Below, in pieces: positions 1 to 64,000 of a stretch of 64,000 nucleotides of DNA. The stretch lies in assembly GCA_041658285.1 (NCBI GenBank), contig JBBAAP010000002.1, positions 119,029 to 183,028 of the forward strand, in the 5' to 3' direction. Within the stretch, counting starts at the first letter, position 1. The number at the start of each line of letters is the position of its first letter. Made by a program: the position numbers and the translations under genes. The notes beneath the pieces were generated by a model. It did no database searches. It was not told the origin of the DNA and was given only the letters and a program-made list of their open reading frames with translations. The stretch comes from Candidatus Brocadiia bacterium. Its GTDB lineage: Bacteria > Planctomycetota > MHYJ01 > JACQXL01.

Positions 1-762
1 GCCGTAAGACCTAACACCATCATTGACCGGCTGGTAATAATTCCTTAACTGGAATGCATGAGTTGCGGCAACTTGCTTCTCCTGACTAAAAACATAGACG
101 CCCCTATCCGGGTCTAATTTATGGTTATAAGGACGCCCGCTGTACCTGAAGCCGTGATCTCCGAACATAAAATAGTACATGCCTCCCAGAAATCCGTCAA
201 AAACATCGTTTGTAAAATCATCCAAGAAATCCCCTTCCTCAATCTCGTAAACATCATGATGACTGTGCGAAGAGATTCCAATATCGTGTTTATCATCGTT
301 TGGATGTGTTTCCACGGAATTGCCCTTTTCACGCCGTGGCGGGCGACTCTGGCCGCGGTCGCCCTTATCCCGATCATGACTATGCTCGTCGTTATCCCTA
401 TCATTCCATAAATTCCTGCCATCTCCTTTATCATTTTCCCTGCCGTTATCACGACCCGGCTTATCACTCTTCTGCTCCGAACGCTTTCCAAAGTAAGGCT
501 CGGAAAAATCTCTCAGCTTTCCTTTATTCTCCGACGGCGGCTTAGACTTAATATCTGATTTAGCAGACCTTTCCTTGGATGGTTTGACGTCAATTTTACC
601 TAAATCAGTCTTGTCTTCCTTACCCTTATCTTTTTTCTTTTCTTTATCCTTATAACAATCTTGCGAATAACTGCTATGGTCAGAAACAAACATAGCGTAA
701 TTATTATGCACTGGCAAAACCATAGCAAGCATCAGCGCCGCCAGCAAAACACATATTTTCAT
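1..762 (-). CDS. Hypothetical secreted protein with a K/D/R/H-rich low-complexity N-terminal region; runs off the left edge
   Basis: Manual translation from ATG at 762 (MKICVLLAALMLAMVLPVH..., signal-peptide-like) is open to position 1. Absent from the ORF track because it has no stop inside the window. Confidence 0.7.
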   Translation of the reverse strand, partial: MKICVLLAALMLAMVLPVHNNYAMFVSDHSSYSQDCYKDKEKKKDKGKEDKTDLGKIDVKPSKERSAKSDIKSKPPSENKGKLRDFSEPYFGKRSEQKSDKPGRDNGRENDKGDGRNLWNDRDNDEHSHDRDKGDRGQSRPPRREKGNSVETHPNDDKHDIGISSHSHHDVYEIEEGDFLDDFTNDVFDGFLGGMYYFMFGDHGFRYSGRPYNHKLDPDRGVYVFSQEKQVAATHAFQLRNYYQPVNDGVRSYG

Positions 763-845
763 GACATTTTCTCTTCCGCTATTCATTAATATATCTAGAT
801 ATTATAATATCCCATCACACTGTCAAATAATTAAACTATTAGATA

Positions 846-873
846 TTGACATATCAAAAACCATGCATATAGT
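846..873 (+). promoter_or_regulatory. sigma70-type promoter of rlmN (near-leaderless)
   Basis: TTGACA(846)-16 nt-TATAGT(868), ending 8 nt before ATG 882; no Shine-Dalgarno (SD) sequence. Confidence 0.5.
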
Positions 874-881
874 GGAAACAT

Positions 882-1922
882 ATGTTACTATGCATAAAAG
901 ATCTGTCCGAGCCAGAACTGATAAAATGGCTTAAGAAACATAACGAGCCTCCTTACCGGATAAAACAAATTTATCAGTGGCTTTATGTCAAACCCGTAAA
1001 TGAATTCAGCCAAATGACTAATCTGTCACTGGAATTACGGACAAAACTAGAATCATCATTCTCTCTGTACTCACTCACATTAACCAATCGCCAGATATCC
1101 AAACTGGATAAAACCGAGAAATACCTCCTATCCACCAACGACAACAAGTATATCGAAAGCGTCACTATGCCTTATCGCGATCGATGCACCGTCTGCGTTT
1201 CTACTCAGGTCGGTTGCCGGCACGCCTGTCAATTCTGCGCCAGCGGCGCGAACGGTTTTGTACGTAATCTCAAACCAACCGAAATACTTGATCAAATTGC
1301 TCTGTCCAAAATACTCGGCCACGAAGTAACCCATATCGTTTTTATGGGCATGGGTGAACCCTTGGACAACCTGGAAAACGTCCTTGACGCCATCAAGATA
1401 ATTAATTCACCCAAATATTTCAATATCGGCGCCAGACGCATTACCATATCCACCGCAGGCATCCCCGATGGCATAGCTCGCCTGAGTCAAACCGGACTTC
1501 AGGTCGAACTCTCCGTTTCCCTGCACAGCCCTTTTAACACCGTTCGCAATCGGCTTATGCCAATTAATAAAAAATATCCCATAGAACTTCTGATTAAAAT
1601 CTGCCACGAATATGTGGCAAAAACTAACCGACAGATTACTTTCGAATATATTCTGATATCCGGTATCAACGAATCAGTCCAGGATGCCGAGGCGCTGGCC
1701 GCTTTGCTAAAAGGGCTTAAATGCCAAGTCAATCTTATTGCCTTCAACCCACATTCACTGGTACACTGCCCGGAACCTATGAAACCCCCTTCCGTAGAAA
1801 ATATCATCCGCTTCCAAGAATGCCTCTTTAAGCTAAAAGTACATACCACCATGCGCCAATCGCGCGGACAGGACATAGATGCGGCCTGCGGCCAGCTCAG
1901 CGCTAAGTACAATAACCCCTAA
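882..1922 (+). CDS. rlmN: Dual-specificity 23S rRNA/tRNA m2A methyltransferase RlmN (radical SAM)
   Basis: CVSTQVGCRHACQFC (CxxxCxxC), MGMGEPL, DIDAACGQL. Confidence 0.95.
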   Translation: MLLCIKDLSEPELIKWLKKHNEPPYRIKQIYQWLYVKPVNEFSQMTNLSLELRTKLESSFSLYSLTLTNRQISKLDKTEKYLLSTNDNKYIESVTMPYRDRCTVCVSTQVGCRHACQFCASGANGFVRNLKPTEILDQIALSKILGHEVTHIVFMGMGEPLDNLENVLDAIKIINSPKYFNIGARRITISTAGIPDGIARLSQTGLQVELSVSLHSPFNTVRNRLMPINKKYPIELLIKICHEYVAKTNRQITFEYILISGINESVQDAEALAALLKGLKCQVNLIAFNPHSLVHCPEPMKPPSVENIIRFQECLFKLKVHTTMRQSRGQDIDAACGQLSAKYNNP

Positions 1923-1946
1923 AACCGAACTATACATTCTTTTTTA

Positions 1947-1975
1947 TTGACAAATCAGGCGTAAGCTTCTATCAT
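1947..1975 (+). promoter_or_regulatory. sigma70-type promoter of the response regulator
   Basis: TTGACA(1947)-17 nt-TATCAT(1970), 11 nt before ATG 1987. Confidence 0.5.
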
Positions 1976-1986
1976 CGAATTAAAAT

Positions 1987-3327
1987 ATGAAAATCCTTTT
2001 GGCAGACGACGAAAAAACAATCACTGTAACATTGAGCGACGCCCTGCGCGACAAGGGACATACCGTTGCCGTTGCCTATGACGGTCTTTCCGCGCTACAA
2101 TACGCCGAAACTGATAATTATGACTGCGTCCTACTAGACATCAAAATGCCCGGTACGGACGGCATGGAAGTCCTCCGGCGGCTCAAAAAGAATAATCCTG
2201 ACTTACCAGTTATCATGATTACCGGCTACGGCACGGCTGATTCAGCCATACAGGCTCTTAAGGAAGGAGCCTATGACTATATCCAAAAACCTTTCTATAA
2301 TAATGAAATACTGCTCTTACTGGAAAAAATAGAAAAATTCCGTTCCGTCAAAGACGACTACAGAAAAGTCAGAAGCGACTTGAACATCAAGCCACAGTAT
2401 GTAGGTCTGGTCGGTAAAAGCCCTAAAATGGCCCAGGTCTACCAGATGATCGAAAGTGTCGCGGGATCCGATACGACTGTTTTAATCGAAGGAGAAAGTG
2501 GCACCGGCAAAGAACTCATAGCTGAAGCAATCCATTATAAAAGCACCCGACGTGATAACCCACTAGTCAAATTTGGCTGCCATGCGGTGCCAGAAACTCT
2601 TATTGAATCCGACCTGTTCGGCCACGAAAAAGGATCTTTTACTGATGCCCGAGCCCAGAAAATCGGCCGGTTTGAGCTGGCTGATAAAGGCACCATATTC
2701 ATCGATGATATCGACGATATGCCTCTATCCATCCAGACTAAGTTCCTTCGCGTCCTGCAGGAACATACCTTCGAACGCATTGGCAGTACCAGCACCATCA
2801 AGGTCGATATCCGCATCACCGCCGCATCTAAAAAAGACCTCTTTGAAATGGTCACGAACAATCGTTTCCGCGAAGACCTCTTCTACCGACTTAAAGTGAT
2901 TACCATCAAAATACCTCCTTTAAGAGACAGAACCGAGGATATCCCGCTCTTGGTCGAGCACTTCATCCGCAAATTTTCGCCGCCCGGCAAGGAATATAAA
3001 ATAGAACCAGAAACCCTGCTGGCCCTGACTAATCATAAATGGCCAGGCAATGTCCGCGAGCTGGAAAATTCCGTCTCACGCGCCATCACCTTAGCCGGAC
3101 CGTCTATGATTCTGGAAAGGAAAAACCTGCTAGAAAGCTCTTTCAGTCCTCTTATGGACGGCAAAGATATGGTCAGCCTGAACGAATTCGTCAAACACTG
3201 CGAAAAGGATTACATACAACGGCTTTTTATCATCACCAAAGCCGACAAAGGCGAAATGAGCCGTATTCTCCAAATCAGCCGAAAAACTCTATGGGAAAAA
3301 CTTAAAAAATATGGCATTGACACATAA
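1987..3327 (+). CDS. NtrC/AtoC-family sigma54-interacting response regulator (REC-AAA+-HTH)
   Basis: REC domain (LLDIKMPG), Walker A GESGTGKE, FGHEKGSFTDA, FREDLFYRL, WPGNVREL, C-terminal Fis-type HTH. Confidence 0.93.
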   Translation: MKILLADDEKTITVTLSDALRDKGHTVAVAYDGLSALQYAETDNYDCVLLDIKMPGTDGMEVLRRLKKNNPDLPVIMITGYGTADSAIQALKEGAYDYIQKPFYNNEILLLLEKIEKFRSVKDDYRKVRSDLNIKPQYVGLVGKSPKMAQVYQMIESVAGSDTTVLIEGESGTGKELIAEAIHYKSTRRDNPLVKFGCHAVPETLIESDLFGHEKGSFTDARAQKIGRFELADKGTIFIDDIDDMPLSIQTKFLRVLQEHTFERIGSTSTIKVDIRITAASKKDLFEMVTNNRFREDLFYRLKVITIKIPPLRDRTEDIPLLVEHFIRKFSPPGKEYKIEPETLLALTNHKWPGNVRELENSVSRAITLAGPSMILERKNLLESSFSPLMDGKDMVSLNEFVKHCEKDYIQRLFIITKADKGEMSRILQISRKTLWEKLKKYGIDT

Positions 3328-3359
3328 AATGTGCTATATTATCAGTGGAGGTATGATAT

Positions 3360-3827
3360 ATGAAAAATAACACCTTGTCAACCGGGTTTACTCTTATTGA
3401 ACTTATGGTGGTCATATCCATCATCGCCCTGCTGGCTGGCATCGGCATACCCACCATTATAAAGAGCCAGTTAAAAGCCAAAGAAGCCTTGGCCAAAACC
3501 GAGATTGCCGGCTTGGCCGGCGCTTTGTCTATGTATGAAACCGACAATGGCCGCTATCCCGAAGACGACGCCACCTTCTCCGGTAAACCGCTGGTCGACG
3601 CTCTTCAGGGTGATGCCATGTCCAGCCCGCCCAAACCGCCTTATTACCAATTCAAAAAAAGCCGGCTGGCCGACGGCGAATACAACAGCCCTCTTAATAA
3701 ACCATATTACTACCGAGAAAATGCCTCTGAGAAAACCAAGACGGCCGAAATGCATAACGCATTCACCTTTGACATCTGGACCGAAAACGGAGCCGAAGAA
3801 AAAGATAAAATTAATAATTGGGATTAA
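3360..3827 (+). CDS. Type II secretion/type IV pilin-like protein (GspG-like major pseudopilin)
   Basis: G|FTLIELMVVISII N-methylation motif; ALSMYETDNGRYP. Confidence 0.85.
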   Translation: MKNNTLSTGFTLIELMVVISIIALLAGIGIPTIIKSQLKAKEALAKTEIAGLAGALSMYETDNGRYPEDDATFSGKPLVDALQGDAMSSPPKPPYYQFKKSRLADGEYNSPLNKPYYYRENASEKTKTAEMHNAFTFDIWTENGAEEKDKINNWD

Positions 3828-3830
3828 TCT

Positions 3831-4367
3831 ATGCGAAAGAACAGAGGGTTTACATTAATTGAACTTCTAGTGGTTATCGCCATCATTGCCTTGTTGGCCA
3901 GCATGGTAGTCAACGGAGTGCAACGCGGCAAGGAACAAGCGCGGATAAAAGCCACCAGAGCGCTTGTCGAGAAAATACTTAACGCCATGGAAGAATATAA
4001 ATCGGCATACTACGCCTATCCGCCATCCGAAGGTGAATACCCGGGAGCCAAGTCTCTATATCATTATCTGGGCACCCAGCTTGATAAGGCCGGCGGCTAT
4101 GACCCAACCACCGGAGAAACCAGTAAAGAAAAATTCGGCCCGGCCGTGCCCGGCGGTTTTGGCAAAACCGAACTTTCCGGCGAGAAGGTCATTGACATCT
4201 GGGGAACCGAACTCTATTACAAAAATCCCGGTACGGACCATTCTGATGCCGGCGGTAAAAACAATAAAGATATCGTGGATATCGAATCATGGGGGCCAAA
4301 CCAAAAAGACGACACGGACGGCGCCGCTGATAATGACGATATCAATAACTGGAAACTGGAAAAATAA
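3831..4367 (+). CDS. Second GspG-like pseudopilin
   Basis: RG|FTLIELLVVIAII; AMEEYKSAYYAYPP; DIWGTELYY..SWGPN, typical of GspG. Confidence 0.85.
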   Translation: MRKNRGFTLIELLVVIAIIALLASMVVNGVQRGKEQARIKATRALVEKILNAMEEYKSAYYAYPPSEGEYPGAKSLYHYLGTQLDKAGGYDPTTGETSKEKFGPAVPGGFGKTELSGEKVIDIWGTELYYKNPGTDHSDAGGKNNKDIVDIESWGPNQKDDTDGAADNDDINNWKLEK

Positions 4368-4915
4368 TGATACCAAGAAAATCATCGGGATTTACGCTTA
4401 TCGAACTGCTGGTGGTAATGGCTATCATTGCCATCGCCGCAACCATAGCATGGATGTCAATACCAACCAGCAACGCCGTAAAACGGGCCGGCAATATCGT
4501 CAGTACGGTATTTATGAAAGCCAGCACACTGGCTATCAGCGAGCGAGCCGTGTATTTTATCTCCTTTGACAAAGAAAAATCATTGATGTCAATATACCGG
4601 AACGCCGAGGAGGACGAAACCGAGGGAGAAGAAAAGCTCGACAAGAAAACAGATATTATCGTGGGCGAGCAAATACAGCTGCCCAAGGGCGTTAAGTTTT
4701 CCAAAACTACGCCTCTATTCCAGCAGACCGAAACATACGTCGGATTCCGCCCCAGCGGCATGATGTTCCTACCCCAAGGCGTGGCTGACAAAGGGCTTAA
4801 CCCGCCCGGCGAAGCTGACATCATCCTTGAACAGGAAAATAAAACCGGTAAGATGTATATTGATTACACCATTCTGACCGGCCGGGTGCGCAGAATAGTT
4901 TTTCAGAATAACTAA
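4367..4915 (+). CDS. Minor pseudopilin, GspH/FimT-like
   Basis: G|FTLIELLVVMAII; FRPSG and TGRVR C-terminal pattern. Confidence 0.75.
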   Translation: MIPRKSSGFTLIELLVVMAIIAIAATIAWMSIPTSNAVKRAGNIVSTVFMKASTLAISERAVYFISFDKEKSLMSIYRNAEEDETEGEEKLDKKTDIIVGEQIQLPKGVKFSKTTPLFQQTETYVGFRPSGMMFLPQGVADKGLNPPGEADIILEQENKTGKMYIDYTILTGRVRRIVFQNN

Positions 4916-4942
4916 GAAATACGAATCGATTAGGAGAACCCA

Positions 4943-5623
4943 ATGGGTAAGAAGAAAAACGGTCTGACGCTGATTGAAATACTGGTGGCCATGATCATAT
5001 TGCTTATCGGAGTGGTCAGCGTTCTGTCTCTTTTCCCCAGCGCCATGCTCAGTACCAAAAGGTCACTCAACGATACCATCTCGGCCCGTATCGCTGAATC
5101 AGTCTGCAACGCCCTGACCATCGCCATGCGCACCTCGACCCCGTGCAATATCAAAGATAAAAAACCTGGTCAAGCCACCGTGGTCCACGACGGACTAACC
5201 GGAGCCGATTCCTCATATACCTTTGCCTTACCGCTTCCGGTTGACCCAGCCCCGGCTAAACCGCGACTGTTTTCACACCCAGCCGCCAATCCTTTGAATG
5301 CGGATAGCGCCTCGCCTGAACCAACCGGCGCTTTCCAACTGGGCTCGTCAGATTTCATTAAAAAGGTCATCGACAATATCAAATCGTCAGGCGACCCAAC
5401 AGAGCTTTATGATCAATTCGCGTTCACCTTCACAGTCAGCCGGGTGGATGACGACCGCTTAGCCACCGAGACCGGCGACAGTTTTAAACCAATGCCGCTT
5501 TACCAATTCGGCGTAAAAATATATCGCGTCCCCAAAACATCGAGCTCTTCAAGTCCCAGCTCGACGGCGAAGCTTCCGGAAAAAGCGGAGAAAGTTTTTG
5601 TATTCAGAATCTCAGGCGGTTAA
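4943..5623 (+). CDS. Minor pilin, GspI/PilV-like
   Basis: G|LTLIEILVAMIIL motif; position in the cluster. Confidence 0.7.
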   Translation: MGKKKNGLTLIEILVAMIILLIGVVSVLSLFPSAMLSTKRSLNDTISARIAESVCNALTIAMRTSTPCNIKDKKPGQATVVHDGLTGADSSYTFALPLPVDPAPAKPRLFSHPAANPLNADSASPEPTGAFQLGSSDFIKKVIDNIKSSGDPTELYDQFAFTFTVSRVDDDRLATETGDSFKPMPLYQFGVKIYRVPKTSSSSSPSSTAKLPEKAEKVFVFRISGG

Positions 5624-5626
5624 ATT

Positions 5627-6433
5627 ATGAAAATAACTAATACCCCGCTGACGACCCTAAGTCAAGCAACCGGCCAATACATATCAAAACTTAACGGCCT
5701 GGTCAGCGTAAAATCACGTCGGTCTGAAAACCGGCCCCGGTCGGGGTTCACCCTGATAGAAATAATGGTCGCCCTGGCCCTGATGGCTATGCTTATGGTT
5801 ATCATCGCTACTATTTTCTCGAGCAGTTCAAAAATAACGACCGACGGATACGATATGTTATATATCTACAGCACGGCTCGGGCCGCAGTTGATTATATGG
5901 TTAAAGATATCAACGGATGCCTGCCGCTGGAAGGCGACCAGCAGAGGTTCGAACTGGGCGAAGACGCCCAGGGTACTGACGAATCCGCAGCCCGCGACTG
6001 GCTCCAGTTCCGAGCTACGGCCCAGACCAAGGACGGCGTCAAAGGCGTCCTGATAAAATATTACCTGGCCGAGGAAACCGACCCGACCATACTGGGCGAA
6101 GCTGGTTCAACCGCCGGCGCCGCCAAGACCGTCAAGTCTAAAAGCACCTTGTATGTACTCAATCGCAAAACATCCGACTTTGACGGTTCCAACGAGGAAA
6201 TCACTGCGATGTGCCATTATATCCTATCGTTTAATATCGAATTCTTCGATACCGCCAGCAAAACTTACAAACAATTAAAGGAATCTAAATTCGATTATCC
6301 CATCGGCGACGCCAAGCCCGAAGACGAAAAATTGCCTCGCGGGCTGAGGTTCATCCTCCAGGTCGTGGCCAGCGCGGCCGAACGCAAGAGCCGGGCCATC
6401 ATACATGAAGTCTATATTCCCATGGGGCAATAA
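5627..6433 (+). CDS. Minor pilin, GspJ/PilW-like (long basic leader)
   Basis: G|FTLIEIMVALALM after a ~40-aa leader; start codon uncertain. Confidence 0.7.
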   Translation: MKITNTPLTTLSQATGQYISKLNGLVSVKSRRSENRPRSGFTLIEIMVALALMAMLMVIIATIFSSSSKITTDGYDMLYIYSTARAAVDYMVKDINGCLPLEGDQQRFELGEDAQGTDESAARDWLQFRATAQTKDGVKGVLIKYYLAEETDPTILGEAGSTAGAAKTVKSKSTLYVLNRKTSDFDGSNEEITAMCHYILSFNIEFFDTASKTYKQLKESKFDYPIGDAKPEDEKLPRGLRFILQVVASAAERKSRAIIHEVYIPMGQ

Positions 6434-6436
6434 CCT

Positions 6437-7168
6437 ATGCAAAGAATCCTGTTTTTCTCTGATACTCATCTAAATCCAACCCAATCTGAACGCATCGGAT
6501 TCCTGGCCGATTTTATGGAAAAACAATCTAAAAATACCGATTTCTACATCCTGGGCGATTTGTTCGATATCTGGATCGGCCCGGGCCACATAAAACTCGG
6601 GGAATATCAGAATATCCTTAAAGAATTAAAAAAACTGTCGTCATCCGGAATTAACATAAACTTCATCCCCGGCAACCGCGATTATATGGTCGGACCGGAA
6701 CTGACCGAGTCAACAGGCATCATCGTCCTATCCGAGATTTACGAGCTCAATGCCAACGGCAAAAAGATATTACTTACCCACGGCGACCTATTATGCACAC
6801 AAGACAGGGATTACCAGCGCTACCGCCGGGTGATGCGCAGCGGCGTGGTCAAAACCATTACCCGCAGCCTACCTCATAGCGTCGGCCAAACCATCGGGCA
6901 GGGGCTTAAAAAAATGAGCGCCCGGAGCAAGGAAACCAAAACGCCTATGTCCAAGAATATTGTCATGGATACCGTTCAGTATTATTTCGACCTGTCGTTT
7001 GACGCCGTCATCTGCGGACATATCCACCAAGCGCAACATATCGAAGTGCCGACCAACGGCAAGACCAAACACCTTTTCGTCACCGGCCAGTTGGCGCCTG
7101 ATACCAAAGGCGGCTTCAGCCTGCCTTATGTGACTATGATTAATGGGCAACTGGAATTGGTTCAATGA
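6437..7168 (+). CDS. lpxH: UDP-2,3-diacylglucosamine hydrolase (LpxH-like metallophosphoesterase)
   Basis: SDTHL, LGDLFD, GNRD, HGD and GHIH motifs. Confidence 0.85.
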   Translation: MQRILFFSDTHLNPTQSERIGFLADFMEKQSKNTDFYILGDLFDIWIGPGHIKLGEYQNILKELKKLSSSGININFIPGNRDYMVGPELTESTGIIVLSEIYELNANGKKILLTHGDLLCTQDRDYQRYRRVMRSGVVKTITRSLPHSVGQTIGQGLKKMSARSKETKTPMSKNIVMDTVQYYFDLSFDAVICGHIHQAQHIEVPTNGKTKHLFVTGQLAPDTKGGFSLPYVTMINGQLELVQ

Positions 7169-7187
7169 CAGAATTGATTACCCGGGT

Positions 7188-9617
7188 TCACCTGTTGATA
7201 TTGGTCATGACTCTCCGGTAAATAGTGTCCCCCATACCCAATTGCCCGTAAAAGTTCTTGCCGCATGACCAGATAGTCCCATCGGACCTAAGCCCGAGCG
7301 TATGGTTGCCACCGCAAACGGCTTTAACCCACAACACGTCGCTACCCACCCGGACCGGCTCGGTCCGGTTAACCGTATCATCCAGCCCGAGTTGCCCGTA
7401 AGTATTATCGCCCCAAGCCCAAAGCGTATTCCAGCCCGGACCATAGTATTCCTTGAGCGCCACAGTGTGATTCTGACCGCAAGAAATAAACTTCCAGTCG
7501 CTGTCAATGCCAACCTGTGTCGGAACCAACCGGTTGACGGTATCGCCCAAACCAAGCTGGCCTTTGTTGTTCAATCCCCAGGCCCAGAGCGTGCCATCTT
7601 TCTTTATAGCCACAGTATGGTCCGAACCACAGGCAATCGCTTCCCAGTCGATATCAGCGCCCACCTGTGTGAGCGTGTTGCGGTCCAGCATATCACCCAG
7701 ACCGAGCTGGCCATAGAAATTATATCCGCAGGCCCAGAGCGTGCCCTCGGTCTTGGTCACCACGCTGTGCGCGTTACCGCAGGCCACGCCGGCGTACCCC
7801 ATAACTATGCCCACCTGGACCGGCGAAATCCGGATGTTGTTATCGCCCGTGCCCAGCTGACCCTTGTCATTGGCGCCCCAGGCCCAGATCGTGTTATCCT
7901 GCTTAACGGCCATACCGTGCGACTGTCCGGCCACCGCATTAACCCAGTCCAACGCGTAATCAAGCTCGGTCAATACGGTGTGACTGTTGGCATCACCCAC
8001 ACCCAACTGGCCCAGCTCGTTCCGTCCGCAAACCCAGAGCGTGGAATAAATCTTCCGGGCCAGACTGTAATAACCGCCGCTGTAAATATCCATATAGTCG
8101 GCCAATCCAAACACCTTGACCGGAATATTCCGATCCGCTGTATCGTTGACGCCGGCGCCCAACTGGCCGTGGAAATTATATCCCCAGGTCCAAACCGTCC
8201 GGTCATCCTTCAGGGCGACGCTGTGCTCCATCCCGCCGGCTATGCTCATCCAATCGTTAAAGGTCAGGCACAAACCTTCGTTGGAATACTCGCTTTCCCA
8301 AAAACCCTTATAGGCCTTGACCCGGTAATAATAAACCGTGTTGGGCGCCACCGAAGTATCGCTAAAATACCTGCTGTCAGGCGGAAGTAAAGCAAGAACT
8401 TCGTAGTCGCCGTCCAGACCGGTCCGGCGTTCAATTTTATATGATTCCTCATCGTTGGCATTATCGCGCCAGGAAACAATCGCCTTATGGGCCGAGACCG
8501 GATAAGCGCCCAGTTCTGACGGCGTATATGGGCTTGTCCGCATGTATTGGCCATCTACGACTGACGAATCATACCACCATAAATCATTGCGGTATCTGGT
8601 ACCGTTATAACCGCCGAACATAACGGCCCGGGTGCCGTTCCAGACCATCTGGTGGCCTTCGCGCGGGTCAGGCGCGCCGACGCTACCCGAGGCGATTCGC
8701 ATAGACCAGGCATTGGTCAACGGGTCATACCACCACAGATCGCTCCGGTGCGCCCCATCGTAGCCACCGAACATAATGGCCCGGAACCCGTTCCAAATCA
8801 TCTGATGTCCGGAACGCTCCGAAGGCATCAACCCGGCTCCGGGCACTCTCTGCGGCTGCCAGACACTATTAGACGGGTCAAACCACCACAGGTCTCCGTA
8901 ATACTGAGCGCCCCAACCGCCGAACATAAGCGCGTATTTGCCATCCCAGGCAAATTGGTAACCGCCCCGGCTGTAAGGCCAGGCCTCCGCGTCCGGCACG
9001 ATTACCTGCGTCCAGCTGTTAGTCTTGGGCGAATACCACCACAAATCATCCAGCGGCGTGGTGCCCGACAGCCCGCCGAACATAACCACCAGCAAACCAT
9101 CGTAAAACATCCGGTGATAACTCCGGGCCGGCGGCGTCCCACCTGAACCGTTAGGTATCTTTTCAGTCCAGGTATTGGATATCGGCTCGAACCACCACAG
9201 GTCGTTCATATCACTGGCGCCGTTGCGCCCGCCGAAAACGATGAACTCCTTACCGTCCCAGACCGCCGCGTGCCCGGCCCGGCCGGCCGGCGGCCCGCCC
9301 GCTGTCACCGCCGATTCCCAGGTATTGCTCAACGGATAATAAAACCATGTGTCGTTGTAATAGGCCGAAGCATCACGCCCGCCGAACATAATGATTTTAT
9401 TGCCGTCCCAGACCATCTGATGATAAGCCCGGGCCGACGGAGTGGTTGTATCGAAATGCTCTATCTTGACGGTCCAGGAATAAACCGGCGCGCTGCTGCC
9501 GCTGTTATGCCTTTTCTTGCCACACATGCCGCCGTAACCGGCCAGCATCGCGACGAAAAGAATAACTACAAGCCCTATTTTTAACCGGACTGATTTATGC
9601 ATAAATCCGGATGCCAT
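7188..9617 (-). CDS. Exported/lipoprotein with Kelch repeats, a fibronectin type III domain and RCC1 repeats
   Basis: Signal/lipobox-like ...YGGMC; about six PxxR.GHQM.W.G...MFGG repeats; FN3 (SWRDNA..E..YKIER..YYYRVKAY); about 7-8 G..H...LK.DGTLWAWG.N..GQLG repeats. Confidence 0.85.
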   Translation of the reverse strand: MASGFMHKSVRLKIGLVVILFVAMLAGYGGMCGKKRHNSGSSAPVYSWTVKIEHFDTTTPSARAYHQMVWDGNKIIMFGGRDASAYYNDTWFYYPLSNTWESAVTAGGPPAGRAGHAAVWDGKEFIVFGGRNGASDMNDLWWFEPISNTWTEKIPNGSGGTPPARSYHRMFYDGLLVVMFGGLSGTTPLDDLWWYSPKTNSWTQVIVPDAEAWPYSRGGYQFAWDGKYALMFGGWGAQYYGDLWWFDPSNSVWQPQRVPGAGLMPSERSGHQMIWNGFRAIMFGGYDGAHRSDLWWYDPLTNAWSMRIASGSVGAPDPREGHQMVWNGTRAVMFGGYNGTRYRNDLWWYDSSVVDGQYMRTSPYTPSELGAYPVSAHKAIVSWRDNANDEESYKIERRTGLDGDYEVLALLPPDSRYFSDTSVAPNTVYYYRVKAYKGFWESEYSNEGLCLTFNDWMSIAGGMEHSVALKDDRTVWTWGYNFHGQLGAGVNDTADRNIPVKVFGLADYMDIYSGGYYSLARKIYSTLWVCGRNELGQLGVGDANSHTVLTELDYALDWVNAVAGQSHGMAVKQDNTIWAWGANDKGQLGTGDNNIRISPVQVGIVMGYAGVACGNAHSVVTKTEGTLWACGYNFYGQLGLGDMLDRNTLTQVGADIDWEAIACGSDHTVAIKKDGTLWAWGLNNKGQLGLGDTVNRLVPTQVGIDSDWKFISCGQNHTVALKEYYGPGWNTLWAWGDNTYGQLGLDDTVNRTEPVRVGSDVLWVKAVCGGNHTLGLRSDGTIWSCGKNFYGQLGMGDTIYRRVMTNINR

Positions 9618-9626
9618 AACTGCCGG

Positions 9627-11075
9627 TTATTTGCGCTTTTCCAACTCGGGCTTATTGACGTTACCAAGTTGCGGGATCTTTGCAATCATATCCTGCCATT
9701 TCAACCCGGTCAAAGCCTCCAGCACCGGCGGCAGCTGGGCAATGATATTGGTCACGTCTTTGGTCACCTTGGAAGCTCCGGCTGAATCGCCGCCCTGATT
9801 AACAATGACAATCTTTTCCGTCTTGGACAAAGGTTCGGCAATCGCCTTGGCAATCTCAGGCAATTTTTCCATAACTAACTGAATCACGGCCGCTTCGTTA
9901 TAAGCCTTCCAGGATTCGGCCTTGCGTGACATCGCCTCGGCTTCGGAATAACCGGTAGCCTTGATGACATCGGCGCTGGCCAGACCACGTGCCCGGTTGG
10001 CCTCAGCCTCACCAATACCGATGTTCTTGGTGGCATTGGCCTGGCCTTCGGCCTCGGTCATCAGCTTGAACCGCTGGGCGTTGGCCAACGTCTCTATCCT
10101 GTATTTTTCCGCGTCGGCCGGACGGGAAACGGTCGCTTCCAGTTCCTTCTGCCTGCGCGTTATTTCCTTCTCCTGGACGTCAATCATCCGTTCCTTTTCC
10201 ACCACCATAACCTGGACTTCTTCAGCCTTGACGGCCTGGTTGGTCTTGTACTTCTGCAGGTCGTAAGCCAGGTCGGCCTCGGCCTTTTTCTGGTTGATGT
10301 TCATCTGGTATCCGGCCTTCTTAACCTCGAAACTCTGGTTGGATTCGGCCACCTTGGTATCAGCCGCAAACTTGGCTTCCTGCCCGGCCTGGTTGGCCTG
10401 GGAACTCTTGATTATCGAATCACGGTCAGCCTCAGCCTGAGCAATAATGGCGTCTCGTTTGACCTGAGCGATGCGCGGCTTACCCAATGCCTCTAAATAA
10501 CCGTGGTCGTCCTTGATGTCACGCAAGGTAAACGAGTCAATGGTCAACCCCATATTGCCCAGATCGCCGCCCGTGACTTCTTGGACCTTCTGGGCAAATG
10601 CGTCACGGTTTTTATAAATATCCTCCACGGTCAACGTACCGACAATGGCCCGAAGATGTCCTTCGACCGTCTGCAAAGCTATGTTCTTTATCTCTTCCTC
10701 GCTCCGGCCCAAGAACCTTTCGGCCGCGGTCCGGATAGCCAGATCCTCGCCTTTAATTTTAACCTGGGCCACGCCATCCACGTTGATGGAAACGCCAATT
10801 ATGGTGTAGACCTCCTTGAGTCGGACATCAAGTGTCATCAGTTCCAGCGACAGGATATCGGCCTTTTCGAATATCGGCCAGACGAACGTGCCACCGCCCT
10901 TTACCAGCCTGAAACCAACGGACCGGCCGTCAAAGGTCTTATGCCGCCGTCCGGAAATAACCATAGCTTGGTTCGGACCGACCTTGGTATAACGGTTGGA
11001 ATACATCCTCAACAGCAGGAGTAATACAATGATAGTAACAACAACGCTCGTGGCCACCCATCCAAATCCTTCCAT
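9627..11075 (-). CDS. Flotillin-family (SPFH) protein
   Basis: N-terminal TM, SPFH domain, AEA-rich coiled coil, [10 protein letters not shown]. Confidence 0.92.
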
Positions 11076-11115
11076 AACGTACTCCTTTCAATATTGGTAT
11101 ATTCTAATTTGTATC

Positions 11116-11721
11116 TTATAAAATCTTGGAACTCTCCGCCGGTTTGACGAAAAACGTATTACCGACTATTTTCTCTATGGTTACAACAGAATGCGCTTTG
11201 ATTTCGGTTTTATAGGCAGAACGGGCCGACGCGGTATAACGTGTTTCCTTGGCCACGTAAGCCACCTCGCCCAAACCTTCAACCGGGATAGTGGTAATAA
11301 CCTCGGCTTCCAATCCGACCATCTCAACCTGGCGTGATTCACTGCTGCCCTGGGTGGCTTTGAATAATGCCGCAAACAGGAAGAAAGTAACGCCGGCGGT
11401 TACGATACCGCCCAACACCGCCACAGGAATGCTGGCATAAACCGAGAACTTAAAGAACTTAAGGCAGACCATGCCCATACCGCCGAAAGCGGTCACGAAC
11501 ATAGCGATGATTACCGGACTGAGCGGTGAAAAGTGGATGGCACCGGAATCCGCCCCGCCGGTATCCATGTGGCCGGCCACGTCGTGGCTAGCATCAAAGC
11601 CGCCCGATTCCGGACCGCCCTCGTGACCACCGCCAAAAATCCCGCTAAAAATCGTGGAAATAACCGCATAGGCCAAACCAAGAATAAAACACCCGATAAA
11701 AACCAGCTCAATCATAGGCAT
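11116..11721 (-). CDS. NfeD-like membrane protein (flotillin partner)
   Basis: TM helices plus C-terminal OB-like domain (VGLEAEVITTIP..GEV); directly upstream of flotillin. Confidence 0.8.
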   Translation of the reverse strand: MPMIELVFIGCFILGLAYAVISTIFSGIFGGGHEGGPESGGFDASHDVAGHMDTGGADSGAIHFSPLSPVIIAMFVTAFGGMGMVCLKFFKFSVYASIPVAVLGGIVTAGVTFFLFAALFKATQGSSESRQVEMVGLEAEVITTIPVEGLGEVAYVAKETRYTASARSAYKTEIKAHSVVTIEKIVGNTFFVKPAESSKIL

Positions 11722-11753
11722 AACTTTACTCCTTTATGTTCAAGGCGGATTAA

Positions 11754-12533
11754 TCACCTTAATCTTTTAGGTCTTGGTTGATTCCCTTTGGCCGGATTGG
11801 TTATCTGCTTGGCAAAATCTTCAAAAGAGTCCGGCTTACCGGTCGTCCCGCCTGACCGGCCGTCAGTTCGGGCAGGCTGTTGCTGTGCCGGCCTTGGCCG
11901 GGCAGACTGCTGTGCCACCAAACGGTGCGCCTCATCCTGCGCCAGGTCGGCCGTGGGAATCTCCGTCTCAGTATGAACAACCCCGGCCTGCGTCGTTTGA
12001 GCCAGGCTGTGATGAACCTCTTTCAGTTCGCCCGTTTCGGAGTTAATCATCAGCCCGTAGACAGGTATCTCCTGCGGGATGATGTCCGACTGCCGGACAG
12101 ACTCGACCACCTTGCGGACGTTGTTTTCCTCGTCGTTAATAACGCCGAACCATTCGCGCAGGTCGTCGGCCTTTATCATCTCACGAGTTTTGTTGTATTT
12201 CTTGAACGAATCGGTCAGCTTGGCCACGTCAATGCGCATGCCGCAATGAGTATGGCCGATAATGGCAACTTCCTTGGCGCCGACCACGTAGATAGCCACG
12301 GCCAGCGAGCGGAGCACGCTGTTATCGAAGGATGTGATGGTATTGCCGGCGTTCTGGATAAAAACCGCCTCGCCCCGTTTCAGTCCCAGCGCCTTGTTGA
12401 TGAAATCCATCAGTTCGCAACACGTGCAGGTTACGATAGCCCAGCGGCAACGAGACTTGATTTCTGACAGCGACTGCGCCGGTGTATTCTTCATAAACTC
12501 CCGACTGACTTTGATAAACTGCTCTAAAGACAT
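11754..12533 (-). CDS. Beta-class carbonic anhydrase with a low-complexity C-terminal tail
   Basis: VTC..., IQNAGN, IIGHTHCGM (HxxC Zn ligands), VYGLMINSETGEL. Confidence 0.8.
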   Translation of the reverse strand: MSLEQFIKVSREFMKNTPAQSLSEIKSRCRWAIVTCTCCELMDFINKALGLKRGEAVFIQNAGNTITSFDNSVLRSLAVAIYVVGAKEVAIIGHTHCGMRIDVAKLTDSFKKYNKTREMIKADDLREWFGVINDEENNVRKVVESVRQSDIIPQEIPVYGLMINSETGELKEVHHSLAQTTQAGVVHTETEIPTADLAQDEAHRLVAQQSARPRPAQQQPARTDGRSGGTTGKPDSFEDFAKQITNPAKGNQPRPKRLR

Positions 12534-12675
12534 AAAAAACTCCTGCTATTCTTATAGTCATTCTGAAAGATTAGTCAATATTTACAGCTAAAATACTTGA
12601 TAAATCACCAAAATTAATTTCCAATGCTGATTTAATTGTTTTAATTTATCCGGCAATGAGATAAGAGAAAGAATC

Positions 12676-13380
12676 ATGCAACTAACAGTTAAAGATGCCG
12701 CTAAGTTCCTGAATATCCCCGAAAAAACCATATATCGCATGATAAAAAATGGCGAGATACCTGCTTGCCAAGTTTTAGACCAATTCCGTTTCAATAAATC
12801 GGAGCTTTTAGAGTGGGCATTAGAGCGCAAGATTAATGTAAATCTGGACAGCTTTTCACAGGAAACCGAACTGGGCGCAAATACCCCTTTACCAACCATA
12901 TCCGATGCCTTACGTGAAGGTGGTGTTTTTTACCGCGTCGGAGGGAAGGATATGCAGTCTGTTCTGCAATCCATAGTTAAGATATTAAATCTCCCCGAAA
13001 GCATAAACCGCGAATTACTTCTAAAGGTGCTGTTGGCGCGGGAATCATTGGCTTCCACCGGAATAGGCGGTGGCATCGCTATACCGCATGTGCGCAACCC
13101 GATAATTGTGCAATCCGCTAAACCACAAATCGCATTATGCTTCCCGGGAAACCCTGTTGATTTCCATGCCATAGACGGGAAACCTGTTTCCGCTCTTTTC
13201 GTTTTAATCTGCCCCAATATTCGGTTACATCTTTATCTTCTTTCCCGCCTGGCATTTATACTACAGAATGAGTCTTTCAAAGAAGTCTTAAAGCGCCAAG
13301 GACTGAGCAATGAAATATTCAGCGTGCTGAACGACATTGACACCAACCCCGTTAAAAACGAGGAGAGCGCCGCAGAATGA
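12676..13380 (+). CDS. Excisionase-type HTH fused to a PTS EIIA(Ntr/Fru) domain
   Basis: LTVKDAAKFLNIPEKTIYRM HTH; STGIGGGIAIPHVR with the phospho-acceptor His. Confidence 0.88.
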   Translation: MQLTVKDAAKFLNIPEKTIYRMIKNGEIPACQVLDQFRFNKSELLEWALERKINVNLDSFSQETELGANTPLPTISDALREGGVFYRVGGKDMQSVLQSIVKILNLPESINRELLLKVLLARESLASTGIGGGIAIPHVRNPIIVQSAKPQIALCFPGNPVDFHAIDGKPVSALFVLICPNIRLHLYLLSRLAFILQNESFKEVLKRQGLSNEIFSVLNDIDTNPVKNEESAAE

Positions 13381-15350
13381 TATTATTTATTTTCGCATTA
13401 CTTATTCTGCTTTTGGGCGGTATCGGTTCATTGCTAATGAGCCATACGCCGCGCATCGGATTTAAGATCGGAAGTTACGGCGCTATTGCCGGCTCTTTAA
13501 TCGGGCTTATTTCTACCATATTAATGCTTATTAATGGACTTACAGAAACAGCTGTTTTCAACTGGGGCATACCGGGTGCCGAAATATCACTTGAAATCGA
13601 CGGCCTTTCGGGCTTTTTCCTCACGGCTATTTTCTTCCTGTCCACCCTGTCGGGCATTTACGGCTCGGGATATTTGGATGCCCTGGCAAAAAAAGCCGCC
13701 CGGTCATGGTTCTGGTTTAACTGGTTGATTATCAGCATGGCCATTGTCGTGGCGTCCAGAAATACCATCCTATTCTTGTTCAGCTGGGAAATCATGTCCC
13801 TGTCCTCATTTTTCCTGGTTATATTTGATGGAGAAAACGAGGCAAGCAGGGATTCAGCCTGGATTTATCTTATCGCCACCCATATAGGAACAGCGTTTTT
13901 AACCGTTATGTTTCTTATCGCCGGAAGCCAAACCGGTTCGTTTGATTTCAACGGTTTGAGTAATACACATCTATACGGTAAATATTTTGCAGACCTGTTT
14001 TTTATCTTTTCCGTCATCGGGTTCGGCGTAAAGGCCGGGTTCTTCCCAATGCATGTATGGCTACCGGAAGCACATCCGGCCGCGCCATCTCATGTTTCCG
14101 CATTGATGTCTGGGGTAATGATTAAAACCGGCATTTACGCGCTGATTAGATTCGTGCTTATTTCCGGGACTATCCCGGCTTGGTGGGGTTTTGCTCTGGT
14201 TATTATCGGGATATCATCGGGCATTTTGGGCGTGATATTCGCGCTCGCCCAGCATGATATAAAACGGTTACTAGCCTACCACAGCATGGAAAATATCGGA
14301 ATCATCTGCCTGGGACTCGGCATCGGACTGCTCGGAATAAGCTATAACCAGCCGGTCATGGTTTTCTTGGGATTGGCCGGAGGCCTGATGCATGTATTAA
14401 ACCATTCCCTCTTCAAGGGTTTGCTGTTTCTCAGCGCCGGCGCGGTAATGCATTCCACTCACGAACGGAATATTGAAAAGCTGGGCGGCTTGCTGAAAAG
14501 GATGCCCGTAACAGGCGCCTCGTTCCTGATAGGCGCCATCGCCATATGCGGACTTCCGCCTTTAAACGGGTTCATCAGCGAGTGGCTGATTTTCTCGGCT
14601 GCGTTACAGGGTGTTTTGGCAAATACTTACCATCTTATGATACCGTCCATATCCGTGATAATCGCGCTGGTAATAATCGGCGGATTGGCCCTGGCCTGTT
14701 TTACCAAAGCTTTCGGGATAGGTTTCCTGGGCGAGCCCCGTAACAAAGCAGCCGCCCAGGCGCATGACCCCGGCACCAGCATGAAATTCCCCATGCTGGC
14801 CATATCATTAGCCTGTATCGCCATCGGAGTTTACCCGCTGTTTTTCATTTCGGCCATATCAAAGGTATTTGCATTGACAAACGGCCTGGCCATTTACAGC
14901 ATATTACCCAAGGATACGGCCGCATCAATGCAGGCCATCTCCCTGTCGTTTGTCTGCTTGATTCTCCTTATCACGGCCATTGTGGTTTTCCGCAAATATT
15001 TATCCCCAAAGGCAAAAGCCCAAAAAACCGTAACCTGGGATTGCGGATATGCGCAGCCGAACAGCCGGATGCAGTATACCGCATCCTCGTTTGCCCAGCC
15101 GTTTTTGCCGTTGATAGGTTTCTTCCAGAAACTGTCCTATGACCGGAAATTACCCGAAGGCGTATTCCCTTCGGAGGCACATTTTGAATCACACAGCGCG
15201 GATATAGCCCGGGCGATACTTTTCAATCCCCTTTTCCGAATCGCATATAACTTGCTTCACCGGATAAAAGTGATGCAGCAAGGACGGGTCCAGATTTATG
15301 TGCTCTATATCGCGCTGACTTTGCTGTTACTGATTATTTTCGGCATGTAA
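13377..15350 (+). CDS. hyfB: Hydrogenase-4 component B-like antiporter subunit (Ehr complex)
   Basis: WEIMS, KAGFFPMHVWLPEAHPAAPSHVSALMSG, RLLAYHSMEN, TWDCGY. Confidence 0.9.
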   Translation: MILFIFALLILLLGGIGSLLMSHTPRIGFKIGSYGAIAGSLIGLISTILMLINGLTETAVFNWGIPGAEISLEIDGLSGFFLTAIFFLSTLSGIYGSGYLDALAKKAARSWFWFNWLIISMAIVVASRNTILFLFSWEIMSLSSFFLVIFDGENEASRDSAWIYLIATHIGTAFLTVMFLIAGSQTGSFDFNGLSNTHLYGKYFADLFFIFSVIGFGVKAGFFPMHVWLPEAHPAAPSHVSALMSGVMIKTGIYALIRFVLISGTIPAWWGFALVIIGISSGILGVIFALAQHDIKRLLAYHSMENIGIICLGLGIGLLGISYNQPVMVFLGLAGGLMHVLNHSLFKGLLFLSAGAVMHSTHERNIEKLGGLLKRMPVTGASFLIGAIAICGLPPLNGFISEWLIFSAALQGVLANTYHLMIPSISVIIALVIIGGLALACFTKAFGIGFLGEPRNKAAAQAHDPGTSMKFPMLAISLACIAIGVYPLFFISAISKVFALTNGLAIYSILPKDTAASMQAISLSFVCLILLITAIVVFRKYLSPKAKAQKTVTWDCGYAQPNSRMQYTASSFAQPFLPLIGFFQKLSYDRKLPEGVFPSEAHFESHSADIARAILFNPLFRIAYNLLHRIKVMQQGRVQIYVLYIALTLLLLIIFGM

Positions 15351-15359
15351 AATTAATTT

Positions 15360-16283
15360 ATGAACGGATATTCGCTAATAAACATATTCCTGGCCCTGAT
15401 ATGCGCCCCATTCCTGTTAAGCATCATCAACAGGGTCAAAGCTTTCTGGGCCGGCCGGCATGGCCAGCCGCTCTTACAGCCGTATTACGACCTCATTAAA
15501 CTGCTCCAAAAAGAATCTGTTTACAGCCGGACCACCACCTGGGTCTTTGCGGCCGGACCGGTCGGCGGCCTGGCTATCGCGCTGTTATTGATTACATTAA
15601 TCCCGCTGGCCGGCATTCCGGCGCTGTTCTCTTTCCGGGGCGATATTTTCCTGCTGATATATCTCCTGGCGCTGCTGAGATTCTTAACCATCATCTCCGC
15701 CCTGGATACCGGCTCCAGCTTCGAAGGCATGGGCGCCAGCCGTGAATCTTTCTTCTCGGCCATGGCCGAACCGGCCTTCGCCATCGGACTGATTGCACTG
15801 GTGAAAATGACCGGCCAGACATCGCTTTCCGGCTGTTTCACCCACTTTTCATTTGCCTTATGGAACGATATTTCGGCGCCGCTCCTGCTGGTGCTCAGCG
15901 CCTGGGTCATTGTTTTCCTGGTCGAAAACGCCCGGATACCTATTGACGACCCAAACACGCATCTGGAACTTACCATGATACACGAGGTCATGGTCCTTGA
16001 CCACAGCGGACCTGATTTCGCGTTTATCCAATACACCTCATCGCTGAAAATGTGGGTATTGGGAATGTTGTTGATTAATGTTTTAGTGCCGTTCCATACC
16101 GGAAAAATAATTATTGACCTGCTCATAGCCATCGGGTCATTATTCCTTTTAGCGACGCTTATCGGGATTATAGAATCGGTAATGGCCCGATTACGGTTGG
16201 TGCGGATACCCCAGCTGCTTATCGTTGCCGGGACATTTTCCATCCTGGCATTTATATTAATCATCCGGAGCCAAATTACATGA
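15360..16283 (+). CDS. hyfC: HyfC/HycD (NuoH-like) membrane subunit
   Basis: GQPLLQPYYDLIKLL, SSFEGMGASRE, ARIPIDDPNTHLELTMIHE. Confidence 0.9.
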   Translation: MNGYSLINIFLALICAPFLLSIINRVKAFWAGRHGQPLLQPYYDLIKLLQKESVYSRTTTWVFAAGPVGGLAIALLLITLIPLAGIPALFSFRGDIFLLIYLLALLRFLTIISALDTGSSFEGMGASRESFFSAMAEPAFAIGLIALVKMTGQTSLSGCFTHFSFALWNDISAPLLLVLSAWVIVFLVENARIPIDDPNTHLELTMIHEVMVLDHSGPDFAFIQYTSSLKMWVLGMLLINVLVPFHTGKIIIDLLIAIGSLFLLATLIGIIESVMARLRLVRIPQLLIVAGTFSILAFILIIRSQIT

Positions 16284-16915
16284 ACGATATTATACTGTCT
16301 GTAGTGATATTAACCGACCTGGCTCTTTTGGGAACAAGCCGGCTGGCCTATTCCATTTCCTTATTGGCGTTCCAGGGAATAATAGTCGGTTTGCTGCCGG
16401 TCTCCTTCGGACACCAGCTTACGATTAGAACGGCCTTAATGGCCATAATGATTATCATCATAAAAGGCGGTGTTTTTCCCAAAATACTGACTAACGCCCT
16501 GCGGGAAGTCAATATCAGGCATGAATCCGAACCATACATCGGTTATGTCGCATCCTCTTTTGCGGGCATAGTCCTGCTGGGAATCTCTTTCTGGCTCGGC
16601 GCCACCATGCCTATTCCAACGGCTGTGGCCGGCACTAATATCGTAATCCCCGCGTCTATTTTCACGATACTAACCGGCCTGTTCCTTATTATCAGCCGGA
16701 AAAATGCCGTCACCCTGGTCATCGGCTATCTGACCATCGAAAACGGCATTGCCGCTTTCGGCCTGGCCATGGTTTCAGGCATCCCGTTCCTTATCGAACT
16801 GGGAATCCTGCTTGACGCTTTTACCGCGGTCTTTGTGATGGCCATAATTATTTACCATATTAACCTGGAATTCAACACCATAGATTCCGACCACTTAAGC
16901 TCTTTAAAAGGATAA
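16280..16915 (+). CDS. hyfE: HyfE-like membrane subunit
   Basis: Hydrophobic; GYLTIENGI..ELGILLD pattern; operon position. Confidence 0.85.
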   Translation: MNDIILSVVILTDLALLGTSRLAYSISLLAFQGIIVGLLPVSFGHQLTIRTALMAIMIIIIKGGVFPKILTNALREVNIRHESEPYIGYVASSFAGIVLLGISFWLGATMPIPTAVAGTNIVIPASIFTILTGLFLIISRKNAVTLVIGYLTIENGIAAFGLAMVSGIPFLIELGILLDAFTAVFVMAIIIYHINLEFNTIDSDHLSSLKG

Positions 16916-16922
16916 ACAAGGT

Positions 16923-18404
16923 ATGACCCTGAATTATTTATTTTGGCTTCTGCTTATTTTACCGGCCCTGGGCAGCCTTTTATGCTACATCTTCAAATCG
17001 GCCGACGCCGTGATGAATTTCGTTGCCTATGGCATGTCCCTGCTGTCCGCGCTCGTTTTTATCTTCTGTTACTCTGTCCTTAAAACCGGCCCGGTCAGCT
17101 TTGCCGGCCAATGGTTCTACATAGACACCCTTTCGGCGCTTCATTTAGTGGTTATGGCCGTTATTTTCGGGCTCAACTCGCTCTACGCCCGGATTTACTT
17201 CCTTAACGGCCCGGCCGGGAAACCGATTAACCTGGACACCGCGCGCAAATTCGGCGCCCTCTGGTTCGGCACACTCACAGCCATCGAACTGGTTTTGTTC
17301 TCCAACAATCTGGGCGTAATGTGGGTCGGGCTTGAAGCGGTCACCCTGATTACCGCTTTCCTGATATGCCTGCATGTCACGCCGGTTTCATTGGAAGCCA
17401 CCTGGAAATACCTGATAGTCTGTTCCGTCGGCGTAGCCTTTGCTTTTATGGGCATCCTGCTCATCGGCGCCGCATCTTCCTTCGCCGACAAGAGCTCCCT
17501 GAGGTTCCTGAACTGGACGGAGCTAAAAACGCATGCCGCATCCTTCGACCCCAAGATAATAAAACTGGCTTTTATCTTCCTGTTTGTCGGCTACGGAACC
17601 AAGGCCGGCCTGGCGCCGATGCATAGCTGGCTCCCCGATGCGCACAGCCAGGCTCCGGCGCCCGTCTCAGCCCTATTCTCGGGGTTCCTGCTCAACTCCG
17701 CCCTATACTGCATCATGAGGTTTATCCCAATCGTCGAACCTGCCGCCGGTGCAGCCTGGGTCAAGCACATCCTGCTTTTCTTCGGACTATTCTCAATCCT
17801 GGTTTCCGCCGCATTCATCGTCACCCAACATAACCTGAAACGACTCTTGGCATACTGCAGCGTCGAACATATCGGAATCATCACGGTCGGGCTGGGCCTC
17901 GGCCCGCTCGGCGCCTTTGCCGCGCTTTTCCACTCGATTAACCACTCGCTGGCCAAAACGCTCAGTTTCTGGAGCGCCGGCCATGTCGGCAAGATATACG
18001 GCACATACGATATGAGAAACATCTCGGGCGTGCTGAAAACGGCCCCGCTATGGGGAATCGGATTGCTGGGCAGTTCACTGGCGCTCATCGGCGTCGCCCC
18101 ATTCGCGATTTTCCTGAGCGAATTCTTCATACTCAAGGCCGCCGCCCAGGCCAAAGACTACGTCACCTTGGCCCTTTCCCTGGCAGGCGCCGGAATGATA
18201 TTCATCGGTATGCTCCGTATGGTTATCAATATGTCATACGGCGCGGCTCAAAGCACGAAGAACAAAACCTCTGTCACCTTCTCCGAAGTCGTCATTGTCG
18301 GCATCCCCTTAGCAGCGCTTTTAATACTGGGTTTATGGATGCCCCAGGCTCTTCGGGATGTCCTGACTGACGCGGCAAAGATTATATGGAGCGGCAATAT
18401 ATGA
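16923..18404 (+). CDS. hyfF: HyfF-like antiporter subunit
   Basis: LEATWKYL, GYGTKAGLAPMHSWLPDAHSQAPAPVSALFSG, KRLLAYCSVEH. Confidence 0.9.
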   Translation: MTLNYLFWLLLILPALGSLLCYIFKSADAVMNFVAYGMSLLSALVFIFCYSVLKTGPVSFAGQWFYIDTLSALHLVVMAVIFGLNSLYARIYFLNGPAGKPINLDTARKFGALWFGTLTAIELVLFSNNLGVMWVGLEAVTLITAFLICLHVTPVSLEATWKYLIVCSVGVAFAFMGILLIGAASSFADKSSLRFLNWTELKTHAASFDPKIIKLAFIFLFVGYGTKAGLAPMHSWLPDAHSQAPAPVSALFSGFLLNSALYCIMRFIPIVEPAAGAAWVKHILLFFGLFSILVSAAFIVTQHNLKRLLAYCSVEHIGIITVGLGLGPLGAFAALFHSINHSLAKTLSFWSAGHVGKIYGTYDMRNISGVLKTAPLWGIGLLGSSLALIGVAPFAIFLSEFFILKAAAQAKDYVTLALSLAGAGMIFIGMLRMVINMSYGAAQSTKNKTSVTFSEVVIVGIPLAALLILGLWMPQALRDVLTDAAKIIWSGNI

Positions 18405-19918
18405 AACGGTTTCTGGAGATAAAACCATCAATCGCGGTCCCGATGGCGGAACTGCCGGCGCTGGAGTTCAATGATTTCAGGGAACACATCATTGAATCCA
18501 TCCATCAGGGCCGCCGTTTAGCGGCCTTTTACGGCTCCGGCGACAGTTCCGGCAAGGTCAGGATTATCGCCGTATTGGCCGACGACCAAAACGGATTGTT
18601 ATACGCGGCATCATCTTTCCCCGGGGATTCGTTTGATTCACTCACCTCGGACTGCCCACAAGCGCATTGGTTCGAGCGCGAAATAGCCGAACAATGGTCC
18701 GTAAAACCCGAAGGCCATCCCTGGCTTAAACCCATCCGATTCCATACCGCATACCGGGACGGAAAAAAAACCAGCGGCACTCCCCGGCAACCGGAACCAG
18801 TCTGCGGCACAACCGGATTCTTCCAGGTCAGCGGCGACGAAATCCACGAGGTCGCGGTCGGCCCGGTCCACGCCGGTATTATCGAGCCCGGCCATTTCCG
18901 GTTCCAATGCCACGGCGAAGACGTATTGCACCTGGAAATCTCGCTGGGCTACCAGCATCGCGGCATCGAACGCCGTTTGATTGGCGGACCGGACAAGAAA
19001 ACCGCCCACTATATGGAAACACTGGCCGGCGACACGACCATCGGCCATACGCTGGCATATTGCCAGGCAATCGAAGCTCTGTCCGGCTTGTCCGTGCCGG
19101 CGCGCGGGCAAGTTCTGCGCGCCATCGCGCTGGAACTGGAGCGTATCGCCAACCACGTCGGCGACCTGGGCGCGCTGGCCGGAGACGTGGCATTCCTGCC
19201 CACCGCTTCTTACTGCGGCCGGATTCGCGGCGATTTCCTTAATATGACCGCCGTCTTGTGCGGCAACCGCTTCGGGCGCGGACTTGTCCGACCGGGCGGA
19301 ATTATGCATAACATAGACGAAAGACAAATACAAGAGATTGGACAACGGCTTCTCAATGCGGAACAGGACACCCTATCGGCCGTCAACCTCCTCTGGAGCA
19401 ACAGTTCCGTTATGGCCCGGTTTGAGGAAACCGGCGTCGTCTCCAAATCAACCGCGGAAACGACCGGCCTGGTCGGCGTGGCCGCCAGGGCCAGCGGGCT
19501 GGAACGCGATATCCGGCGCGATTTCCCGCAGGGCTACTACCAATACGCTCATATACCCGTTTCCACCTGGAACAACGGCGACGTCTTCGCCCGGGCATTT
19601 GTGCGCTGGATGGAAATACAACGGTCTATCGCATTTATAAAGGAACAAATAAAATCCATCCCGGGCGGACCGATTTCGGTGCCGGAAGCCACACTAAAAC
19701 CGGATTCATTGGTGGTTTCACTGACAGAAGGCTGGCGCGGAGAAATCTGCCACTGCATCATCACGGACCGTGCCGGCCGGGTCGGTCATTACAAGGTAAT
19801 CGACCCGTCGTTCCATAACTGGTTCGGGCTGGCGCTGGCATTGCGGAACCAGCAGATATCCGACTTCCCGCTGTGCAACAAGAGTTTTAACCTGTCCTAT
19901 TGCGGACACGATTTGTAA
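18401..19918 (+). CDS. HyfG/HycE-like (NuoCD-like) large subunit lacking NiFe-binding motifs (Ehr)
   Basis: GPVHAGIIEPGHFRF, GYQHRGIE, ELERIANH, EGWRGE; L1 region reads ETLAGDTTIGH and the C-terminus SFNLSYCGHDL. Start taken at the ATG overlapping the hyfF stop. Confidence 0.88.
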   Translation: MKRFLEIKPSIAVPMAELPALEFNDFREHIIESIHQGRRLAAFYGSGDSSGKVRIIAVLADDQNGLLYAASSFPGDSFDSLTSDCPQAHWFEREIAEQWSVKPEGHPWLKPIRFHTAYRDGKKTSGTPRQPEPVCGTTGFFQVSGDEIHEVAVGPVHAGIIEPGHFRFQCHGEDVLHLEISLGYQHRGIERRLIGGPDKKTAHYMETLAGDTTIGHTLAYCQAIEALSGLSVPARGQVLRAIALELERIANHVGDLGALAGDVAFLPTASYCGRIRGDFLNMTAVLCGNRFGRGLVRPGGIMHNIDERQIQEIGQRLLNAEQDTLSAVNLLWSNSSVMARFEETGVVSKSTAETTGLVGVAARASGLERDIRRDFPQGYYQYAHIPVSTWNNGDVFARAFVRWMEIQRSIAFIKEQIKSIPGGPISVPEATLKPDSLVVSLTEGWRGEICHCIITDRAGRVGHYKVIDPSFHNWFGLALALRNQQISDFPLCNKSFNLSYCGHDL

Positions 19919-19945
19919 TATTTAGTATACAAGGATTAATAAACT

Positions 19946-20698
19946 ATGTGGGACATTCTTATCGCCCGGTTGAAACAGAAATACCGGACCATACCGTATC
20001 CGAAAGGACTGCCCGTCCTGCCAGAGCGGTTTATCGGACGGCCGGCGCCGGTATCAAACAGCGCCGGGCATATAGCAGACGCGGTTAAGGCCTGCCCGAC
20101 CGCGGCATTAAAGATAAGCGCCGGCAATAACCTCAGCCTGGATATGGGCCGATGCGTATTCTGCGGCCAATGCGCCCGGATAGCGCCTGACGCCGTAACC
20201 TTCGGGCGTAACCACAGCCTGGCCGGACGAACCCGGGCCGAACTCATCCTTAAGGGAAAAGACCACAAAGCGCCGGAGCCATTGGATACCAAGCTCCTGA
20301 AACTGTTCGGCAAATCGCTCAAACTACGCCAGGTAAGCGCCGGCGGATGCGGCGCCTGCGAAGCCGATACCAACGTCTTAAACACGGTCGTGTTCGACCT
20401 CGGCCGGTTCGGAATCCAGTTCGTCGCCTCGCCCCGCCACGCGGACGGCCTGTTGATTACCGGGCCGGTAACCAAAAATATGAGGTTAGCCCTGGGAAAA
20501 ACCTATGCCGCCCTGCCCAAGCCAAAAATAGTCATTGCAACCGGCGCCTGCGCCATCTCCGGCGGGCTGTTCAGCGGGCATCCCGAATCCTGCGACGGAG
20601 CCGATACCATCGTCCCGGTAGACCTTTACATCCCCGGCTGTCCCCCACACCCGTTAACTATTCTTGACGGAATGCTCCGCCTTCTTGGCAAGGCCTAG
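19946..20698 (+). CDS. Ferredoxin domain fused to a NuoB/HyfI-like small subunit
   Basis: CPTAA..CVFCGQC; SAGGCGACE, SPRHAD, GACA, IPGCPP. Confidence 0.9.
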   Translation: MWDILIARLKQKYRTIPYPKGLPVLPERFIGRPAPVSNSAGHIADAVKACPTAALKISAGNNLSLDMGRCVFCGQCARIAPDAVTFGRNHSLAGRTRAELILKGKDHKAPEPLDTKLLKLFGKSLKLRQVSAGGCGACEADTNVLNTVVFDLGRFGIQFVASPRHADGLLITGPVTKNMRLALGKTYAALPKPKIVIATGACAISGGLFSGHPESCDGADTIVPVDLYIPGCPPHPLTILDGMLRLLGKA

Positions 20699-20793
20699 TG
20701 CCACTTGGAGCAAAGCGACTTAGTGGCACATTATCCCAACTATTACGTCGGGGCTAGGACCAGTTCGACTAAAAAGAGTTACATGGATATTAG
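20696..20793 (+). repeat. Two-hairpin dispersed repeat (family A), 1.5 units
   Basis: TAG-TGCCACT-T..TT-AGTGGCA-CATTAT-CCCAAC..GTCGGG, then a degenerate second unit from 20755. Confidence 0.65.
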
Positions 20794-21056
20794 ATTCCGT
20801 CTATTTAGCAGAAAATCCAGTTAAGCCCTTCGATTATTTAGGATAAATTTGTCTTAACTGGGCAATCATATTAATCAGCCCTTACTCCGAACTGGCTGGC
20901 AACCCATAGCGTTAAACTGGATTTCCAGAAATACCAATCCAAGGCATAAAAACACCACCCCCCACCCCCTCCGGGAGGACTCCCCTCCCCGTATATCCCC
21001 CCCGGGTTATCTATGGAAGCGGCAAGTGCTTCCTTCGCCTCCAATACAGTAAATCC

Positions 21057-21315
21057 CTTATGCCGGTGGCATAGTATATTTGTGCCACGTACATAATAGC
21101 CTTGTGCCGGTGGCATAGTATACTTGTGCTACGTACATAATAGTCTTGTGCCGGTGGCATAGTATACTTGTGCTACGTACATAATAGTCTTGTGCCGGTG
21201 GCATAGTATACTTGTGCTACGTACATAATAGTCTTGTGCCGGTGGCATAATATACTTGTGCTACGTACATAATTGGCTTATGCCGGTGGCATAGCAGACT
21301 TGTGCCGGTGGCATA
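21057..21315. repeat. Tandem array: five 44-bp units (each a 22+22 A/B dimer) plus two extra A subunits
   Basis: Units start at 21057, 21101, 21145, 21189 and 21233, with extra A subunits at 21277 and 21299. A=cttgtgccggtggcatagtata, B=cttgtgctacgtacataatagt. Confidence 0.95.
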
Positions 21316-21487
21316 AACGGTTTAAACCTATAAGGAGAGAGTTGGTTTTTGTATTTTGAAGGCGTGTACACCGAGAGCAAAGCCTCCCGCAGGGGCAATT
21401 TTTGTCACTTTGCCCTCAAAAACCCCTGATTTTAGGCAAAAAGTGACGATTTTTGTCATTTCTGATGTGTGTAGCGCCTGCAGGGTG

Positions 21488-22927
21488 TCACCGGACCCGT
21501 TGATGGCAAGCAACAGAAGGTTTACCCATATGATTAAGATAGTTAAAATAAAACTTGTTGTGCTTAAGCCAGCTTTTCACAATTCCCTTGCCGGCAAATT
21601 TCATAAAAGAACGATAAAAAGATGCCCTATGCGGTTTTGATGGCATTAGTTTTGTGACAGATGCGACTCTTTCAACGACAGTGTTCAAGGCGTCGTTGAA
21701 TGCGTTTGTGTATGAATAGAAATCGCTGAAGCATTCTATCAAACCGTTTTGCAGTTCGTAAGCGGTCATATTTGTCGGGGTAAACAGGGCGTGCAGCCCG
21801 TCGTATAATTCCCAGTTTTTGTGCAGAATCCTTTTTTCCTCTTCCAGTTTGAAATATGTCTTAGTCCCCGGCAAAGGAGTCAATATCGAGTACTGGACAT
21901 AATCAAGCTTGCTGTCGTGGCAAAAATCAGCCGTCATCTTAAAGACATCTTTGGTATCGGCATCGTTGCCCACGATAAACATGCCGTGCACTTCTATACC
22001 GTTGGCGTGAAAAACCCTGATTGAACGTTTTATGTCATCAACCGTTTGATGTTTGTTCATATCTTTCAGGCTTTGCGGGTTTATGGATTCGAAGCCGATA
22101 TATACTCTTTCACAACCGGCCTGTTTCATCTTGGCGATAAATTCCGGTTTTTTGGTTACTTCGGTTCTTAACTGAGTTGACCATGAGCGGTTAAATTCAT
22201 GTTCAATCATCATGTCAAGGAGCCTGGTTGTCTTTTCCGTATTGACGGCAAAATGGTCGTCCACGAAAAATATATGCCCAGCCCGGTATCTTGAAATCTC
22301 CTCAATAACCCTTTCGGCTGTCTGGGCCCGGTAATCCCTGCCGAACATTTTGGTAACAGAGCAGAAGTTACAATCATAAGGACAACCTCTGGACGTCATT
22401 AACGGCCAGGTGCGTATTTTTTCCCAGTTCCTGATAAGGGTAAAATCGGGAAGAGGCAGACCACCCAAGTTATCCGGCCTTGGCGCATATATCTTTTTAT
22501 CTTTAATCCTGCCGGACAGCACGTCCAGAATGATATTTTCGGCTTCTCCGATAACGACCTGGTCAAAATGCGGGATAACATCGTCCGGAATCATGCTGGC
22601 GTGGATTCCGCCGATGACGGTTCTGGATTCAAGTCCGTGTGATTCCCTGATTGATTTATATTCTTTTGCTATTTCCTTGCCCCGGGTAACCGTGGCGGTT
22701 ATACAGCTTAGGCATAAGATATCAACCGAAGCAAGTTCATCAGGACTGATTGCTCGGCCCGTTATATTCTCGTTAAAAACAGAGACGTCATATCCGGCAT
22801 CCCGCGCTATCGTTGCCAGGTATACCGGTCCCAACAGCGGGATGGTCATAAACCTGGCAAAGACATTGGAATGCGTGCCCATTGGCTCGACGAATAGAAC
22901 TCTTTTATTATACATTTTCTTTCCCAT
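21488..22927 (-). CDS. B12-binding domain radical SAM protein
   Basis: GGIHASM, TSRGCPYDCNFCSV, FFVDDHF, IGFES. Confidence 0.9.
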   Translation of the reverse strand: MGKKMYNKRVLFVEPMGTHSNVFARFMTIPLLGPVYLATIARDAGYDVSVFNENITGRAISPDELASVDILCLSCITATVTRGKEIAKEYKSIRESHGLESRTVIGGIHASMIPDDVIPHFDQVVIGEAENIILDVLSGRIKDKKIYAPRPDNLGGLPLPDFTLIRNWEKIRTWPLMTSRGCPYDCNFCSVTKMFGRDYRAQTAERVIEEISRYRAGHIFFVDDHFAVNTEKTTRLLDMMIEHEFNRSWSTQLRTEVTKKPEFIAKMKQAGCERVYIGFESINPQSLKDMNKHQTVDDIKRSIRVFHANGIEVHGMFIVGNDADTKDVFKMTADFCHDSKLDYVQYSILTPLPGTKTYFKLEEEKRILHKNWELYDGLHALFTPTNMTAYELQNGLIECFSDFYSYTNAFNDALNTVVERVASVTKLMPSKPHRASFYRSFMKFAGKGIVKSWLKHNKFYFNYLNHMGKPSVACHQRVR

Positions 22928-23489
22928 TCTCGCTTTCGTTAGAGCCAGTTAGTCCCGATGCCGCCGAAGGCGGTTCGGGGCGATACTGGGTCTTATCCCG
23001 ATTCACATCGGGGTTCATCTTGTTAAAATAGTCAATAACCAATAAACTTATGCCGAACAATACCAATGACATCGGCCATAATTTATAAGAAATAGTGAAG
23101 ACGAAGTATAAAACCAGGAAGACGGTTATGAACGATATCGCCATATAAATATGCACTTTGCCTTTGGCAAAAACGCTGGTCATAAAAAAACTCATCCCGA
23201 CAATACCCAAAAAAACCGGCCAAAGGTATGACAGAACCGTCCATGAAGTATTATTCAGGCAGAGGAAAAATATGCTCAGCAAAATCATGAATGAACCGAG
23301 CCAGATAAGCGCGGCATCTCTTCTTTGGCGGCTAAAGAACAGTAAAACAAAACCGCTTCCGGTTATAAGAATAAGGGCAGGCCAGAATTTGCTTATGCCG
23401 CTCAGCAGTGAATAGTTTTCAAGCACCAGAACCAGTCCGGCAATTATAAATAGTCCGGCTAAAGCAATGATACTTTTCTTGTTTTTCAA
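22908..23489 (-). CDS. Multi-pass membrane protein (LiaF/DUF5668-like) whose C-terminal tail is encoded by a palindromic repeat
   Basis: Repeated WPxxLI helices; TTG start; tail NPDVNRDKTQYRPEPPSAASGLTGSN lies over the repeat at 22938-23016. Confidence 0.7.
   Translation of the reverse strand: MKNKKSIIALAGLFIIAGLVLVLENYSLLSGISKFWPALILITGSGFVLLFFSRQRRDAALIWLGSFMILLSIFFLCLNNTSWTVLSYLWPVFLGIVGMSFFMTSVFAKGKVHIYMAISFITVFLVLYFVFTISYKLWPMSLVLFGISLLVIDYFNKMNPDVNRDKTQYRPEPPSAASGLTGSNESENGKENV
22938..23016 (+). repeat. Two-hairpin dispersed repeat (family A) inside a CDS
   Basis: GTTAGAGCCAGTTA-[gtcccga..ccgccGAAggcgg..tcggggc]-GATACTGGGTCTTAT-cccgattcacatcggg. Confidence 0.85.
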
Positions 23490-23600
23490 ATCCGACTCCT
23501 GTTGATTTCATTTCCCTTTATTTATCCCAACCGTAGTCCCTAAAAGAATGCTTCGCTAAGGCCGGTAGGCATAGGCCCAGGCTCTATGGTCACCACCTCG

Positions 23601-25370
23601 TTATTCGCCTTTGTCGGGCGGGGCGAAGTAGATAAAATCGCCTATGTAGGAAGACAGCGCTTCCCGGAACAGCCCTTCTTTATCTGCCGTCTTTTCGGTG
23701 ATACTGACCGGTATCAGTGTTTTGTAGGTTGCCGGATACCTCTTGTATGAGCGTTCGGGAATGTTGAATTTGTATTCGATATGGCCGGCTCCGGCCACGA
23801 CGATTACCTGTGATGCCGGGTTGTCGGCGGCTTTAAGGTAGTTGGCTATGGCCTCGCCGAAGGTTTCGTCCCAGACGCATTGCAAAACATACATCCGGTC
23901 TTCGTTGAACTTGGGCGACATCTTTTTCATCTCTTCAAATGACTTCATCACGAACTCGCGGTGCGCCTTATTGGAGGTGTCTATGTCTTTGGCAATAAGC
24001 TTCTGCTCGGCCGGAGTCAGTTTATCCCAGCCCTCGTCAACAAGCTTGTTCTTTATCTCTTTTTCCACGTTCAATCCCAGCAGTTTCAGGCCGTTCTCTT
24101 TGGCGTAGCGGACTAATCCGACATAATACAGCTCATACCATTCGTTGCTGAATCCTGCCCTGACCGCTTTATCAAACTCAGATTCGGTGATTTTTCCGGC
24201 GATATAATCGTCGCAGACCTGCTGTTTGGAACGGTACAGGAACTCCATTGCCAGAACGGCCTTGGGATTCTTCTGGGCCAGGCTTTCGAGGACCTTTTCC
24301 TGGAATTTGTGGTGAACCGAATTTGTATGCGATTCGGCCACATAAACAACCCGGATATCCTTAAGCCGTTCTATCAAAACATCATAATCCAGCACCTCAA
24401 ACGTGTCCAAATCAACGTATTTATTATACAATTCCGGTATTTTAAGCGATGCCAGCTTGACGACCGCCTTTGAAATCACTTCTTCCTCTGACGCACTCAA
24501 CTGAGCCCTTCTTTTAAACTGGGTTAGCTCGCTATCGGTGCCTGTTCCGGCGCTGACGGCCTTAGTGTCCGGCGCCGCCAGCAGTTCTTTTGCCTCGGGC
24601 GGAATAACTATCGCATCTCCCTTGTCATAATTTGAATAATTCATCTCCATCTTCATTTTTACGGCGGCTCCGGCCGCTTTCCCCTCCATATCAAGAATGA
24701 CCTTGGATAAAAGATAGGCGTCCTTGGCCACCCACATCTTTATTGTCACCTTGTCAAACTTGCCGGCCATACCCTGCACGCCGCTGCCGCCGAATGCTTT
24801 GTCGTTGATTGTCTCGGGGTTAACCGTCAGTTCTATGACCTGATAGGATTTGTCTCCTATTTTTTCCTCTTTGCTGATTAAGGCATCCTGGTTGATTCCC
24901 GGGATTTGGTTCAGGCCGGCCGGGAACATCTCCGCGGCTAATATCATAGACTTCTGGGCCGGCGATGCCAATGCCCACTTTTTGTCGGCCGGATCCATCA
25001 TAACCGCGTTTGTGTCATCTGAATAATATTCAAACGGCGTTTTTGTCAATCCGTTGCTCCCATCGATTAATTCGCCATGAGCATAGATATCCTTGTCATA
25101 TCTGGCGCTGTCGCAGTCAAGAATCCTGATATTCATTCCCATTACACCCATCTCCATCACTATTTTTGACGAGACGCTTTTAGCGTCGGCAAAGTTTTCC
25201 ACTGCCCTCTTGATAACACCCTTAGCATCCTTGGGCGCTTCTTTGACAACCGGCGCCACCGGCGGTGGCGGCACGATGGGTTTTTGGGCTCCGGATTGGC
25301 ATCCGGCGAATAATGCCGTTGATACTATCAGGGTGCATATTAACAAGTAGCGCTTATTGCCTGGTTTCAT
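23601..25370 (-). CDS. Lipoprotein: N-terminal LppX/LolA-like beta-sheet domain fused to a ChaN-family (haem-uptake/TIKI-like) domain
   Basis: Lipobox LFAGC; C-terminal VVYVAESHT..HHKFQ, LAMEFL, VVAGAGHIEY..IPER match ChaN; the N-domain call is tentative. Confidence 0.65.
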   Translation of the reverse strand: MKPGNKRYLLICTLIVSTALFAGCQSGAQKPIVPPPPVAPVVKEAPKDAKGVIKRAVENFADAKSVSSKIVMEMGVMGMNIRILDCDSARYDKDIYAHGELIDGSNGLTKTPFEYYSDDTNAVMMDPADKKWALASPAQKSMILAAEMFPAGLNQIPGINQDALISKEEKIGDKSYQVIELTVNPETINDKAFGGSGVQGMAGKFDKVTIKMWVAKDAYLLSKVILDMEGKAAGAAVKMKMEMNYSNYDKGDAIVIPPEAKELLAAPDTKAVSAGTGTDSELTQFKRRAQLSASEEEVISKAVVKLASLKIPELYNKYVDLDTFEVLDYDVLIERLKDIRVVYVAESHTNSVHHKFQEKVLESLAQKNPKAVLAMEFLYRSKQQVCDDYIAGKITESEFDKAVRAGFSNEWYELYYVGLVRYAKENGLKLLGLNVEKEIKNKLVDEGWDKLTPAEQKLIAKDIDTSNKAHREFVMKSFEEMKKMSPKFNEDRMYVLQCVWDETFGEAIANYLKAADNPASQVIVVAGAGHIEYKFNIPERSYKRYPATYKTLIPVSITEKTADKEGLFREALSSYIGDFIYFAPPDKGE

Positions 25371-25494
25371 ATTAGTTCCTTTCTTATTATGTTATTTGAC
25401 ATATCTCATTACCCGATAACCGGGCAAGGAATGATTCACACATTACTTAATCGCACCTTGGAAGTCAATTTATTTGTCTAATGTGAATAGTGAC

Positions 25495-25653
25495 ATCCCG
25501 ATTATTTACTAACCTATGTCCCGAAAGAATTCGGGACATAGTATCATATTGAAGTAATCGGGATTACACGGCCGTAAGCCTCTCGATCAGATTTTATCTG
25601 TTCTGCGAGGCTAACGGACATTATTCACGCCACTACGTGAATAACCCGTGTAA
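25495..25653 (-). repeat. Large nested multi-hairpin intergenic element related to family A
   Basis: atcccgatta/taatcgggat encloses tatgtcccgaa/ttcgggacata; ttacacgg/ccgtgtaa encloses two further hairpins. Confidence 0.7.
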
Positions 25654-25720
25654 AGAATCTTCCCTAAAAATACGATAACAATATCTGGCTCGTTAACAAT
25701 CAAGCAACCTAATGTGAAAG

Positions 25721-26074
25721 GTGTTGTTTATGTCTAAAACTCACATACCGGATAATATCGAAGTAGTTGATACCGAACTGGATTTATCGGCGGCCAGATT
25801 GTTGGAATACCTGAACTCCAATAAGAACGCGGCCGTGAAAGAGCTCCTGGCCCATTACGAGGAAATCATCTCTCCCAAACTGCAAGGTCTATTGCCGCCG
25901 GAATCAGCGGCGCGGCTGGGCATCCGCATGACACTGGGCCGGCTCCAACGCCAGGGCAAAGTCAAAGTCCTGCGCGACGCCGATACCGGCCAGGACCGGG
26001 TCTGCCTGGCAGAAGACCTGGTTTTGAGGAATAAATGGATATCCGCACTGAAAAGCTCACCTAACGTGCTTTAA
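25721..26074 (+). CDS. Hypothetical protein (possibly winged-helix)
   Basis: Fills the gap with no overlap; no recognisable motif. Confidence 0.55.
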   Translation: MLFMSKTHIPDNIEVVDTELDLSAARLLEYLNSNKNAAVKELLAHYEEIISPKLQGLLPPESAARLGIRMTLGRLQRQGKVKVLRDADTGQDRVCLAEDLVLRNKWISALKSSPNVL

Positions 26075-26080
26075 AACCTA

Positions 26081-26122
26081 ACCACAAAGAATACTAAATA
26101 ATGACTTTGGCGCCTTTGTGGT
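26081..26122. repeat. ACCAC(A/G)AA(G/A) inverted-repeat element (family C)
   Basis: accacaaag...ctttgtggt; related sequences at 50587-50614 and 56414-56481. Confidence 0.6.
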
Positions 26123-26156
26123 GAATAATTTCTGTCTACTATTATTAACCGTTTTC

Positions 26157-27437
26157 TTACTCCGGAGCGGGTTGTTCCGCAGGCGTCTGACTGGACAGGC
26201 TGTAACTCAACCTAGTTTCCGGTATGGATTTGATGAATTCCAGGCCCTCGGGTGTGTAATAGCGGTGCCGGATGTTCCGGGTCAGAACCAGATTCCCATC
26301 CTCGCCTTTAAGAAAGTTGAGCTGGCGCAGTTGCTCATTCTTGTATTCCTTAAAATCGCTGTAGAAGATATCGATATAAGCTGACAGGCTGTTATTGGTC
26401 GGTCCGAACCCCTGTGCGTAGAGGTATTTCTGTTCGAGCACGTCGCCGACGTCTATCATATTCTGATAGCGCTTGTTCTTATCCTTGGCCAACATCTTCA
26501 TAATGATTAATGACAACGATTCGGGAATGTCGGTCCGGAACTGATGCGGCGGAATGATTTCACGGGACATCTGGTCTATGACCCAGTTCCTTTGCTCTTC
26601 AAATGACAACCGCCGGGGATAGGTGTAGGGATGGATGCCGGTAATGAGCTCGTAGGCCACCAGGCCGAGCGAAAAGATGTCGGTGCGAGTGTCTATACCC
26701 TCCTGCTTAATCTGTTCCGGCGACATATAGGCCAGTTTGCCGGCGAAGAATTTCATTTCCTCTTGCGTCTGGGCGGCCACGCCAAAGTCGGACAGCTTGC
26801 AGACTCCGTGGTTGTTAATCAGAATATTACCGGGCGAGATGTCGCGGTGGATGATATACTGGTGCGCATAACCCAACGCCCGGCAGATGCGGCTGATGAT
26901 GAAGCCGGTCAGTTCGCATGGTATAAGCAGATGTTTTTCCAGGTGGTCGCTATAAAGGGTCTGCAAGTCCGGCCCCTGGACATAGTCCATGGCGATGAAA
27001 TAAAGCTTGCGATTGTCCGGCGCGTGTGACGGATGTATTTTATGAGTAGACAAGACCGGCTGTTTCCGGTTAAGCATCTGCCCTATCGGAGAAAAATGGT
27101 TGTAACGCCGCTGATCCTTGGGCTGACCGGCTGAAAGAGAATCTATCTCGCCGCGAAACGACGGCGGTAACGACGATACCGGTAATGACTCCATACCGTA
27201 AGTCTTGACGATATTTTCATGCCGAAGCATAGTGGCAATATTGGCTTCGTGCTTTAGCCGACTTTCGTGCTCTTTGGAAAGCGTCTTAACCGTTTTCAGA
27301 ACGACATAGTCATTGACGCCTTCGGTATGCTTTTCGGCCAGGAAAACTATACCCATACCGCCCCGGCCTATCTCGTCTACCAACGTATAGGTGGAAGTGG
27401 AATGGAAAGAAATACCTGCTAATTCGCTGTTACTCAT
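26157..27437 (-). CDS. Cytoplasmic Hanks-type Ser/Thr protein kinase
   Basis: [39 protein letters not shown]; start set at the ATG overlapping the lysS stop. Confidence 0.92.
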
Positions 27438-28914
27438 TAGATTTAACTTCACTCACGTGCCGTAATGTCGGAAAAAGAATCACATCCCTGATGGATTTAC
27501 TGTTGGTCAGAACCATAACCAGGCGATCGATACCGATACCCAGCCCACCGGCCGGCGGCATGCCGTAGGACAGGGCCGTGACGTAGTCTTCGTCCAGCTT
27601 GACGGCGCCTTCGGCCTTTTCTTTGAGCTGGCATTCGAAGCGGGACTGTTGGTCGGCCGGGTCGTTAAGCTCGCTGAAGGCGTTGGCCAGTTCCATACCG
27701 GTCATAAACAGTTCGAACCGCTCGGCCAGCTCGGGATTGTCACGCTTGGATTTGGTCAGCGGACATATAGCCGCCGGGTAATCGGTCACGAATATCGGGC
27801 CAACCAGGTGCGGTTCGACAAATTTTTCAAACAGGTCGTTGGCCACCTTGGGAAAAGAGGCATTCTTCGGTATTGCTATGCCGGACTCCCCGGCTTTTTT
27901 GAGCACCGCTTCCTGATCGTGGTAATCCACGCCGCAGTGCTGGTTAAACAGTTCTATGTAAGGCTTCCTCTGCCAGGGCGGAGTCAGGTCCAACGCCGTA
28001 TCATTGAAGGTTATCTTAAGCGAAGGCAAGACTTTTTTGGCTATCTCGGTAACCAGGTATTCGGTCAGGTTCATCATATCGTTGTAATCGGCGTAAGCCT
28101 GGTAAATTTCTATCATAGTAAACTCGGGATTATGATGCGTGGATATGCCTTCGTTGCGGAAGTTGCGGTTGATTTCGTAGACCCTTTCCATACCGCCGAC
28201 CAACAGGCGCTTGAGGTAGAGCTCCGGTGCAATCCTGAGGTATAAATCCATATCCAGCGCGTTGTGATGGGTAATGAACGGCCGGGCCGCGGCACCGCCC
28301 GGTATCGTGTGCATCATAGGCGTTTCCACTTCGACAAAACCTTTGTCGTCCAGGAAATAGCGCAGATACCTGATTATCTGGGTACGATTTAGGAATGTCT
28401 GGAGCACCTCGGGGTTGGAAATAAGGTCAAGATAGCGCTGGCGATAGCGGATTTCGACATCCTTGAGTCCGTGCCACTTTTCAGGCAAAGGCAATAATGA
28501 CTTGGTCAACAATGTTAATGCGGTGACCAGTATGGTTATCTCGCCGGTCTTGGTCTTGAACAAGTCGCCCTTGATGCCGATGATATCGCCGATATCGAGA
28601 AGCTCGAAAACCCGATATTGTTTTTCGTCTATCTTATCTTTCTTGATGTATAGCTGAACCCTACCGGACCAGTCACGCAGGTCCAGGAAAGCGGCCTTGC
28701 CGTGGCCGCGGATGGCCATAAGCCGCCCGGCTACGGTTACAGGCTTGCTTGCGGGCTGGCCAATATCAGCATGAGCCTGGCCTTCGATTTTGGCAAAATC
28801 CTCGAGCACTTCCTTAATCGAAACGCTGTCCGGAAAAGAGTAGGTAAAGGGATTGATACCCAATTCTTTAAGCGCAGCCAATTTCTTGAGTCGTTCTTCG
28901 TGGTAAGTATTCAC
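27430..28914 (-). CDS. lysS: Lysine--tRNA ligase (class II)
   Basis: [47 protein letters not shown]. Confidence 0.98.
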
Positions 28915-28915
28915 T

Positions 28916-29503
28916 TTATATCGCTCCCATCATTCTCAATAATCTTTTGGCGTTCTGATACAATTCGCTGTCGGGCTTGGTCAGCCTGAGTACACTACAC
29001 AGGTAAGGCATCGCCTTACGGTTCTGGCCCATCTGGCAATAGTGGTTGCCCAGGTTGTAATAAGGCCTGGGGTTATAGGGATTTTCCTGTATTTCCTTTT
29101 CATACTCCGAGACTGTTATACGGGCGAATTCGCTGTCGGTAATTTCGGACGACAAAGGATAATCAACCACATTGCTGCCGTCAACACCCATGCTGCCAGC
29201 CGTTACGCCGCCAAGATGGGACAGAAAATCCAAAGCCTTTTCCGGTTGGTCAAGCTTGGCATAGGCCATAATCAGTCCGTTCCGGGCGTCGGTATACTGA
29301 GAATCGAGCTCCAACGCTTTCTGGAATGAATTTGCCGCGGACTGGTAGTCGTTGTTGGTGTTCATCATCTGCTGGCCCATCTGGTAATACTGCTGGGCCA
29401 TGGCTACCGGAGTCAGTACGGCGCTGGCGGCGGCTCCGCCGACTCCAACACAGCCGGGCAAACAAGCCAGCACGGCGATGATTAACAGGCATATAAATTT
29501 CAT
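28916..29503 (-). CDS. TPR-repeat lipoprotein
   Basis: Lipobox LPGC; [10 protein letters not shown] and [12 protein letters not shown]-like segments. Confidence 0.75.
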
Positions 29504-29569
29504 AGGGCTATGGTTTATATTAAAAGCGGTGCCCTGTCAAGAATTAAATAGGCCAGGCGATCCGAACGG

Positions 29570-30307
29570 TTAAATATCCGATTGCGCCTTAATATCACCC
29601 TTGATGCCGATGGTAATTTCGCGAGCCGGTATCTTCTTTTCTGACGACTCAAGCGCCTTTTTGGTGATATGAACCAGGCCGGAACAGCACGGCACCTCCA
29701 TATGCAAAACGGTGATTGACTTGATTTTAGCTGTCTTGAATATGTCCGTAAGTTTTTCCAGGTAATACTGGCTGTCGTCGAGTTTTGGGCAGGCGATAAT
29801 CAGCGATTTACCGCTAATGAAGTCCTGGTGGAAATCGGCATAGGCATAGGAGGTACAGTCTGCCGCAATGACCAAGTCGCGATTCTGCAGAAACGGCGCG
29901 GTGGACGGCACCAGCATCAACTGGATAGGCCAATTAGCCAGCCGGGAATCGGGCCGGACAGAGAACGGAGCGGTGGCTGACGGACAACGCTCATTGCTCA
30001 AATCCCTAACCTGGCTGGACGGGCAACCGCAGGGCAAAGTCTTGGCGGCCGCCTGCTCCTTATGTTTTTCGGCCGCGGCCAGGCTAAATGGAGACACCTC
30101 GCGATTTTCGATAGTAATAGCGCCTTCGGGGCATTCGCCGATGCAAGCACCTAAGCCGTCGCAGTAGGTCTCGCTGACCAATTTAGCCTTGCCGTTGACT
30201 ATTTTCAGAGCCCCTTCAACACAACCAGTAACGCATTGACCACAACCGGTGCATTTGGACTCGTCTATCTTAACTATCTTTCTTTTTGTCTTCATCGCGT
30301 CTTTCAT
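29570..30307 (-). CDS. 2x[4Fe-4S] ferredoxin-domain iron-sulfur protein
   Basis: CTGCGQCVTGC, CDGLGACIGECP, LANWPIQL, CPKLD, MEVPCC. Confidence 0.88.
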   Translation of the reverse strand: MKDAMKTKRKIVKIDESKCTGCGQCVTGCVEGALKIVNGKAKLVSETYCDGLGACIGECPEGAITIENREVSPFSLAAAEKHKEQAAAKTLPCGCPSSQVRDLSNERCPSATAPFSVRPDSRLANWPIQLMLVPSTAPFLQNRDLVIAADCTSYAYADFHQDFISGKSLIIACPKLDDSQYYLEKLTDIFKTAKIKSITVLHMEVPCCSGLVHITKKALESSEKKIPAREITIGIKGDIKAQSDI

Positions 30308-30608
30308 ATTTGCTGTCCTTTTCCATATTTAATAATGTTTTCTTATTGACATCCCCTGTTTCAACGGCGCAGGGTGCGTCCTTTTCCACATCCTTCAAAT
30401 CACGGCCAATGCAATATTTAGCATGCTGGCACCACTCGGCACAGCCAAGATCAAGCTTAGGATTCCGGAAACGATGTCCGCATTTTTTACAACGCCGATA
30501 GACATCATCCTTCCAAAACTCAACCCCGGCCCGGCATTTTGGGCAGGCGACATCGAATATGTCCTCGGGCTTCCAGAACCTGGTATCCTGTCCCGGGCAT
30601 CCACCCAT
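30270..30608 (-). CDS. Small Cys-rich (Zn-ribbon-like) protein
   Basis: CPGQD..CPKC..EFWKDD..CKKCG..DLGCAEWC..AKYC; SD GAGGTG. Confidence 0.75.
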   Translation of the reverse strand: MGGCPGQDTRFWKPEDIFDVACPKCRAGVEFWKDDVYRRCKKCGHRFRNPKLDLGCAEWCQHAKYCIGRDLKDVEKDAPCAVETGDVNKKTLLNMEKDSKYERRDEDKKKDS

Positions 30609-30703
30609 AAATCACCTCATCATTCAACGAATAACGGTTATCATAAATAGATTTTACGAGGCTGTGACGGAATGTCAATATAAATTTTCCAATAATTCTT
30701 ATT

Positions 30704-30739
30704 TTTTTGTAGTAAAATGGCCTCGCCGATCATATATAT
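30704..30739 (+). repeat. Perfect 36-bp direct repeat, copy 1 (putative ECF promoter)
   Basis: tttttgtagtaaaatggcctcgccgatcatatatat, identical to 31395-31430. Confidence 0.9.
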
Positions 30740-30811
30740 ATTAGGAAAGGAGATAAATGGCTATCCTAAAGGAACTAATCGCCTGCCAACCATTAAGAAA
30801 GGAGTAAATAT

Positions 30812-31285
30812 ATGTTCCGTATTAAAAGAAAAGACGACGACCCAAGTATGGAAATAAACATGACTCCGATGATTGACGTGATTTTTCAGCTGATTATCTT
30901 CTTTATGTGCTCGATTCATTTCAAGTCATTGGAAGGAAAACTGCAGTCTTATCTGCCAAAGAATAAAGGCCCAGAACCGACTATCGTTACAGAACCAGAT
31001 GATCTAAATGAAGTGCGTATCAAGCTTATCTATAGCCCGGATAGCAAACCGCTGATGAGCAAAATTGTAATCGGCACCGAGAACATACCGGATTGGGACG
31101 CTCTGGAAAAACGGGTAACCTCAATTACGGCGGATCAGAGAAATCGAATAACCGAAAAACCTATCCCATTCAAGATAGACCCTCAACTTAAGGTACCAAC
31201 CCAGGCAGTTATTAATGTAATCAATATATGTAAAAAGGCAGGTGTCAGCAAGATAGAATTTGCGTACAAGCCGCCGGATAAGTAA
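30812..31285 (+). CDS. exbD: ExbD/TolR-family biopolymer transporter subunit
   Basis: INMTPMIDVIFQLIIFFM; C-terminal ..VINVINICKKAGVSKIEF. Confidence 0.85.
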   Translation: MFRIKRKDDDPSMEINMTPMIDVIFQLIIFFMCSIHFKSLEGKLQSYLPKNKGPEPTIVTEPDDLNEVRIKLIYSPDSKPLMSKIVIGTENIPDWDALEKRVTSITADQRNRITEKPIPFKIDPQLKVPTQAVINVINICKKAGVSKIEFAYKPPDK

Positions 31286-31394
31286 TTATTTACCGGATGG
31301 CATCACGACTTCAGGCGTGGTCAAGGCAAAAGCTATGCCAACCGGGCATTATTTATCTTTACTTTGACAAATATTTTTTTATAATATTCTCAGA

Positions 31395-31430
31395 TTTTTG
31401 TAGTAAAATGGCCTCGCCGATCATATATAT
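31395..31430 (+). repeat. Perfect 36-bp direct repeat, copy 2 (upstream of the ECF sigma gene)
   Basis: Identical to 30704-30739. Confidence 0.9.
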
Positions 31431-31482
31431 GGTAGAGGGAAGTGTTAATATCCCGGCTTTTTGGGGCAGAAAGGCGTTTTGA

Positions 31483-32076
31483 GTGGATAATAAGCCTCAG
31501 GAACAGGATAACCTAAAAGGAGGTACTGATAACCGGGCGCCTGATATCGAGTTGGTCCGAGCCTCTAAAAAAGGCGACAAGAAAGCCTTTGAGGAGCTGA
31601 TTAACAGGTATTATAAGGCTGTTTTCGGGTATATTTACCTGCGGGTAAATAACCAACTTACAAGCGAAGAGCTGACGCAAGAGACCTTTTTACGCGGTTA
31701 CAGGTCACTTCGAAAGCTGTCAGCCAGAACCGGGTTTGCCGAGTGGCTCTTTACCATTGCCCGAAACTGTCATGGCGAATGGGTTCGTGACCAAAAGCGT
31801 GCAATCAGTCATAAAACCGAAACCATGGAATCGGCTAAATCGACCGATCCGGAGCTGATAACCAAGGCCGGCAATGCCGAAAAGGAGAGACTGGAAGACC
31901 TGATGCACCTGATGAAGGAACTGCCGGAAAATCATTACCTGCTGTTAACTATGCGGTTCCAACAGGGAATGAGTTGTGAAGAAATCGCCCGGGCGCTTGA
32001 CCAACCGGTCGGAACGGTAACCGGCACCCTGGCACGAGCTTATAAATTACTGAAAGATGGGCTTAAGTATGAATAA
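31483..32076 (+). CDS. ECF-family RNA polymerase sigma factor
   Basis: GDKKAFEELINRY, EELTQETFLR, WLFTIARN, region 4 GMSCEEIA..PVGTV..LARA. Confidence 0.92.
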   Translation: MDNKPQEQDNLKGGTDNRAPDIELVRASKKGDKKAFEELINRYYKAVFGYIYLRVNNQLTSEELTQETFLRGYRSLRKLSARTGFAEWLFTIARNCHGEWVRDQKRAISHKTETMESAKSTDPELITKAGNAEKERLEDLMHLMKELPENHYLLLTMRFQQGMSCEEIARALDQPVGTVTGTLARAYKLLKDGLKYE

Positions 32077-32629
32077 TTTTGACGAAAATGATAAATCAGC
32101 CATGACAGAGCCGGAGCTGCCTAAAGAGCTGGAAGGCATGCTTAAAGAAACCTTTAAGAGAATGTCTCCGCCTAATACGGCCGCGCTGAACTGCAAAATG
32201 CATATCGCCGGAATGCCTAAACCGTCGGAAAGCATTTGGCTGTATCCTATTATTTACCCGGCGGCAGCGGTTGTTTTAAGCATCCTAAGCATTTTTATAA
32301 TGATGAACTATATGGTTTCTCCTGACCTAGCGCGGGAAACCAGCTTGGTCGCCGATAAGGAAATAACCTTGACCGACGGAACTATTCTGGGCATCGGCAA
32401 GGAGTCGTCGGTTAAGATAGAGGAAAACAACCGGACGCTGGTTCTGGAAAAAGGCTGGCTCAGGGTCAATTGCCCAACCGCATCCGGATTGCCCGGACAG
32501 AATAAATTGCGCATTATTGCTCCGGCCGGCACAATAATAAATAAAGGCGATAATTTTATGGCCGGTTATTCGTCATCATCAAGAACCTTCTCCGTATGGG
32601 GAAGTATTGAACTTTTAACTTCTAAATAG
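32069..32629 (+). CDS. Putative anti-sigma factor (TM plus truncated FecR-like domain)
   Basis: Coupled to the ECF gene; one TM; LTDGTILGIGKESSV..LEKG FecR-like pattern. Confidence 0.65.
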   Translation: MNNFDENDKSAMTEPELPKELEGMLKETFKRMSPPNTAALNCKMHIAGMPKPSESIWLYPIIYPAAAVVLSILSIFIMMNYMVSPDLARETSLVADKEITLTDGTILGIGKESSVKIEENNRTLVLEKGWLRVNCPTASGLPGQNKLRIIAPAGTIINKGDNFMAGYSSSSRTFSVWGSIELLTSK

Positions 32630-32638
32630 GAGGCAATT

Positions 32639-35600
32639 ATGAACAGATTTACAGCTGACAAAAAAGGCGTCGTCTTCATAGTGGTTCTGGGTATTCTGGT
32701 TCTGCTGGTACTTCTGGGCGTAACCTTCAGCCTGGTAGCCCGGATCGACAAGACCAGCTCGGCTTCTTACGCAGACCGAGTCCGGGCTAAGATGATTGCC
32801 CAAAGCGGCATCGAAACAGCTATCGCTAAAATTAAAGCAACCAACGCTCAATTTCCACCCGAAGCCATGTACTGGGGCGAGGATGCCAATAAAAACGGCA
32901 AGCTCGATGCGGATGAAGACCAGAATAAAAATGGCATACTTAACGTGGCCGACTGCCCGCTGGATTACGCACTCCGGCCATCATTCGCAACAGTTGATAA
33001 AGATGATAAACCTAAAACTTTCCAGTTCAAGAACCACAAACGCGGATATTCGGGCGAACTACCAGCTGTTACAAGTGGGACTTCGGATACCTTCGCCATA
33101 AAAATAACCGATTGCAACAGCATGATCTGCATCAACAGCGAAAGCAAAGGGCTGGAACAAATACTCAATAACATAGGTATTATCCTAGACCTGGGCGATA
33201 ATCTCGGCTCCAGGATTATCAACGTCCGCTATTCGCTGGCCACCAAGAAATTTTCCACCAAGGAAGAGTTAAAAACAACCCTGGGCACGGATACCTACAA
33301 CAAAGTATCCCCCTACCTGACCGTTTACGCCTATATCAACGAAAAAGTTGTCAAGCCCAAACCGCTGTCCGAAAGGCCCTGCCGAACGCTGGACGGCAAC
33401 AAACGCCAACTTGAAGTAGGAAGCAATGTCTATACCTGGGCTTCTCTTAACCCGGGCAAACTGGAACTTGAAAAACGCGCCCCGATAAACATCAACGTCG
33501 CGGCCAAACCCATCCTTATGGCGGTATTCGGCAATATTGAGGGTTTCTACCTTAAGGAAGAGGATGTTTCCACCGCTGGTCTTGAATTTCCACCAACAAT
33601 ATCAACATATAAAGATGACGGAATAAATAATGCTCAAAGGATAGGAATTATTCAATCTACCAGTATTGACCTGAAAAAAATCGGGCAAAATAGTTTGGCC
33701 GAACAAATTGCCGACAAAATAATAACGAAAAGAGCAGAAAAACAATTTTCATCTTGGGATGATTTCGATAACTTCCTTAAGGATTTAATCTATGATGGAA
33801 CTCTGGGTGCAAGCAGCGATATAAAAACAGAAGCTCTTTATGATATTATCAGAGCAAATGCAAATCCAAACACTTTATTGAATGATTTCAACCCGAACAA
33901 AACTACTTGGCGCTTTGTGGACAAGGCTGATTTAAATATTTATACAACCGAATTTTGCTTCCAACCTATGGGCTATTTTGAAATCGAGTCCCAAGGCCTG
34001 TTGTCAACACCAACCCCAAGCACTTCAGGCACCCCAATTGCCGAATTACCCCGCAGAATACTCTCCGATTATCGAATAAAATGCATTGTTAAACTTTGGG
34101 AAAATATCTACCAAACTACTCAAAAAGACTTTTCCAACGGAACTATATCCAAAATACCATCGGGCGAAATGTATAATACTTCTACCGGCGACAACCAAGC
34201 ACTTCAGCTTTATCCAGAACCTGCCATAAATGATTACCCCAAGAATTGTGAAGCTGACGGCCAAATTATGCTGGCCACACTTCAGAATACCGCTTCAAAA
34301 CAAAGCGTAAAAATGAGACTTCATTTCGATAAAGCATTAAAAGCTAATGACAGTTGGACCCAGGATGTCGACATTGAGGAAGAAACAGAGGAGGCCGACG
34401 CCAACCTGGTTCCTCATGGCGCATCCTTCAATCGGCCCAATACCAAGAGTCTTTTCAATGACTCCAAGGAAGGCCCCGGATCGCTTTACCCAGATGGAGC
34501 TTATTCGGAATGGGGCGCTACTCCAACATATCACAAAAGTAATTTTGTCGCTTACGAGAAACAAAAAGACCCTAAAACAGGCCAAGATAAACCAACGCAA
34601 AGATTATACGGCTCATTATCCTTCTGGTTAAAATCAAACTATATTAACACCGAAAGATATAGCAGCACAAAGCCAAGAATATTATTCTCGGCTACCAGAT
34701 GCAGTATCGCGGAGATCAGGGCTGGCGTTAACCAAACACTCAACACAACTGTTTTTGAGCTTTTCGCGTTCCCTTATAAATATCTCGAGTACCCTAAACA
34801 TGAATTTGTTAAAAACGACAGTAGCGGCGTCTGGCGAAATTATTTGTTATTCCAGCCCAAAGGAAGATATTTGTGGTTTTGGGAAATCGATCAACGGCCA
34901 AGCGTAACAACTGCCGATGAATACATGGTAACCAATGATTATGTAAGCTCTGATTCAAGTATGAACTCCGGATTAGGAAGACACAACCGAAATGAATGGA
35001 CTCATATCGCTATTGTATGGGACAGTGACCCAAAAACTGGAGTTTCATCATTTCCCTCACCATGCTCAACTTGCGGTGCTGATGGACAAGTCCCGATCCC
35101 CTGTAGTAACTGCGATTCAAATGGAAAGGAAAAAGTGGCGACAGGAAGTGAAGAATGCAAGATCTGCAATGGAACAAAAACTGTCCCTAAATACTGTCCT
35201 ACTTGCGGAGGAAATGGGCGAGTAAACGAAAAATATGAAGACATCGGAAACTGTCCAAAATGTAACGGAACGAAAAAAGAAGAAACCACAACAAAAGAGA
35301 CATGTACTCAATGCAACGGCACTATGAAAATTACAGAAAACTGCAAGAAATGCGGAGGACAAGGATTTACTCCAGGCCTGCCTCCTTACGGCCAAGATCC
35401 CTGCAAAGCATGCAATGAAACAGGAAAAAAAGAAGTTAAATGCCCAGGATGTAAAGACGGATCAATCGATGTCCCGACAGGTCAATTCAAAAATTGTACC
35501 AGATGCGGTGGCTCAGGAAAGGAAAAAGTGCTAAAAAATAGGGGCATACCTTGTACTGCCCCCGGATGCGACAAAGGGGTACTTACTGGTCAAACAAGTC

Positions 35601-36415
35601 CATGCCCTTCTTGTAAAGGTTCTGGGATGACTGATGTAAAGCTTGATTGTCCCGTCTGCGGCGGTAAAGATAGAGTACGTAAGGATAGCCAGGGTAATCC
35701 AGTTACTACGGGTTGCAGCAAATGTGCTGGAACCGGCGCGATAATAACAGAATTTACTGAAAGAAGTGTTCAAAGTTGTTTCGCCCTAATAGTTAATGAT
35801 TCTATATACATCAATGATGTCTGCTGGAAACAAGCTAAAACCCCTCCGGAAGCACCAAATGAGTATCCTGATTTTTCCGCCGGATACAATCTTCTCAGGT
35901 TGGGCGAAAGATATGGTTCACAAATTTGGAATTTTGGAGCCGATTCAACAATTGATGAATTCTCAATAAACCAATATGATTTATCTAAAGAAGCTCAGGA
36001 ATTAGCAATCCAAGAATTCCACAACGGACGTTATTATAAGGGCGAAGCAACATTCACATCTGACTTGGTCCAAATCTTTACACCAACTGGAGATACCAAT
36101 TCTATGAATGCCTCGGTATCATGGACGGCATATTACCCAAAGGATTGGGATACATCAAAAAGAGGAGTAGAAATACAATTTTTTGACGAATCAAACACCT
36201 CCATATCAGAAGCTCTTTCAGACCCTGAAGGAAGCGACTTCACAATACCTCTCAATAAAACAAAAGGATATGCAACCAAAATCAAATACAAATTACTTTT
36301 CCACGGAGACACTGATGACTTAAATACCCCCCTTTTGGAAAGCCCAATATTTGACGATATAACAATAAAGATTATTTACCCTGAACCTATGGTTCTAAAA
36401 TGGTCTTCGGAGTAA
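32639..36415 (+). CDS. Giant PilX/GspK-like protein with a LamG-like domain and a 14-fold Cys-pair insertion
   Basis: KKG|VVFIVVLGILVLL..A..IAQSGIETA PilX-type N-terminus; GspK-like HhH-type segment; LSFWLK and WTHIAIVWD LamG strands; CxxCxGxG repeats at aa ~809-1029. Confidence 0.75.
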   Translation: MNRFTADKKGVVFIVVLGILVLLVLLGVTFSLVARIDKTSSASYADRVRAKMIAQSGIETAIAKIKATNAQFPPEAMYWGEDANKNGKLDADEDQNKNGILNVADCPLDYALRPSFATVDKDDKPKTFQFKNHKRGYSGELPAVTSGTSDTFAIKITDCNSMICINSESKGLEQILNNIGIILDLGDNLGSRIINVRYSLATKKFSTKEELKTTLGTDTYNKVSPYLTVYAYINEKVVKPKPLSERPCRTLDGNKRQLEVGSNVYTWASLNPGKLELEKRAPININVAAKPILMAVFGNIEGFYLKEEDVSTAGLEFPPTISTYKDDGINNAQRIGIIQSTSIDLKKIGQNSLAEQIADKIITKRAEKQFSSWDDFDNFLKDLIYDGTLGASSDIKTEALYDIIRANANPNTLLNDFNPNKTTWRFVDKADLNIYTTEFCFQPMGYFEIESQGLLSTPTPSTSGTPIAELPRRILSDYRIKCIVKLWENIYQTTQKDFSNGTISKIPSGEMYNTSTGDNQALQLYPEPAINDYPKNCEADGQIMLATLQNTASKQSVKMRLHFDKALKANDSWTQDVDIEEETEEADANLVPHGASFNRPNTKSLFNDSKEGPGSLYPDGAYSEWGATPTYHKSNFVAYEKQKDPKTGQDKPTQRLYGSLSFWLKSNYINTERYSSTKPRILFSATRCSIAEIRAGVNQTLNTTVFELFAFPYKYLEYPKHEFVKNDSSGVWRNYLLFQPKGRYLWFWEIDQRPSVTTADEYMVTNDYVSSDSSMNSGLGRHNRNEWTHIAIVWDSDPKTGVSSFPSPCSTCGADGQVPIPCSNCDSNGKEKVATGSEECKICNGTKTVPKYCPTCGGNGRVNEKYEDIGNCPKCNGTKKEETTTKETCTQCNGTMKITENCKKCGGQGFTPGLPPYGQDPCKACNETGKKEVKCPGCKDGSIDVPTGQFKNCTRCGGSGKEKVLKNRGIPCTAPGCDKGVLTGQTSPCPSCKGSGMTDVKLDCPVCGGKDRVRKDSQGNPVTTGCSKCAGTGAIITEFTERSVQSCFALIVNDSIYINDVCWKQAKTPPEAPNEYPDFSAGYNLLRLGERYGSQIWNFGADSTIDEFSINQYDLSKEAQELAIQEFHNGRYYKGEATFTSDLVQIFTPTGDTNSMNASVSWTAYYPKDWDTSKRGVEIQFFDESNTSISEALSDPEGSDFTIPLNKTKGYATKIKYKLLFHGDTDDLNTPLLESPIFDDITIKIIYPEPMVLKWSSE

Positions 36416-36425
36416 ACTTACTGAT

Positions 36426-37598
36426 ATGCCTCAAATTAATGTTCCCCGGATTATTCTAATCCTCCTATTAATCCTGGGAATTAATACAACTCTTTATGCG
36501 GACGAAAAAAAAGTCGAGATCGAAGTTTTCACTTCAATTAGCAACGCAAATAAACCGTCTGAATTATTACTAATTGAGTTAAAAACAAACATTCCTAAAG
36601 AAACACTTATGGTAATGAACATTAGCGGAACTATTTACCGTTCAAATAGCTTAAAAAATATTGCCGTCTCGACCTTACGTGCGGAAATCGACAAAAAAGG
36701 CTATTGCTCAGCGAAATCCTTAACTGTCAAACTTAATGTGTGCGAAGAATATAAAATCGAGGTATCAATTGACAGTGATTACTTGAGAAACAAAGAAAAA
36801 CCGCTAAAAAAGCAGGGTTATAATATTGAGGACCTTTCAAAAATAAGAATAATACATTCTATTAACCTTGCATCTCCGTCCTTATCTATGAAAAGGCAAA
36901 AAAGCGCTTTATCCATAGCGGCAGAACTGCGCAAATTGATTAATTTACAACCGGATATCGCCAGATGCATGCAAGAATATAAGTCCTTATCATCTAATAT
37001 AGAACTTTCGAATCAACTTAAAAGAATACAACAAACTATGTCTAAGGAAAATTTCTTCCTTGATACCGCAGATTATATCCAACAAATAACCAAACGAATA
37101 TATTTATACGAATTATCCCTTAACTCCAACCCGCAGGAAACTCTTGTTAAACTCCCAACCCCAGAAGAAATGAGTATTGCTTATAATGTTTTTAGCGAAG
37201 AAATCGGCTTTAAAATTCATCAGGATTTACTCTATTTGATAAAAACCTACCAGGAATCGCTTGGCGATAATCTAGGAAATATGCAAAATAATATCACCCT
37301 CGAAAATATAAATCAAAAAAAATGGGTCAGTGCAAATACTAATTCAAAAAAACTCCTGGATCAAATTATTGAGGAATGCGCCGCTTACAAAACAGTCGGC
37401 AATTTCCCTGACAATAGTTACTCGAAAAAAATAGACTACTTTATAGCTGCTTGTTCAAAAACAGACACCTTAAGGGAATCTCTAATCAATCTCGTTAAGG
37501 AACCAAACAACACTAATTTCTTAAAGATTGCAAAACAAAACTGGCGTGTAGTATTAGAGCATTTAAGCGCCATCAAGCTTGTTACCCAACAAAAATAA
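36426..37598 (+). CDS. Hypothetical exported protein, low GC
   Basis: 390-aa ORF with a signal-peptide-like start; no motif recognised. Confidence 0.7.
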   Translation: MPQINVPRIILILLLILGINTTLYADEKKVEIEVFTSISNANKPSELLLIELKTNIPKETLMVMNISGTIYRSNSLKNIAVSTLRAEIDKKGYCSAKSLTVKLNVCEEYKIEVSIDSDYLRNKEKPLKKQGYNIEDLSKIRIIHSINLASPSLSMKRQKSALSIAAELRKLINLQPDIARCMQEYKSLSSNIELSNQLKRIQQTMSKENFFLDTADYIQQITKRIYLYELSLNSNPQETLVKLPTPEEMSIAYNVFSEEIGFKIHQDLLYLIKTYQESLGDNLGNMQNNITLENINQKKWVSANTNSKKLLDQIIEECAAYKTVGNFPDNSYSKKIDYFIAACSKTDTLRESLINLVKEPNNTNFLKIAKQNWRVVLEHLSAIKLVTQQK

Positions 37599-37603
37599 CA
37601 AGC

Positions 37604-38653
37604 TTATTTATCTAATTTTCCCTTGATAAACTGCGCCCTAAGTATGTCCCGCTCGGTCGCATTGAGCGACTTCTTTTCCATTTTTTGAAGGTGGGACGGC
37701 TGGGTAAGAATAAACAACTCGTTAATCGTTTTAAGAGAAATATCTTTTATCAATCCCGTGGTGATACCCAGCCGGATAACCGAAAAAAGCTCCAGAGCTT
37801 CTTCCGACGAAACTGACCGCGCATAACGAAGCACCCCGTAAGAGCGATAAACCTTGTCTTCCATGCGTTTATGGGAGTCATTGAGCATCTTATCACGGCA
37901 ACCCCGCTCATATTTTACTATCTCCGGGATGATATTAGCCAATTCGCTGGCTATCTCCTTTTCTGATTTTCCCAGGGTCACCTGGTTGGAAATCTGGTAG
38001 AAATCACCGGTTGCTTCCGTGCCTTCGCCGTAAAAACCGCGAACCATTATTTTTATCCGGCCAAGAGCCTGGAATACTTTATTTATCTGCTTAATCATAG
38101 CTAGAGCCGGCAGGTGAAGCATAACCGAAACACGCATGCCGGTCCCGGCGTTGGTAGGACAGGCGGTCAGGTATCCGAACTGCGGCGAAAAAGCATACGG
38201 CAAAACGCTTTCCACCTGGTTATCAAGCGCGTCAAGCTCCTCCCAGGCTTTTTCTATCTGCAAGCCGGATTTGAGGACCTGAAGCCTGAGATGGTCCTCC
38301 TCATTGACCATGATAGCCTGCGATTCCTTACTGTTGACAAAAAGCCCTCTTGCCCCGCTACCCGAAACCATGTCCTTACTTATCAGGTGGCGCTCAACCA
38401 ACAACCCCCTGTCCAGGCTGTTCATTTCTTTCATAAAAAAATAATCCGTGCCAGACTTTGACAGAATCGGTTGAAGTTTGGCCCTGATATACTCCTCTAT
38501 TTCCGACTGCTGTTTCTCATTAGCCATGGTCAGAAAAATAAAGCCGTGAAGATTCCGGGCCAGTCGTACGCGGCTGCTTATAACCACATCAGAATCCGGG
38601 CCGTTACCTTTAATCCATTCCCCGGCCTGCGACAAGAAACTATCGATTTTCAT
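37604..38653 (-). CDS. mcsB: Protein arginine kinase McsB
   Basis: SSRVRLARN, LLVERHLIS, MVNEEDHLR, YLTACPTNAGTG; start re-assigned to MKIDSF at 38653. Confidence 0.93.
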   Translation of the reverse strand: MKIDSFLSQAGEWIKGNGPDSDVVISSRVRLARNLHGFIFLTMANEKQQSEIEEYIRAKLQPILSKSGTDYFFMKEMNSLDRGLLVERHLISKDMVSGSGARGLFVNSKESQAIMVNEEDHLRLQVLKSGLQIEKAWEELDALDNQVESVLPYAFSPQFGYLTACPTNAGTGMRVSVMLHLPALAMIKQINKVFQALGRIKIMVRGFYGEGTEATGDFYQISNQVTLGKSEKEIASELANIIPEIVKYERGCRDKMLNDSHKRMEDKVYRSYGVLRYARSVSSEEALELFSVIRLGITTGLIKDISLKTINELFILTQPSHLQKMEKKSLNATERDILRAQFIKGKLDK

Positions 38654-39182
38654 CTGTTTTTTTATTCTTAGCGGCATTCTTTCTGGCGCCGGATTTCTGC
38701 CGCAAAGAATTGATTTTATCCCTGATTTTAGCGGCTTCCTCGAATTTCTCCTGCCTGACCAATTGCTCCAGTTCTTTCTGCAAATCCTTAATCTCCTTTT
38801 CCTTAAGCACATTAGGGTTAACCTGGGCCGGCACCTTGCCTCTATGGTGGGTGCTATGATGTATCTTTTCCAGTAACGGCTCGACGCCGCCCTTAAAAAC
38901 TTCATAATCATGGGCGCATCCAAACCGCATTTTTGTCTTAAAAAGCAAATAGCTCATCCCGCAATGTTCGCACTTGGCATCAGCCATTTCCTTGACCATT
39001 TTTCCGATAATCGGCTCCATAAAACTGCCCATTATTTCAGCCAGAGAGAAGGGCATTTTATGGGTCACGCCTTCTTTCTGAGCGCAATCGGTGCAGAGAT
39101 GGAGCTCTTGATTAACATTATGATTGACTATCTCAGTCATATGGATAGTCGCCTGTTTTTTATTACACTTACCGCACAGCAT
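38640..39182 (-). CDS. mcsA: McsA (McsB activator, UVR domain)
   Basis: MLCGKC, LCTDCA, CEHCG, GCAHDY, EEAAKIRDKI. Confidence 0.92.
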   Translation of the reverse strand: MLCGKCNKKQATIHMTEIVNHNVNQELHLCTDCAQKEGVTHKMPFSLAEIMGSFMEPIIGKMVKEMADAKCEHCGMSYLLFKTKMRFGCAHDYEVFKGGVEPLLEKIHHSTHHRGKVPAQVNPNVLKEKEIKDLQKELEQLVRQEKFEEAAKIRDKINSLRQKSGARKNAAKNKKTDENR

Positions 39183-39543
39183 AATAGCACGCTCCACACT
39201 GGGCTGATTCCCAGACGCATACCTTGATCACTTTAACCCGTTTGGTTTTTAGTTTTTTCTGAAGTTTAACTGATATTAAAAATGAAATATTTTCGGTGGT
39301 CGGGTTTAACTTTCTAAAATCCGGCAGCTCGTTCAGGTATTTATGGTCGTATTCTTCCAGAACTGAATTGATTATTTTCTTAAGCTCGTCAAAATCAATA
39401 ATCATGCCCTGAGAATTAAGTTTGCCGCCCCGTATGGTCACATCCACATTCCAGTTATGGCCGTGCAGATTCTCGCACTTACCGCGGTATCCTCGTAATC
39501 TATGAGCCGAAGAAAAATGGTTTTTTATCAAAAGTTCATACAT
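39169..39543 (-). CDS. queD: 6-carboxy-5,6,7,8-tetrahydropterin synthase
   Basis: FSSAHRL..KCENLHGHNW, DHKYLN, PTTEN, VWES. Confidence 0.92.
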   Translation of the reverse strand: MYELLIKNHFSSAHRLRGYRGKCENLHGHNWNVDVTIRGGKLNSQGMIIDFDELKKIINSVLEEYDHKYLNELPDFRKLNPTTENISFLISVKLQKKLKTKRVKVIKVCVWESAQCGACYYAVR

Positions 39544-39628
39544 ATCTACTGATTTAATTACTTATATCTTGAAGCAATGTCAAGTTTTTGGTATGAAATG
39601 ATGATTATCGGCCGTAAATAATGGTTTT

Positions 39629-40915
39629 ATGAAGAAGACAACCAGCAAATTATTGAGGGAATCTTGCTTCCAGGGCAGCTTGGAATGCGAGCTGCCGTGC
39701 ATCATTATTCCAAAAAAAGGCCAGTCCAAGAAGACGGCCATAGTCTCGGTGCTTTACGGCTCGACTGACAATAAGTTTATCCCACCGGGCGGCAACCAGA
39801 AGGAGGTGCCGGCCGGAATCGCCCATTTCCTGGAGCACCAGCTGTTCAAGAAAGCCGAAGGCGACCTAGGCCAGGAATTCGCCCGATACGGGGCTTATTA
39901 TAACGCCAATACCGGGTATCATTCCACAAACTACTTCTTTACCAGCACTGATAATTTTGAAGACAACCTAAAAATACTGATGCGCTTAACCAGCCAGCCC
40001 TACTTTTCGGAAGAATACGTTTCCACGGAAAAACTAATTATCGAACAAGAACTCCGCATGTATCTTGATATGCCGGATACTAAAATCTATCTGAACCTGC
40101 TTAAAAACCTGTATCATCACCACCCGGTAAATATTGAAGTGGGAGGCACAATCGACAGCATCAGGAATATCACCCCGCAGTTGCTGGAAATATGCTATCG
40201 GCTGTTTTACCATCCGGATAATATGGTCATCGCGCTGGCCGGAGATATGGACCCCGAAAAATCCATGGCTACTTTGAATAAAATATGGAATATCAAATAT
40301 GACAAACTCGATGGCCCCATCAAAAGGGTTCTGCCGGACGAACCAGACAGCATCAAAGCTGATTCCGCCTCAGAGAACATGTCTGTGGCCAGGCCTCACC
40401 TGCTGATAGGATACAAAGATACGGTGGTGGGGTTAAAAGGCAAAGACCTGATTACGCATAACCTGACAAACGATATTATGCTGGAACTTCTTTTGGGACA
40501 CTCGTCCGAAATTTACAACAAACTCTATAAGGAAAGCTTGATTGACGATCATTTCGGGGCCTCTTGCAGCAATCACGAAACATACGGCTTCACTATCATA
40601 AGCGCGGAAACTGATACGCCGCAGGAAGTATACCAACGGCTACTTAAGGAAATAACCAAGGCAAAAAAAACCCGGTTCAAGAAGCGCGACCTGGAAAGGA
40701 TTAAAAACAAGTTTATCGGTAAATTCATCTCTGCTTTCAACTCTTCGGAATCACTGGCTATGATATTCAGCGCCTACTATTTCCAGAAAATAAACGTCTT
40801 CGATATTCCCCGGTATATAAAGCAAATATCATTGAAGGATGTGCAGGAAAGGCTGTCCGTGCATCTTGATGAGGAATATCATTCCATTTCAGTAGTCAAT
40901 CCGACAGGAAAATAA
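39629..40915 (+). CDS. M16 (pitrilysin-family) zinc peptidase
   Basis: GIAHFLEH (HxxEH), NANT, EKLIIEQE, FYHPDNM. Confidence 0.9.
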   Translation: MKKTTSKLLRESCFQGSLECELPCIIIPKKGQSKKTAIVSVLYGSTDNKFIPPGGNQKEVPAGIAHFLEHQLFKKAEGDLGQEFARYGAYYNANTGYHSTNYFFTSTDNFEDNLKILMRLTSQPYFSEEYVSTEKLIIEQELRMYLDMPDTKIYLNLLKNLYHHHPVNIEVGGTIDSIRNITPQLLEICYRLFYHPDNMVIALAGDMDPEKSMATLNKIWNIKYDKLDGPIKRVLPDEPDSIKADSASENMSVARPHLLIGYKDTVVGLKGKDLITHNLTNDIMLELLLGHSSEIYNKLYKESLIDDHFGASCSNHETYGFTIISAETDTPQEVYQRLLKEITKAKKTRFKKRDLERIKNKFIGKFISAFNSSESLAMIFSAYYFQKINVFDIPRYIKQISLKDVQERLSVHLDEEYHSISVVNPTGK

Positions 40916-40916
40916 T

Positions 40917-41369
40917 TTACGGAACCACGGATATCAATTTCACCCTATCACCGGATCTAACCATCCCGTTTTTAATAACCTCGGCAAATACCCCTTCTAC
41001 CGGCATTATGCAGTTGCCTATTTTATGGTAGATGGCGCACTTGGTATGGCATTTCTTCCCTATCTGAGTTATCTTTAACACAACTGAATCACCGACTTGT
41101 AATAAGGTCCCAATCGGCAATAATTCCAGTTTGATACCCTCAACTGTCAGATTCTCGGCAAAAGAACCAGCCTCTATTTTAAGTCCCGGAAACTTAATCC
41201 TGACGTTATCAATAGACTCCCAGGCCAGAAGACTCACCTGTCGGTGACCTGGCCCGGCATGAGCGTCATTAACTAATCCTTTACCGACCTCGAGCTCGCA
41301 CTCCAAGACACTCTGTTTGGACGCGCCCTTACGTTGGCTAATACAAACTGCGACTATTTTACCATTCAT
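40917..41369 (-). CDS. MOSC-domain protein
   Basis: DAHAG..RQVSLL, FAENL, TQIGKKCH..CAI..CIMP.EGVF. Confidence 0.9.
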   Translation of the reverse strand: MNGKIVAVCISQRKGASKQSVLECELEVGKGLVNDAHAGPGHRQVSLLAWESIDNVRIKFPGLKIEAGSFAENLTVEGIKLELLPIGTLLQVGDSVVLKITQIGKKCHTKCAIYHKIGNCIMPVEGVFAEVIKNGMVRSGDRVKLISVVP

Positions 41370-41441
41370 AATGAAGTAGATAGAATATAGCAGGTAGACT
41401 AATATTCTCCTACCTTCTACATACTATATTTTATATTCTTT

Positions 41442-41505
41442 TATCCATCGGCTGTTATCAGCCAGAGGCTGACCCGCCTCTGGTGGTGAACATCAGCCGA
41501 GGATA
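41442..41505. repeat. Intergenic nested hairpin, possibly family A
   Basis: tcggctg-TTA-[ccagagg..cctctgg]-cagccga. Confidence 0.45.
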
Positions 41506-41536
41506 CTCGGCAGTAATTCTGGCGCCAAATGCACCA

Positions 41537-42010
41537 TCAAACTGCCGAAATATAATGCCCACTTTTACCGCCCGACTTCTCTATCAATTTTATATCACTG
41601 ATAACCATCCCCCGGTCTATGGCCTTGCACATATCATATATGGTCAGACTGGCCACAGCCATCGCAGTCAGAGCTTCCATTTCCGCCCCGGTCCGGTCAA
41701 TACATTCAACGAGGCCCATAACCTCTATCAAACCCAATTTTTGCATCTTAAATTCTATAGCCACATTAGTTATATTAATCGGGTGGCAAAGCGGAATCAT
41801 CGTGTGGGTGGACTTGGCGGCCATAATACCAGCCAACCGCGCCGCTTCCAAAACATTGCCCTTTTTTATTTTATTAGCGGTTATGGCCTTATATGTGGCC
41901 GGCTTCATTTTAATACAGGCTGAAGCCCTAGCCATTCTTAAGGTTATATCCTTAGCGCCGATGTTAACCATCTTGATACTGCCTTTGGGTGTCAGGTGCG
42001 AAAGACCCAT
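41537..42010 (-). CDS. moaC: Cyclic pyranopterin monophosphate synthase
   Basis: KKGNVL..ARLAGIMAAK, IPLCHP, GAEMEAL, IYDMCKA, KSGGKSG. Confidence 0.96.
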   Translation of the reverse strand: MGLSHLTPKGSIKMVNIGAKDITLRMARASACIKMKPATYKAITANKIKKGNVLEAARLAGIMAAKSTHTMIPLCHPINITNVAIEFKMQKLGLIEVMGLVECIDRTGAEMEALTAMAVASLTIYDMCKAIDRGMVISDIKLIEKSGGKSGHYISAV

Positions 42011-42017
42011 AATAATT

Positions 42018-42983
42018 CTATCCTCCTATCCTGGACATAATATTATCCCGGCGGCATAAATGTTTCAAAGGCTTGTTCAATACCGCCTGTTTTATGACGG
42101 ATTCAAGCTTATCGGGCTCAAAGGGCTCAGCCCTTAGAATATCCTTGATATCTATTTCATCATCGGAAAGCAAACAAGACTTAAGATATCCGTCCGATGT
42201 CAATCTGAGCCTGTTGCACTTATCACAGAATGGGCTCGAAACCGGGGCGATAAATCCCAACCAACCTTTACTGTCATTCAACCTGTAATACTGGGCCGGG
42301 CCGTTACTAATATCGGGCTGAACAGGCTTCAATTCACCCAATTTTCCCATTATTATCTTCTTAATAGCGCCAACCCTGACAATATCTTCCTGCTTCTCAT
42401 CCCAATTACCGCAAGGCATATACTCTATAAAGCGCACAGTCAAAGAATAATTAATTGTCAGGCGGGCAAAATCTAAAACCTCGTTTTCATTTATACCATT
42501 AAGCAAAACGGTATTTATCTTTATGTTTCTGATTCCTACTTCCAGCAGTTTAGATATCCCATCCCAAACCCGTTTCATGCCATTTATACCGGTAATACTC
42601 TGAAAAATATCCGATTTCAAGGAATTAAGCCCAATATTAACACTGTGCAGATTAAGCCTGCTCAACTCACCGGCGTAATCATCAAGCAAATATCCGTTAG
42701 TAGTCAAGGAAACTTTCCGGGTTCCCGGCAAATTAATCAATTCTTCAATAAACCCAATGATGCCCTTCCTCAACAAAGGCTCACCGCCCGTTATCCGGAA
42801 TTTATCGATACCCATTTTTATGGCTGACTGCGCCGCCCGGATAATTTCCTCGTACGAAAGAATATCGGATTGCGCCAATAACTCCCGCCCACCGGATGGG
42901 AAACAATATCGGCACTTAAAATTGCATCGGTCGGTTACAGAAATGCGCAGGTAATCTATTTGGCGATGGAATCTGTCTTTCAT
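42018..42983 (-). CDS. moaA: GTP 3',8-cyclase
   Basis: YLRISVTDRCNFKCRYC, FCDKCNRLRLT..LKSCL, MSRIGG. Confidence 0.96.
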   Translation of the reverse strand: MKDRFHRQIDYLRISVTDRCNFKCRYCFPSGGRELLAQSDILSYEEIIRAAQSAIKMGIDKFRITGGEPLLRKGIIGFIEELINLPGTRKVSLTTNGYLLDDYAGELSRLNLHSVNIGLNSLKSDIFQSITGINGMKRVWDGISKLLEVGIRNIKINTVLLNGINENEVLDFARLTINYSLTVRFIEYMPCGNWDEKQEDIVRVGAIKKIIMGKLGELKPVQPDISNGPAQYYRLNDSKGWLGFIAPVSSPFCDKCNRLRLTSDGYLKSCLLSDDEIDIKDILRAEPFEPDKLESVIKQAVLNKPLKHLCRRDNIMSRIGG

Positions 42984-43003
42984 AAAATCCTGGCGTGTCT
43001 AAT

Positions 43004-44461
43004 TTATTCCGCCCAGTAATTAGGCGCTTCCCTAGTAATTATGACATCATGAGGATGGCTTTCCCTCAGAGAGGCAGCTGATATTTTTATGAATTTGGTC
43101 CTGGTCCTCAATTCATCGATATTTCTGACGCCGCAATATCCCATACCGGCCTTAAGCCCGCCAACCAGTTGGTAAACAAAGTCACTGATCGGTCCTTTAG
43201 AAGGTATCTGCCCCTCTATGCCTTCAGGCACAAGTTTATCCCTTGTTGTTACGCTCTCCTGGCGGTAACGGTCCTTGCTACCCTTCATCATAGCGCCTTC
43301 GGAACCCATACCCCGGTATGATTTATAAGAACGGCCTTTGTAGATAAACGATTCGCCCGGGCTTTCCGCCACGCCGGCGAACAACCCGCCGATCATAACC
43401 GAATGGGCGCCTGCCGCAATGGCTTTGGTTATATCGCCCGAATGCCTGATACCGCCGTCGGCGATAACCGGGACCTTGTATTTCTGGGCAATCTTGGTGC
43501 AATCATAAATCGCCGTAATCTGCGGTACGCCAACACCGGCAATAATCCGGGTGGTGCATATCGAGCCCGGCCCGATACCGACCTTAACCGCATCAACCCC
43601 GGCTTTTATCAAATCAATAGCCGCTTCGCTGGTGGCGATATTACCGGCCACGATATCTATCTTGAACCGCTTCTTGAGTTCTTTCACGGCATTAATAACG
43701 TTATTGGAATGGCCGTGCGCCGTATCAACTACAATTACATCTATTCCGCAACTAATCAGCTGCTCGGCCCGCTCAATATCATTAACTCCGACCGCCGCGC
43801 CAACCCTGAGCCGGCCCTGTTTATCACGGCAAGCATTCGGAAACTGGAGCATCTTGTTGATATCTTTTATGGTAATAAGCCCCTTAACAATAAAATCCTT
43901 ATCAACCAGAAGCAGTTTCTCAACTTTATTCTTATGAAGAATCTGCTTTGCCTGTTCCAGCGTGGTATCCGGCGCCGCGGTTATCAGATGGTCCTTAGTC
44001 ATCACCTCGGAAATATTCTTGGCGTCGCTTTTCTGGAACCTCAAGTCGCGAATAGTCAAAATCCCTTGAAGCTTCTTATTTTCATCGGTTATAGGAATCC
44101 CAGATATATGGTGGTCAGTCATTATCTTGCGGGCTGTGCCGATAGATTCATTAGGTGGCAGGCAAATCGGGTCAAGGATAACCCCGCTGGCCGAGCGTTT
44201 AACCTTGGTTACTTCCCGGGACTGCTCTTCGATAGTGAGGTTTTTATGAATAATGCCTATTCCGCCTTCCTGAGCTAAAGAAATAGCCAGATTAGCTTCG
44301 GTAACCGTATCCATAGCGGCGGAGATAATGGGTATATTTATCGAAATATGGCGGGAAAACTGACTTTTCACTTCAACCTGCACCGGGATGATATCTGACT
44401 TGCGGGGAACCAGCAAGACATCGTCAAAAGTTATGCCTTTACCAATAATCCTGTCGTCCAT
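43004..44461 (-). CDS. guaB: IMP dehydrogenase (with CBS domains)
   Basis: [33 protein letters not shown]. Confidence 0.98.
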
Positions 44462-44509
44462 ATAGCAAAATTATATTATTATAAAGAAATGTCAAGAAAA
44501 TTGGCCCAA

Positions 44510-44542
44510 TAAAAAAGGGGCGGGTTTTAGCCCGCCCCCTTT
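44510..44542 (-). terminator. Rho-independent terminator after tuf-rpmG
   Basis: ggggcggg/cccgcccc stem followed by a T-run on the minus strand. Confidence 0.85.
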
Positions 44543-44555
44543 AATCTGATTCGCC

Positions 44556-44705
44556 CTACTTCTTCTTTTCCTTGTGCTTTGTATGCGCCCTACAGATAGA
44601 GCAGAATTTCTTTAGCTCCAGTTTGGCCTGTTTTTTAGGATCTTTACTGGTCCGGTAATACCGGTTGCCACACTGCGAGCATTCCATGAAAATCCATTCT
44701 CTCAT
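44556..44705 (-). CDS. rpmG: 50S ribosomal protein L33, Zn-binding (C+) form; not in the ORF track
   Basis: Manual translation MREWIFMECSQCGNRYYRTSKDPKKQAKLELKKFCSICRAHTKHKEKKK (49 aa), downstream of tuf. Confidence 0.95.
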   Translation of the reverse strand: MREWIFMECSQCGNRYYRTSKDPKKQAKLELKKFCSICRAHTKHKEKKK

Positions 44706-44718
44706 ATTTAACCTTTTT

Positions 44719-44793
44719 TAGAGCCAGTTAAGCGAACCGACACGAAGTGACGGTACGCTGTTACTGGGTCTTATCCCGACTATTCCGTCGGGA
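44719..44793 (+). repeat. Two-hairpin dispersed repeat (family A) in the tuf-rpmG spacer
   Basis: TAGAGCCAGTTA-[agcgaaccgacacGAAgtgacggtacgct]-GTTACTGGGTCTTAT-cccgactattccgtcggg. Confidence 0.85.
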
Positions 44794-44815
44794 CACATTT
44801 TAACAAATACCCTTT

Positions 44816-46024
44816 TTATTCTACTATCTTGGTAACAACGCCGGCGCCAACAGTCCTGCCGCCTTCACGAATAGCGAACCGCAGCTTATCTTCCATGGCT
44901 ATCGGTGTCATCAGCTCCACGTTCAAACTTACGTTCTCGCCCGGCATTACCATTTCCACCTTGGCCGGAAGCTTGACCTCGCCGGTAACATCCGTGGTCC
45001 TGAAGTAGAACTGGGGCCTGTATCCGGAGAAAATCGGCGTATGGCGTCCACCTTCATCCTTAGACAGGATGTACACCTCACACTCAAATTTAGTGTGCGG
45101 CGTGATTGTGCCCGGAGCGGAAACAACCATCCCGCGTTCCAAATCATCCTTTTCAACGCCACGCAGCAAGATGCCGACATTGTCGCCGGTAATGCCCTCA
45201 TCCAGCAGTTTATTGAACATTTCTATACCGGTAACAACGCTCTTCCTTATTTCCTTGGAAAATCCGACAATGTCAACCGGATCATTAATCTTTACTCTCC
45301 CGCGTTCGATACGGCCGGTACCAACCGTACCGCGCCCTTTGATGCTGAATACATCTTCAATCTGCATCAGGAACGTCTTATCCACTTGGCGAATCGGTTC
45401 CGGAATATTAGCATCAATCGCATCCATTAACTGCCAGATTGGGCCGCAGTTGGGGCATTCCTTCTTGGCGCATAGGCATTCCAAAGCCTTCATTGCCGAA
45501 CCTTTGATAATGGCAATCTTGTCGCCCGGGAACTGAAATTTAGTCAAGAGTTCCCTAACCTCCACCTCAACCAACTCTAAAAGTTCCGGATCAGTGACTA
45601 AATCGCACTTATTCAAGAATACCACCAGCGCCGGCACCTGAACCTGTCGGGCCAGAAGCACGTGTTCCCTTGTCTGGGGCATCGGGCCGTCTGCCGCGGA
45701 AACCACTAGAATCGCGCCGTCCATCTGGGCCGCGCCGGTAATCATGTTCTTAATGTAATCCGCATGTCCCGGGCAGTCGATGTGTGCATAATGGCGTTTA
45801 TCTGTCTGATATTCAACGTGCGCCACCTGAATCGTCAGAATCTTGGTTTCACCGCGTTGCTCACCGCCCTTGGCTATTTCCGCATAAGTCCTGGCGTTTG
45901 ATAATTTATGCTTGGCTAGGACGTTTGTAATCGCGCTGGTTAAACTGGTTTTGCCGTGATCAATGTGCCCGATGGTTCCCACATTCAAGTGTGGTTTTGT
46001 CCGATCAAATTTTTCCTTGGCCAT
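44816..46024 (-). CDS. tuf: Elongation factor Tu
   Basis: [37 protein letters not shown]. Confidence 0.99.
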
Positions 46025-46059
46025 AAAAGCTCCTTTCGATATCTAATTTTTACTTTCTT

Positions 46060-46132
46060 AGCTGTTGACGGGAATTGCACCCGTGACCTCGTCCTTACCA
46101 AGGACGTGCTCTTCTAGCTGAGCTACAACAGC
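46060..46132 (-). tRNA. tRNA-Thr(GGT), no encoded CCA
   Basis: Cloverleaf: acceptor GCTGTTG/CAACAGC, anticodon loop TTGGTAA, T-loop TGCAATT. Confidence 0.93.
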
Positions 46133-46162
46133 GTTTATTTCAATACGCTGTTCGAACGCAAA

Positions 46163-46190
46163 ACTATAGCAGTTTAATATTTAGTGTCAA
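46163..46190 (-). promoter_or_regulatory. Internal sigma70 promoter for tRNA-Thr(GGT)-tuf
   Basis: TTGACA-16 nt-TATAGT with an extended TG on the minus strand. Confidence 0.55.
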
Positions 46191-46274
46191 GTTATTTATA
46201 TATTTTGTATTAAATTCCTGACTTTAAAATTCAGCCGTGATATCCCTCCCCTAAAACCATCATTTTATCTAAGT

Positions 46275-46350
46275 TGGAGCGGCGGACCGGGGTCGAACCG
46301 GCGACCGTCTGCTTGGAAGGCAGATGTTCTACCAATTGAACTACCGCCGC
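46275..46350 (-). tRNA. tRNA-Gly(TCC)
   Basis: Acceptor GCGGCGG/CCGCCGC, loop CTTCCAA, CCA encoded. Confidence 0.96.
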
Positions 46351-46353
46351 TCT

Positions 46354-46485
46354 TACTCCCTGTTAGCTATCGCCTGAATATTTTCAGGAGATAGCGTTAC
46401 AGCGGAGTTAGACCCCGCACCTATCTTTCCGGGATAGGTGCGGGGTATAAGAAATTCTAAGGCTCACGTTTCGCCAAGAATTTCT
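46354..46485 (+). repeat. Cluster of hairpins in the tRNA-Gly/tRNA-Tyr spacer (family A unit plus accccgcacc/ggtgcggggt IR plus agaaattct/agaatttct IR)
   Basis: ctgtTA-[gctatc..gatagc]-GTTacag, followed by two further inverted repeats (IRs). Confidence 0.65.
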
Positions 46486-46488
46486 AAA

Positions 46489-46571
46489 TGGGCAGGGAGG
46501 GATTCGAACCCCCGAAGCTAAAAAGCAACAGATTTACAGTCTGTCCCCTTTGGCCGCTTGGGTACCTGCCC
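46489..46571 (-). tRNA. tRNA-Tyr(GTA), no encoded CCA
   Basis: Acceptor GGGCAGG/CCTGCCC, loop CTGTAAA, long variable arm. Confidence 0.95.
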
Positions 46572-46599
46572 CGTTATCCCGCCTTAGCAGTATAACGGG
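46570..46599. mobile_element. Miniature CCCGTTA...TAACGGG element (family B) overlapping the tRNA-Tyr 5' end
   Basis: cccgttatcccgccttagcagtataacggg. Confidence 0.6.
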
Positions 46600-46622
46600 G
46601 CATGCCCAAAACAAGTTCTATA

Positions 46623-46694
46623 AGCTGGGAGCGGGATTTGCACCCGCAACCGCCGGTTTACAAAACCGGAGCTCCGCTGTTGAGCTATCCCAGC
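46623..46694 (-). tRNA. tRNA-Thr(TGT), no encoded CCA
   Basis: Acceptor GCTGGGA/TCCCAGC, loop TTTGTAA, T-loop TGCAAAT. Confidence 0.93.
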
Positions 46695-46726
46695 CCCGTT
46701 ATCCCGCCAGAGGGCGGGATAACGGG
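46695..46726. mobile_element. Miniature family B element abutting the tRNA-Thr(TGT) 5' end
   Basis: cccgttatcccgcc-agag-ggcgggataacggg, a perfect 14-bp IR. Confidence 0.65.
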
Positions 46727-46764
46727 GCCGGCATTCTCAATCTTAGTTATCCTATTCCGCCTTA

Positions 46765-46793
46765 CTGATACCAAACAGGTTATTACCTGTCAA
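46765..46793 (-). promoter_or_regulatory. sigma70 promoter of the tRNA-tuf operon with an overlapping palindrome
   Basis: TTGACA-17 nt-TATCAG; ACAGGT-TATT-ACCTGT palindrome at 46775-46790. Confidence 0.5.
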
Positions 46794-46818
46794 TATTTTT
46801 GCTTATCCTGATAGGATT

Positions 46819-47799
46819 CTATATCTTTTGAGACCGGCCCTTTAAAGTCGCCCATTCCGGGCACAACATCAAATGCCACCATAACAAAGCAAAGTAAACC
46901 ACCAACATCTGCCTTATACGCCTTACCAAACAAAATGTCAGTATGCACCCTGCCAGATTCAGCGCAAAACCAAGAATTATCTTTATCGGCTTTAACAGCC
47001 GGAAGACTAAATATATCCACAGTGCATGATGTTTCCGGTAAAATTTATACAACGAATTGAGGTATTCTATTTTAGCCGCCACCACAATCTTCTTTTTGGA
47101 CTGTCCTTGAATGTGATAAATGCCGGACTCCGGCACAAACCAGACCTGACAACCTTTGCCAGTCATGCGCCGGCACCAATCGGTTTCTTCCAGAAAAAGG
47201 AAATAATTCTCATCCAGCATACCGACCTCTTTTATCGCCTCCTCCCGCACCATCATAGCCGCGCCGATGACCGATTCCACCTCAATAGGGCTCGAATACG
47301 CCTGCCGCTTGCTGGGATACCGCCCCGGCGCTAGAATCCGTAACAAGCTTTTGCCCAAAAGCTCGCTTTCCAATCCCGGGATATTATCGAACGAATGCTG
47401 CCGCGAACCGTCCTGATTGAGCAGTTGTCCGGTTATAATACCCGCCCTAGGGTTGGCATCCATAAACCTAACCAGGCTTTCCAAAGACCGTTCGGTCAGC
47501 AAGATATCGCTGTTAAGAATAAAATAATATTTAGCCGGCCTGTCACGCAAACCGGCATTGACCGCTCCGGCAAACCCAATATTGCGTTCCAGCCGGATAA
47601 TTTCAGCAGTCGGGTAATACTGGCGAACGGCCTCGATACTGCCGTCGGATGAGCCGTTATCAACAACCGTAACCAGGCATCCGGATGTTTTAACCTTGTT
47701 AAAAACGGAGTTCAGGCACCCCAAAAGCAGGTCTTTGGTGTTGTAATTAATAACAATGATGGATACTTCAGGCACGGCTAATGACAGTATAGGGCGCAA
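46819..47799 (-). CDS. GT2-family glycosyltransferase
   Basis: VSIIVINYN, VVDNGSSDGS, NIGFAGAVN, ILNSD, YFLFLEETDWC. Confidence 0.92.
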   Translation of the reverse strand: MRPILSLAVPEVSIIVINYNTKDLLLGCLNSVFNKVKTSGCLVTVVDNGSSDGSIEAVRQYYPTAEIIRLERNIGFAGAVNAGLRDRPAKYYFILNSDILLTERSLESLVRFMDANPRAGIITGQLLNQDGSRQHSFDNIPGLESELLGKSLLRILAPGRYPSKRQAYSSPIEVESVIGAAMMVREEAIKEVGMLDENYFLFLEETDWCRRMTGKGCQVWFVPESGIYHIQGQSKKKIVVAAKIEYLNSLYKFYRKHHALWIYLVFRLLKPIKIILGFALNLAGCILTFCLVRRIRQMLVVYFALLWWHLMLCPEWATLKGRSQKI

Positions 47800-47856
47800 T
47801 TCAATAATTCACTGCGAATTATATACTGCGCCCTATTTTCTTCCGGGAATTACAGG

Positions 47857-48060
47857 TTAATCTTCCAGGACAAAGGTAATGCTCATATGAACCCGATACT
47901 CGATTATTTTGCCGTTTTCCACCTTAACATTAGTTTTGGTCACTTCCGCGCCGGTGATACCGCGCAGAGTCTTGGTTGCCCTCCTGATGCCTTCCTGTAC
48001 CGCCTCGGTAATCCCTTTGGGTGATGACGCCACTATCTGTGTCACTCTTGCTACTGCCAT
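47857..48060 (-). CDS. Dodecin-family protein
   Basis: MAVARVTQIVASSPKGITEAVQEGIRRATKTLRGI..EYRV.M.ITF; SD AAGGAG. Confidence 0.9.
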   Translation of the reverse strand: MAVARVTQIVASSPKGITEAVQEGIRRATKTLRGITGAEVTKTNVKVENGKIIEYRVHMSITFVLED

Positions 48061-48073
48061 ATTCAACTCCTTT

Positions 48074-48300
48074 TAGAAACTGTTAGGGATTTAGCCATGA
48101 AATAGCTAAAGACCGTTACAGTTTCTTATCCCGACTATTCCGTCGGGGTTCTAGAGCCACTTAAACATATTGACACACAGTGGCAATATGCTTTTAGTGG
48201 GTCTTATCCAGTTATGATAGCATATCAGAACTGGGTTCTTGCCAGTTAGGATGGTCCCGATGTGACATCGGGACCAACCGTTACTGAGCCTTATCTAATC
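48074..48300 (+). repeat. Three tandem family A units (78 bp, 87 bp, partial)
   Basis: Units start at 48074, 48152 and 48239, with covarying outer stems AAACTGT/ACAGTTT, CCACT/AGTGG and CAGT/ACTG. Confidence 0.85.
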
Positions 48301-48374
48301 AGCCTCCTTTTTACCTTATCATCTTTATCTTGTCAAGAAACCAGGAATATTTTATCCATACTGCCAGATAACAA

Positions 48375-49307
48375 ATGCTTAATCTATTAGAATTAGTCAC
48401 TGCCGCCCTGTTTATCGGAGTTGTATTCTCCGTATTCACCGCCGGATTCATCGTCATCATCGCCAAGCGATGTTTTATCAAGTCGTCACCTGATAAAAAA
48501 CCCGATTTCCTGGATAAGCCTAAAATCAAGTTTACCATCATCGCCTTAGCCATCATAGGCATCGTCTGCATCCTTTACGGCTACTTTATCGAACCGAACT
48601 GGATAAAGGTTACCAATCTTAAATTAGTTTCTCCTAAAATAGGCGGCGGAGGCAAAACCGTCCGGATTGTCCATATCTCGGATTTGCATATCGAATCTGA
48701 AGGCCGGCGCGAGCTGGCCGCGCCGGAACTGATAAATAGCCAAAACCCTCAAATTATTATCCTGACCGGCGATTACCTCAACGACGAAAAAGGCCGTCTC
48801 TATCTGGCAAACTTCCTATCCAAACTCAAAGCGCCCTACGGCATCTATGCCGTGCCGGGTAATTTCGAGTGGCGCTACAAAAGCGATGACATCCTGGCCG
48901 CAAACGGAGTCCTGTCAGGCAACAACATCAGCATCAACCTGGATAACCTTAATGTATGCCTGTATCTCTGCGGACTGAATAGTCCAACCCTACCCGAAAC
49001 GCTCGATCCTAAGCAGTATAACATATTTGTATTCCACAGCCCAGACCTGATACCCGAAGCCACGGCAAAGGGATTTGACCTGTATCTGGGCGGGCATACG
49101 CACGGCGGCCAGGTGCGTCTGCCCTTTTACGGCGCCCTGATTACATTCTCTAAATATGGCAAAAAATACGAGATGGGTTATTATAAGGAAAACCACATGA
49201 ACGCCTACATCAACAGCGGGCTGGGTATGGAAGGCGGGTTTGCGCCCAGGGTGAGATTCCTGTCCCGGCCGGAAATCGCGATCATAGATATTGTGACACC
49301 AGAATGA
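48375..49307 (+). CDS. Membrane-anchored metallophosphoesterase (YkuE-like)
   Basis: HISDLH, LTGDY, VPGN, HSPD, GHTHGGQ, RPEI. Confidence 0.9.
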   Translation: MLNLLELVTAALFIGVVFSVFTAGFIVIIAKRCFIKSSPDKKPDFLDKPKIKFTIIALAIIGIVCILYGYFIEPNWIKVTNLKLVSPKIGGGGKTVRIVHISDLHIESEGRRELAAPELINSQNPQIIILTGDYLNDEKGRLYLANFLSKLKAPYGIYAVPGNFEWRYKSDDILAANGVLSGNNISINLDNLNVCLYLCGLNSPTLPETLDPKQYNIFVFHSPDLIPEATAKGFDLYLGGHTHGGQVRLPFYGALITFSKYGKKYEMGYYKENHMNAYINSGLGMEGGFAPRVRFLSRPEIAIIDIVTPE

Positions 49308-50029
49308 ATAATTATCAGTCTGCTTGGCAAGAAAAGGCAAATCTTCTGCCGGATGAGATATTCAGCCGGATAAACCCGGCTGTTTTAACCTCGGCATTAA
49401 AGCTCAGGGCCTTCATTTCCGGCCCCGGCGCCGAGTTATTCCTGCCCCGGCTGGCCAACACCAAGGTCTTCCTGGTCAACCCGCTGGCGCCGCCGCCGGA
49501 GGGACATACGGCCACCGTGCTCAAAGGCGAGCCACTAACCAAACTCGGCGTATTCCCGCCGGAAACTTTCCACCTGGTCGTAAGCCTCTGGGATATCCAG
49601 ACTAAACCGGCAGAGGCGTTCAAAACCATATACAAATCGCTCAAGAAAACAGGATTTGCCGGCATCGTTACTCTCCAGGACAACGCCCCGAAAGTCCCCT
49701 TAAACATATTCAAAAGCATATTACGCCGCCACCGCGATTGGTCCTTGCGGATGTTCGAATCGGAATTGCCGCCGTCCAAAGACCATCTCCGGGCCATGCT
49801 TGACAAATCCGGCTTCGGCGATGTCCGGGTCTGGAAAGACGCCATCACCTGCGACTATAAAACGGCACAAGATGTCTACGATGAACTTACCCAAAAGACC
49901 AGCGGTCTGTTTAGGGATGAAATCCTTCCGGCGGTGCGGAACACCATCAGGCAGGAGTTCCTGAAAGAAATGTCCAGCCAATCGCTTCAGGTCAAATACG
50001 ATTTCCTCGGCGCGGTCTGCCGCAAGTAA
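49304..50029 (+). CDS. Hypothetical protein, divergent SAM-methyltransferase-like fold
   Basis: ETFHLVVS..LKKTG and GFGDV segments resemble a class I MTase C-terminal half; no clear motif I. Confidence 0.45.
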   Translation: MNNYQSAWQEKANLLPDEIFSRINPAVLTSALKLRAFISGPGAELFLPRLANTKVFLVNPLAPPPEGHTATVLKGEPLTKLGVFPPETFHLVVSLWDIQTKPAEAFKTIYKSLKKTGFAGIVTLQDNAPKVPLNIFKSILRRHRDWSLRMFESELPPSKDHLRAMLDKSGFGDVRVWKDAITCDYKTAQDVYDELTQKTSGLFRDEILPAVRNTIRQEFLKEMSSQSLQVKYDFLGAVCRK

Positions 50030-50037
50030 CCGCCCGT

Positions 50038-50556
50038 CTAGCGGTCAAAATAAATGCTCTTGCCCGAAGCCGAAATCGGTATGCCCAGGACGTAATCCGA
50101 ATCTATCAGCTTCATCTGTCGGGCAATAACACCAACACGATACATAATCCGGCTGTCGGCGTTAAGGATACCGGCCGTTTTGGCGGCCGAGCCCAGGGCG
50201 ATGCCCAAATCCAGCAGGCGGTAAGCGCAGTAAGGCCCCTTAAATTCCGGACCTTCCTTGACAGCCGGCAATTTGGCGCATTCAGGATAGCCGCAGGCGC
50301 CGCAGTTAAGCCCGACCGTTTTGGAATCCTTCAACCCGACCAACACCAGCGCGTCCGACTTGGCGATGTTATTGCCGTCCCGGTCGAAGTTCTTCTTTCC
50401 GGTCTTGGCGCCGTAGGTAATCATTTCACGGGACAGATTGGCCAGCACCTGGCCGGTAAGTATTTCTATTTTGACGAAATCCTGCCCGGCCGACTTGGGC
50501 GCGGTCCGGGCCGCCACGGCCATCATCTGGGCAATGGTTTCAAGGTATTCTTTCAT
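50038..50556 (-). CDS. Ferredoxin-domain-containing protein (DUF2148-like)
   Basis: MAVAARTAPK, FDRDG, NCGACGY..C, C....DLGIALGSA. Confidence 0.8.
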   Translation of the reverse strand: MKEYLETIAQMMAVAARTAPKSAGQDFVKIEILTGQVLANLSREMITYGAKTGKKNFDRDGNNIAKSDALVLVGLKDSKTVGLNCGACGYPECAKLPAVKEGPEFKGPYCAYRLLDLGIALGSAAKTAGILNADSRIMYRVGVIARQMKLIDSDYVLGIPISASGKSIYFDR

Positions 50557-50640
50557 GGTAAATATCCTTTCTTAGTGAATCCATATAACCACAAAGGCAC
50601 AAAGAACACAAAGAATTATTATATTTTAATTTTCCATATT

Positions 50641-50680
50641 AAAAAGAAAAGGGCGGATTCAAATCAATGAATCCGCCCTC
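50641..50680 (-). terminator. Terminator of the 23S-5S operon
   Basis: gggcggattc/gaatccgccc stem plus a T-run on the minus strand. Confidence 0.8.
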
Positions 50681-50690
50681 GAGTATAGCA

Positions 50691-50811
50691 CCCCGGCAGT
50701 GACCTACTTTCCCACCGAATAAATCATCAGTAGTATCATTGGCCCCAAGGGCTTAACGGCCGTATTCGAGATGGGAACGGGTGTGGCCCCTTGGGAATTG
50801 GACCACCGGGA
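50691..50811 (-). rRNA. rrf: 5S rRNA
   Basis: CCCGGTGG...ACACCCGTTCCCATCTCGAATAC..GTTAAGC..GGGAAAGTAGGTCACTGCCGGG. Confidence 0.93.
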
Positions 50812-50912
50812 GTTAAAAATAAAACGTACAATACGCTGGCAGCTTTAAGCAGCTATTACTGCCAGTCATAGCCGGCTTTAACAGCCGACTATATGGGCTC
50901 AAGGATAAAAAA

Positions 50913-53946
<3,034 letters not shown>

Positions 53947-53988
53947 TTTTTTATCCTAAAGCCCATTGTTATTGCACTAATTACCAAA

Positions 53989-54000
53989 TTTTCAAAGAAC
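53989..54000 (-). promoter_or_regulatory. rrn boxA antitermination site
   Basis: GTTCTTTGAAAA in the 23S leader. Confidence 0.75.
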
Positions 54001-54064
54001 GACCTTAACTGCCGGGACTATTCCCCTGTTACAAGGAATAATTTTATCGGCAAACAAGTCTGGT

Positions 54065-54093
54065 ACATTAGCAAACGGAAAAGTCCTTGTCAA
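54065..54093 (-). promoter_or_regulatory. sigma70 promoter of the 23S-5S operon
   Basis: TTGACA-17 nt-TAATGT with an AT-rich upstream region. Confidence 0.8.
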
Positions 54094-54345
54094 GTATTTT
54101 TATTGTTTTATAAAAAAATATATTAACCGCGGATTTTACGGGTTTAATAAATTTACTATTATACATTTAATCAGACAAATATGCAGTTTGTGTTTATTCA
54201 TGATTTTATAGATAACACCTTATGCGAATCACGATCAAAACCATTCAAAATTTTAGGGGCTTGACTGTACTTACCCTGAAACAAACCAAAATCTGCCCTG
54301 CAAAAATGGCATATCCACTATGAAATGCCAAGGTGTACAGAAATT

Positions 54346-54697
54346 GATTTATAGTAGTTATGAATAAGATTTATGATGGTTACGGACAGAATTCATAGTG
54401 ATTATGAATAAGATTTATACTAGTTATGGGCATGATTTATGATGCTTATGAATAAGATTTATAGTGGTTATGGACAGGATTTATAATGGTTATGAACAGA
54501 ATTTATGATGGTTATGAATAAAACTTATAGTAGTTACGAACAGGATTTATACTGGTTATAAATAAAACTTATAGTGGTTATGAACAGGATTAATAATGGT
54601 TATGAATAAGATTTATAGTGGTTATGAACAGGATTTATAATGGTTACGAATAAGACTTATAATGGTTATTAACAAGATTTATAGTGGTTATGGATAA
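54346..54697. repeat. Tandem array of sixteen degenerate 22-bp units
   Basis: Consensus gatttatagtggttatgaa(c/t)a(g/a); units every 22 bp from 54346 to 54676 with no indels. Confidence 0.95.
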
Positions 54698-54916
54698 GTA
54701 TCCAGGTGGTATAGGGGTAGGGTACCCCCACCCCCTTGAGCCAAATATGCATTATATTAGGATTTAGGCGCGAAAAAAAACTTATTTGCCGAAAACAGCA
54801 CATGGGAAAGGGCTAAATTACTGCGTTATTATGCCAGAGACAGCATGCCAAAGGCAGACAAGAATTCCGTTTCGAGAGAACAAAATCCAGTGGTCTATCC
54901 CGCCTACCACCCCTAC

Positions 54917-55570
54917 TCACACTTTTCCCTTATCAGGCTTCGAGCGGTGGCGCCAGAATTCTATGGCCACCGGCAGTACGGAAATGATTATTATGGCCAG
55001 TATCACCAGCGAAAAGTTGTTCTTGACGAACGGCACATTGCCGAAATAGTATCCGGCGCCGATGAAAAGCCCCACCCATAAAACGGCGCCGATGACGTTG
55101 GCCGTAAAGAAATACAAATAGCCCATCTTGCCCATGCCGGCCACGAACGGCGCAAAGGTGCGGACAATCGGAACGAACCGGGTCAGGATGATGGTCTTGC
55201 GCCCGTGCTTTTCGTAAAACCGGTGCGTCCGGTCCAGGTATTCTTTCCTGAATATGCGGGATTTATCGTCCTTGAACAGCCTCTGGCCGAACAGTCGGCC
55301 AACGGCGTAGTTGACGGTGTTGCCGATTATGGCCGCCGCGGTCAGCAATAGGAACAGCCACCAGGAATTGAAAGAACCGGTGGCGGCAAACGCGCCGGCC
55401 GCAAAGAGCAATGAATCACCGGGCAGGAACGGCGTGACCACGAATCCGGTCTCAGAGAAAATAATCAAGGCCAGCAGGCCGTAAGACCATACCCCGAAGT
55501 TCTGGATGATAACACTGAGGTATTTGTCCACGTGGAGGACGAAATCTATGCCGTTTTTAATAAAGTCCAT
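54917..55570 (-). CDS. DedA (SNARE-associated/VTT) family membrane protein
   Basis: FSETG..PFLPGDSLLFAAGA, RFVPIVRTFAPFVAG. Confidence 0.95.
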   Translation of the reverse strand: MDFIKNGIDFVLHVDKYLSVIIQNFGVWSYGLLALIIFSETGFVVTPFLPGDSLLFAAGAFAATGSFNSWWLFLLLTAAAIIGNTVNYAVGRLFGQRLFKDDKSRIFRKEYLDRTHRFYEKHGRKTIILTRFVPIVRTFAPFVAGMGKMGYLYFFTANVIGAVLWVGLFIGAGYYFGNVPFVKNNFSLVILAIIIISVLPVAIEFWRHRSKPDKGKV

Positions 55571-55603
55571 TTTCTTTTACCTTTATTATTACAAGAGGCT
55601 ACT

Positions 55604-55701
55604 CTCTGCCAATAACTCGTTATACTCGAACTGCCCTAATCCCACTCCGCTACGCTTCGGGGATAACGTGGCAGTAACTCGCTTCGCTCGAACTGCCACT
55701 A
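55604..55701 (-). repeat. Two family A units; the first TAG is the livF stop codon
   Basis: TAGTGGCAGTT-cgagcGAAgcga-GTTACTGCCACGTTAT-cccc..ggga-TTAGGGCAGTT-cgagtataacga-GTTATTGGCA. Confidence 0.8.
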
Positions 55702-56403
55702 ACCCCCCAGGTACGCTTCTATAACCTTAGGATTATGCAACAACGCCTGGGCTTTGTCAGTCAGGGTTATCCGGCCGGTTTCCATAACATATCCGCGATG
55801 GGCCACCTGCAACGCCATCCGGGCGTTCTGCTCGACCAGCAATATAGTCGTGCCGGACTTGTTTAATTCTTTGATTATGTCGAATATCCGGGTGACGATG
55901 ATGGGCGCCAGGCCGAGCGACGGCTCGTCCAGCAACAACAGCTTGGGCCGGGCCATCAGCGCCCGGGCGATGGCCAGCATCTGCTGTTCACCGCCGGAAA
56001 GAGTACCGCCCAACTGGCCGGACCGCTCTTTCAATATCGGGAACAGCCCGAAAACCCGCTCCAGGTCCGGCTTGATGGCCTCGGTATCGGTCCGGACGAA
56101 TGCGCCCATCTGCAGGTTTTCCAGCACGGTCAGGCGCGGGAAGATGCGCCGGCCTTCGGGTATCTGGGCGATACCTTTGGCCACTATCTGGTGCGCCGGC
56201 AGATGGTCTATCGGCTGACCCTCGAAGGTTATCGATCCACGACTGAGCTGGTTGATGCCGGATATAGCCATCAGGGTGGTGGTCTTGCCGGCCCCGTTGG
56301 CGCCGATGATGGTGACAATTTCGCCGGCATTGACCTCGAAGGAGATTCCCTTCAAAACCTCTATCGGCCCGTACCCGCTATGTATGTCAGTCAGTTTGAG
56401 CAT
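55699..56403 (-). CDS. livF: Branched-chain amino acid ABC transporter ATPase
   Basis: GANGAGKTT, PEGRRIF, LSGGEQQML, LLDEPS, EAYLG. Confidence 0.95.
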   Translation of the reverse strand: MLKLTDIHSGYGPIEVLKGISFEVNAGEIVTIIGANGAGKTTTLMAISGINQLSRGSITFEGQPIDHLPAHQIVAKGIAQIPEGRRIFPRLTVLENLQMGAFVRTDTEAIKPDLERVFGLFPILKERSGQLGGTLSGGEQQMLAIARALMARPKLLLLDEPSLGLAPIIVTRIFDIIKELNKSGTTILLVEQNARMALQVAHRGYVMETGRITLTDKAQALLHNPKVIEAYLGG

Positions 56404-56413
56404 AATCAATACA

Positions 56414-56481
56414 ACCACGAAAACACGAAATAACTAAATCACTAAATATTTCGCATCTTCTTACTTTCGCGCTTTCGTGGT
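56414..56481. repeat. Family C inverted repeat in the livG-livF spacer
   Basis: accacgaaaacacgaaa...tttcgcgctttcgtggt. Confidence 0.65.
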
Positions 56482-56485
56482 AAAA

Positions 56486-57391
56486 TTAGTGGTTGTTATC
56501 CTTTCCTAAATAGGCCTCTATTACCTTGGGGTCGCACTGGACGTCTTTGCAGGTGCCTTCGGCTATCTTTACGCCGTGGTCAAGCACGCAGACCCGGTCG
56601 GAGATACCCATAACCACCTTCATATGATGCTCTATCAGGAGCACGGTGATGCCGCTGTCGCGTATCTTGCGTATCAGTGCCATCAGCTCGTTGGTCTCGG
56701 TCGGGTTCATCCCGGCGCCAGGCTCATCCAGGCACAACAGTTGCGGACGGGTGGCCATGGCCCGTGCTATTTCCAGCCGGCGCTGGTCGCCGTAAGCCAG
56801 GTTGCGCGCCCAGACGTTGGCCTTGTTCACCCCGTTAGAGATACAACTCGTTCTATTTGATATGTTTCCTTTAGTTTTATCATCTGCTAAAGTAGAGGTC
56901 GGTGTTGCCGATTTGCGGTCGTCTCTCTGGAACGACCTATCTCTAACGGGGTCCACCAACCCGACGAACCGGAGCAGTTCCAGCGCCTGTTCGGTGATGC
57001 TCTTTTCCTCGCGGACCATTCCCGGATGCCTAACTAAGGCCGAAAATACCCCGCAGCCGGTCCGGCAATGCATGCCGACCATAACGTTTTCCAGCGCGGT
57101 CATCTCGGCGAACAGCCGGATGTTCTGGAACGTCCGGCAAACGCCCAGCCGGGTTATCTGGTATGCCCTCAGCCCGGTGATATCACGGTCATTAAATACT
57201 ATCTGCCCGGCCGTGGGCGCGTAAAGCCCGGTAAGGCAGTTAAAGAGCGTGGTCTTGCCGGCGCCGTTCGGTCCGATGATGCTCAGGATTTCGCCCTTGC
57301 GCAGGTCAAAACTCATGTCCTGCAAAGCGGCCAGCCCGCCAAAGGACTTCGAGACTGATTTGGCTTCGAGCAATATATTATTATTCATCAT
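56486..57391 (-). CDS. livG: Branched-chain amino acid ABC transporter ATPase with a 42-aa in-frame insertion
   Basis: GPNGAGKTT, RTFQNIRLF, LAYGDQRRLEIARA, LDEPGAG, DPKVIEAYLG; insert between GLV and NKANVW. Confidence 0.93.
   Translation of the reverse strand: MMNNNILLEAKSVSKSFGGLAALQDMSFDLRKGEILSIIGPNGAGKTTLFNCLTGLYAPTAGQIVFNDRDITGLRAYQITRLGVCRTFQNIRLFAEMTALENVMVGMHCRTGCGVFSALVRHPGMVREEKSITEQALELLRFVGLVDPVRDRSFQRDDRKSATPTSTLADDKTKGNISNRTSCISNGVNKANVWARNLAYGDQRRLEIARAMATRPQLLCLDEPGAGMNPTETNELMALIRKIRDSGITVLLIEHHMKVVMGISDRVCVLDHGVKIAEGTCKDVQCDPKVIEAYLGKDNNH
56831..56950. mobile_element. 120-bp MITE-like element (family B) inserted in frame in livG
   Basis: 13-bp perfect terminal inverted repeat (TIR) cccgttagagata/tatctctaacggg (15 bp with flanks); flanking 6-mers gtggac/gtgaac on the minus strand; net +126 nt. 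Confidence 0.85.
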
Positions 57392-57393
57392 AT

Positions 57394-58608
57394 CTAATCC
57401 GCCGTTTCAGCGGTCAGTTCCACCTGCCGGCGCTTACTGCTGATTAAGCCCTGTGGCCTGAATAGCATCATCAGCACCATAGTGGCGCCGTATATCAACA
57501 GCCGGTAGTCCTGGAACGCCGGCATCTGGTCACGGATAAACCAGGGCAGGATGAACAGGATTACCGCTCCTAAAATTACGCCCAGGGTGTTTCCCATTCC
57601 ACCCAGGATGACCATGGCCAAAATCAGTGCCGACTGTTCGAACCGGAACGCTTCCGGGGTGATGTAGTTCATCTTGGCCGCGTAGAGTACTCCGGCAAAC
57701 CCGGCCCAGACGGCGCTGATGACGAAAGCCAGGATTTTTAACTGAGTGGTGTTGATGCCCATACTGGTGGCGGCCATCTCGTCTTCGCGCAGGGCTATCC
57801 AGGCCCGGCCTATGCGAGAATTATTGAGACGCCCTATTATGACCACGGTCAGGATGACCATAATAAAGGTCAGGTAATAGTAATGGAGCGGCTGTTTCAG
57901 GACCCAGCCGAATATTTCCGGATGGTTGATTTTGCCGCTGAGCAGTTCGTTGGGCAGGCCTTTTTCGCCTCCGGTCAGGTTGGGCAGGTTCTTGAGCAGG
58001 TAGCGGACCAGCTCACCGAAGCCGAGCGTGACGATGGCCAGGTAATCACCGCGCAGGCGCAGGCAGGGTAATCCGACAATCAGCCCGCACAGCCCGGTCA
58101 CCACCGCAGCCAGGACCAGCCCCAGCCAGAACGGGCAATTGAGCATGATGGAGGCCAGCGCGAAGGTATAAGCGCCGATGGCCCAGAACCCGGCATAGCC
58201 CAGCACCAGCAGTCCGGCCGAGCCGACCACGATATTCAGACCCAGGGCCAATATTATGTAAATGCCGGTGTCAATGGCCAGGTTGAGGTGCTTGCCCGGG
58301 AGCACCCAGGGAATCACGGACAGGACGACCAGCAGTGCCACTACTTCCAATTTTACGGCGGCCGGTTTGGCCATCTTCTCGGTGGTATAGCGGAAAGGTT
58401 CGGCCAGGAGCGAGCCCAGCTTGGCAAGACCTTTCCACCGGCTAAAACCCAACCAGGCCAAACCGCCGACCAGAACCAAGGCGCTGATAACTACCGGACC
58501 GATGCGCCATACGACGCCGTCATCGACCATCTTTATCCCGACGATGGGCAGGGTTATCAGCCCCATCCACAATGCCATCAAGAATACTTTTTTGAAAGTC
58601 AGTTTCAT
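57394..58608 (-). CDS. livM: Branched-chain amino acid ABC transporter permease
   Basis: LGLNIVVG.AGLL.LGY, LRLRGDYLAIVTLGFGE, GRAWIALREDE. Confidence 0.95.
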   Translation of the reverse strand: MKLTFKKVFLMALWMGLITLPIVGIKMVDDGVVWRIGPVVISALVLVGGLAWLGFSRWKGLAKLGSLLAEPFRYTTEKMAKPAAVKLEVVALLVVLSVIPWVLPGKHLNLAIDTGIYIILALGLNIVVGSAGLLVLGYAGFWAIGAYTFALASIMLNCPFWLGLVLAAVVTGLCGLIVGLPCLRLRGDYLAIVTLGFGELVRYLLKNLPNLTGGEKGLPNELLSGKINHPEIFGWVLKQPLHYYYLTFIMVILTVVIIGRLNNSRIGRAWIALREDEMAATSMGINTTQLKILAFVISAVWAGFAGVLYAAKMNYITPEAFRFEQSALILAMVILGGMGNTLGVILGAVILFILPWFIRDQMPAFQDYRLLIYGATMVLMMLFRPQGLISSKRRQVELTAETAD

Positions 58609-58609
58609 A

Positions 58610-59521
58610 CTATGCTTTGTCGGCCAGCCGTTCGCCCAACAGTCCTCTGGGCCGGATAATCAATACCAGCATCAGGATAACGAAGGCGTAGACCTCTTTG
58701 TAATCAGGCGAGATATAAGCCACGCCCAAGGTTTCGACTATGCCAAGCAGGAACCCGCCCAGCATGGCACCGGGAATGTTGCCAATGCCGCCCAGGACGG
58801 CCGCGGTAAAGGCCTTAATACCGGTCATATAACCGACATCAAAACGGGTGGTGGAAATATACATAGAGACCATCACGCCGCCGGCCGCGGCCAATGCCGA
58901 GCCGATGATGAACGTCAGGGCGATGATCCTGTTTATGTCAATGCCGACCAGTGCGGCCATCTTCTTGTCCTGAGCCGTGGCCCGCATGGCCCGGCCGACC
59001 TTGGTCCGGCTGATGAACAGGTGCAAGCCGAGCATTATCAGTATGCACGAAACGATGATGACTATTTCCAGAAGGGATATCCGGGCCGAGCCGACCAGGT
59101 AAGGGTGGCTGGTGAGCGGTTCCTTGAAGAATGCCGGGAAGGCCTTATTCTCCTTGCCCTGGGCGACCATAATGTAGTTCTGCAGGAAGGTGGACATGCC
59201 GATGGCGCTGATAAGAGCGGACAGCACCGGCGCGTGGCGCAGGCGGCGGTAAGCCACCTTTTCAATGGTGAAGCCATATCCGGCGGCAAAGGCGACGCTG
59301 ATAATCAGCGCGATGAACAGGCACAGGATTGGCAGGCCGGCAATCGGGGCGAAGGTGGATAGCACAGCCAGCGAAATGATGCCCAGATAAGCGCCAATCA
59401 TATAGATTTCGCCGTGGGCGAAGTTAATCATCCCGAGTATGCCGTAGACCATTGTGTAGCCGAGGGCAATCAGCGCATAGATACCGCCCTGAATCAAGCC
59501 GTTGACTAAATGTTGCAGCAT
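58610..59521 (-). CDS. livH: Branched-chain amino acid ABC transporter permease
   Basis: LIALGYTMVYGILGMINFAHGE, GRAMRA, KAFTAAVLGGIG; start re-assigned to MLQHLV. Confidence 0.93.
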   Translation of the reverse strand: MLQHLVNGLIQGGIYALIALGYTMVYGILGMINFAHGEIYMIGAYLGIISLAVLSTFAPIAGLPILCLFIALIISVAFAAGYGFTIEKVAYRRLRHAPVLSALISAIGMSTFLQNYIMVAQGKENKAFPAFFKEPLTSHPYLVGSARISLLEIVIIVSCILIMLGLHLFISRTKVGRAMRATAQDKKMAALVGIDINRIIALTFIIGSALAAAGGVMVSMYISTTRFDVGYMTGIKAFTAAVLGGIGNIPGAMLGGFLLGIVETLGVAYISPDYKEVYAFVILMLVLIIRPRGLLGERLADKA

Positions 59522-59550
59522 ACTCTGGACGAACAGGCCTTTCTCCGGGT

Positions 59551-59608
59551 TAGTGGCAGCAGGAACGAAGTGACGTACTGCCACGTTATCCTAAACGAAG
59601 TCCATGGG
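59551..59608 (+). repeat. Family A unit in the livK-livH spacer
   Basis: TAGTGGCAG-[caggaacGAAgtgac]-GTACTGCCACGTTAT-cc... Confidence 0.7.
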
Positions 59609-59630
59609 AAACAGCCCTACTTTGGCTTGT

Positions 59631-59661
59631 CCCGTTTAGAGACAACAATGTCTCTAACGGG
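59631..59661. mobile_element. Short family B element supplying the livK stop codon
   Basis: cccgtttagagac-aacaat-gtctctaacggg. Confidence 0.7.
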
Positions 59662-60766
59662 GTTCGCAGGTAACTAATTTCCCGCCCTTGACTACCCACA
59701 TAATGTAATAGGAACTGGCCAGGTCGCCTTTGGCGTCAAACTGGACCTTGCCAATGGCGCCGTCGTAAGCGGTCTTCCTAATCTGCTCGGATACCTTGGC
59801 GCAGTCCGTGGTGCCGGCGGCCTGGATGGCGGACAGGATGATATTAGCCGCGTCATAAGCATAGATTGAATAAGGGCCGTACGGGCCGTATTTCTCACGA
59901 TATTTATCCAGGAACGACTTGGCTGAGGGGATGATTTCAGGGTCGCGTGAGAATGTCAAGTAAGAACCCTCGGCCGATGCGCCGGCCACCTTGAGGAAAA
60001 CCGGGTCAAACACGCCGTCGCCGCTCATGAAAGCCGCGGTCAAACCGGCTTCGCGCGCCTGGACCATCATCGGACCGGCCTGGTTGTACATCCCGCCGAA
60101 GAACAGCAGCTCCGGATTGGTCTCCTTGACGGCGCTGATGATGGGCTTGAAGTTAAGCTCTTCCTTGGGGAACCCGCCGTAATAAACGACTTCGGCGTTT
60201 GTGCCCAGCGCTTTCTTGAACTCATCGGCCAGCCCCTGGCCGTATTGGGTCTTGTCGTGCAGGATGGCCACCTTCTTGACTTTCAACGTGCCTATCGCGT
60301 AATCAGCCGAGACTTTGCCCTGCTGGTCGTCACGGCCGCAGACCCGGAAAATATTGGCGAAATTACGGTCGGTTACGTAAGGATTGGTCGAGGACGGGGT
60401 AATCATGGGGATATTGGAATCGTGATAAACCACCGAAGCCGGTATGGTGCAGCCGCTGTTGAAATGCCCGACCACGCCGACGACACCTTCGCCGGCCAGT
60501 TCTTTGGCCACCGACTGGGCCTGCTGTTCCTGGGCCATGTCGTCGCGGGAAACGATGACGACTTTCTTGCCCAGGACGCCGCCTTTGGCGTTCCATTCCT
60601 CAACGGCCAACGTGGCGCCGTTAAGCACGTCGGTGCCCAACTTGGCCTGGTCACCGGTTAACGGGCCGGCCACGCCCAACTTGATGACATCAGTTTTTGT
60701 ACCGCAACCCAACAATATTATTGATAAACCAAAAGCCCATCCCCAAGTAATTACTTGCCTTTTCAT
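59654..60766 (-). CDS. livK: Branched-chain amino acid ABC transporter substrate-binding lipoprotein
   Basis: LLGC lipobox, GPLTG, VVGHFNSG, FRVCGRDDQQG, DKTQYGQGLA, YAYDAA. Confidence 0.93.
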   Translation of the reverse strand: MKRQVITWGWAFGLSIILLGCGTKTDVIKLGVAGPLTGDQAKLGTDVLNGATLAVEEWNAKGGVLGKKVVIVSRDDMAQEQQAQSVAKELAGEGVVGVVGHFNSGCTIPASVVYHDSNIPMITPSSTNPYVTDRNFANIFRVCGRDDQQGKVSADYAIGTLKVKKVAILHDKTQYGQGLADEFKKALGTNAEVVYYGGFPKEELNFKPIISAVKETNPELLFFGGMYNQAGPMMVQAREAGLTAAFMSGDGVFDPVFLKVAGASAEGSYLTFSRDPEIIPSAKSFLDKYREKYGPYGPYSIYAYDAANIILSAIQAAGTTDCAKVSEQIRKTAYDGAIGKVQFDAKGDLASSYYIMWVVKGGKLVTCEPR

Positions 60767-60795
60767 ATAATACCTCCTTAAATATCGTTTAATTA

Positions 60796-62094
60796 TTAGA
60801 CGTCTTTAATCCAACCGAAACGCTTGATGAATTCTCCGGACGTGAGATTGGACGCTTTGACTATCTGTTCCAGCTGTTCAGGGTCCTCGAAGTCTGACCG
60901 CTCCAGCCGTATCATATAGGCTCGGGCCACGGCGTATGATTCGGTCTTGGGGTTGACGTAACGTATTTTGGTCTTACCGGTAACCGTGTCCATTATATCA
61001 GGGAAATATATCGGGACAATCCGGCCGCCCTGCAGGCTGACCATAGCGCCGGTGACACCATCCTGAAGAAGTTTGCTGGCGCCATAACCCAGGTCCCGGG
61101 TATATTCTGAGTCGAACGGTATGGGCGGCGCGCAACGGAGCTCGTAACCGATGTCCTTATCGACGATAGTCAGCTTTATATTACGCGCTTCAAGGCGTTT
61201 GCGGACCTCGTTCTTGAGGTATTTGCCTAAATCTATTTCGGCCAGACGGATATTGCCGTGCTCGTCTTTTTCGGCCTTGTCTATCAGTTCGCGCTCAGCC
61301 GGGTCAAACCGCTCGGCAATGCCTTCCGACAGGATGGCCACGCCGTGCGACTTACCCATAGCCAGGCGCTTAACGATGGCGCCTTCGAGGATATCGCATA
61401 TCTGCGACACTTTGATAACCTTGTCCCTGCTGAATTCCTCGGCGATAACGGTCAGGGTAGCGCCGGATGATTTGCCGATACCCAAGGCCAGATGGCCGGC
61501 TTTGCGACCCATAGTCACGATAAAATACCAGCGGTTGGTGGTGACAGCGTCCTCCATTATGTTCTGGACAATTTCCACTCCGTAATGCCGGGCCGTATGG
61601 AACCCGAATGATGATTTGCTGTCCGGCAGAGGTAAATCGTTATCAATGGTCTTGGGCACGTGAACGATATAGATGCGCCCTTTAGCCTGGCTTTCTATAA
61701 CGCTGGCCGTGTATGCGGTATCATCGCCTCCTATAGTGATAAGACGGTCGATTTTGAGTTTGAGCAGGTTATCAACCACGTTCCTGACCTTTTTAGGGTC
61801 GCTGGTCGGGTTTTCCCTGGAGGTTCTTAAGATTGAACCGCCCCGCTGGTGAATGCGTGATATATCGCTGATGGCCAGCGGCATGGTCGGCACCTCACCC
61901 GTGCCTGATAGCCAGCGAAAGCCGTCCATAATACCGGTGACCTGCCAGCCGTGCTTGATGGACTCGATAGCCGCGGCGCTGATGACGCCGTTTATGCCCG
62001 GCGCCGGGCCGCCGCCCACCAGTATGCCCATCGTATGGCTGTATGCCGTCGGTATTTTCTTCAGTTGAATGTCAAGTTCGTGAATATCAGCCAT
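60796..62094 (-). CDS. pfp: Phosphofructokinase, PPi-dependent type
   Basis: GGGPAPGING, GGDDT (Asp) and PKTIDND (Lys) signature, MGRKAG, LGY; start set at MADIHE after GGAGG. Confidence 0.8.
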   Translation of the reverse strand: MADIHELDIQLKKIPTAYSHTMGILVGGGPAPGINGVISAAAIESIKHGWQVTGIMDGFRWLSGTGEVPTMPLAISDISRIHQRGGSILRTSRENPTSDPKKVRNVVDNLLKLKIDRLITIGGDDTAYTASVIESQAKGRIYIVHVPKTIDNDLPLPDSKSSFGFHTARHYGVEIVQNIMEDAVTTNRWYFIVTMGRKAGHLALGIGKSSGATLTVIAEEFSRDKVIKVSQICDILEGAIVKRLAMGKSHGVAILSEGIAERFDPAERELIDKAEKDEHGNIRLAEIDLGKYLKNEVRKRLEARNIKLTIVDKDIGYELRCAPPIPFDSEYTRDLGYGASKLLQDGVTGAMVSLQGGRIVPIYFPDIMDTVTGKTKIRYVNPKTESYAVARAYMIRLERSDFEDPEQLEQIVKASNLTSGEFIKRFGWIKDV

Positions 62095-62176
62095 ATGCGT
62101 TCCTCCGTTCTGTTGGATATTGCATAAATCCGTCATTGATGTCAATAATTTTGTGCTTGCCGGGAATATCTATTTC

Positions 62177-62205
62177 TTGACAGCCCAATATAATGTAAGT
62201 ATTGT
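62177..62205 (+). promoter_or_regulatory. sigma70-type promoter (near-leaderless)
   Basis: TTGACA(62177)-17 nt-TATTGT(62200), 9 nt before ATG 62215. Confidence 0.45.
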
Positions 62206-62214
62206 CAGGGACTT

Positions 62215-64000
62215 ATGGCATATAAAAAATCCGACCTGGGTATCATGGGAATGTTTCTTACATTCCTGCTGACACTGCCCTCTCTGGGATTTTCCGAAGG
62301 TGACAAACCAATAATCGACAAGCCGGCCAAAGAAGCTATTCCGGAACAATTCGGCCCGATAACTCCCCCGCGGATAATGAAGGTGGCCGATGTCCGCATC
62401 GGCATGAAAGGTTACGGTAAAACCGTATTTGAAGGCAGCCGAATCGAAAGATTCGGGGTCGAGGTTTTCGGCATCCTTAAAAACACCACGCCCAAGCACG
62501 ACGCCATCCTGGTCCGGGTCAACCATCATATCACCGATAATGCCGGCATCATCCAGGGAATGAGCGGCAGCCCGGTCTACCTGGTGGTCGATGAAATAAA
62601 CGAACCTGAAGGCCGGCTGGTCGGCGCTCTGGCATTCGGCTGGGGCTACAGCAAGGAACCGCTGGGCGGGGTTACGCCTATCGAATATATGATAGAAGAG
62701 ATGAACAAACCGCTGGAAAAGGAATCGCGGATTGATTCCGAACCCGATACGCTAATGGCCCGGTCTGATAATAAACCCAAAAACAACATTGACGCCCAGA
62801 ACAGCGATTCGGGCGCGCTCAGACCGCTGATGACGCCGCTGTTCGTGGCCGGACTGCATCCCAAGCTGATGAAATATTTCGAACAGGATTTAAAGCAATT
62901 CAACCTTTATCCGATACAATCCGGCGGCGCGGGCACCGATTACGACGTGCCCGGACCGATTGAACCGGGCAGCGCGCTGGGAATCCCAATGGCCCGGGGC
63001 GACCTGGATTTGACCGGCATAGGCACGGTCACTTACGTCGAAGGCAATCGGCTGACGGCCTTCGGGCATTATATGGACCTGGTGGGCGAGACGCTCTTGC
63101 CCATGTGCAAAGCATATATCTTCGGCACGATACCGCGCCAGTCATTGTCATTCAAATTAGGCGCCGGAACGCAGGAAATAGGATCTATCACCCAGGACCG
63201 CCAGTTCTGCGTGGCCGGCGTTATGGGCAAGAAAACCCCTATGTTCCCGTTAAGCATCAAAATCGCCAATCTCAAAACCGGCGTCAAGAATGATTTCAAT
63301 ATGGAAATCGTCCACCACAAGGATATAACCCCGTTTATCCTGAGATACGCCATTGCCAGCGCCATAACCGTAAGCGAGCCTAACGAAGGACGAACTACGG
63401 TGGAATCAATCGTAACCATGAAAATAAAAGATTACGAACCGATAACCTTCACGCGCCACCTGGCCAGTTCTTACGGAGTGACCTCGCCGGTACTGGGAGA
63501 TTTATTCTACGACCTGCTCGGACCGCTCTGGAATAACCCTTACAAAGATATCAAACTGGAAAATATAGCGGTTGACCTAAAGGTGATTAACGAAGACCGG
63601 ACCGCATTCATAAGGAATACCTGGCTGGAAAAAGATGAGGTTAAACCGGGCGAATTGGTCAAGCTTTTTGTAGCGCTTAAACCTGACAAGAAACCGGAGG
63701 TCATCAGGACCGTCCAATTCGTCATCCCGGATGACATGGAAAACCAGGACCTGAATATAGAGATTACCTCCGGAGATAATGTCATGCCAGAACTGCCCAC
63801 TCCGACCAGCATCAAAGAGATGATTTATTTTCTTAAGTCATTATACGAATCGAATACCCTGATAACTGTTATTCCCATCAGGTCAACCAACCTGCTTTAT
63901 AACGGCAAATCCCTGAAAGACCTGCCTAACTCGGTCTTGAGCTCGATTATCAACCAATCACGCGAGCCGGTTAACGTCAAAAGCCATAATCAAGCTTCTC
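62215..64000 (+). CDS. SpoIVB-type (peptidase S55 domain) exported protein; runs off the right edge
   Basis: Manual translation: IGMKGYGKTVFEG, GIIQGMSGSPVY, GRLVGALAFGW, AFGH. Absent from the ORF track because it has no stop in the window. Confidence 0.85.
   Translation, partial: MAYKKSDLGIMGMFLTFLLTLPSLGFSEGDKPIIDKPAKEAIPEQFGPITPPRIMKVADVRIGMKGYGKTVFEGSRIERFGVEVFGILKNTTPKHDAILVRVNHHITDNAGIIQGMSGSPVYLVVDEINEPEGRLVGALAFGWGYSKEPLGGVTPIEYMIEEMNKPLEKESRIDSEPDTLMARSDNKPKNNIDAQNSDSGALRPLMTPLFVAGLHPKLMKYFEQDLKQFNLYPIQSGGAGTDYDVPGPIEPGSALGIPMARGDLDLTGIGTVTYVEGNRLTAFGHYMDLVGETLLPMCKAYIFGTIPRQSLSFKLGAGTQEIGSITQDRQFCVAGVMGKKTPMFPLSIKIANLKTGVKNDFNMEIVHHKDITPFILRYAIASAITVSEPNEGRTTVESIVTMKIKDYEPITFTRHLASSYGVTSPVLGDLFYDLLGPLWNNPYKDIKLENIAVDLKVINEDRTAFIRNTWLEKDEVKPGELVKLFVALKPDKKPEVIRTVQFVIPDDMENQDLNIEITSGDNVMPELPTPTSIKEMIYFLKSLYESNTLITVIPIRSTNLLYNGKSLKDLPNSVLSSIINQSREPVNVKSHNQAS

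What the first reader, a model, noticed from the sequence alone, without database searches (positions are those of the whole stretch)
54346..54697. Sixteen-unit, indel-free 22-bp degenerate array upstream of the rRNA promoter
The units vary by substitution only. The TTAT-N5-TTA core and the 22-bp phase are preserved, and the unit ends largely alternate (aataa versus a/gacag), giving a loose 44-bp higher-order repeat like array 1. Strict phase with drifting sequence suggests selection on spacing, for example phased protein binding, DNA bending or an unwinding element, rather than a neutral VNTR. It has stop codons on both strands.
Basis: partly seen in the sequence, partly recalled or inferred. 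Interest (0 to 1): 0.55.

Follow-up and report, generated by a model that had tools for sequence, protein, structure and literature searches.

The report
Capped 22-bp minisatellite beside rRNA promoter
The 16-unit 22-bp repeat upstream of the 23S-5S rRNA operon is real. It is one old, AT-rich copy of about 100 such arrays scattered between genes in this planctomycete genome, and it is not a conserved part of the rRNA promoter.

Summary
Window 54346-54697 holds 16 head-to-tail 22-bp units with no indels, 79% mean pairwise identity and a 44/66-bp higher order. Every frame has stops. The array lies 253-604 bp upstream of the -35 of the only 23S-5S promoter.

The rRNA-specific reading does not hold. 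The genome carries 101 arrays of period 21 or 22, 0.87% of its DNA, with many unrelated unit sequences. This one has the family's usual cap: a G-run/C-run hairpin followed by a conserved motif of about 100 nt. That cap recurs next to different 22-bp arrays here and in related genera.

The same-genus relative keeps the rrn promoter but has no array. The 16S promoter has none either. The array sits at a junction of gene order found only in this genome.

It is not a replication origin and not predicted to be strongly curved. It has no plasmid or phage match. Being indel-free is ordinary for the class (66 of 94 arrays).

Two things stand out. It is the most AT-rich array of the family, and it is the least stable 350-bp duplex in the window.

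This scan has already described the family on other DNA of this genome. The closest published analogue is the BrickBuilt minisatellite MITE of Porphyromonas gingivalis. Function is unproven.

The parts
54346..54697 (.). 16 x 22-bp spacer-less tandem array, 26% G+C, consensus GATTTATAGTGGTTATGAAyAr
54714..54735 (+). G-run/C-run cap hairpin GGGGTAGGGTACCCCCACCCCC. A 10-bp stem is predicted on the minus-strand RNA/ssDNA. It is identical in a genome of another family of the same order.
54740..54768 (+). Cap motif 1 (GCCAAATATGCATTATATTAGGATTTAGG), conserved in primary sequence among paralogous caps
54781..54828 (+). Cap motif 2 (CTTATTTGCCGAAAACAGC...GGGAAAGGGCTAAATTACTGCGTTA). It ends the dispersed-repeat homology and also occurs separately beside another array. 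It overlaps the weak terminator-like hairpin plus T8 downstream of dedA on the minus strand (listed below).
54776..54800 (-). Weak terminator-like hairpin plus T8 run downstream of dedA, partly inside cap motif 2
54310..54324 (-). Single inverted unit-like 15-mer, 13/15 complementary to the unit core, 22 bp outside the promoter-side end of the array. Of marginal significance.
54065..54093 (-). 23S-5S promoter, TTGACA-17-TAATGT, with an A/T-rich stretch just upstream. Conserved in the same-genus relative up to about 20 bp beyond the -35.
50691..53944 (-). 23S and 5S rRNA genes, unlinked from the 16S gene
54917..55570 (-). DedA/VTT-domain membrane protein gene, whose 3' end faces the cap

Best explanation
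The array is an old, single-copy member of a lineage-specific family of dispersed non-coding modules. Each module is a spacer-less 22-bp tandem array joined to a cap. The cap is a GGGGTAG-type G-run/C-run hairpin followed by a conserved motif of about 100 nt. Shown: the family, its cap, its spread and its preference for gaps at gene 3' ends. Inferred: modules spread as array-plus-cap units into tolerated intergenic sites. Arrays then grow and shrink by whole units or blocks of 2-3 units through slipped-strand or unequal recombination, which keeps the 22-bp register without selection. Unit sequences meanwhile drift by mostly transition mutations. This copy came to lie at a junction specific to this genome, between the liv-dedA operon and the 23S-5S promoter. 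It is not part of the ancestral promoter. Its only likely local effect (inferred, untested) is physical. As 352 bp of 26% G+C DNA, it is the easiest place to melt under the negative supercoiling generated behind the rRNA polymerases, and it generates weak promoter-like hexamers.
For: Family: 101 of 125 tandem loci in the 2.59-Mb genome have period 21 or 22. They total 22.6 kb in 72 gaps.

Cap: the array's right flank, 54710-54828, has paralogues of 79-85% identity at seven other loci. Six of them were each seen beside a different 22-bp array. Of 14 cap motifs, 10 or more show the order array-hairpin-motif. Of 68 22-bp arrays, 60 have a G5/C5 run and 35 have GGGGTAG within 150 bp, against 4 of 33 21-bp arrays. 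Relatives in the same genus, the same family and another family of the order carry the hairpin beside their own 22-bp arrays.

Dispersal: the same unit-plus-cap module lies in unrelated gene contexts in G000 and G001.

Location bias: 40% of occupied gaps are convergent, against 12% background (p about 1e-9).

Not an rrn feature.

Drift: higher-order 44/66-bp structure, 45:6 transitions to transversions, and invariant sites that are all A or T. The family-wide ts:tv is 1.7 and 66 of 94 arrays are indel-free.

Melting: least stable 350-bp duplex in the window and second in the genome. It is also the lowest-G+C array of the 101.
Against: No terminal inverted repeats, target duplications or empty site were found for this copy. 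Its left flank is unique, so mobility is inferred, not shown. The sharp restriction to 21/22 bp across unrelated unit sequences is not explained by drift alone. It may reflect a helical-phase constraint or a binding protein. All five paralogues of a triple HTH_17 protein have a 22-bp array directly upstream, so at least some arrays are probably protein-binding sites. That the most AT-rich array of 101 lies next to the strongest promoter class could be more than coincidence.
Confidence: 0.6

Rival explanations
1. Phased protein-docking platform. Each 22-bp unit, about two turns at the roughly 11 bp per turn of underwound bacterial DNA, binds one copy of a lineage-specific DNA-binding protein. 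This would form a filament as Xis/BldC-type or iteron-binding winged-helix proteins do, here acting as an insulator or organiser between the liv-dedA and rrn operons.
For: The period is fixed at 21/22 in 101 arrays despite unrelated sequences. Five of five genes for a protein with three HTH_17 (excisionase-type) domains have a 22-bp array immediately upstream. The units lack dyad symmetry, which fits head-to-tail binding to direct repeats. The hairpin is conserved letter for letter across families.
Against: No such gene lies near this array. Its unit matches no other array consensus better than shuffles do, and it occurs nowhere else in 41 genomes or the metagenome collection. The HTH-linked arrays lack the G/C cap seen here. 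The variable positions look like plain transition drift.
Confidence: 0.2
2. Selected upstream element of the rRNA promoter. The AT-rich array would act as a supercoil-driven unwinding sink or upstream activating region that tunes the single 23S-5S promoter.
For: It is the least stable 350-bp duplex in the 64-kb window and the second in the genome. It is the most AT-rich of 101 arrays. It lies directly upstream of a promoter that should generate strong negative supercoiling.
Against: It is absent upstream of 23S in the same-genus relative and in ten other relatives' loci. It is absent upstream of the 16S promoter. It lies at -253 to -604, beyond the usual reach of UP/Fis-type activation (established knowledge of E. 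coli rrnB P1). Predicted curvature is not above that of its own shuffles.
Confidence: 0.12
3. Iteron array or origin of an integrated plasmid or phage, or the chromosomal origin.
For: 22-bp tandem direct repeats are classic for iteron plasmids (R6K, pPS10; recalled knowledge). Some units carry TTATGAACA, one mismatch from the relaxed DnaA-box consensus.
Against: GC skew is uniformly negative along the whole 433-kb contig and dnaA is on another contig. The neighbours are dedA, liv transporter genes and rRNA, with no rep, par or integrase gene. There is no plasmid or phage match. About 100 such arrays per genome cannot all be origins.
Confidence: 0.02
4. Assembly artefact, meaning a collapsed or mis-joined repeat.
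For: Tandem repeats are error-prone in metagenome assemblies, and reads are not available.
Against: The array is internal to a 433-kb contig with unique flanks. Its units differ from each other in a structured way, which collapse would erase. About 100 similar arrays are resolved in the same assembly, and others are resolved in independent assemblies of relatives.
Confidence: 0.03

Closest known systems
BrickBuilt minisatellite-containing MITE of Porphyromonas gingivalis (Klein et al. 2015, PMC4596501)
   Same: Both are spacer-less tandem arrays with a unit of about 22 nt (23 nt in BrickBuilt) and 1 to about 23 copies. Both have imperfect units with conserved and variable positions, conserved flanking sequence, and many intergenic copies per genome (19 copies or 0.44% there; 101 arrays or 0.87% here). 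Both have a limited host range.
   Different: BrickBuilt copies share one 23-nt unit and have a leader and a tail with terminal inverted repeats. Here each array has its own unit sequence. Only a one-sided cap is conserved and the other flank is unique. No inverted-repeat ends were found. Promoter activity is untested.
REP/BIME elements of proteobacteria (GTAG-tagged palindromes; BIME-2 tandem clusters)
   Same: Both are dispersed, G/C-rich hairpin elements that carry a GTAG tetranucleotide. Both accumulate in gaps at the 3' ends of genes, especially convergent ones, have a mosaic modular build, and can occur in tandem.
   Different: The repeated 22-bp units here are not palindromic. The one Y1_Tnp (RAYT-like) gene of the genome is flanked by a different hairpin.
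Plasmid iterons (R6K gamma ori, pPS10; 22-bp units) and Xis/BldC-type filaments on direct repeats
   Same: A 22-bp direct-repeat period without dyad symmetry. Some family arrays sit in front of genes for multi-winged-helix HTH_17 proteins.
   Different: There is no replication gene, origin signature or plasmid homology here. Sixteen units is far more than typical iteron sets. No cognate protein is known for this unit.
rrn upstream activating regions (UP element, Fis sites of E. coli rrnB P1)
   Same: A/T-rich DNA upstream of a consensus rRNA promoter.
   Different: Those elements lie within about 150 bp of the promoter and are conserved. This array starts 253 bp away and is missing in the nearest relative and at the 16S promoter.

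Membership tests
Capped 22-bp array family of this planctomycete lineage (defined in this scan, not in the literature) | Spacer-less tandem units of exactly 22 bp, intergenic and non-coding | tested here: met
Capped 22-bp array family of this planctomycete lineage (defined in this scan, not in the literature) | GGGGTAG-type G-run/C-run hairpin within a few tens of bp of one array end | tested here: met
   Hairpin at 54714-54735, 16 bp from the array. Of 68 22-bp arrays, 35 have GGGGTAG within 150 bp.
Capped 22-bp array family of this planctomycete lineage (defined in this scan, not in the literature) | Conserved motif AATATGCRTTATATT following the hairpin, in the order array-hairpin-motif | tested here: met
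BrickBuilt-type minisatellite MITE | Leader and tail flanks ending in terminal inverted repeats | tested here: not met
   Only the right-hand cap is repeated. The 250-bp left flank is unique in the genome.
BrickBuilt-type minisatellite MITE | The same unit sequence in all genomic copies | tested here: not met
   The unit is unrelated to all other array consensuses and has no other hit.
BrickBuilt-type minisatellite MITE | Promoter activity of element segments | not testable with these tools
   Only consensus scans are available: 10 promoter-like sites against 5.3 +/- 2.5 in shuffles.
Iteron-type replication origin | Adjacent initiator (rep) gene, or an origin signature such as a GC-skew switch or dnaA/dnaN neighbourhood | tested here: not met
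rrn upstream activating region | Conserved position upstream of rRNA promoters in relatives and at the other rrn promoter | tested here: not met
REP/BIME | The repeated unit is an imperfect palindrome (hairpin) | tested here: not met
   Dyad score z = -0.39 for this unit. Only 3% of 22-bp units reach p<=0.05.
REP/BIME | Cognate RAYT (Y1 transposase) flanked by the same hairpin | tested here: inconclusive
   One Y1_Tnp gene is present, but it is flanked by GGGGACACATCCCA-type hairpins, not by the cap hairpin.
CRISPR array | Repeats separated by unique spacers | tested here: not met
   The units abut without spacers.

The most novel reading that the evidence does not exclude
The 21/22-bp arrays are helically phased docking platforms for lineage-specific direct-repeat-binding proteins, such as the triple HTH_17 family. 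This unusually AT-rich copy would have been co-opted as a topological buffer or unwinding sink that insulates the single 23S-5S promoter from the liv-dedA operon reading into it.
Probability: 0.12. Interest if true: 0.7.

Novelty: new variant of a known kind. Interest (0 to 1): 0.35.

Why it matters
For this locus, the result is mainly corrective. An eye-catching repeat next to an rRNA promoter should not be annotated as an rRNA control element, a replication origin or an iteron set.

The wider point is the family. About 100 arrays in one genome keep a 21- or 22-bp period while their sequences are unrelated. Many carry a hairpin cap that is conserved across genera. This is not described in the literature I could search.

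Notes from this scan report similar 21-23-bp-period families in other phyla. I did not check those. If the period reflects a physical ruler, such as two turns of underwound DNA or a protein filament, these arrays would be a tractable system for studying how bacterial minisatellites arise and what they do to local DNA topology.

Tried and rejected
- Origin of replication: GC skew is flat-negative over the contig and dnaA lies elsewhere.
- Plasmid or phage remnant: no blastn hit.
- Known RNA family: only a chance MicF hit at E=0.25. The cap paralogues share no consensus structure beyond the hairpin.
- Intrinsic curvature: the wedge model gives 17 degrees per 21 bp, against 14.9 +/- 2.3 for shuffles and 42-53 for phased A-tract controls.
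- Hairpin units: no dyad symmetry.
- CRISPR-like polar growth from the cap: no gradient of unit divergence in 19 capped arrays (mean rho -0.02).
- Units seeded from the hairpin arm: in-register identity of the next flank unit is 35% on both the cap and non-cap sides.
- Ancestry of the unit: the best match to another array is 14/22, the same as shuffles give.
- A special deamination signature near rrn: transition-dominated variation is common in the family.
- Strain variants: two exact-pattern scans of metagenome contigs found nothing.
- Cap motif across GTDB species representatives: found only in one MAG, JAZDFB01, whose two contigs carry the same numbers (16 and 149) and match positions as the cap hits in the same-genus relative.
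- Literature searches for 22-bp tandem repeats in Planctomycetes: nothing.

Full report
OBSERVATION

The sequence at 54346-54697 is 16 abutting units of exactly 22 bp, with consensus GATTTATAGTGGTTATGAAyAr.
- There are no indels. Mean pairwise unit identity is 17.3/22.
- Units two apart are more alike (18.1) than neighbours (16.1). TRF also scores a 66-bp order.
- Nine positions are invariant, including the TTAT-N5-TTA core.
- Every frame has 11-14 stops. No ORF of 40 aa or more lies wholly inside the array; a 44-aa ORF at 54669-54803 overlaps only its last 29 bp.

Rfam places 23S at 50913-53944 and 5S at 50691-50810 on the minus strand, with no 16S gene. The promoter reads TTGACA (54093-54088), 17 nt, TAATGT on the minus strand. 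The array therefore spans about -253 to -604.

NOT SPECIFIC TO rRNA

TRF on the whole 2.59-Mb assembly finds 125 tandem loci with three or more copies. Of these, 101 have a base period of 21 (33 loci) or 22 (68 loci). Together they make up 22.6 kb, or 0.87% of the genome, with dozens of unrelated unit sequences.

The genome has one 23S and one 16S gene. The 16S promoter region has no array.

In the same-genus relative, the rrn promoter and its A/T-rich upstream stretch are conserved to about 20 bp beyond the -35. Homology then stops, and a 381-aa ORF follows with no repeat. None of 11 relatives' loci upstream of 23S holds an array. In the same relative, the livF orthologue has a different neighbour, with no dedA and no array. 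The array therefore lies at a junction of gene order specific to this genome.

WHAT IT BELONGS TO

A conserved cap lies immediately right of the array. It consists of:
- the hairpin GGGGTAGGGTACCCCCACCCCC (54714-54735);
- a motif, GCCAAATATGCATTATATTAGGATTTAGG;
- a second motif that ends near 54828.

This 120-nt stretch has paralogues of 79-85% identity at seven other loci of the genome. Six of them were each seen next to a different 22-bp array. A fuzzy search finds about 14 true copies of the first motif. All lie within about 215 bp of an array, mostly in the order array-hairpin-motif.

A G5/C5 run lies within 150 bp of 60 of 68 22-bp arrays, and GGGGTAG within 150 bp of 35 of 68. For 21-bp arrays the counts are 17 and 4 of 33. 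The two periods therefore mark different sub-families.

Relatives of the same genus, of the same family and of another family in the order carry the hairpin beside their own 22-bp arrays. In the other-family genome the hairpin is letter-for-letter identical.

One unit family together with its cap lies in unrelated gene contexts in this genome and its congener. This indicates that modules disperse as array plus cap.

Arrays occupy 72 gaps under a crude ORF-based gene call. Of these, 40% are convergent gaps, against 12% of all gaps (p about 1e-9). Dispersed elements such as REP/BIME are known to collect in such gaps, where insertions do little harm.

This copy's unit is private:
- it resembles no other array consensus better than shuffles do;
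- it has no other hit in 41 genomes or in metagenome contigs;
- its left flank is unique.

THE PROPOSED MECHANISMS, TESTED

Selection on spacing. Being indel-free is the norm in the family (66 of 94 arrays). The family-wide ratio of indel to mismatch positions is 0.057, which from general knowledge is about the usual level for non-coding DNA. Zero indels in one 352-bp array is therefore not evidence of selection. The invariant positions are all A or T, and the variable ones are almost all G/A or T/C (45 transitions to 6 transversions). Transition-dominated variation is common across the family. Drift explains the "core".

Bending. A wedge-model calculation gives modest curvature. It is not above shuffles of the same bases and is far below phased A-tract controls (parameters recalled from memory).

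Unwinding. By nearest-neighbour energies, the array is the least stable 350-bp duplex of the window (z about +3.9) and the second least stable in the genome. It is also the most AT-rich of the 101 arrays, at 26% against a mean of 47%. Opening under negative supercoiling is physically plausible but untested.

Origin. GC skew never changes sign along the 433-kb contig, and dnaA is on another contig. There is no plasmid or phage similarity. The neighbours are a DedA/VTT gene and a LivF-type ABC ATPase.

Protein binding. All five paralogues of a protein with three HTH_17 domains have a 22-bp array directly upstream. Some arrays are therefore very probably binding sites. Those arrays lack the G/C cap, and no such gene is near this one.

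Other negative tests. The 22-bp units have no dyad symmetry. Unit divergence shows no polarity relative to the cap. The cap-side flank shows no in-register similarity to the unit. The cap motifs share no RNA structure beyond the hairpin.

COMPARISON WITH WHAT IS KNOWN

The closest published system I could find is BrickBuilt of Porphyromonas gingivalis. It is a spacer-less 23-nt minisatellite inside a MITE with leader and tail, present in 19 intergenic copies, with promoter activity (PMC4596501).

The present family shares the kind of repeat, its size and its genomic habit. It differs in three ways: each array has a private unit sequence, only a one-sided cap is conserved, and no terminal inverted repeats were detected.

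REP/BIME elements share the GTAG-bearing G/C hairpin and the bias toward gene 3' ends, but not the non-palindromic units. Iterons share only the 22-bp period.

Earlier follow-ups in this scan described the same family on other DNA of this genome and of another genome. My independent counts agree with them on the family. My tests do not support the idea that arrays are seeded from the hairpin.

VERDICT

This is a real repeat and a typical, though old and unusually AT-rich, member of an undescribed lineage-specific family of capped minisatellites. It lies by the rRNA promoter by accident of rearrangement rather than by design. Its function, if any, is unproven.

Noticed in passing
G000:C1:445159-445494 (L043:1165-1200 and 1925-1945): The genome's single Y1_Tnp (RAYT-like) gene is bracketed by inverted GGGGACACATCCCA hairpins. 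These differ from the 22-bp array cap. They may be the cognate REP of another repeat family.
   Followed up: partly
G000:C2:29583-30854; C12:33259-34005; C4:105300-106211: Several 21-bp arrays lie in frame inside long ORFs, since 21 bp is seven codons. Some 21-bp 'arrays' may therefore be coding heptad repeats rather than intergenic DNA.
   Followed up: no
window 54044-54059 and 54780-54795: A 16-nt inverted repeat, 14/16 complementary, links the rrn leader (conserved in the congener) to cap motif 2. My estimate is that it is about as likely as not to be chance.
   Followed up: partly
window 21057-21316; also G000 C8:67403, C10:180, C9:97524, C3:250995: Window array 1 (44-bp higher order) is part of a larger multi-copy element. 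Its flanks are conserved: a C-rich block on one side and a 'gagagttggtttttgtattttg' block on the other.
   Followed up: no
window 54348-54663, + strand: Each unit junction creates a TTTATA-18-TATAAT-like pair. There are 10 promoter-like sites against 5.3 +/- 2.5 in shuffles, all pointing away from rrn and antisense to dedA.
   Followed up: no
G000:C6:25794-26571: This is the longest array, about 35 units of 22 bp with the unit sequence drifting along its length. It is the least stable 350-bp duplex in the genome.
   Followed up: no
G004:C29 (L003, L034): In a same-family genome, the 23S gene and the livF orthologue lie 186 kb apart on one contig. In this genome the liv-dedA operon abuts the rrn promoter, with the array at the junction.
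   Followed up: partly
G000:C6:110629-110926 and C13:1-260; C3:17425-17648: Near-perfect (98-99%) 66-bp tandem repeats lie at two contig ends and at one internal site. They differ in kind from the 22-bp arrays and probably cause an assembly break.
   Followed up: no

Follow-up and report, generated by a model that had tools for sequence, protein, structure and literature searches.

The 122-bp segment at positions 56830-56951 (minus strand) of the window, i.e. the whole 64-kb stretch of DNA analyzed, is very probably a complete non-autonomous DNA transposon (MITE) that was inserted into livG, is tolerated there, and was moved in trans. It lies in family orientation A (hairpin-bearing end first), on the same strand as livG. 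A first-pass annotation of this DNA had described a MITE-like element in frame in livG that adds 42 aa to the product, and the empty site seen in LivG orthologues bears this out. The annotation had also tied its reading to the existence of further copies, and the reading stands because these are present in large numbers: more than 240 copies of the family were found in Patescibacteria, Omnitrophota, Planctomycetota, Elusimicrobiota, Nitrospirota, and others. The family was not matched in the literature, Rfam, or viral contigs searched and is apparently undescribed.

Each end of the element carries a 14-bp terminal inverted repeat, CCCCGTTAGAGATA at 56830-56843 and TATCTCTAACGGGG at 56938-56951, and the two match perfectly. 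The hairpin-bearing 'left' end (56938-56951, minus strand) reads CCCCGTTAGAGATA on the minus strand, while the 'right' end (56830-56843, plus strand) reads the same on the plus strand and scores 18.8 bits as a repeat alone. These are the only two places in the 64-kb window where the exact 14-mer occurs. The perfect inverted repeat had been recognized in the annotation, but at slightly too small a size (a 120-bp element with a 13-bp repeat). A subterminal hairpin, GGTCGTT-CCAGAGA-GACGACC (56917-56937, minus strand), starts 2 nt inside the left repeat and is predicted in the fold, and the family covariance model matched the copy with 35.1 bits (E = 2.7e-8) at 56913-56951(-). Folded as RNA, the element reached -43.4 kcal/mol (z = -5.0), and none of 200 shuffles folded equally well. 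No terminator or promoter was predicted on this copy. A search of the window against Rfam 15 gave no match at gathering score, and a permissive cutoff (E <= 10) returned one weak, unrelated match outside the element.

Two copies of a target-site duplication flank the element, copy 1 at 56826-56829 (TTCA on the plus strand, TGAA in livG sense) and copy 2 at 56952-56955 (TCCA on the plus strand, TGGA in livG sense), the latter within codons Val146-Asp147. They differ by one mismatch, a G-to-A change in copy 1 relative to copy 2 that turns Asp into Asn, and copy 2 keeps the ancestral form. The duplication had been annotated as 6 bp; across 125 and 107 copies of the family it is 4 bp, the extra two bases here being a G of the flank and the repeat's outermost base pair. 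The 122-bp element and the 4-bp duplication make up the 126 nt of extra DNA in livG and thus a multiple of three, which is stop-free in the livG frame; the annotated length of the insert was correct. Without the 126 nt the livG junction would read GTGGACAAG. The livG insertion is known from one genome only. An ENA contig with the same insertion was 100% identical outside an rRNA end and, being the same genome, does not offer independent support. An exact 28-mer of the window copy had 0 matches in metagenomes.

The livG gene (56486-57391, minus strand) is a 301-aa ORF that carries the 42-aa insert at residues ~147-188, and the operon livK-H-M-G-F (55699-60766) is intact, livG included. The product is a LivG-type ABC ATPase (Pfam ABC_tran and BCA_ABC_TP_C) with MJ1267 LivG (1G6H) as its best PDB match. 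Its nine nearest homologues are 255-282 aa in length and align without gaps on either side of the 42-residue block, which is present in the window LivG only. This agrees with the annotated claim that removal of the insert restores a normal LivG. Exactly these 42 residues are missing from the closest orthologues (76-84% identical), in which the empty site reads FVGLVD(E/K)AN.WARN and is represented at the DNA level by locus L122. V-D occupies the insertion point in the orthologues, and D147 is at least 90% conserved. The insert, which includes the peptide segments SFQRDDR and SATPTSTLADDK, lies directly ahead of the signature motif. The catalytic motifs had been described as intact, and the ATPase motifs are indeed invariant columns (Walker A G40-T47, Q89, signature Y200-R205, Walker B D222-E223, and H255). 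In the AlphaFold2 model of LivG (mean pLDDT 86) the insert is coil with pLDDT 46-59, and most other blocks exceed 90. In this prediction a disordered loop adjoins an undisturbed ATPase fold, in line with the surface loop that the annotation had suggested looking for. Since the ATPase fold and motifs are untouched, the transporter with its insert is probably still functional. In a separate LivG lineage (P0010) the loop at this position has 20 aa of unrelated inserted sequence, suggesting that it tolerates length change.

Family copies were drawn from a genome contig set, which gave at least 120 loci with both repeats, and from a metagenome contig set, which gave 119 more when queried with the left repeat and hairpin only. 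The right repeat was found within 50-260 nt in 113 of 120 left modules of the metagenome set, though it was absent from the query. The seven left modules without a right repeat were at contig ends or were decayed copies, and one adjoins a XerD-like recombinase on the other strand. The family termini are YCCCGTTAGAGA, with a consensus repeat of Y-CCCGTTAGAGA-Y-A (12-14 bp). Copies are 54 to ~135 bp in length; furthermore, repeat-only mini-elements of 26-32 bp were found, also flanked by target duplications. The interior is variable (33% G+C) with no conserved motif, and most copies contain stop codons in all six frames. Several MAGs hold 2-4 copies on different contigs, some of them near-identical (L055 and L066 differ at 1 of 106 positions). 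A literature search found the end sequence CCCGTTAGAGA in no paper, 18 family loci had no Rfam match at gathering score, and 2.9 million viral contigs yielded 0 matches to the family pattern.

The 4-bp target duplication was exact in 80 of 125 copies, compared to an expectation of 10.5 under shuffled pairing, and a second sample gave exact duplications at 60 of 107 copies. Duplications vary among copies (TCAA, TAAA, TTCA, TGAA, CTCA, and others) around a target consensus of T(78%)-N-N-A(84%), with TTAA being rare. A palindrome or hairpin of 15-21 nt was located 2 nt inside a repeat at 110 of 248 ends, versus 38 in shuffles. Over 69 copies the hairpin was 98.9% paired, double-sided changes numbered 161, and covariation was seen at 6 of 7 pairs, while control positions slid along the copies were 29-59% paired. 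The hairpin covaries in sequence, its loop is 3-18 nt in length, and no U-tract was present 3' of it. Most copies are intergenic with a preference for short gaps between genes inside operons, and the genes lying between adjacent copies are host genes. Orientation relative to flanking co-directional genes was biased 50:10, and promoter-like sites showed a weak excess on one strand (21 versus 11).

Besides livG, at least 13 in-frame insertion sites were identified in real genes, including those for Fpg, PanE, RACo, an epimerase, a PALP enzyme, prepilin leaders, and others. Every length-checked copy with an ORF running through it adds a multiple of three bases (11 of 11 in the metagenome set, plus the Fpg, giant-ORF, and livG copies), and the 11 metagenome copies are all stop-free. 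Several inserts have Pfam domains to either side, those in PanE, RACo, Fpg, and the epimerase being the clearest cases. The orientation of through-ORF copies showed little bias (7:4). The nearest relative found of the livG copy is an 83%-identical copy of the same length at locus L189, in frame in a Fer2-RACo gene and encoding nearly the same peptide. A protein search with the 42-aa insert gave no candidate; this search was insensitive rather than truly negative, since the related L189 peptide exists yet was missed.

An ordinary lineage-specific expansion of the LivG loop through duplication or slippage, or an assembly chimera, with an inverted repeat arising by chance, is scarcely credible and is already contradicted by the family data. 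The P0010 insert in the same loop and the occurrence of the insertion in effectively one assembly are compatible with such an origin, but the window has no other instance of the perfect 14-bp repeats, more than 240 copies share ends, duplication, and hairpin, a copy with 83% identity lies in a different gene, and the family pattern had no match in the viral contigs. It is also highly improbable that the element acts chiefly as a structured RNA with a function of its own, whether as a cis-regulatory or processing signal or as an insert that moves or removes itself at the RNA level, and that its in-frame state is incidental. An RNA role would fit the very stable fold, the covariation of the hairpin, the orientation bias relative to transcription, and the preference for short intergenic gaps inside operons. 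However, the target duplications represent movement at the DNA level, Rfam gives no matching family, and the A+T-rich interior is without a conserved motif. Furthermore, removal at the RNA level would not require stop-free copies in multiples of three, and 11 of 11 are of this kind. At 42 aa, the insert is far below the size needed for an intein.

Recognition of a single-stranded hairpin would explain other features of the family. In this scheme, which is quite improbable, the element would be of the REP/REPIN-RAYT or IS200/IS605-derived type, and a host HUH tyrosine transposase would read one or both of two folded structures on the lagging-strand template, the repeat stem and the subterminal hairpin. 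The covarying hairpin at a set distance from the end, the REP-like 26-32-bp hairpin copies, the more than 240 copies without a linked transposase (as in REPINs), and the 50:10 bias expected for replication-coupled insertion are all consistent with it. The family further resembles REP/REPIN sequences as short hairpin repeats found mostly in operon intergenic gaps with no adjoining transposase, and in its ~30-bp single-hairpin and ~120-bp doublet forms. Against this, variable 4-bp duplications were present at 56-64% of copies versus ~8% expected, while HUH elements make none, and even the hairpin-less mini-elements have duplications. The ends are true inverted repeats, accessible to duplex recognition, and the orientation of through-ORF copies is only 7:4. 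REPINs lack target duplications and have a conserved GTAG beside the hairpin, unlike the present family with its variable 4-bp duplications and non-palindromic terminal repeats.

The element entered livG at TGGA within codons Val146-Asp147, duplicating those 4 bp. According to the preferred reading of a MITE moved in trans, the copy would simply be translated, yielding a 42-residue disordered surface loop between the last helix of the helical subdomain and the signature motif. It would do nothing for livG and would merely be tolerated. Frame-breaking copies would be purged by selection, and such removal may be the reason that every length-checked through-ORF copy adds a multiple of three. Movement would presumably occur by cut-and-paste, with a DDE-type transposase acting in trans and reading the repeats. 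The 50:10 orientation bias is not predicted by simple cut-and-paste, and the hairpin covariation and 3-18-nt loops fit a folded single strand better than a protein-dimer site on duplex DNA.

Consistent with the annotation, no transposase or HUH gene was detected in the window (Pfam on 29 ORFs and recorded Pfam assignments for the rest, with four ORFs lacking a match). The annotation had also proposed looking for a transposase bounded by the same repeats; no transposase-sized element of this kind was present among the copies (more than 240) or in the 1.5 Mb of DNA around them. This search covered every repeat core in the loci, pairs of repeats separated by 400-4000 bp and with at most 2 mismatches, and the left-module metagenome scan. 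Solo repeats were considered as ends of a larger element and rejected, as they proved to be degenerate MITEs. Within the 8-kb stretches around copies no recurrent neighbor gene was found, the largest cluster comprising ordinary genes at 5 of 120 loci. When the ISEcp1 transposase was compared by phmmer to the six-frame ORFs of L001-L126 and of the window, nothing matched at E <= 10, and no PF13701 or PF13843 transposase was found adjoining or near any copy. The best 120 database relatives of the ISEcp1 transposase were all at least 83% identical, and diverse ISEcp1 relatives had no repeat-encoded peptide at their termini.

By inference from analogy, the end architecture appears nearest to that of the piggyBac/IS1380 superfamily, and the family is a possible bacterial counterpart of piggyBac-type ends. 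IS1380 is an insertion sequence family with CC ends and a 4-5 bp duplication, and the ends of ISEcp1 are CCTAGATTCTACGT, beginning CCTAGA. Shared features include CCC/CC termini (family ends YCCCG...) and a 13-14-bp repeat and, for piggyBac, a 4-bp duplication with T first and A last. A palindrome of ~17 bp located 2-3 bp inside the repeat at one end may be a further likeness to piggyBac, but in the family it covaries and tolerates long loops, unlike a fixed protein-binding site. The left end of piggyBac is TTAA followed by CCCTAGAAAGATA-GTC-TGCGTAAAATTGACGCA, and binding of its palindrome at bp 17-33 is confined to one end (PMC7351741). Aligned without gaps, piggyBac CCCTAGAAAGATA and family CCCGTTAGAGATA are identical at 9 of 13 positions. 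piggyBac has CCC termini and a TTAA duplication, with IS1380 as the prokaryotic outgroup (PMC10813416). Unlike piggyBac, the family has a TNNA target rather than strict TTAA, and the sequence and loop length of its palindrome vary freely with pairing kept. A piggyBac-like element would be expected to leave seamless junctions on excision.

A broader interpretation is tentative and rather doubtful. The family would constitute an unrecognized cross-phylum system, ranging from 26-bp repeat-only units to ~130-bp hairpin units, with a rare or domesticated piggyBac/IS1380-like transposase or a hairpin-reading enzyme as its mover. A Planctomycetota/Omnitrophota sub-lineage would be 'translation-ready' (a multiple of three when the duplication is counted in, with two of its three frames open), seeding surface loops and leader peptides, and might excise seamlessly.

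In-frame MITE insertion is among the few single-step routes to a whole new protein loop, and to our knowledge Rickettsia has hitherto been its clear bacterial example. Correia/NEMIS (Neisseria), Nezha (cyanobacteria), and Chunjie (Geobacter) are 100-200-bp MITEs with terminal repeats and short duplications that insert within operons, are co-transcribed, and form long hairpins. They differ from the present family in their termini and duplications (TA for Correia) and in their restriction to one genus or phylum each, and, unlike here, parent insertion sequences are known for Nezha and Chunjie. None of these families is reported to have the end sequence found here. Such families are covered in a review (PMC10969869). 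Rickettsia palindromic elements (RPEs), Coxiella QMITE1, intragenic ERIC, and Anabaena MITEs are ~100-150-bp palindromic repeats found in frame in housekeeping genes and translated into additional peptide stretches that the protein fold accommodates (PMC10969869). Like RPEs, the present family inserts in frame in unrelated genes (LivG, Fpg, PanE, RACo, epimerase, PALP enzyme, and others), a likeness of behavior only. Its sequences are presumably unrelated to RPEs and other intragenic MITEs. In contrast to RPEs, it has sharp 12-14-bp terminal repeats, a 4-bp duplication, and a covarying subterminal hairpin, most of its copies are intergenic, and it occurs in many phyla of uncultured bacteria rather than one endosymbiont genus. 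The same process is encountered here in free-living uncultured groundwater phyla, in a family spanning tiny CPR genomes to Planctomycetota, and the copies provide a naturally occurring list of sites at which well-known enzymes permit insertions (LivG, Fpg, PanE, RACo, prepilin leaders).

The annotation had placed the same termini at 46570, 46695, and 59631. The last is a 32-bp mini-element of the family (59631-59662, between livK and livH; 18.3 bits) with a repeat-loop-repeat structure, CCCGTTTAGAGACA-ACAA-TGTCTCTAACGGGG, whereas the hairpins at 46570 and 46695 were rejected as copies: they share the outer 8 nt (CCCCGTTA) only, have no family-model score, and are absent from 1.5 Mb of related loci. 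A proposed reshaping of RNA genes was not borne out, as the family model located no copy in any rRNA or tRNA gene of the window. Nor does the source genome suggest an active or recent family, since ~78 kb of it contains one full and one mini copy, the duplication is mismatched, and the nearest relative is 83% identical; the extension of this sequence by ~8 kb had added no copies. The mini-element provides the final two codons and TAG stop of livK (59654-60766, minus strand), whose product ends in ...TCEPR (stop). Annotation pipelines should recognize the family, since neighboring genes take start codons, stop codons, and extra residues from its copies. Comparable mini-elements with perfect 4-bp duplications are present at L107 (1514-1537) and L002 (5796-5820).

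The 122-bp segment at 56830-56951 carries at its ends an inverted repeat that is perfect over 14 bp (CCCCGTTAGAGATA left, TATCTCTAACGGGG right), called perfect but 13 bp long in the first-pass annotation, and lies, with its family orientation on the minus strand, within a 301-aa minus-strand ORF (56486..57391). The exact 14-mer occurs in the 64-kb window only at these two ends, with a one-mismatch copy at 59649-59662. The ORF encodes a LivG-type ABC ATPase (Pfam ABC_tran and BCA_ABC_TP_C; best solved relative MJ1267 LivG, 1G6H) within an intact livK-livH-livM-livG-livF operon. The next LivG relatives are 255-282 aa long and 71-84% identical over aligned columns, a length of 301 aa being found in the window protein only; a 42-residue block is unique to it, and the relatives' alignment is gap-free on either side. 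The orthologue empty site reads FVGLVD-(E/K)AN-xWARN, compared with FVGLVD[PVRDR...ISNGV]NKANVWARN in the window. On the livG coding strand the junctions are GTG GAC / CCC GTT AGA ... TCT AAC GGG / GTG AAC AAG, and the empty-site DNA of the closest orthologue is GTT GAC GAA. The extra DNA amounts to 126 nt with no in-frame stop codon, consistent with the in-frame addition of 126 nt and 42 aa proposed earlier, and the block, judged by comparison with its orthologues, is an insertion.

TTCA and TCCA flank the element as a 4-bp duplication whose copies differ at one position. Read along livG, the upstream copy (TGGA) retains the conserved Asp147, while in the downstream copy (TGAA) the duplicated Asp codon has become Asn. 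The 6-bp duplication first described (gtggac/gtgaac) adds to this 4-bp repeat a flanking G and the base pair at the outer edge of the inverted repeat. The family model described below matched the copy at 56913-56951 on the minus strand (35.1 bits, E = 2.7e-8), with the subterminal hairpin GGTCGTT-CCAGAGA-GACGACC in its canonical position (56917-56937, minus strand). The RNA fold of the segment had a predicted energy of -43.4 kcal/mol (z = -5.0); all 200 shuffles were less stable. The livG insertion is known from one genome; an ENA contig with the insert is identical except for a chimeric rRNA end.

Aligned to 1G6H, the insert falls between chain residues 143 and 152, past the final helix of the helical subdomain and a little ahead of the signature motif. 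In an AlphaFold2 model of the window LivG using 63 homologues (mean pLDDT 86, pTM 0.82), the insert, considered earlier as a possible surface loop, was coil (residues ~147-190, mean pLDDT 46-59), and most of the nucleotide-binding fold had a pLDDT of at least 90. Walker A, Q-loop, signature motif, Walker B and H-loop were all kept at invariant columns, in agreement with the catalytic motifs having been read as intact. P0010, a LivG of another lineage encoded on a different contig from the same study (L125 3001-3849), carries at precisely this loop an unrelated 20-aa insert (CQPTNQSDSRACPASEGTEW) that contains an 8-bp inverted repeat of its own (GCCCAGCA/TGCTGGGC); the insertion site is therefore permissive. 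We infer that the insert-bearing LivG is translated and functional. Furthermore, a 32-bp mini-element at 59631-59662 is the source of the last two codons and TAG stop of livK (...TCEPR-stop), and with the livG copy indicates that the family has touched two genes of the liv operon. A different 45-nt hairpin repeat (GGATAACGTGGCAGT...ACTGCCACTAACCC) brackets livH-M-G-F as two inverted, 84% complementary copies (55661-55705 and 59547-59591); the livK-livH gap therefore holds two unrelated hairpin repeats, this one and the mini-element.

The search for further copies put forward in the first-pass annotation yielded at least 120 loci with the pattern CCGTTAGAGA-N83-113-TCTCTAACGG in a collection with one genome per species, where by our own estimate about 30 matches would arise by chance across the whole collection. 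The same two-repeat pattern was absent from 2.9 million viral contigs. Hosts among the matches listed were MAGs of many Patescibacteria classes, Omnitrophota, Planctomycetota, Elusimicrobiota, Ratteibacteria, WOR-3, Nitrospirota, Deltaproteobacteria, Ignavibacteria and one of Clostridia, a MAG-based taxonomy in which binning errors are possible. Family anatomy was derived from 125 listed copies, in which conservation of the terminal inverted repeats is a consequence of query design. The repeat reaches one base pair past CCCG (T...A or C...G), giving Y-CCCGTTAGAGA-(Y-A). A 4-bp direct repeat adjoins its outer ends; 80 of the 125 copies have it exact, where random flank pairing would give 10.5, and no other duplication length or offset had a comparable independent signal in these copies. 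The duplicated target varies by copy, with T at the first position in 78% and A at the last in 84%.

In about three quarters of the listed copies a hairpin, GG(N)5-7 / loop / (N)5-7CC followed by GT, lies 2 bases inside one end. A covariance model of repeat and hairpin identified 69 copies in 100 loci (E < 1e-4). Pairing held in 98.9% of cells of their alignment, compared with 29-59% in slid controls, with double-sided changes at 6 of 7 pairs (161 cells); this alignment was fitted to the model, and individually listed stems display the same covariation directly. The interior is 33% G+C, and a search of it for conserved k-mers found none. A second sub-type with G+C-rich nested hairpins has the same termini, and mini-elements of 26-32 bp consist of the two repeats alone, two of them with perfect 4-bp duplications (TCAG at L107, CGAG at L002). 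In several Patescibacteria loci (L012 1888; L020 2170; L044 226, 2424 and 2538; L098 2630; L112 5275; L117 6129; L039 249-282) the hairpin module is accompanied by a variant terminus, CCCGTTAGAAG / CTTCTAACGGG, suggesting sister families whose ends differ slightly.

As an independent check on this first sample, whose query prescribed both repeats, metagenome contigs were scanned with the left repeat and GGTCG...CGACC hairpin only, yielding at least 119 loci. The right repeat, although absent from the query, was present (up to 2 mismatches) 50-260 nt downstream in 113 of 120 listed modules, and the 4-bp duplication was exact in 60 of 107 listed copies. Sizes among the matches listed clustered at ~60-69 and 110-129 nt, the hairpin being kept even in the shortest.

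Copies in long through-ORFs represented only 3 of 126 listed in the first sample, mostly AT-rich Patescibacteria copies, with hosts livG, an Fpg/Nei glycosylase (Uhrbacteria MAG) and a 2666-aa ORF (Omnitrophota MAG). The second sample contained 11 among 95 distinct copies in the matches listed, in genes for an NAD-dependent epimerase, PanE/ApbA, a Fer2-RACo protein, a PALP enzyme, an AAT-family protein, a GH65-C fragment, a spermine-synthase-like protein with two tandem copies, and several prepilin-type (N_methyl/DUF1559) proteins. Hosts of the tested inserts are real genes by Pfam, with domains flanking both sides most clearly in PanE, RACo, Fpg and the epimerase. The added length was a multiple of three in all 11, and in 52 of the 95 (p = 3e-5, a figure inflated by kinship among copies); 47 of the 95 had an open frame. 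Two frames of the repeat are open (PVRD.../...ISNG and PLE.../...SLTG), and the third has TAG. A copy from Hainich groundwater (L189), equal in length to the window copy and 83% identical, is in frame in a RACo gene (peptide VDPVRDRSPQRDDRKSTTPTSRLVDDKTKGDISDRANGISNGV; LivG counterpart VDPVRDRSFQRDDRKSATPTSTLADDKTKGNISNRTSCISNGV), so that the window copy's sub-lineage must have moved from gene to gene. As judged from these reading frames, the family repeatedly enters genes in frame.

Copies also recur in prepilin-type (N_methyl/DUF1559) leaders, directly before the G/FTLIELLVV cleavage motif (L145 3666-3734; L161 1968-2036; L198 2576-2641; L212 141-200, with an upstream copy in the same ORF). 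There the repeat and TTCA duplication rebuild 'G FT', so that the true cleavage site is kept; the element also encodes a look-alike, 'GFTPLEI'. The prepilin leader may be either a hot spot for insertion or a place where insertion is especially well tolerated. Intergenic copies supply start or stop codons to adjoining genes: a heterodisulfide-reductase-like ORF (1429-1995) begins MSISNGV within the right repeat of the L027 copy (1329-1445), and a glycosyltransferase (L091 640-1635) terminates within a repeat.

Between co-directional genes, the hairpin end was downstream in 37 of 46 hairpin-bearing listed copies of the first sample (L001-L120; p = 4e-5) and in 13 of 14 of the second (L128-L246; p = 0.002). 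Through-ORF copies showed no such bias (7:4), the livG copy having the minority orientation. No U-tract follows the hairpin, promoter-like sites were in weak excess on one strand, and no terminator or clear promoter accounting for the bias was found. Transcript-level selection or replication-coupled insertion are possible causes.

As noted previously, the window contains no transposase, nor any HUH domain, by Pfam on 29 ORFs and recorded Pfam hits for the rest (four ORFs had no hit). Among the listed copies of both samples no long element was bounded by family repeats; at 120 loci, no recurrent gene adjoined family copies. That the 4-bp duplications vary and that units of the repeats alone are mobile suggests a DDE-type enzyme, which would act on the repeats in trans. 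The closest end architecture is that of the piggyBac/IS1380 superfamily, in which piggyBac repeats begin CCC, TTAA is duplicated and IS1380 serves as the prokaryotic outgroup (PMC10813416). The piggyBac left end reads TTAA followed by CCCTAGAAAGATA-GTC-TGCGTAAAATTGACGCA, and a C-terminal domain dimer binds a palindrome (bp 17-33) at one end only (PMC7351741); the family end is TNNA followed by YCCCGTTAGAGATA-GG-stem-loop-stem-CC, and the ISEcp1 terminal sequence is CCTAGATTCTACGT. A search with ISEcp1 found no PF13701-like ORF at family loci L001-L126 or in the window, and the likeness is offered as a lead, not as membership. Movement by an HUH or hairpin-reading mechanism is a minority alternative: the stem covaries freely and loops of 3-18 nt are tolerated, features more easily reconciled with a folded strand than with a binding site in duplex DNA, but the target duplications speak against this mechanism.

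In-frame bacterial MITEs are already known as a kind, including RPEs and others (PMC10969869). The family itself has no Rfam model, and the literature searched contained neither its end sequence nor a report of MITEs in these phyla; it therefore appears to be new to description.

Within the window, family termini had also been reported at 59631, 46570 and 46695. The first is the mini-element ending livK; the other two are hairpins sharing only CCCCGTTA/TAACGGGG with the family, and the family model detects neither. These hairpins (46569-46602 and 46693-46728; common sequence GCCCCGTTATCCCGCC, the outer 8 nt equal to the MITE termini) border tRNA-Tyr and tRNA-Thr on the 5' side and extend over the first 2-3 nt of each; nothing corresponding to them turned up in 1.5 Mb of family loci, and their kinship with the family is unproven. 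None of the window's rRNA or tRNA genes carries a copy, contrary to the proposed reshaping of RNA genes, and recent activity in this genome was not borne out.

Several other repeats were observed. A 61-nt hairpin-like repeat (TTTTAGAGCC...GGGTCTTATCC) occurs near the EF-Tu/tRNA cluster in three copies, 61-75% identical (44716-44776, 48071-48131 and 48149-48209), with a fragment at 22981-23001. Arrays of 22/44-bp tandem repeats lie at 21057-21316 and at 54346-54698, the latter just upstream of the minus-strand 23S rRNA gene; the array beside 23S has ~8 copies of a 44-bp unit and the other 5.7 copies of an unrelated 44-bp unit at 94% identity. The 23S and 5S rRNA genes (50691-53944) have no 16S gene in the 10 kb of window upstream, and 16S is apparently unlinked from them. 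At 3032 nt, the 23S match is longer than its 2925-nt model, probably reflecting insertions in 23S, and a 29-nt inverted repeat (50893-50921 / 53938-53966) resembling a processing stem brackets the gene.
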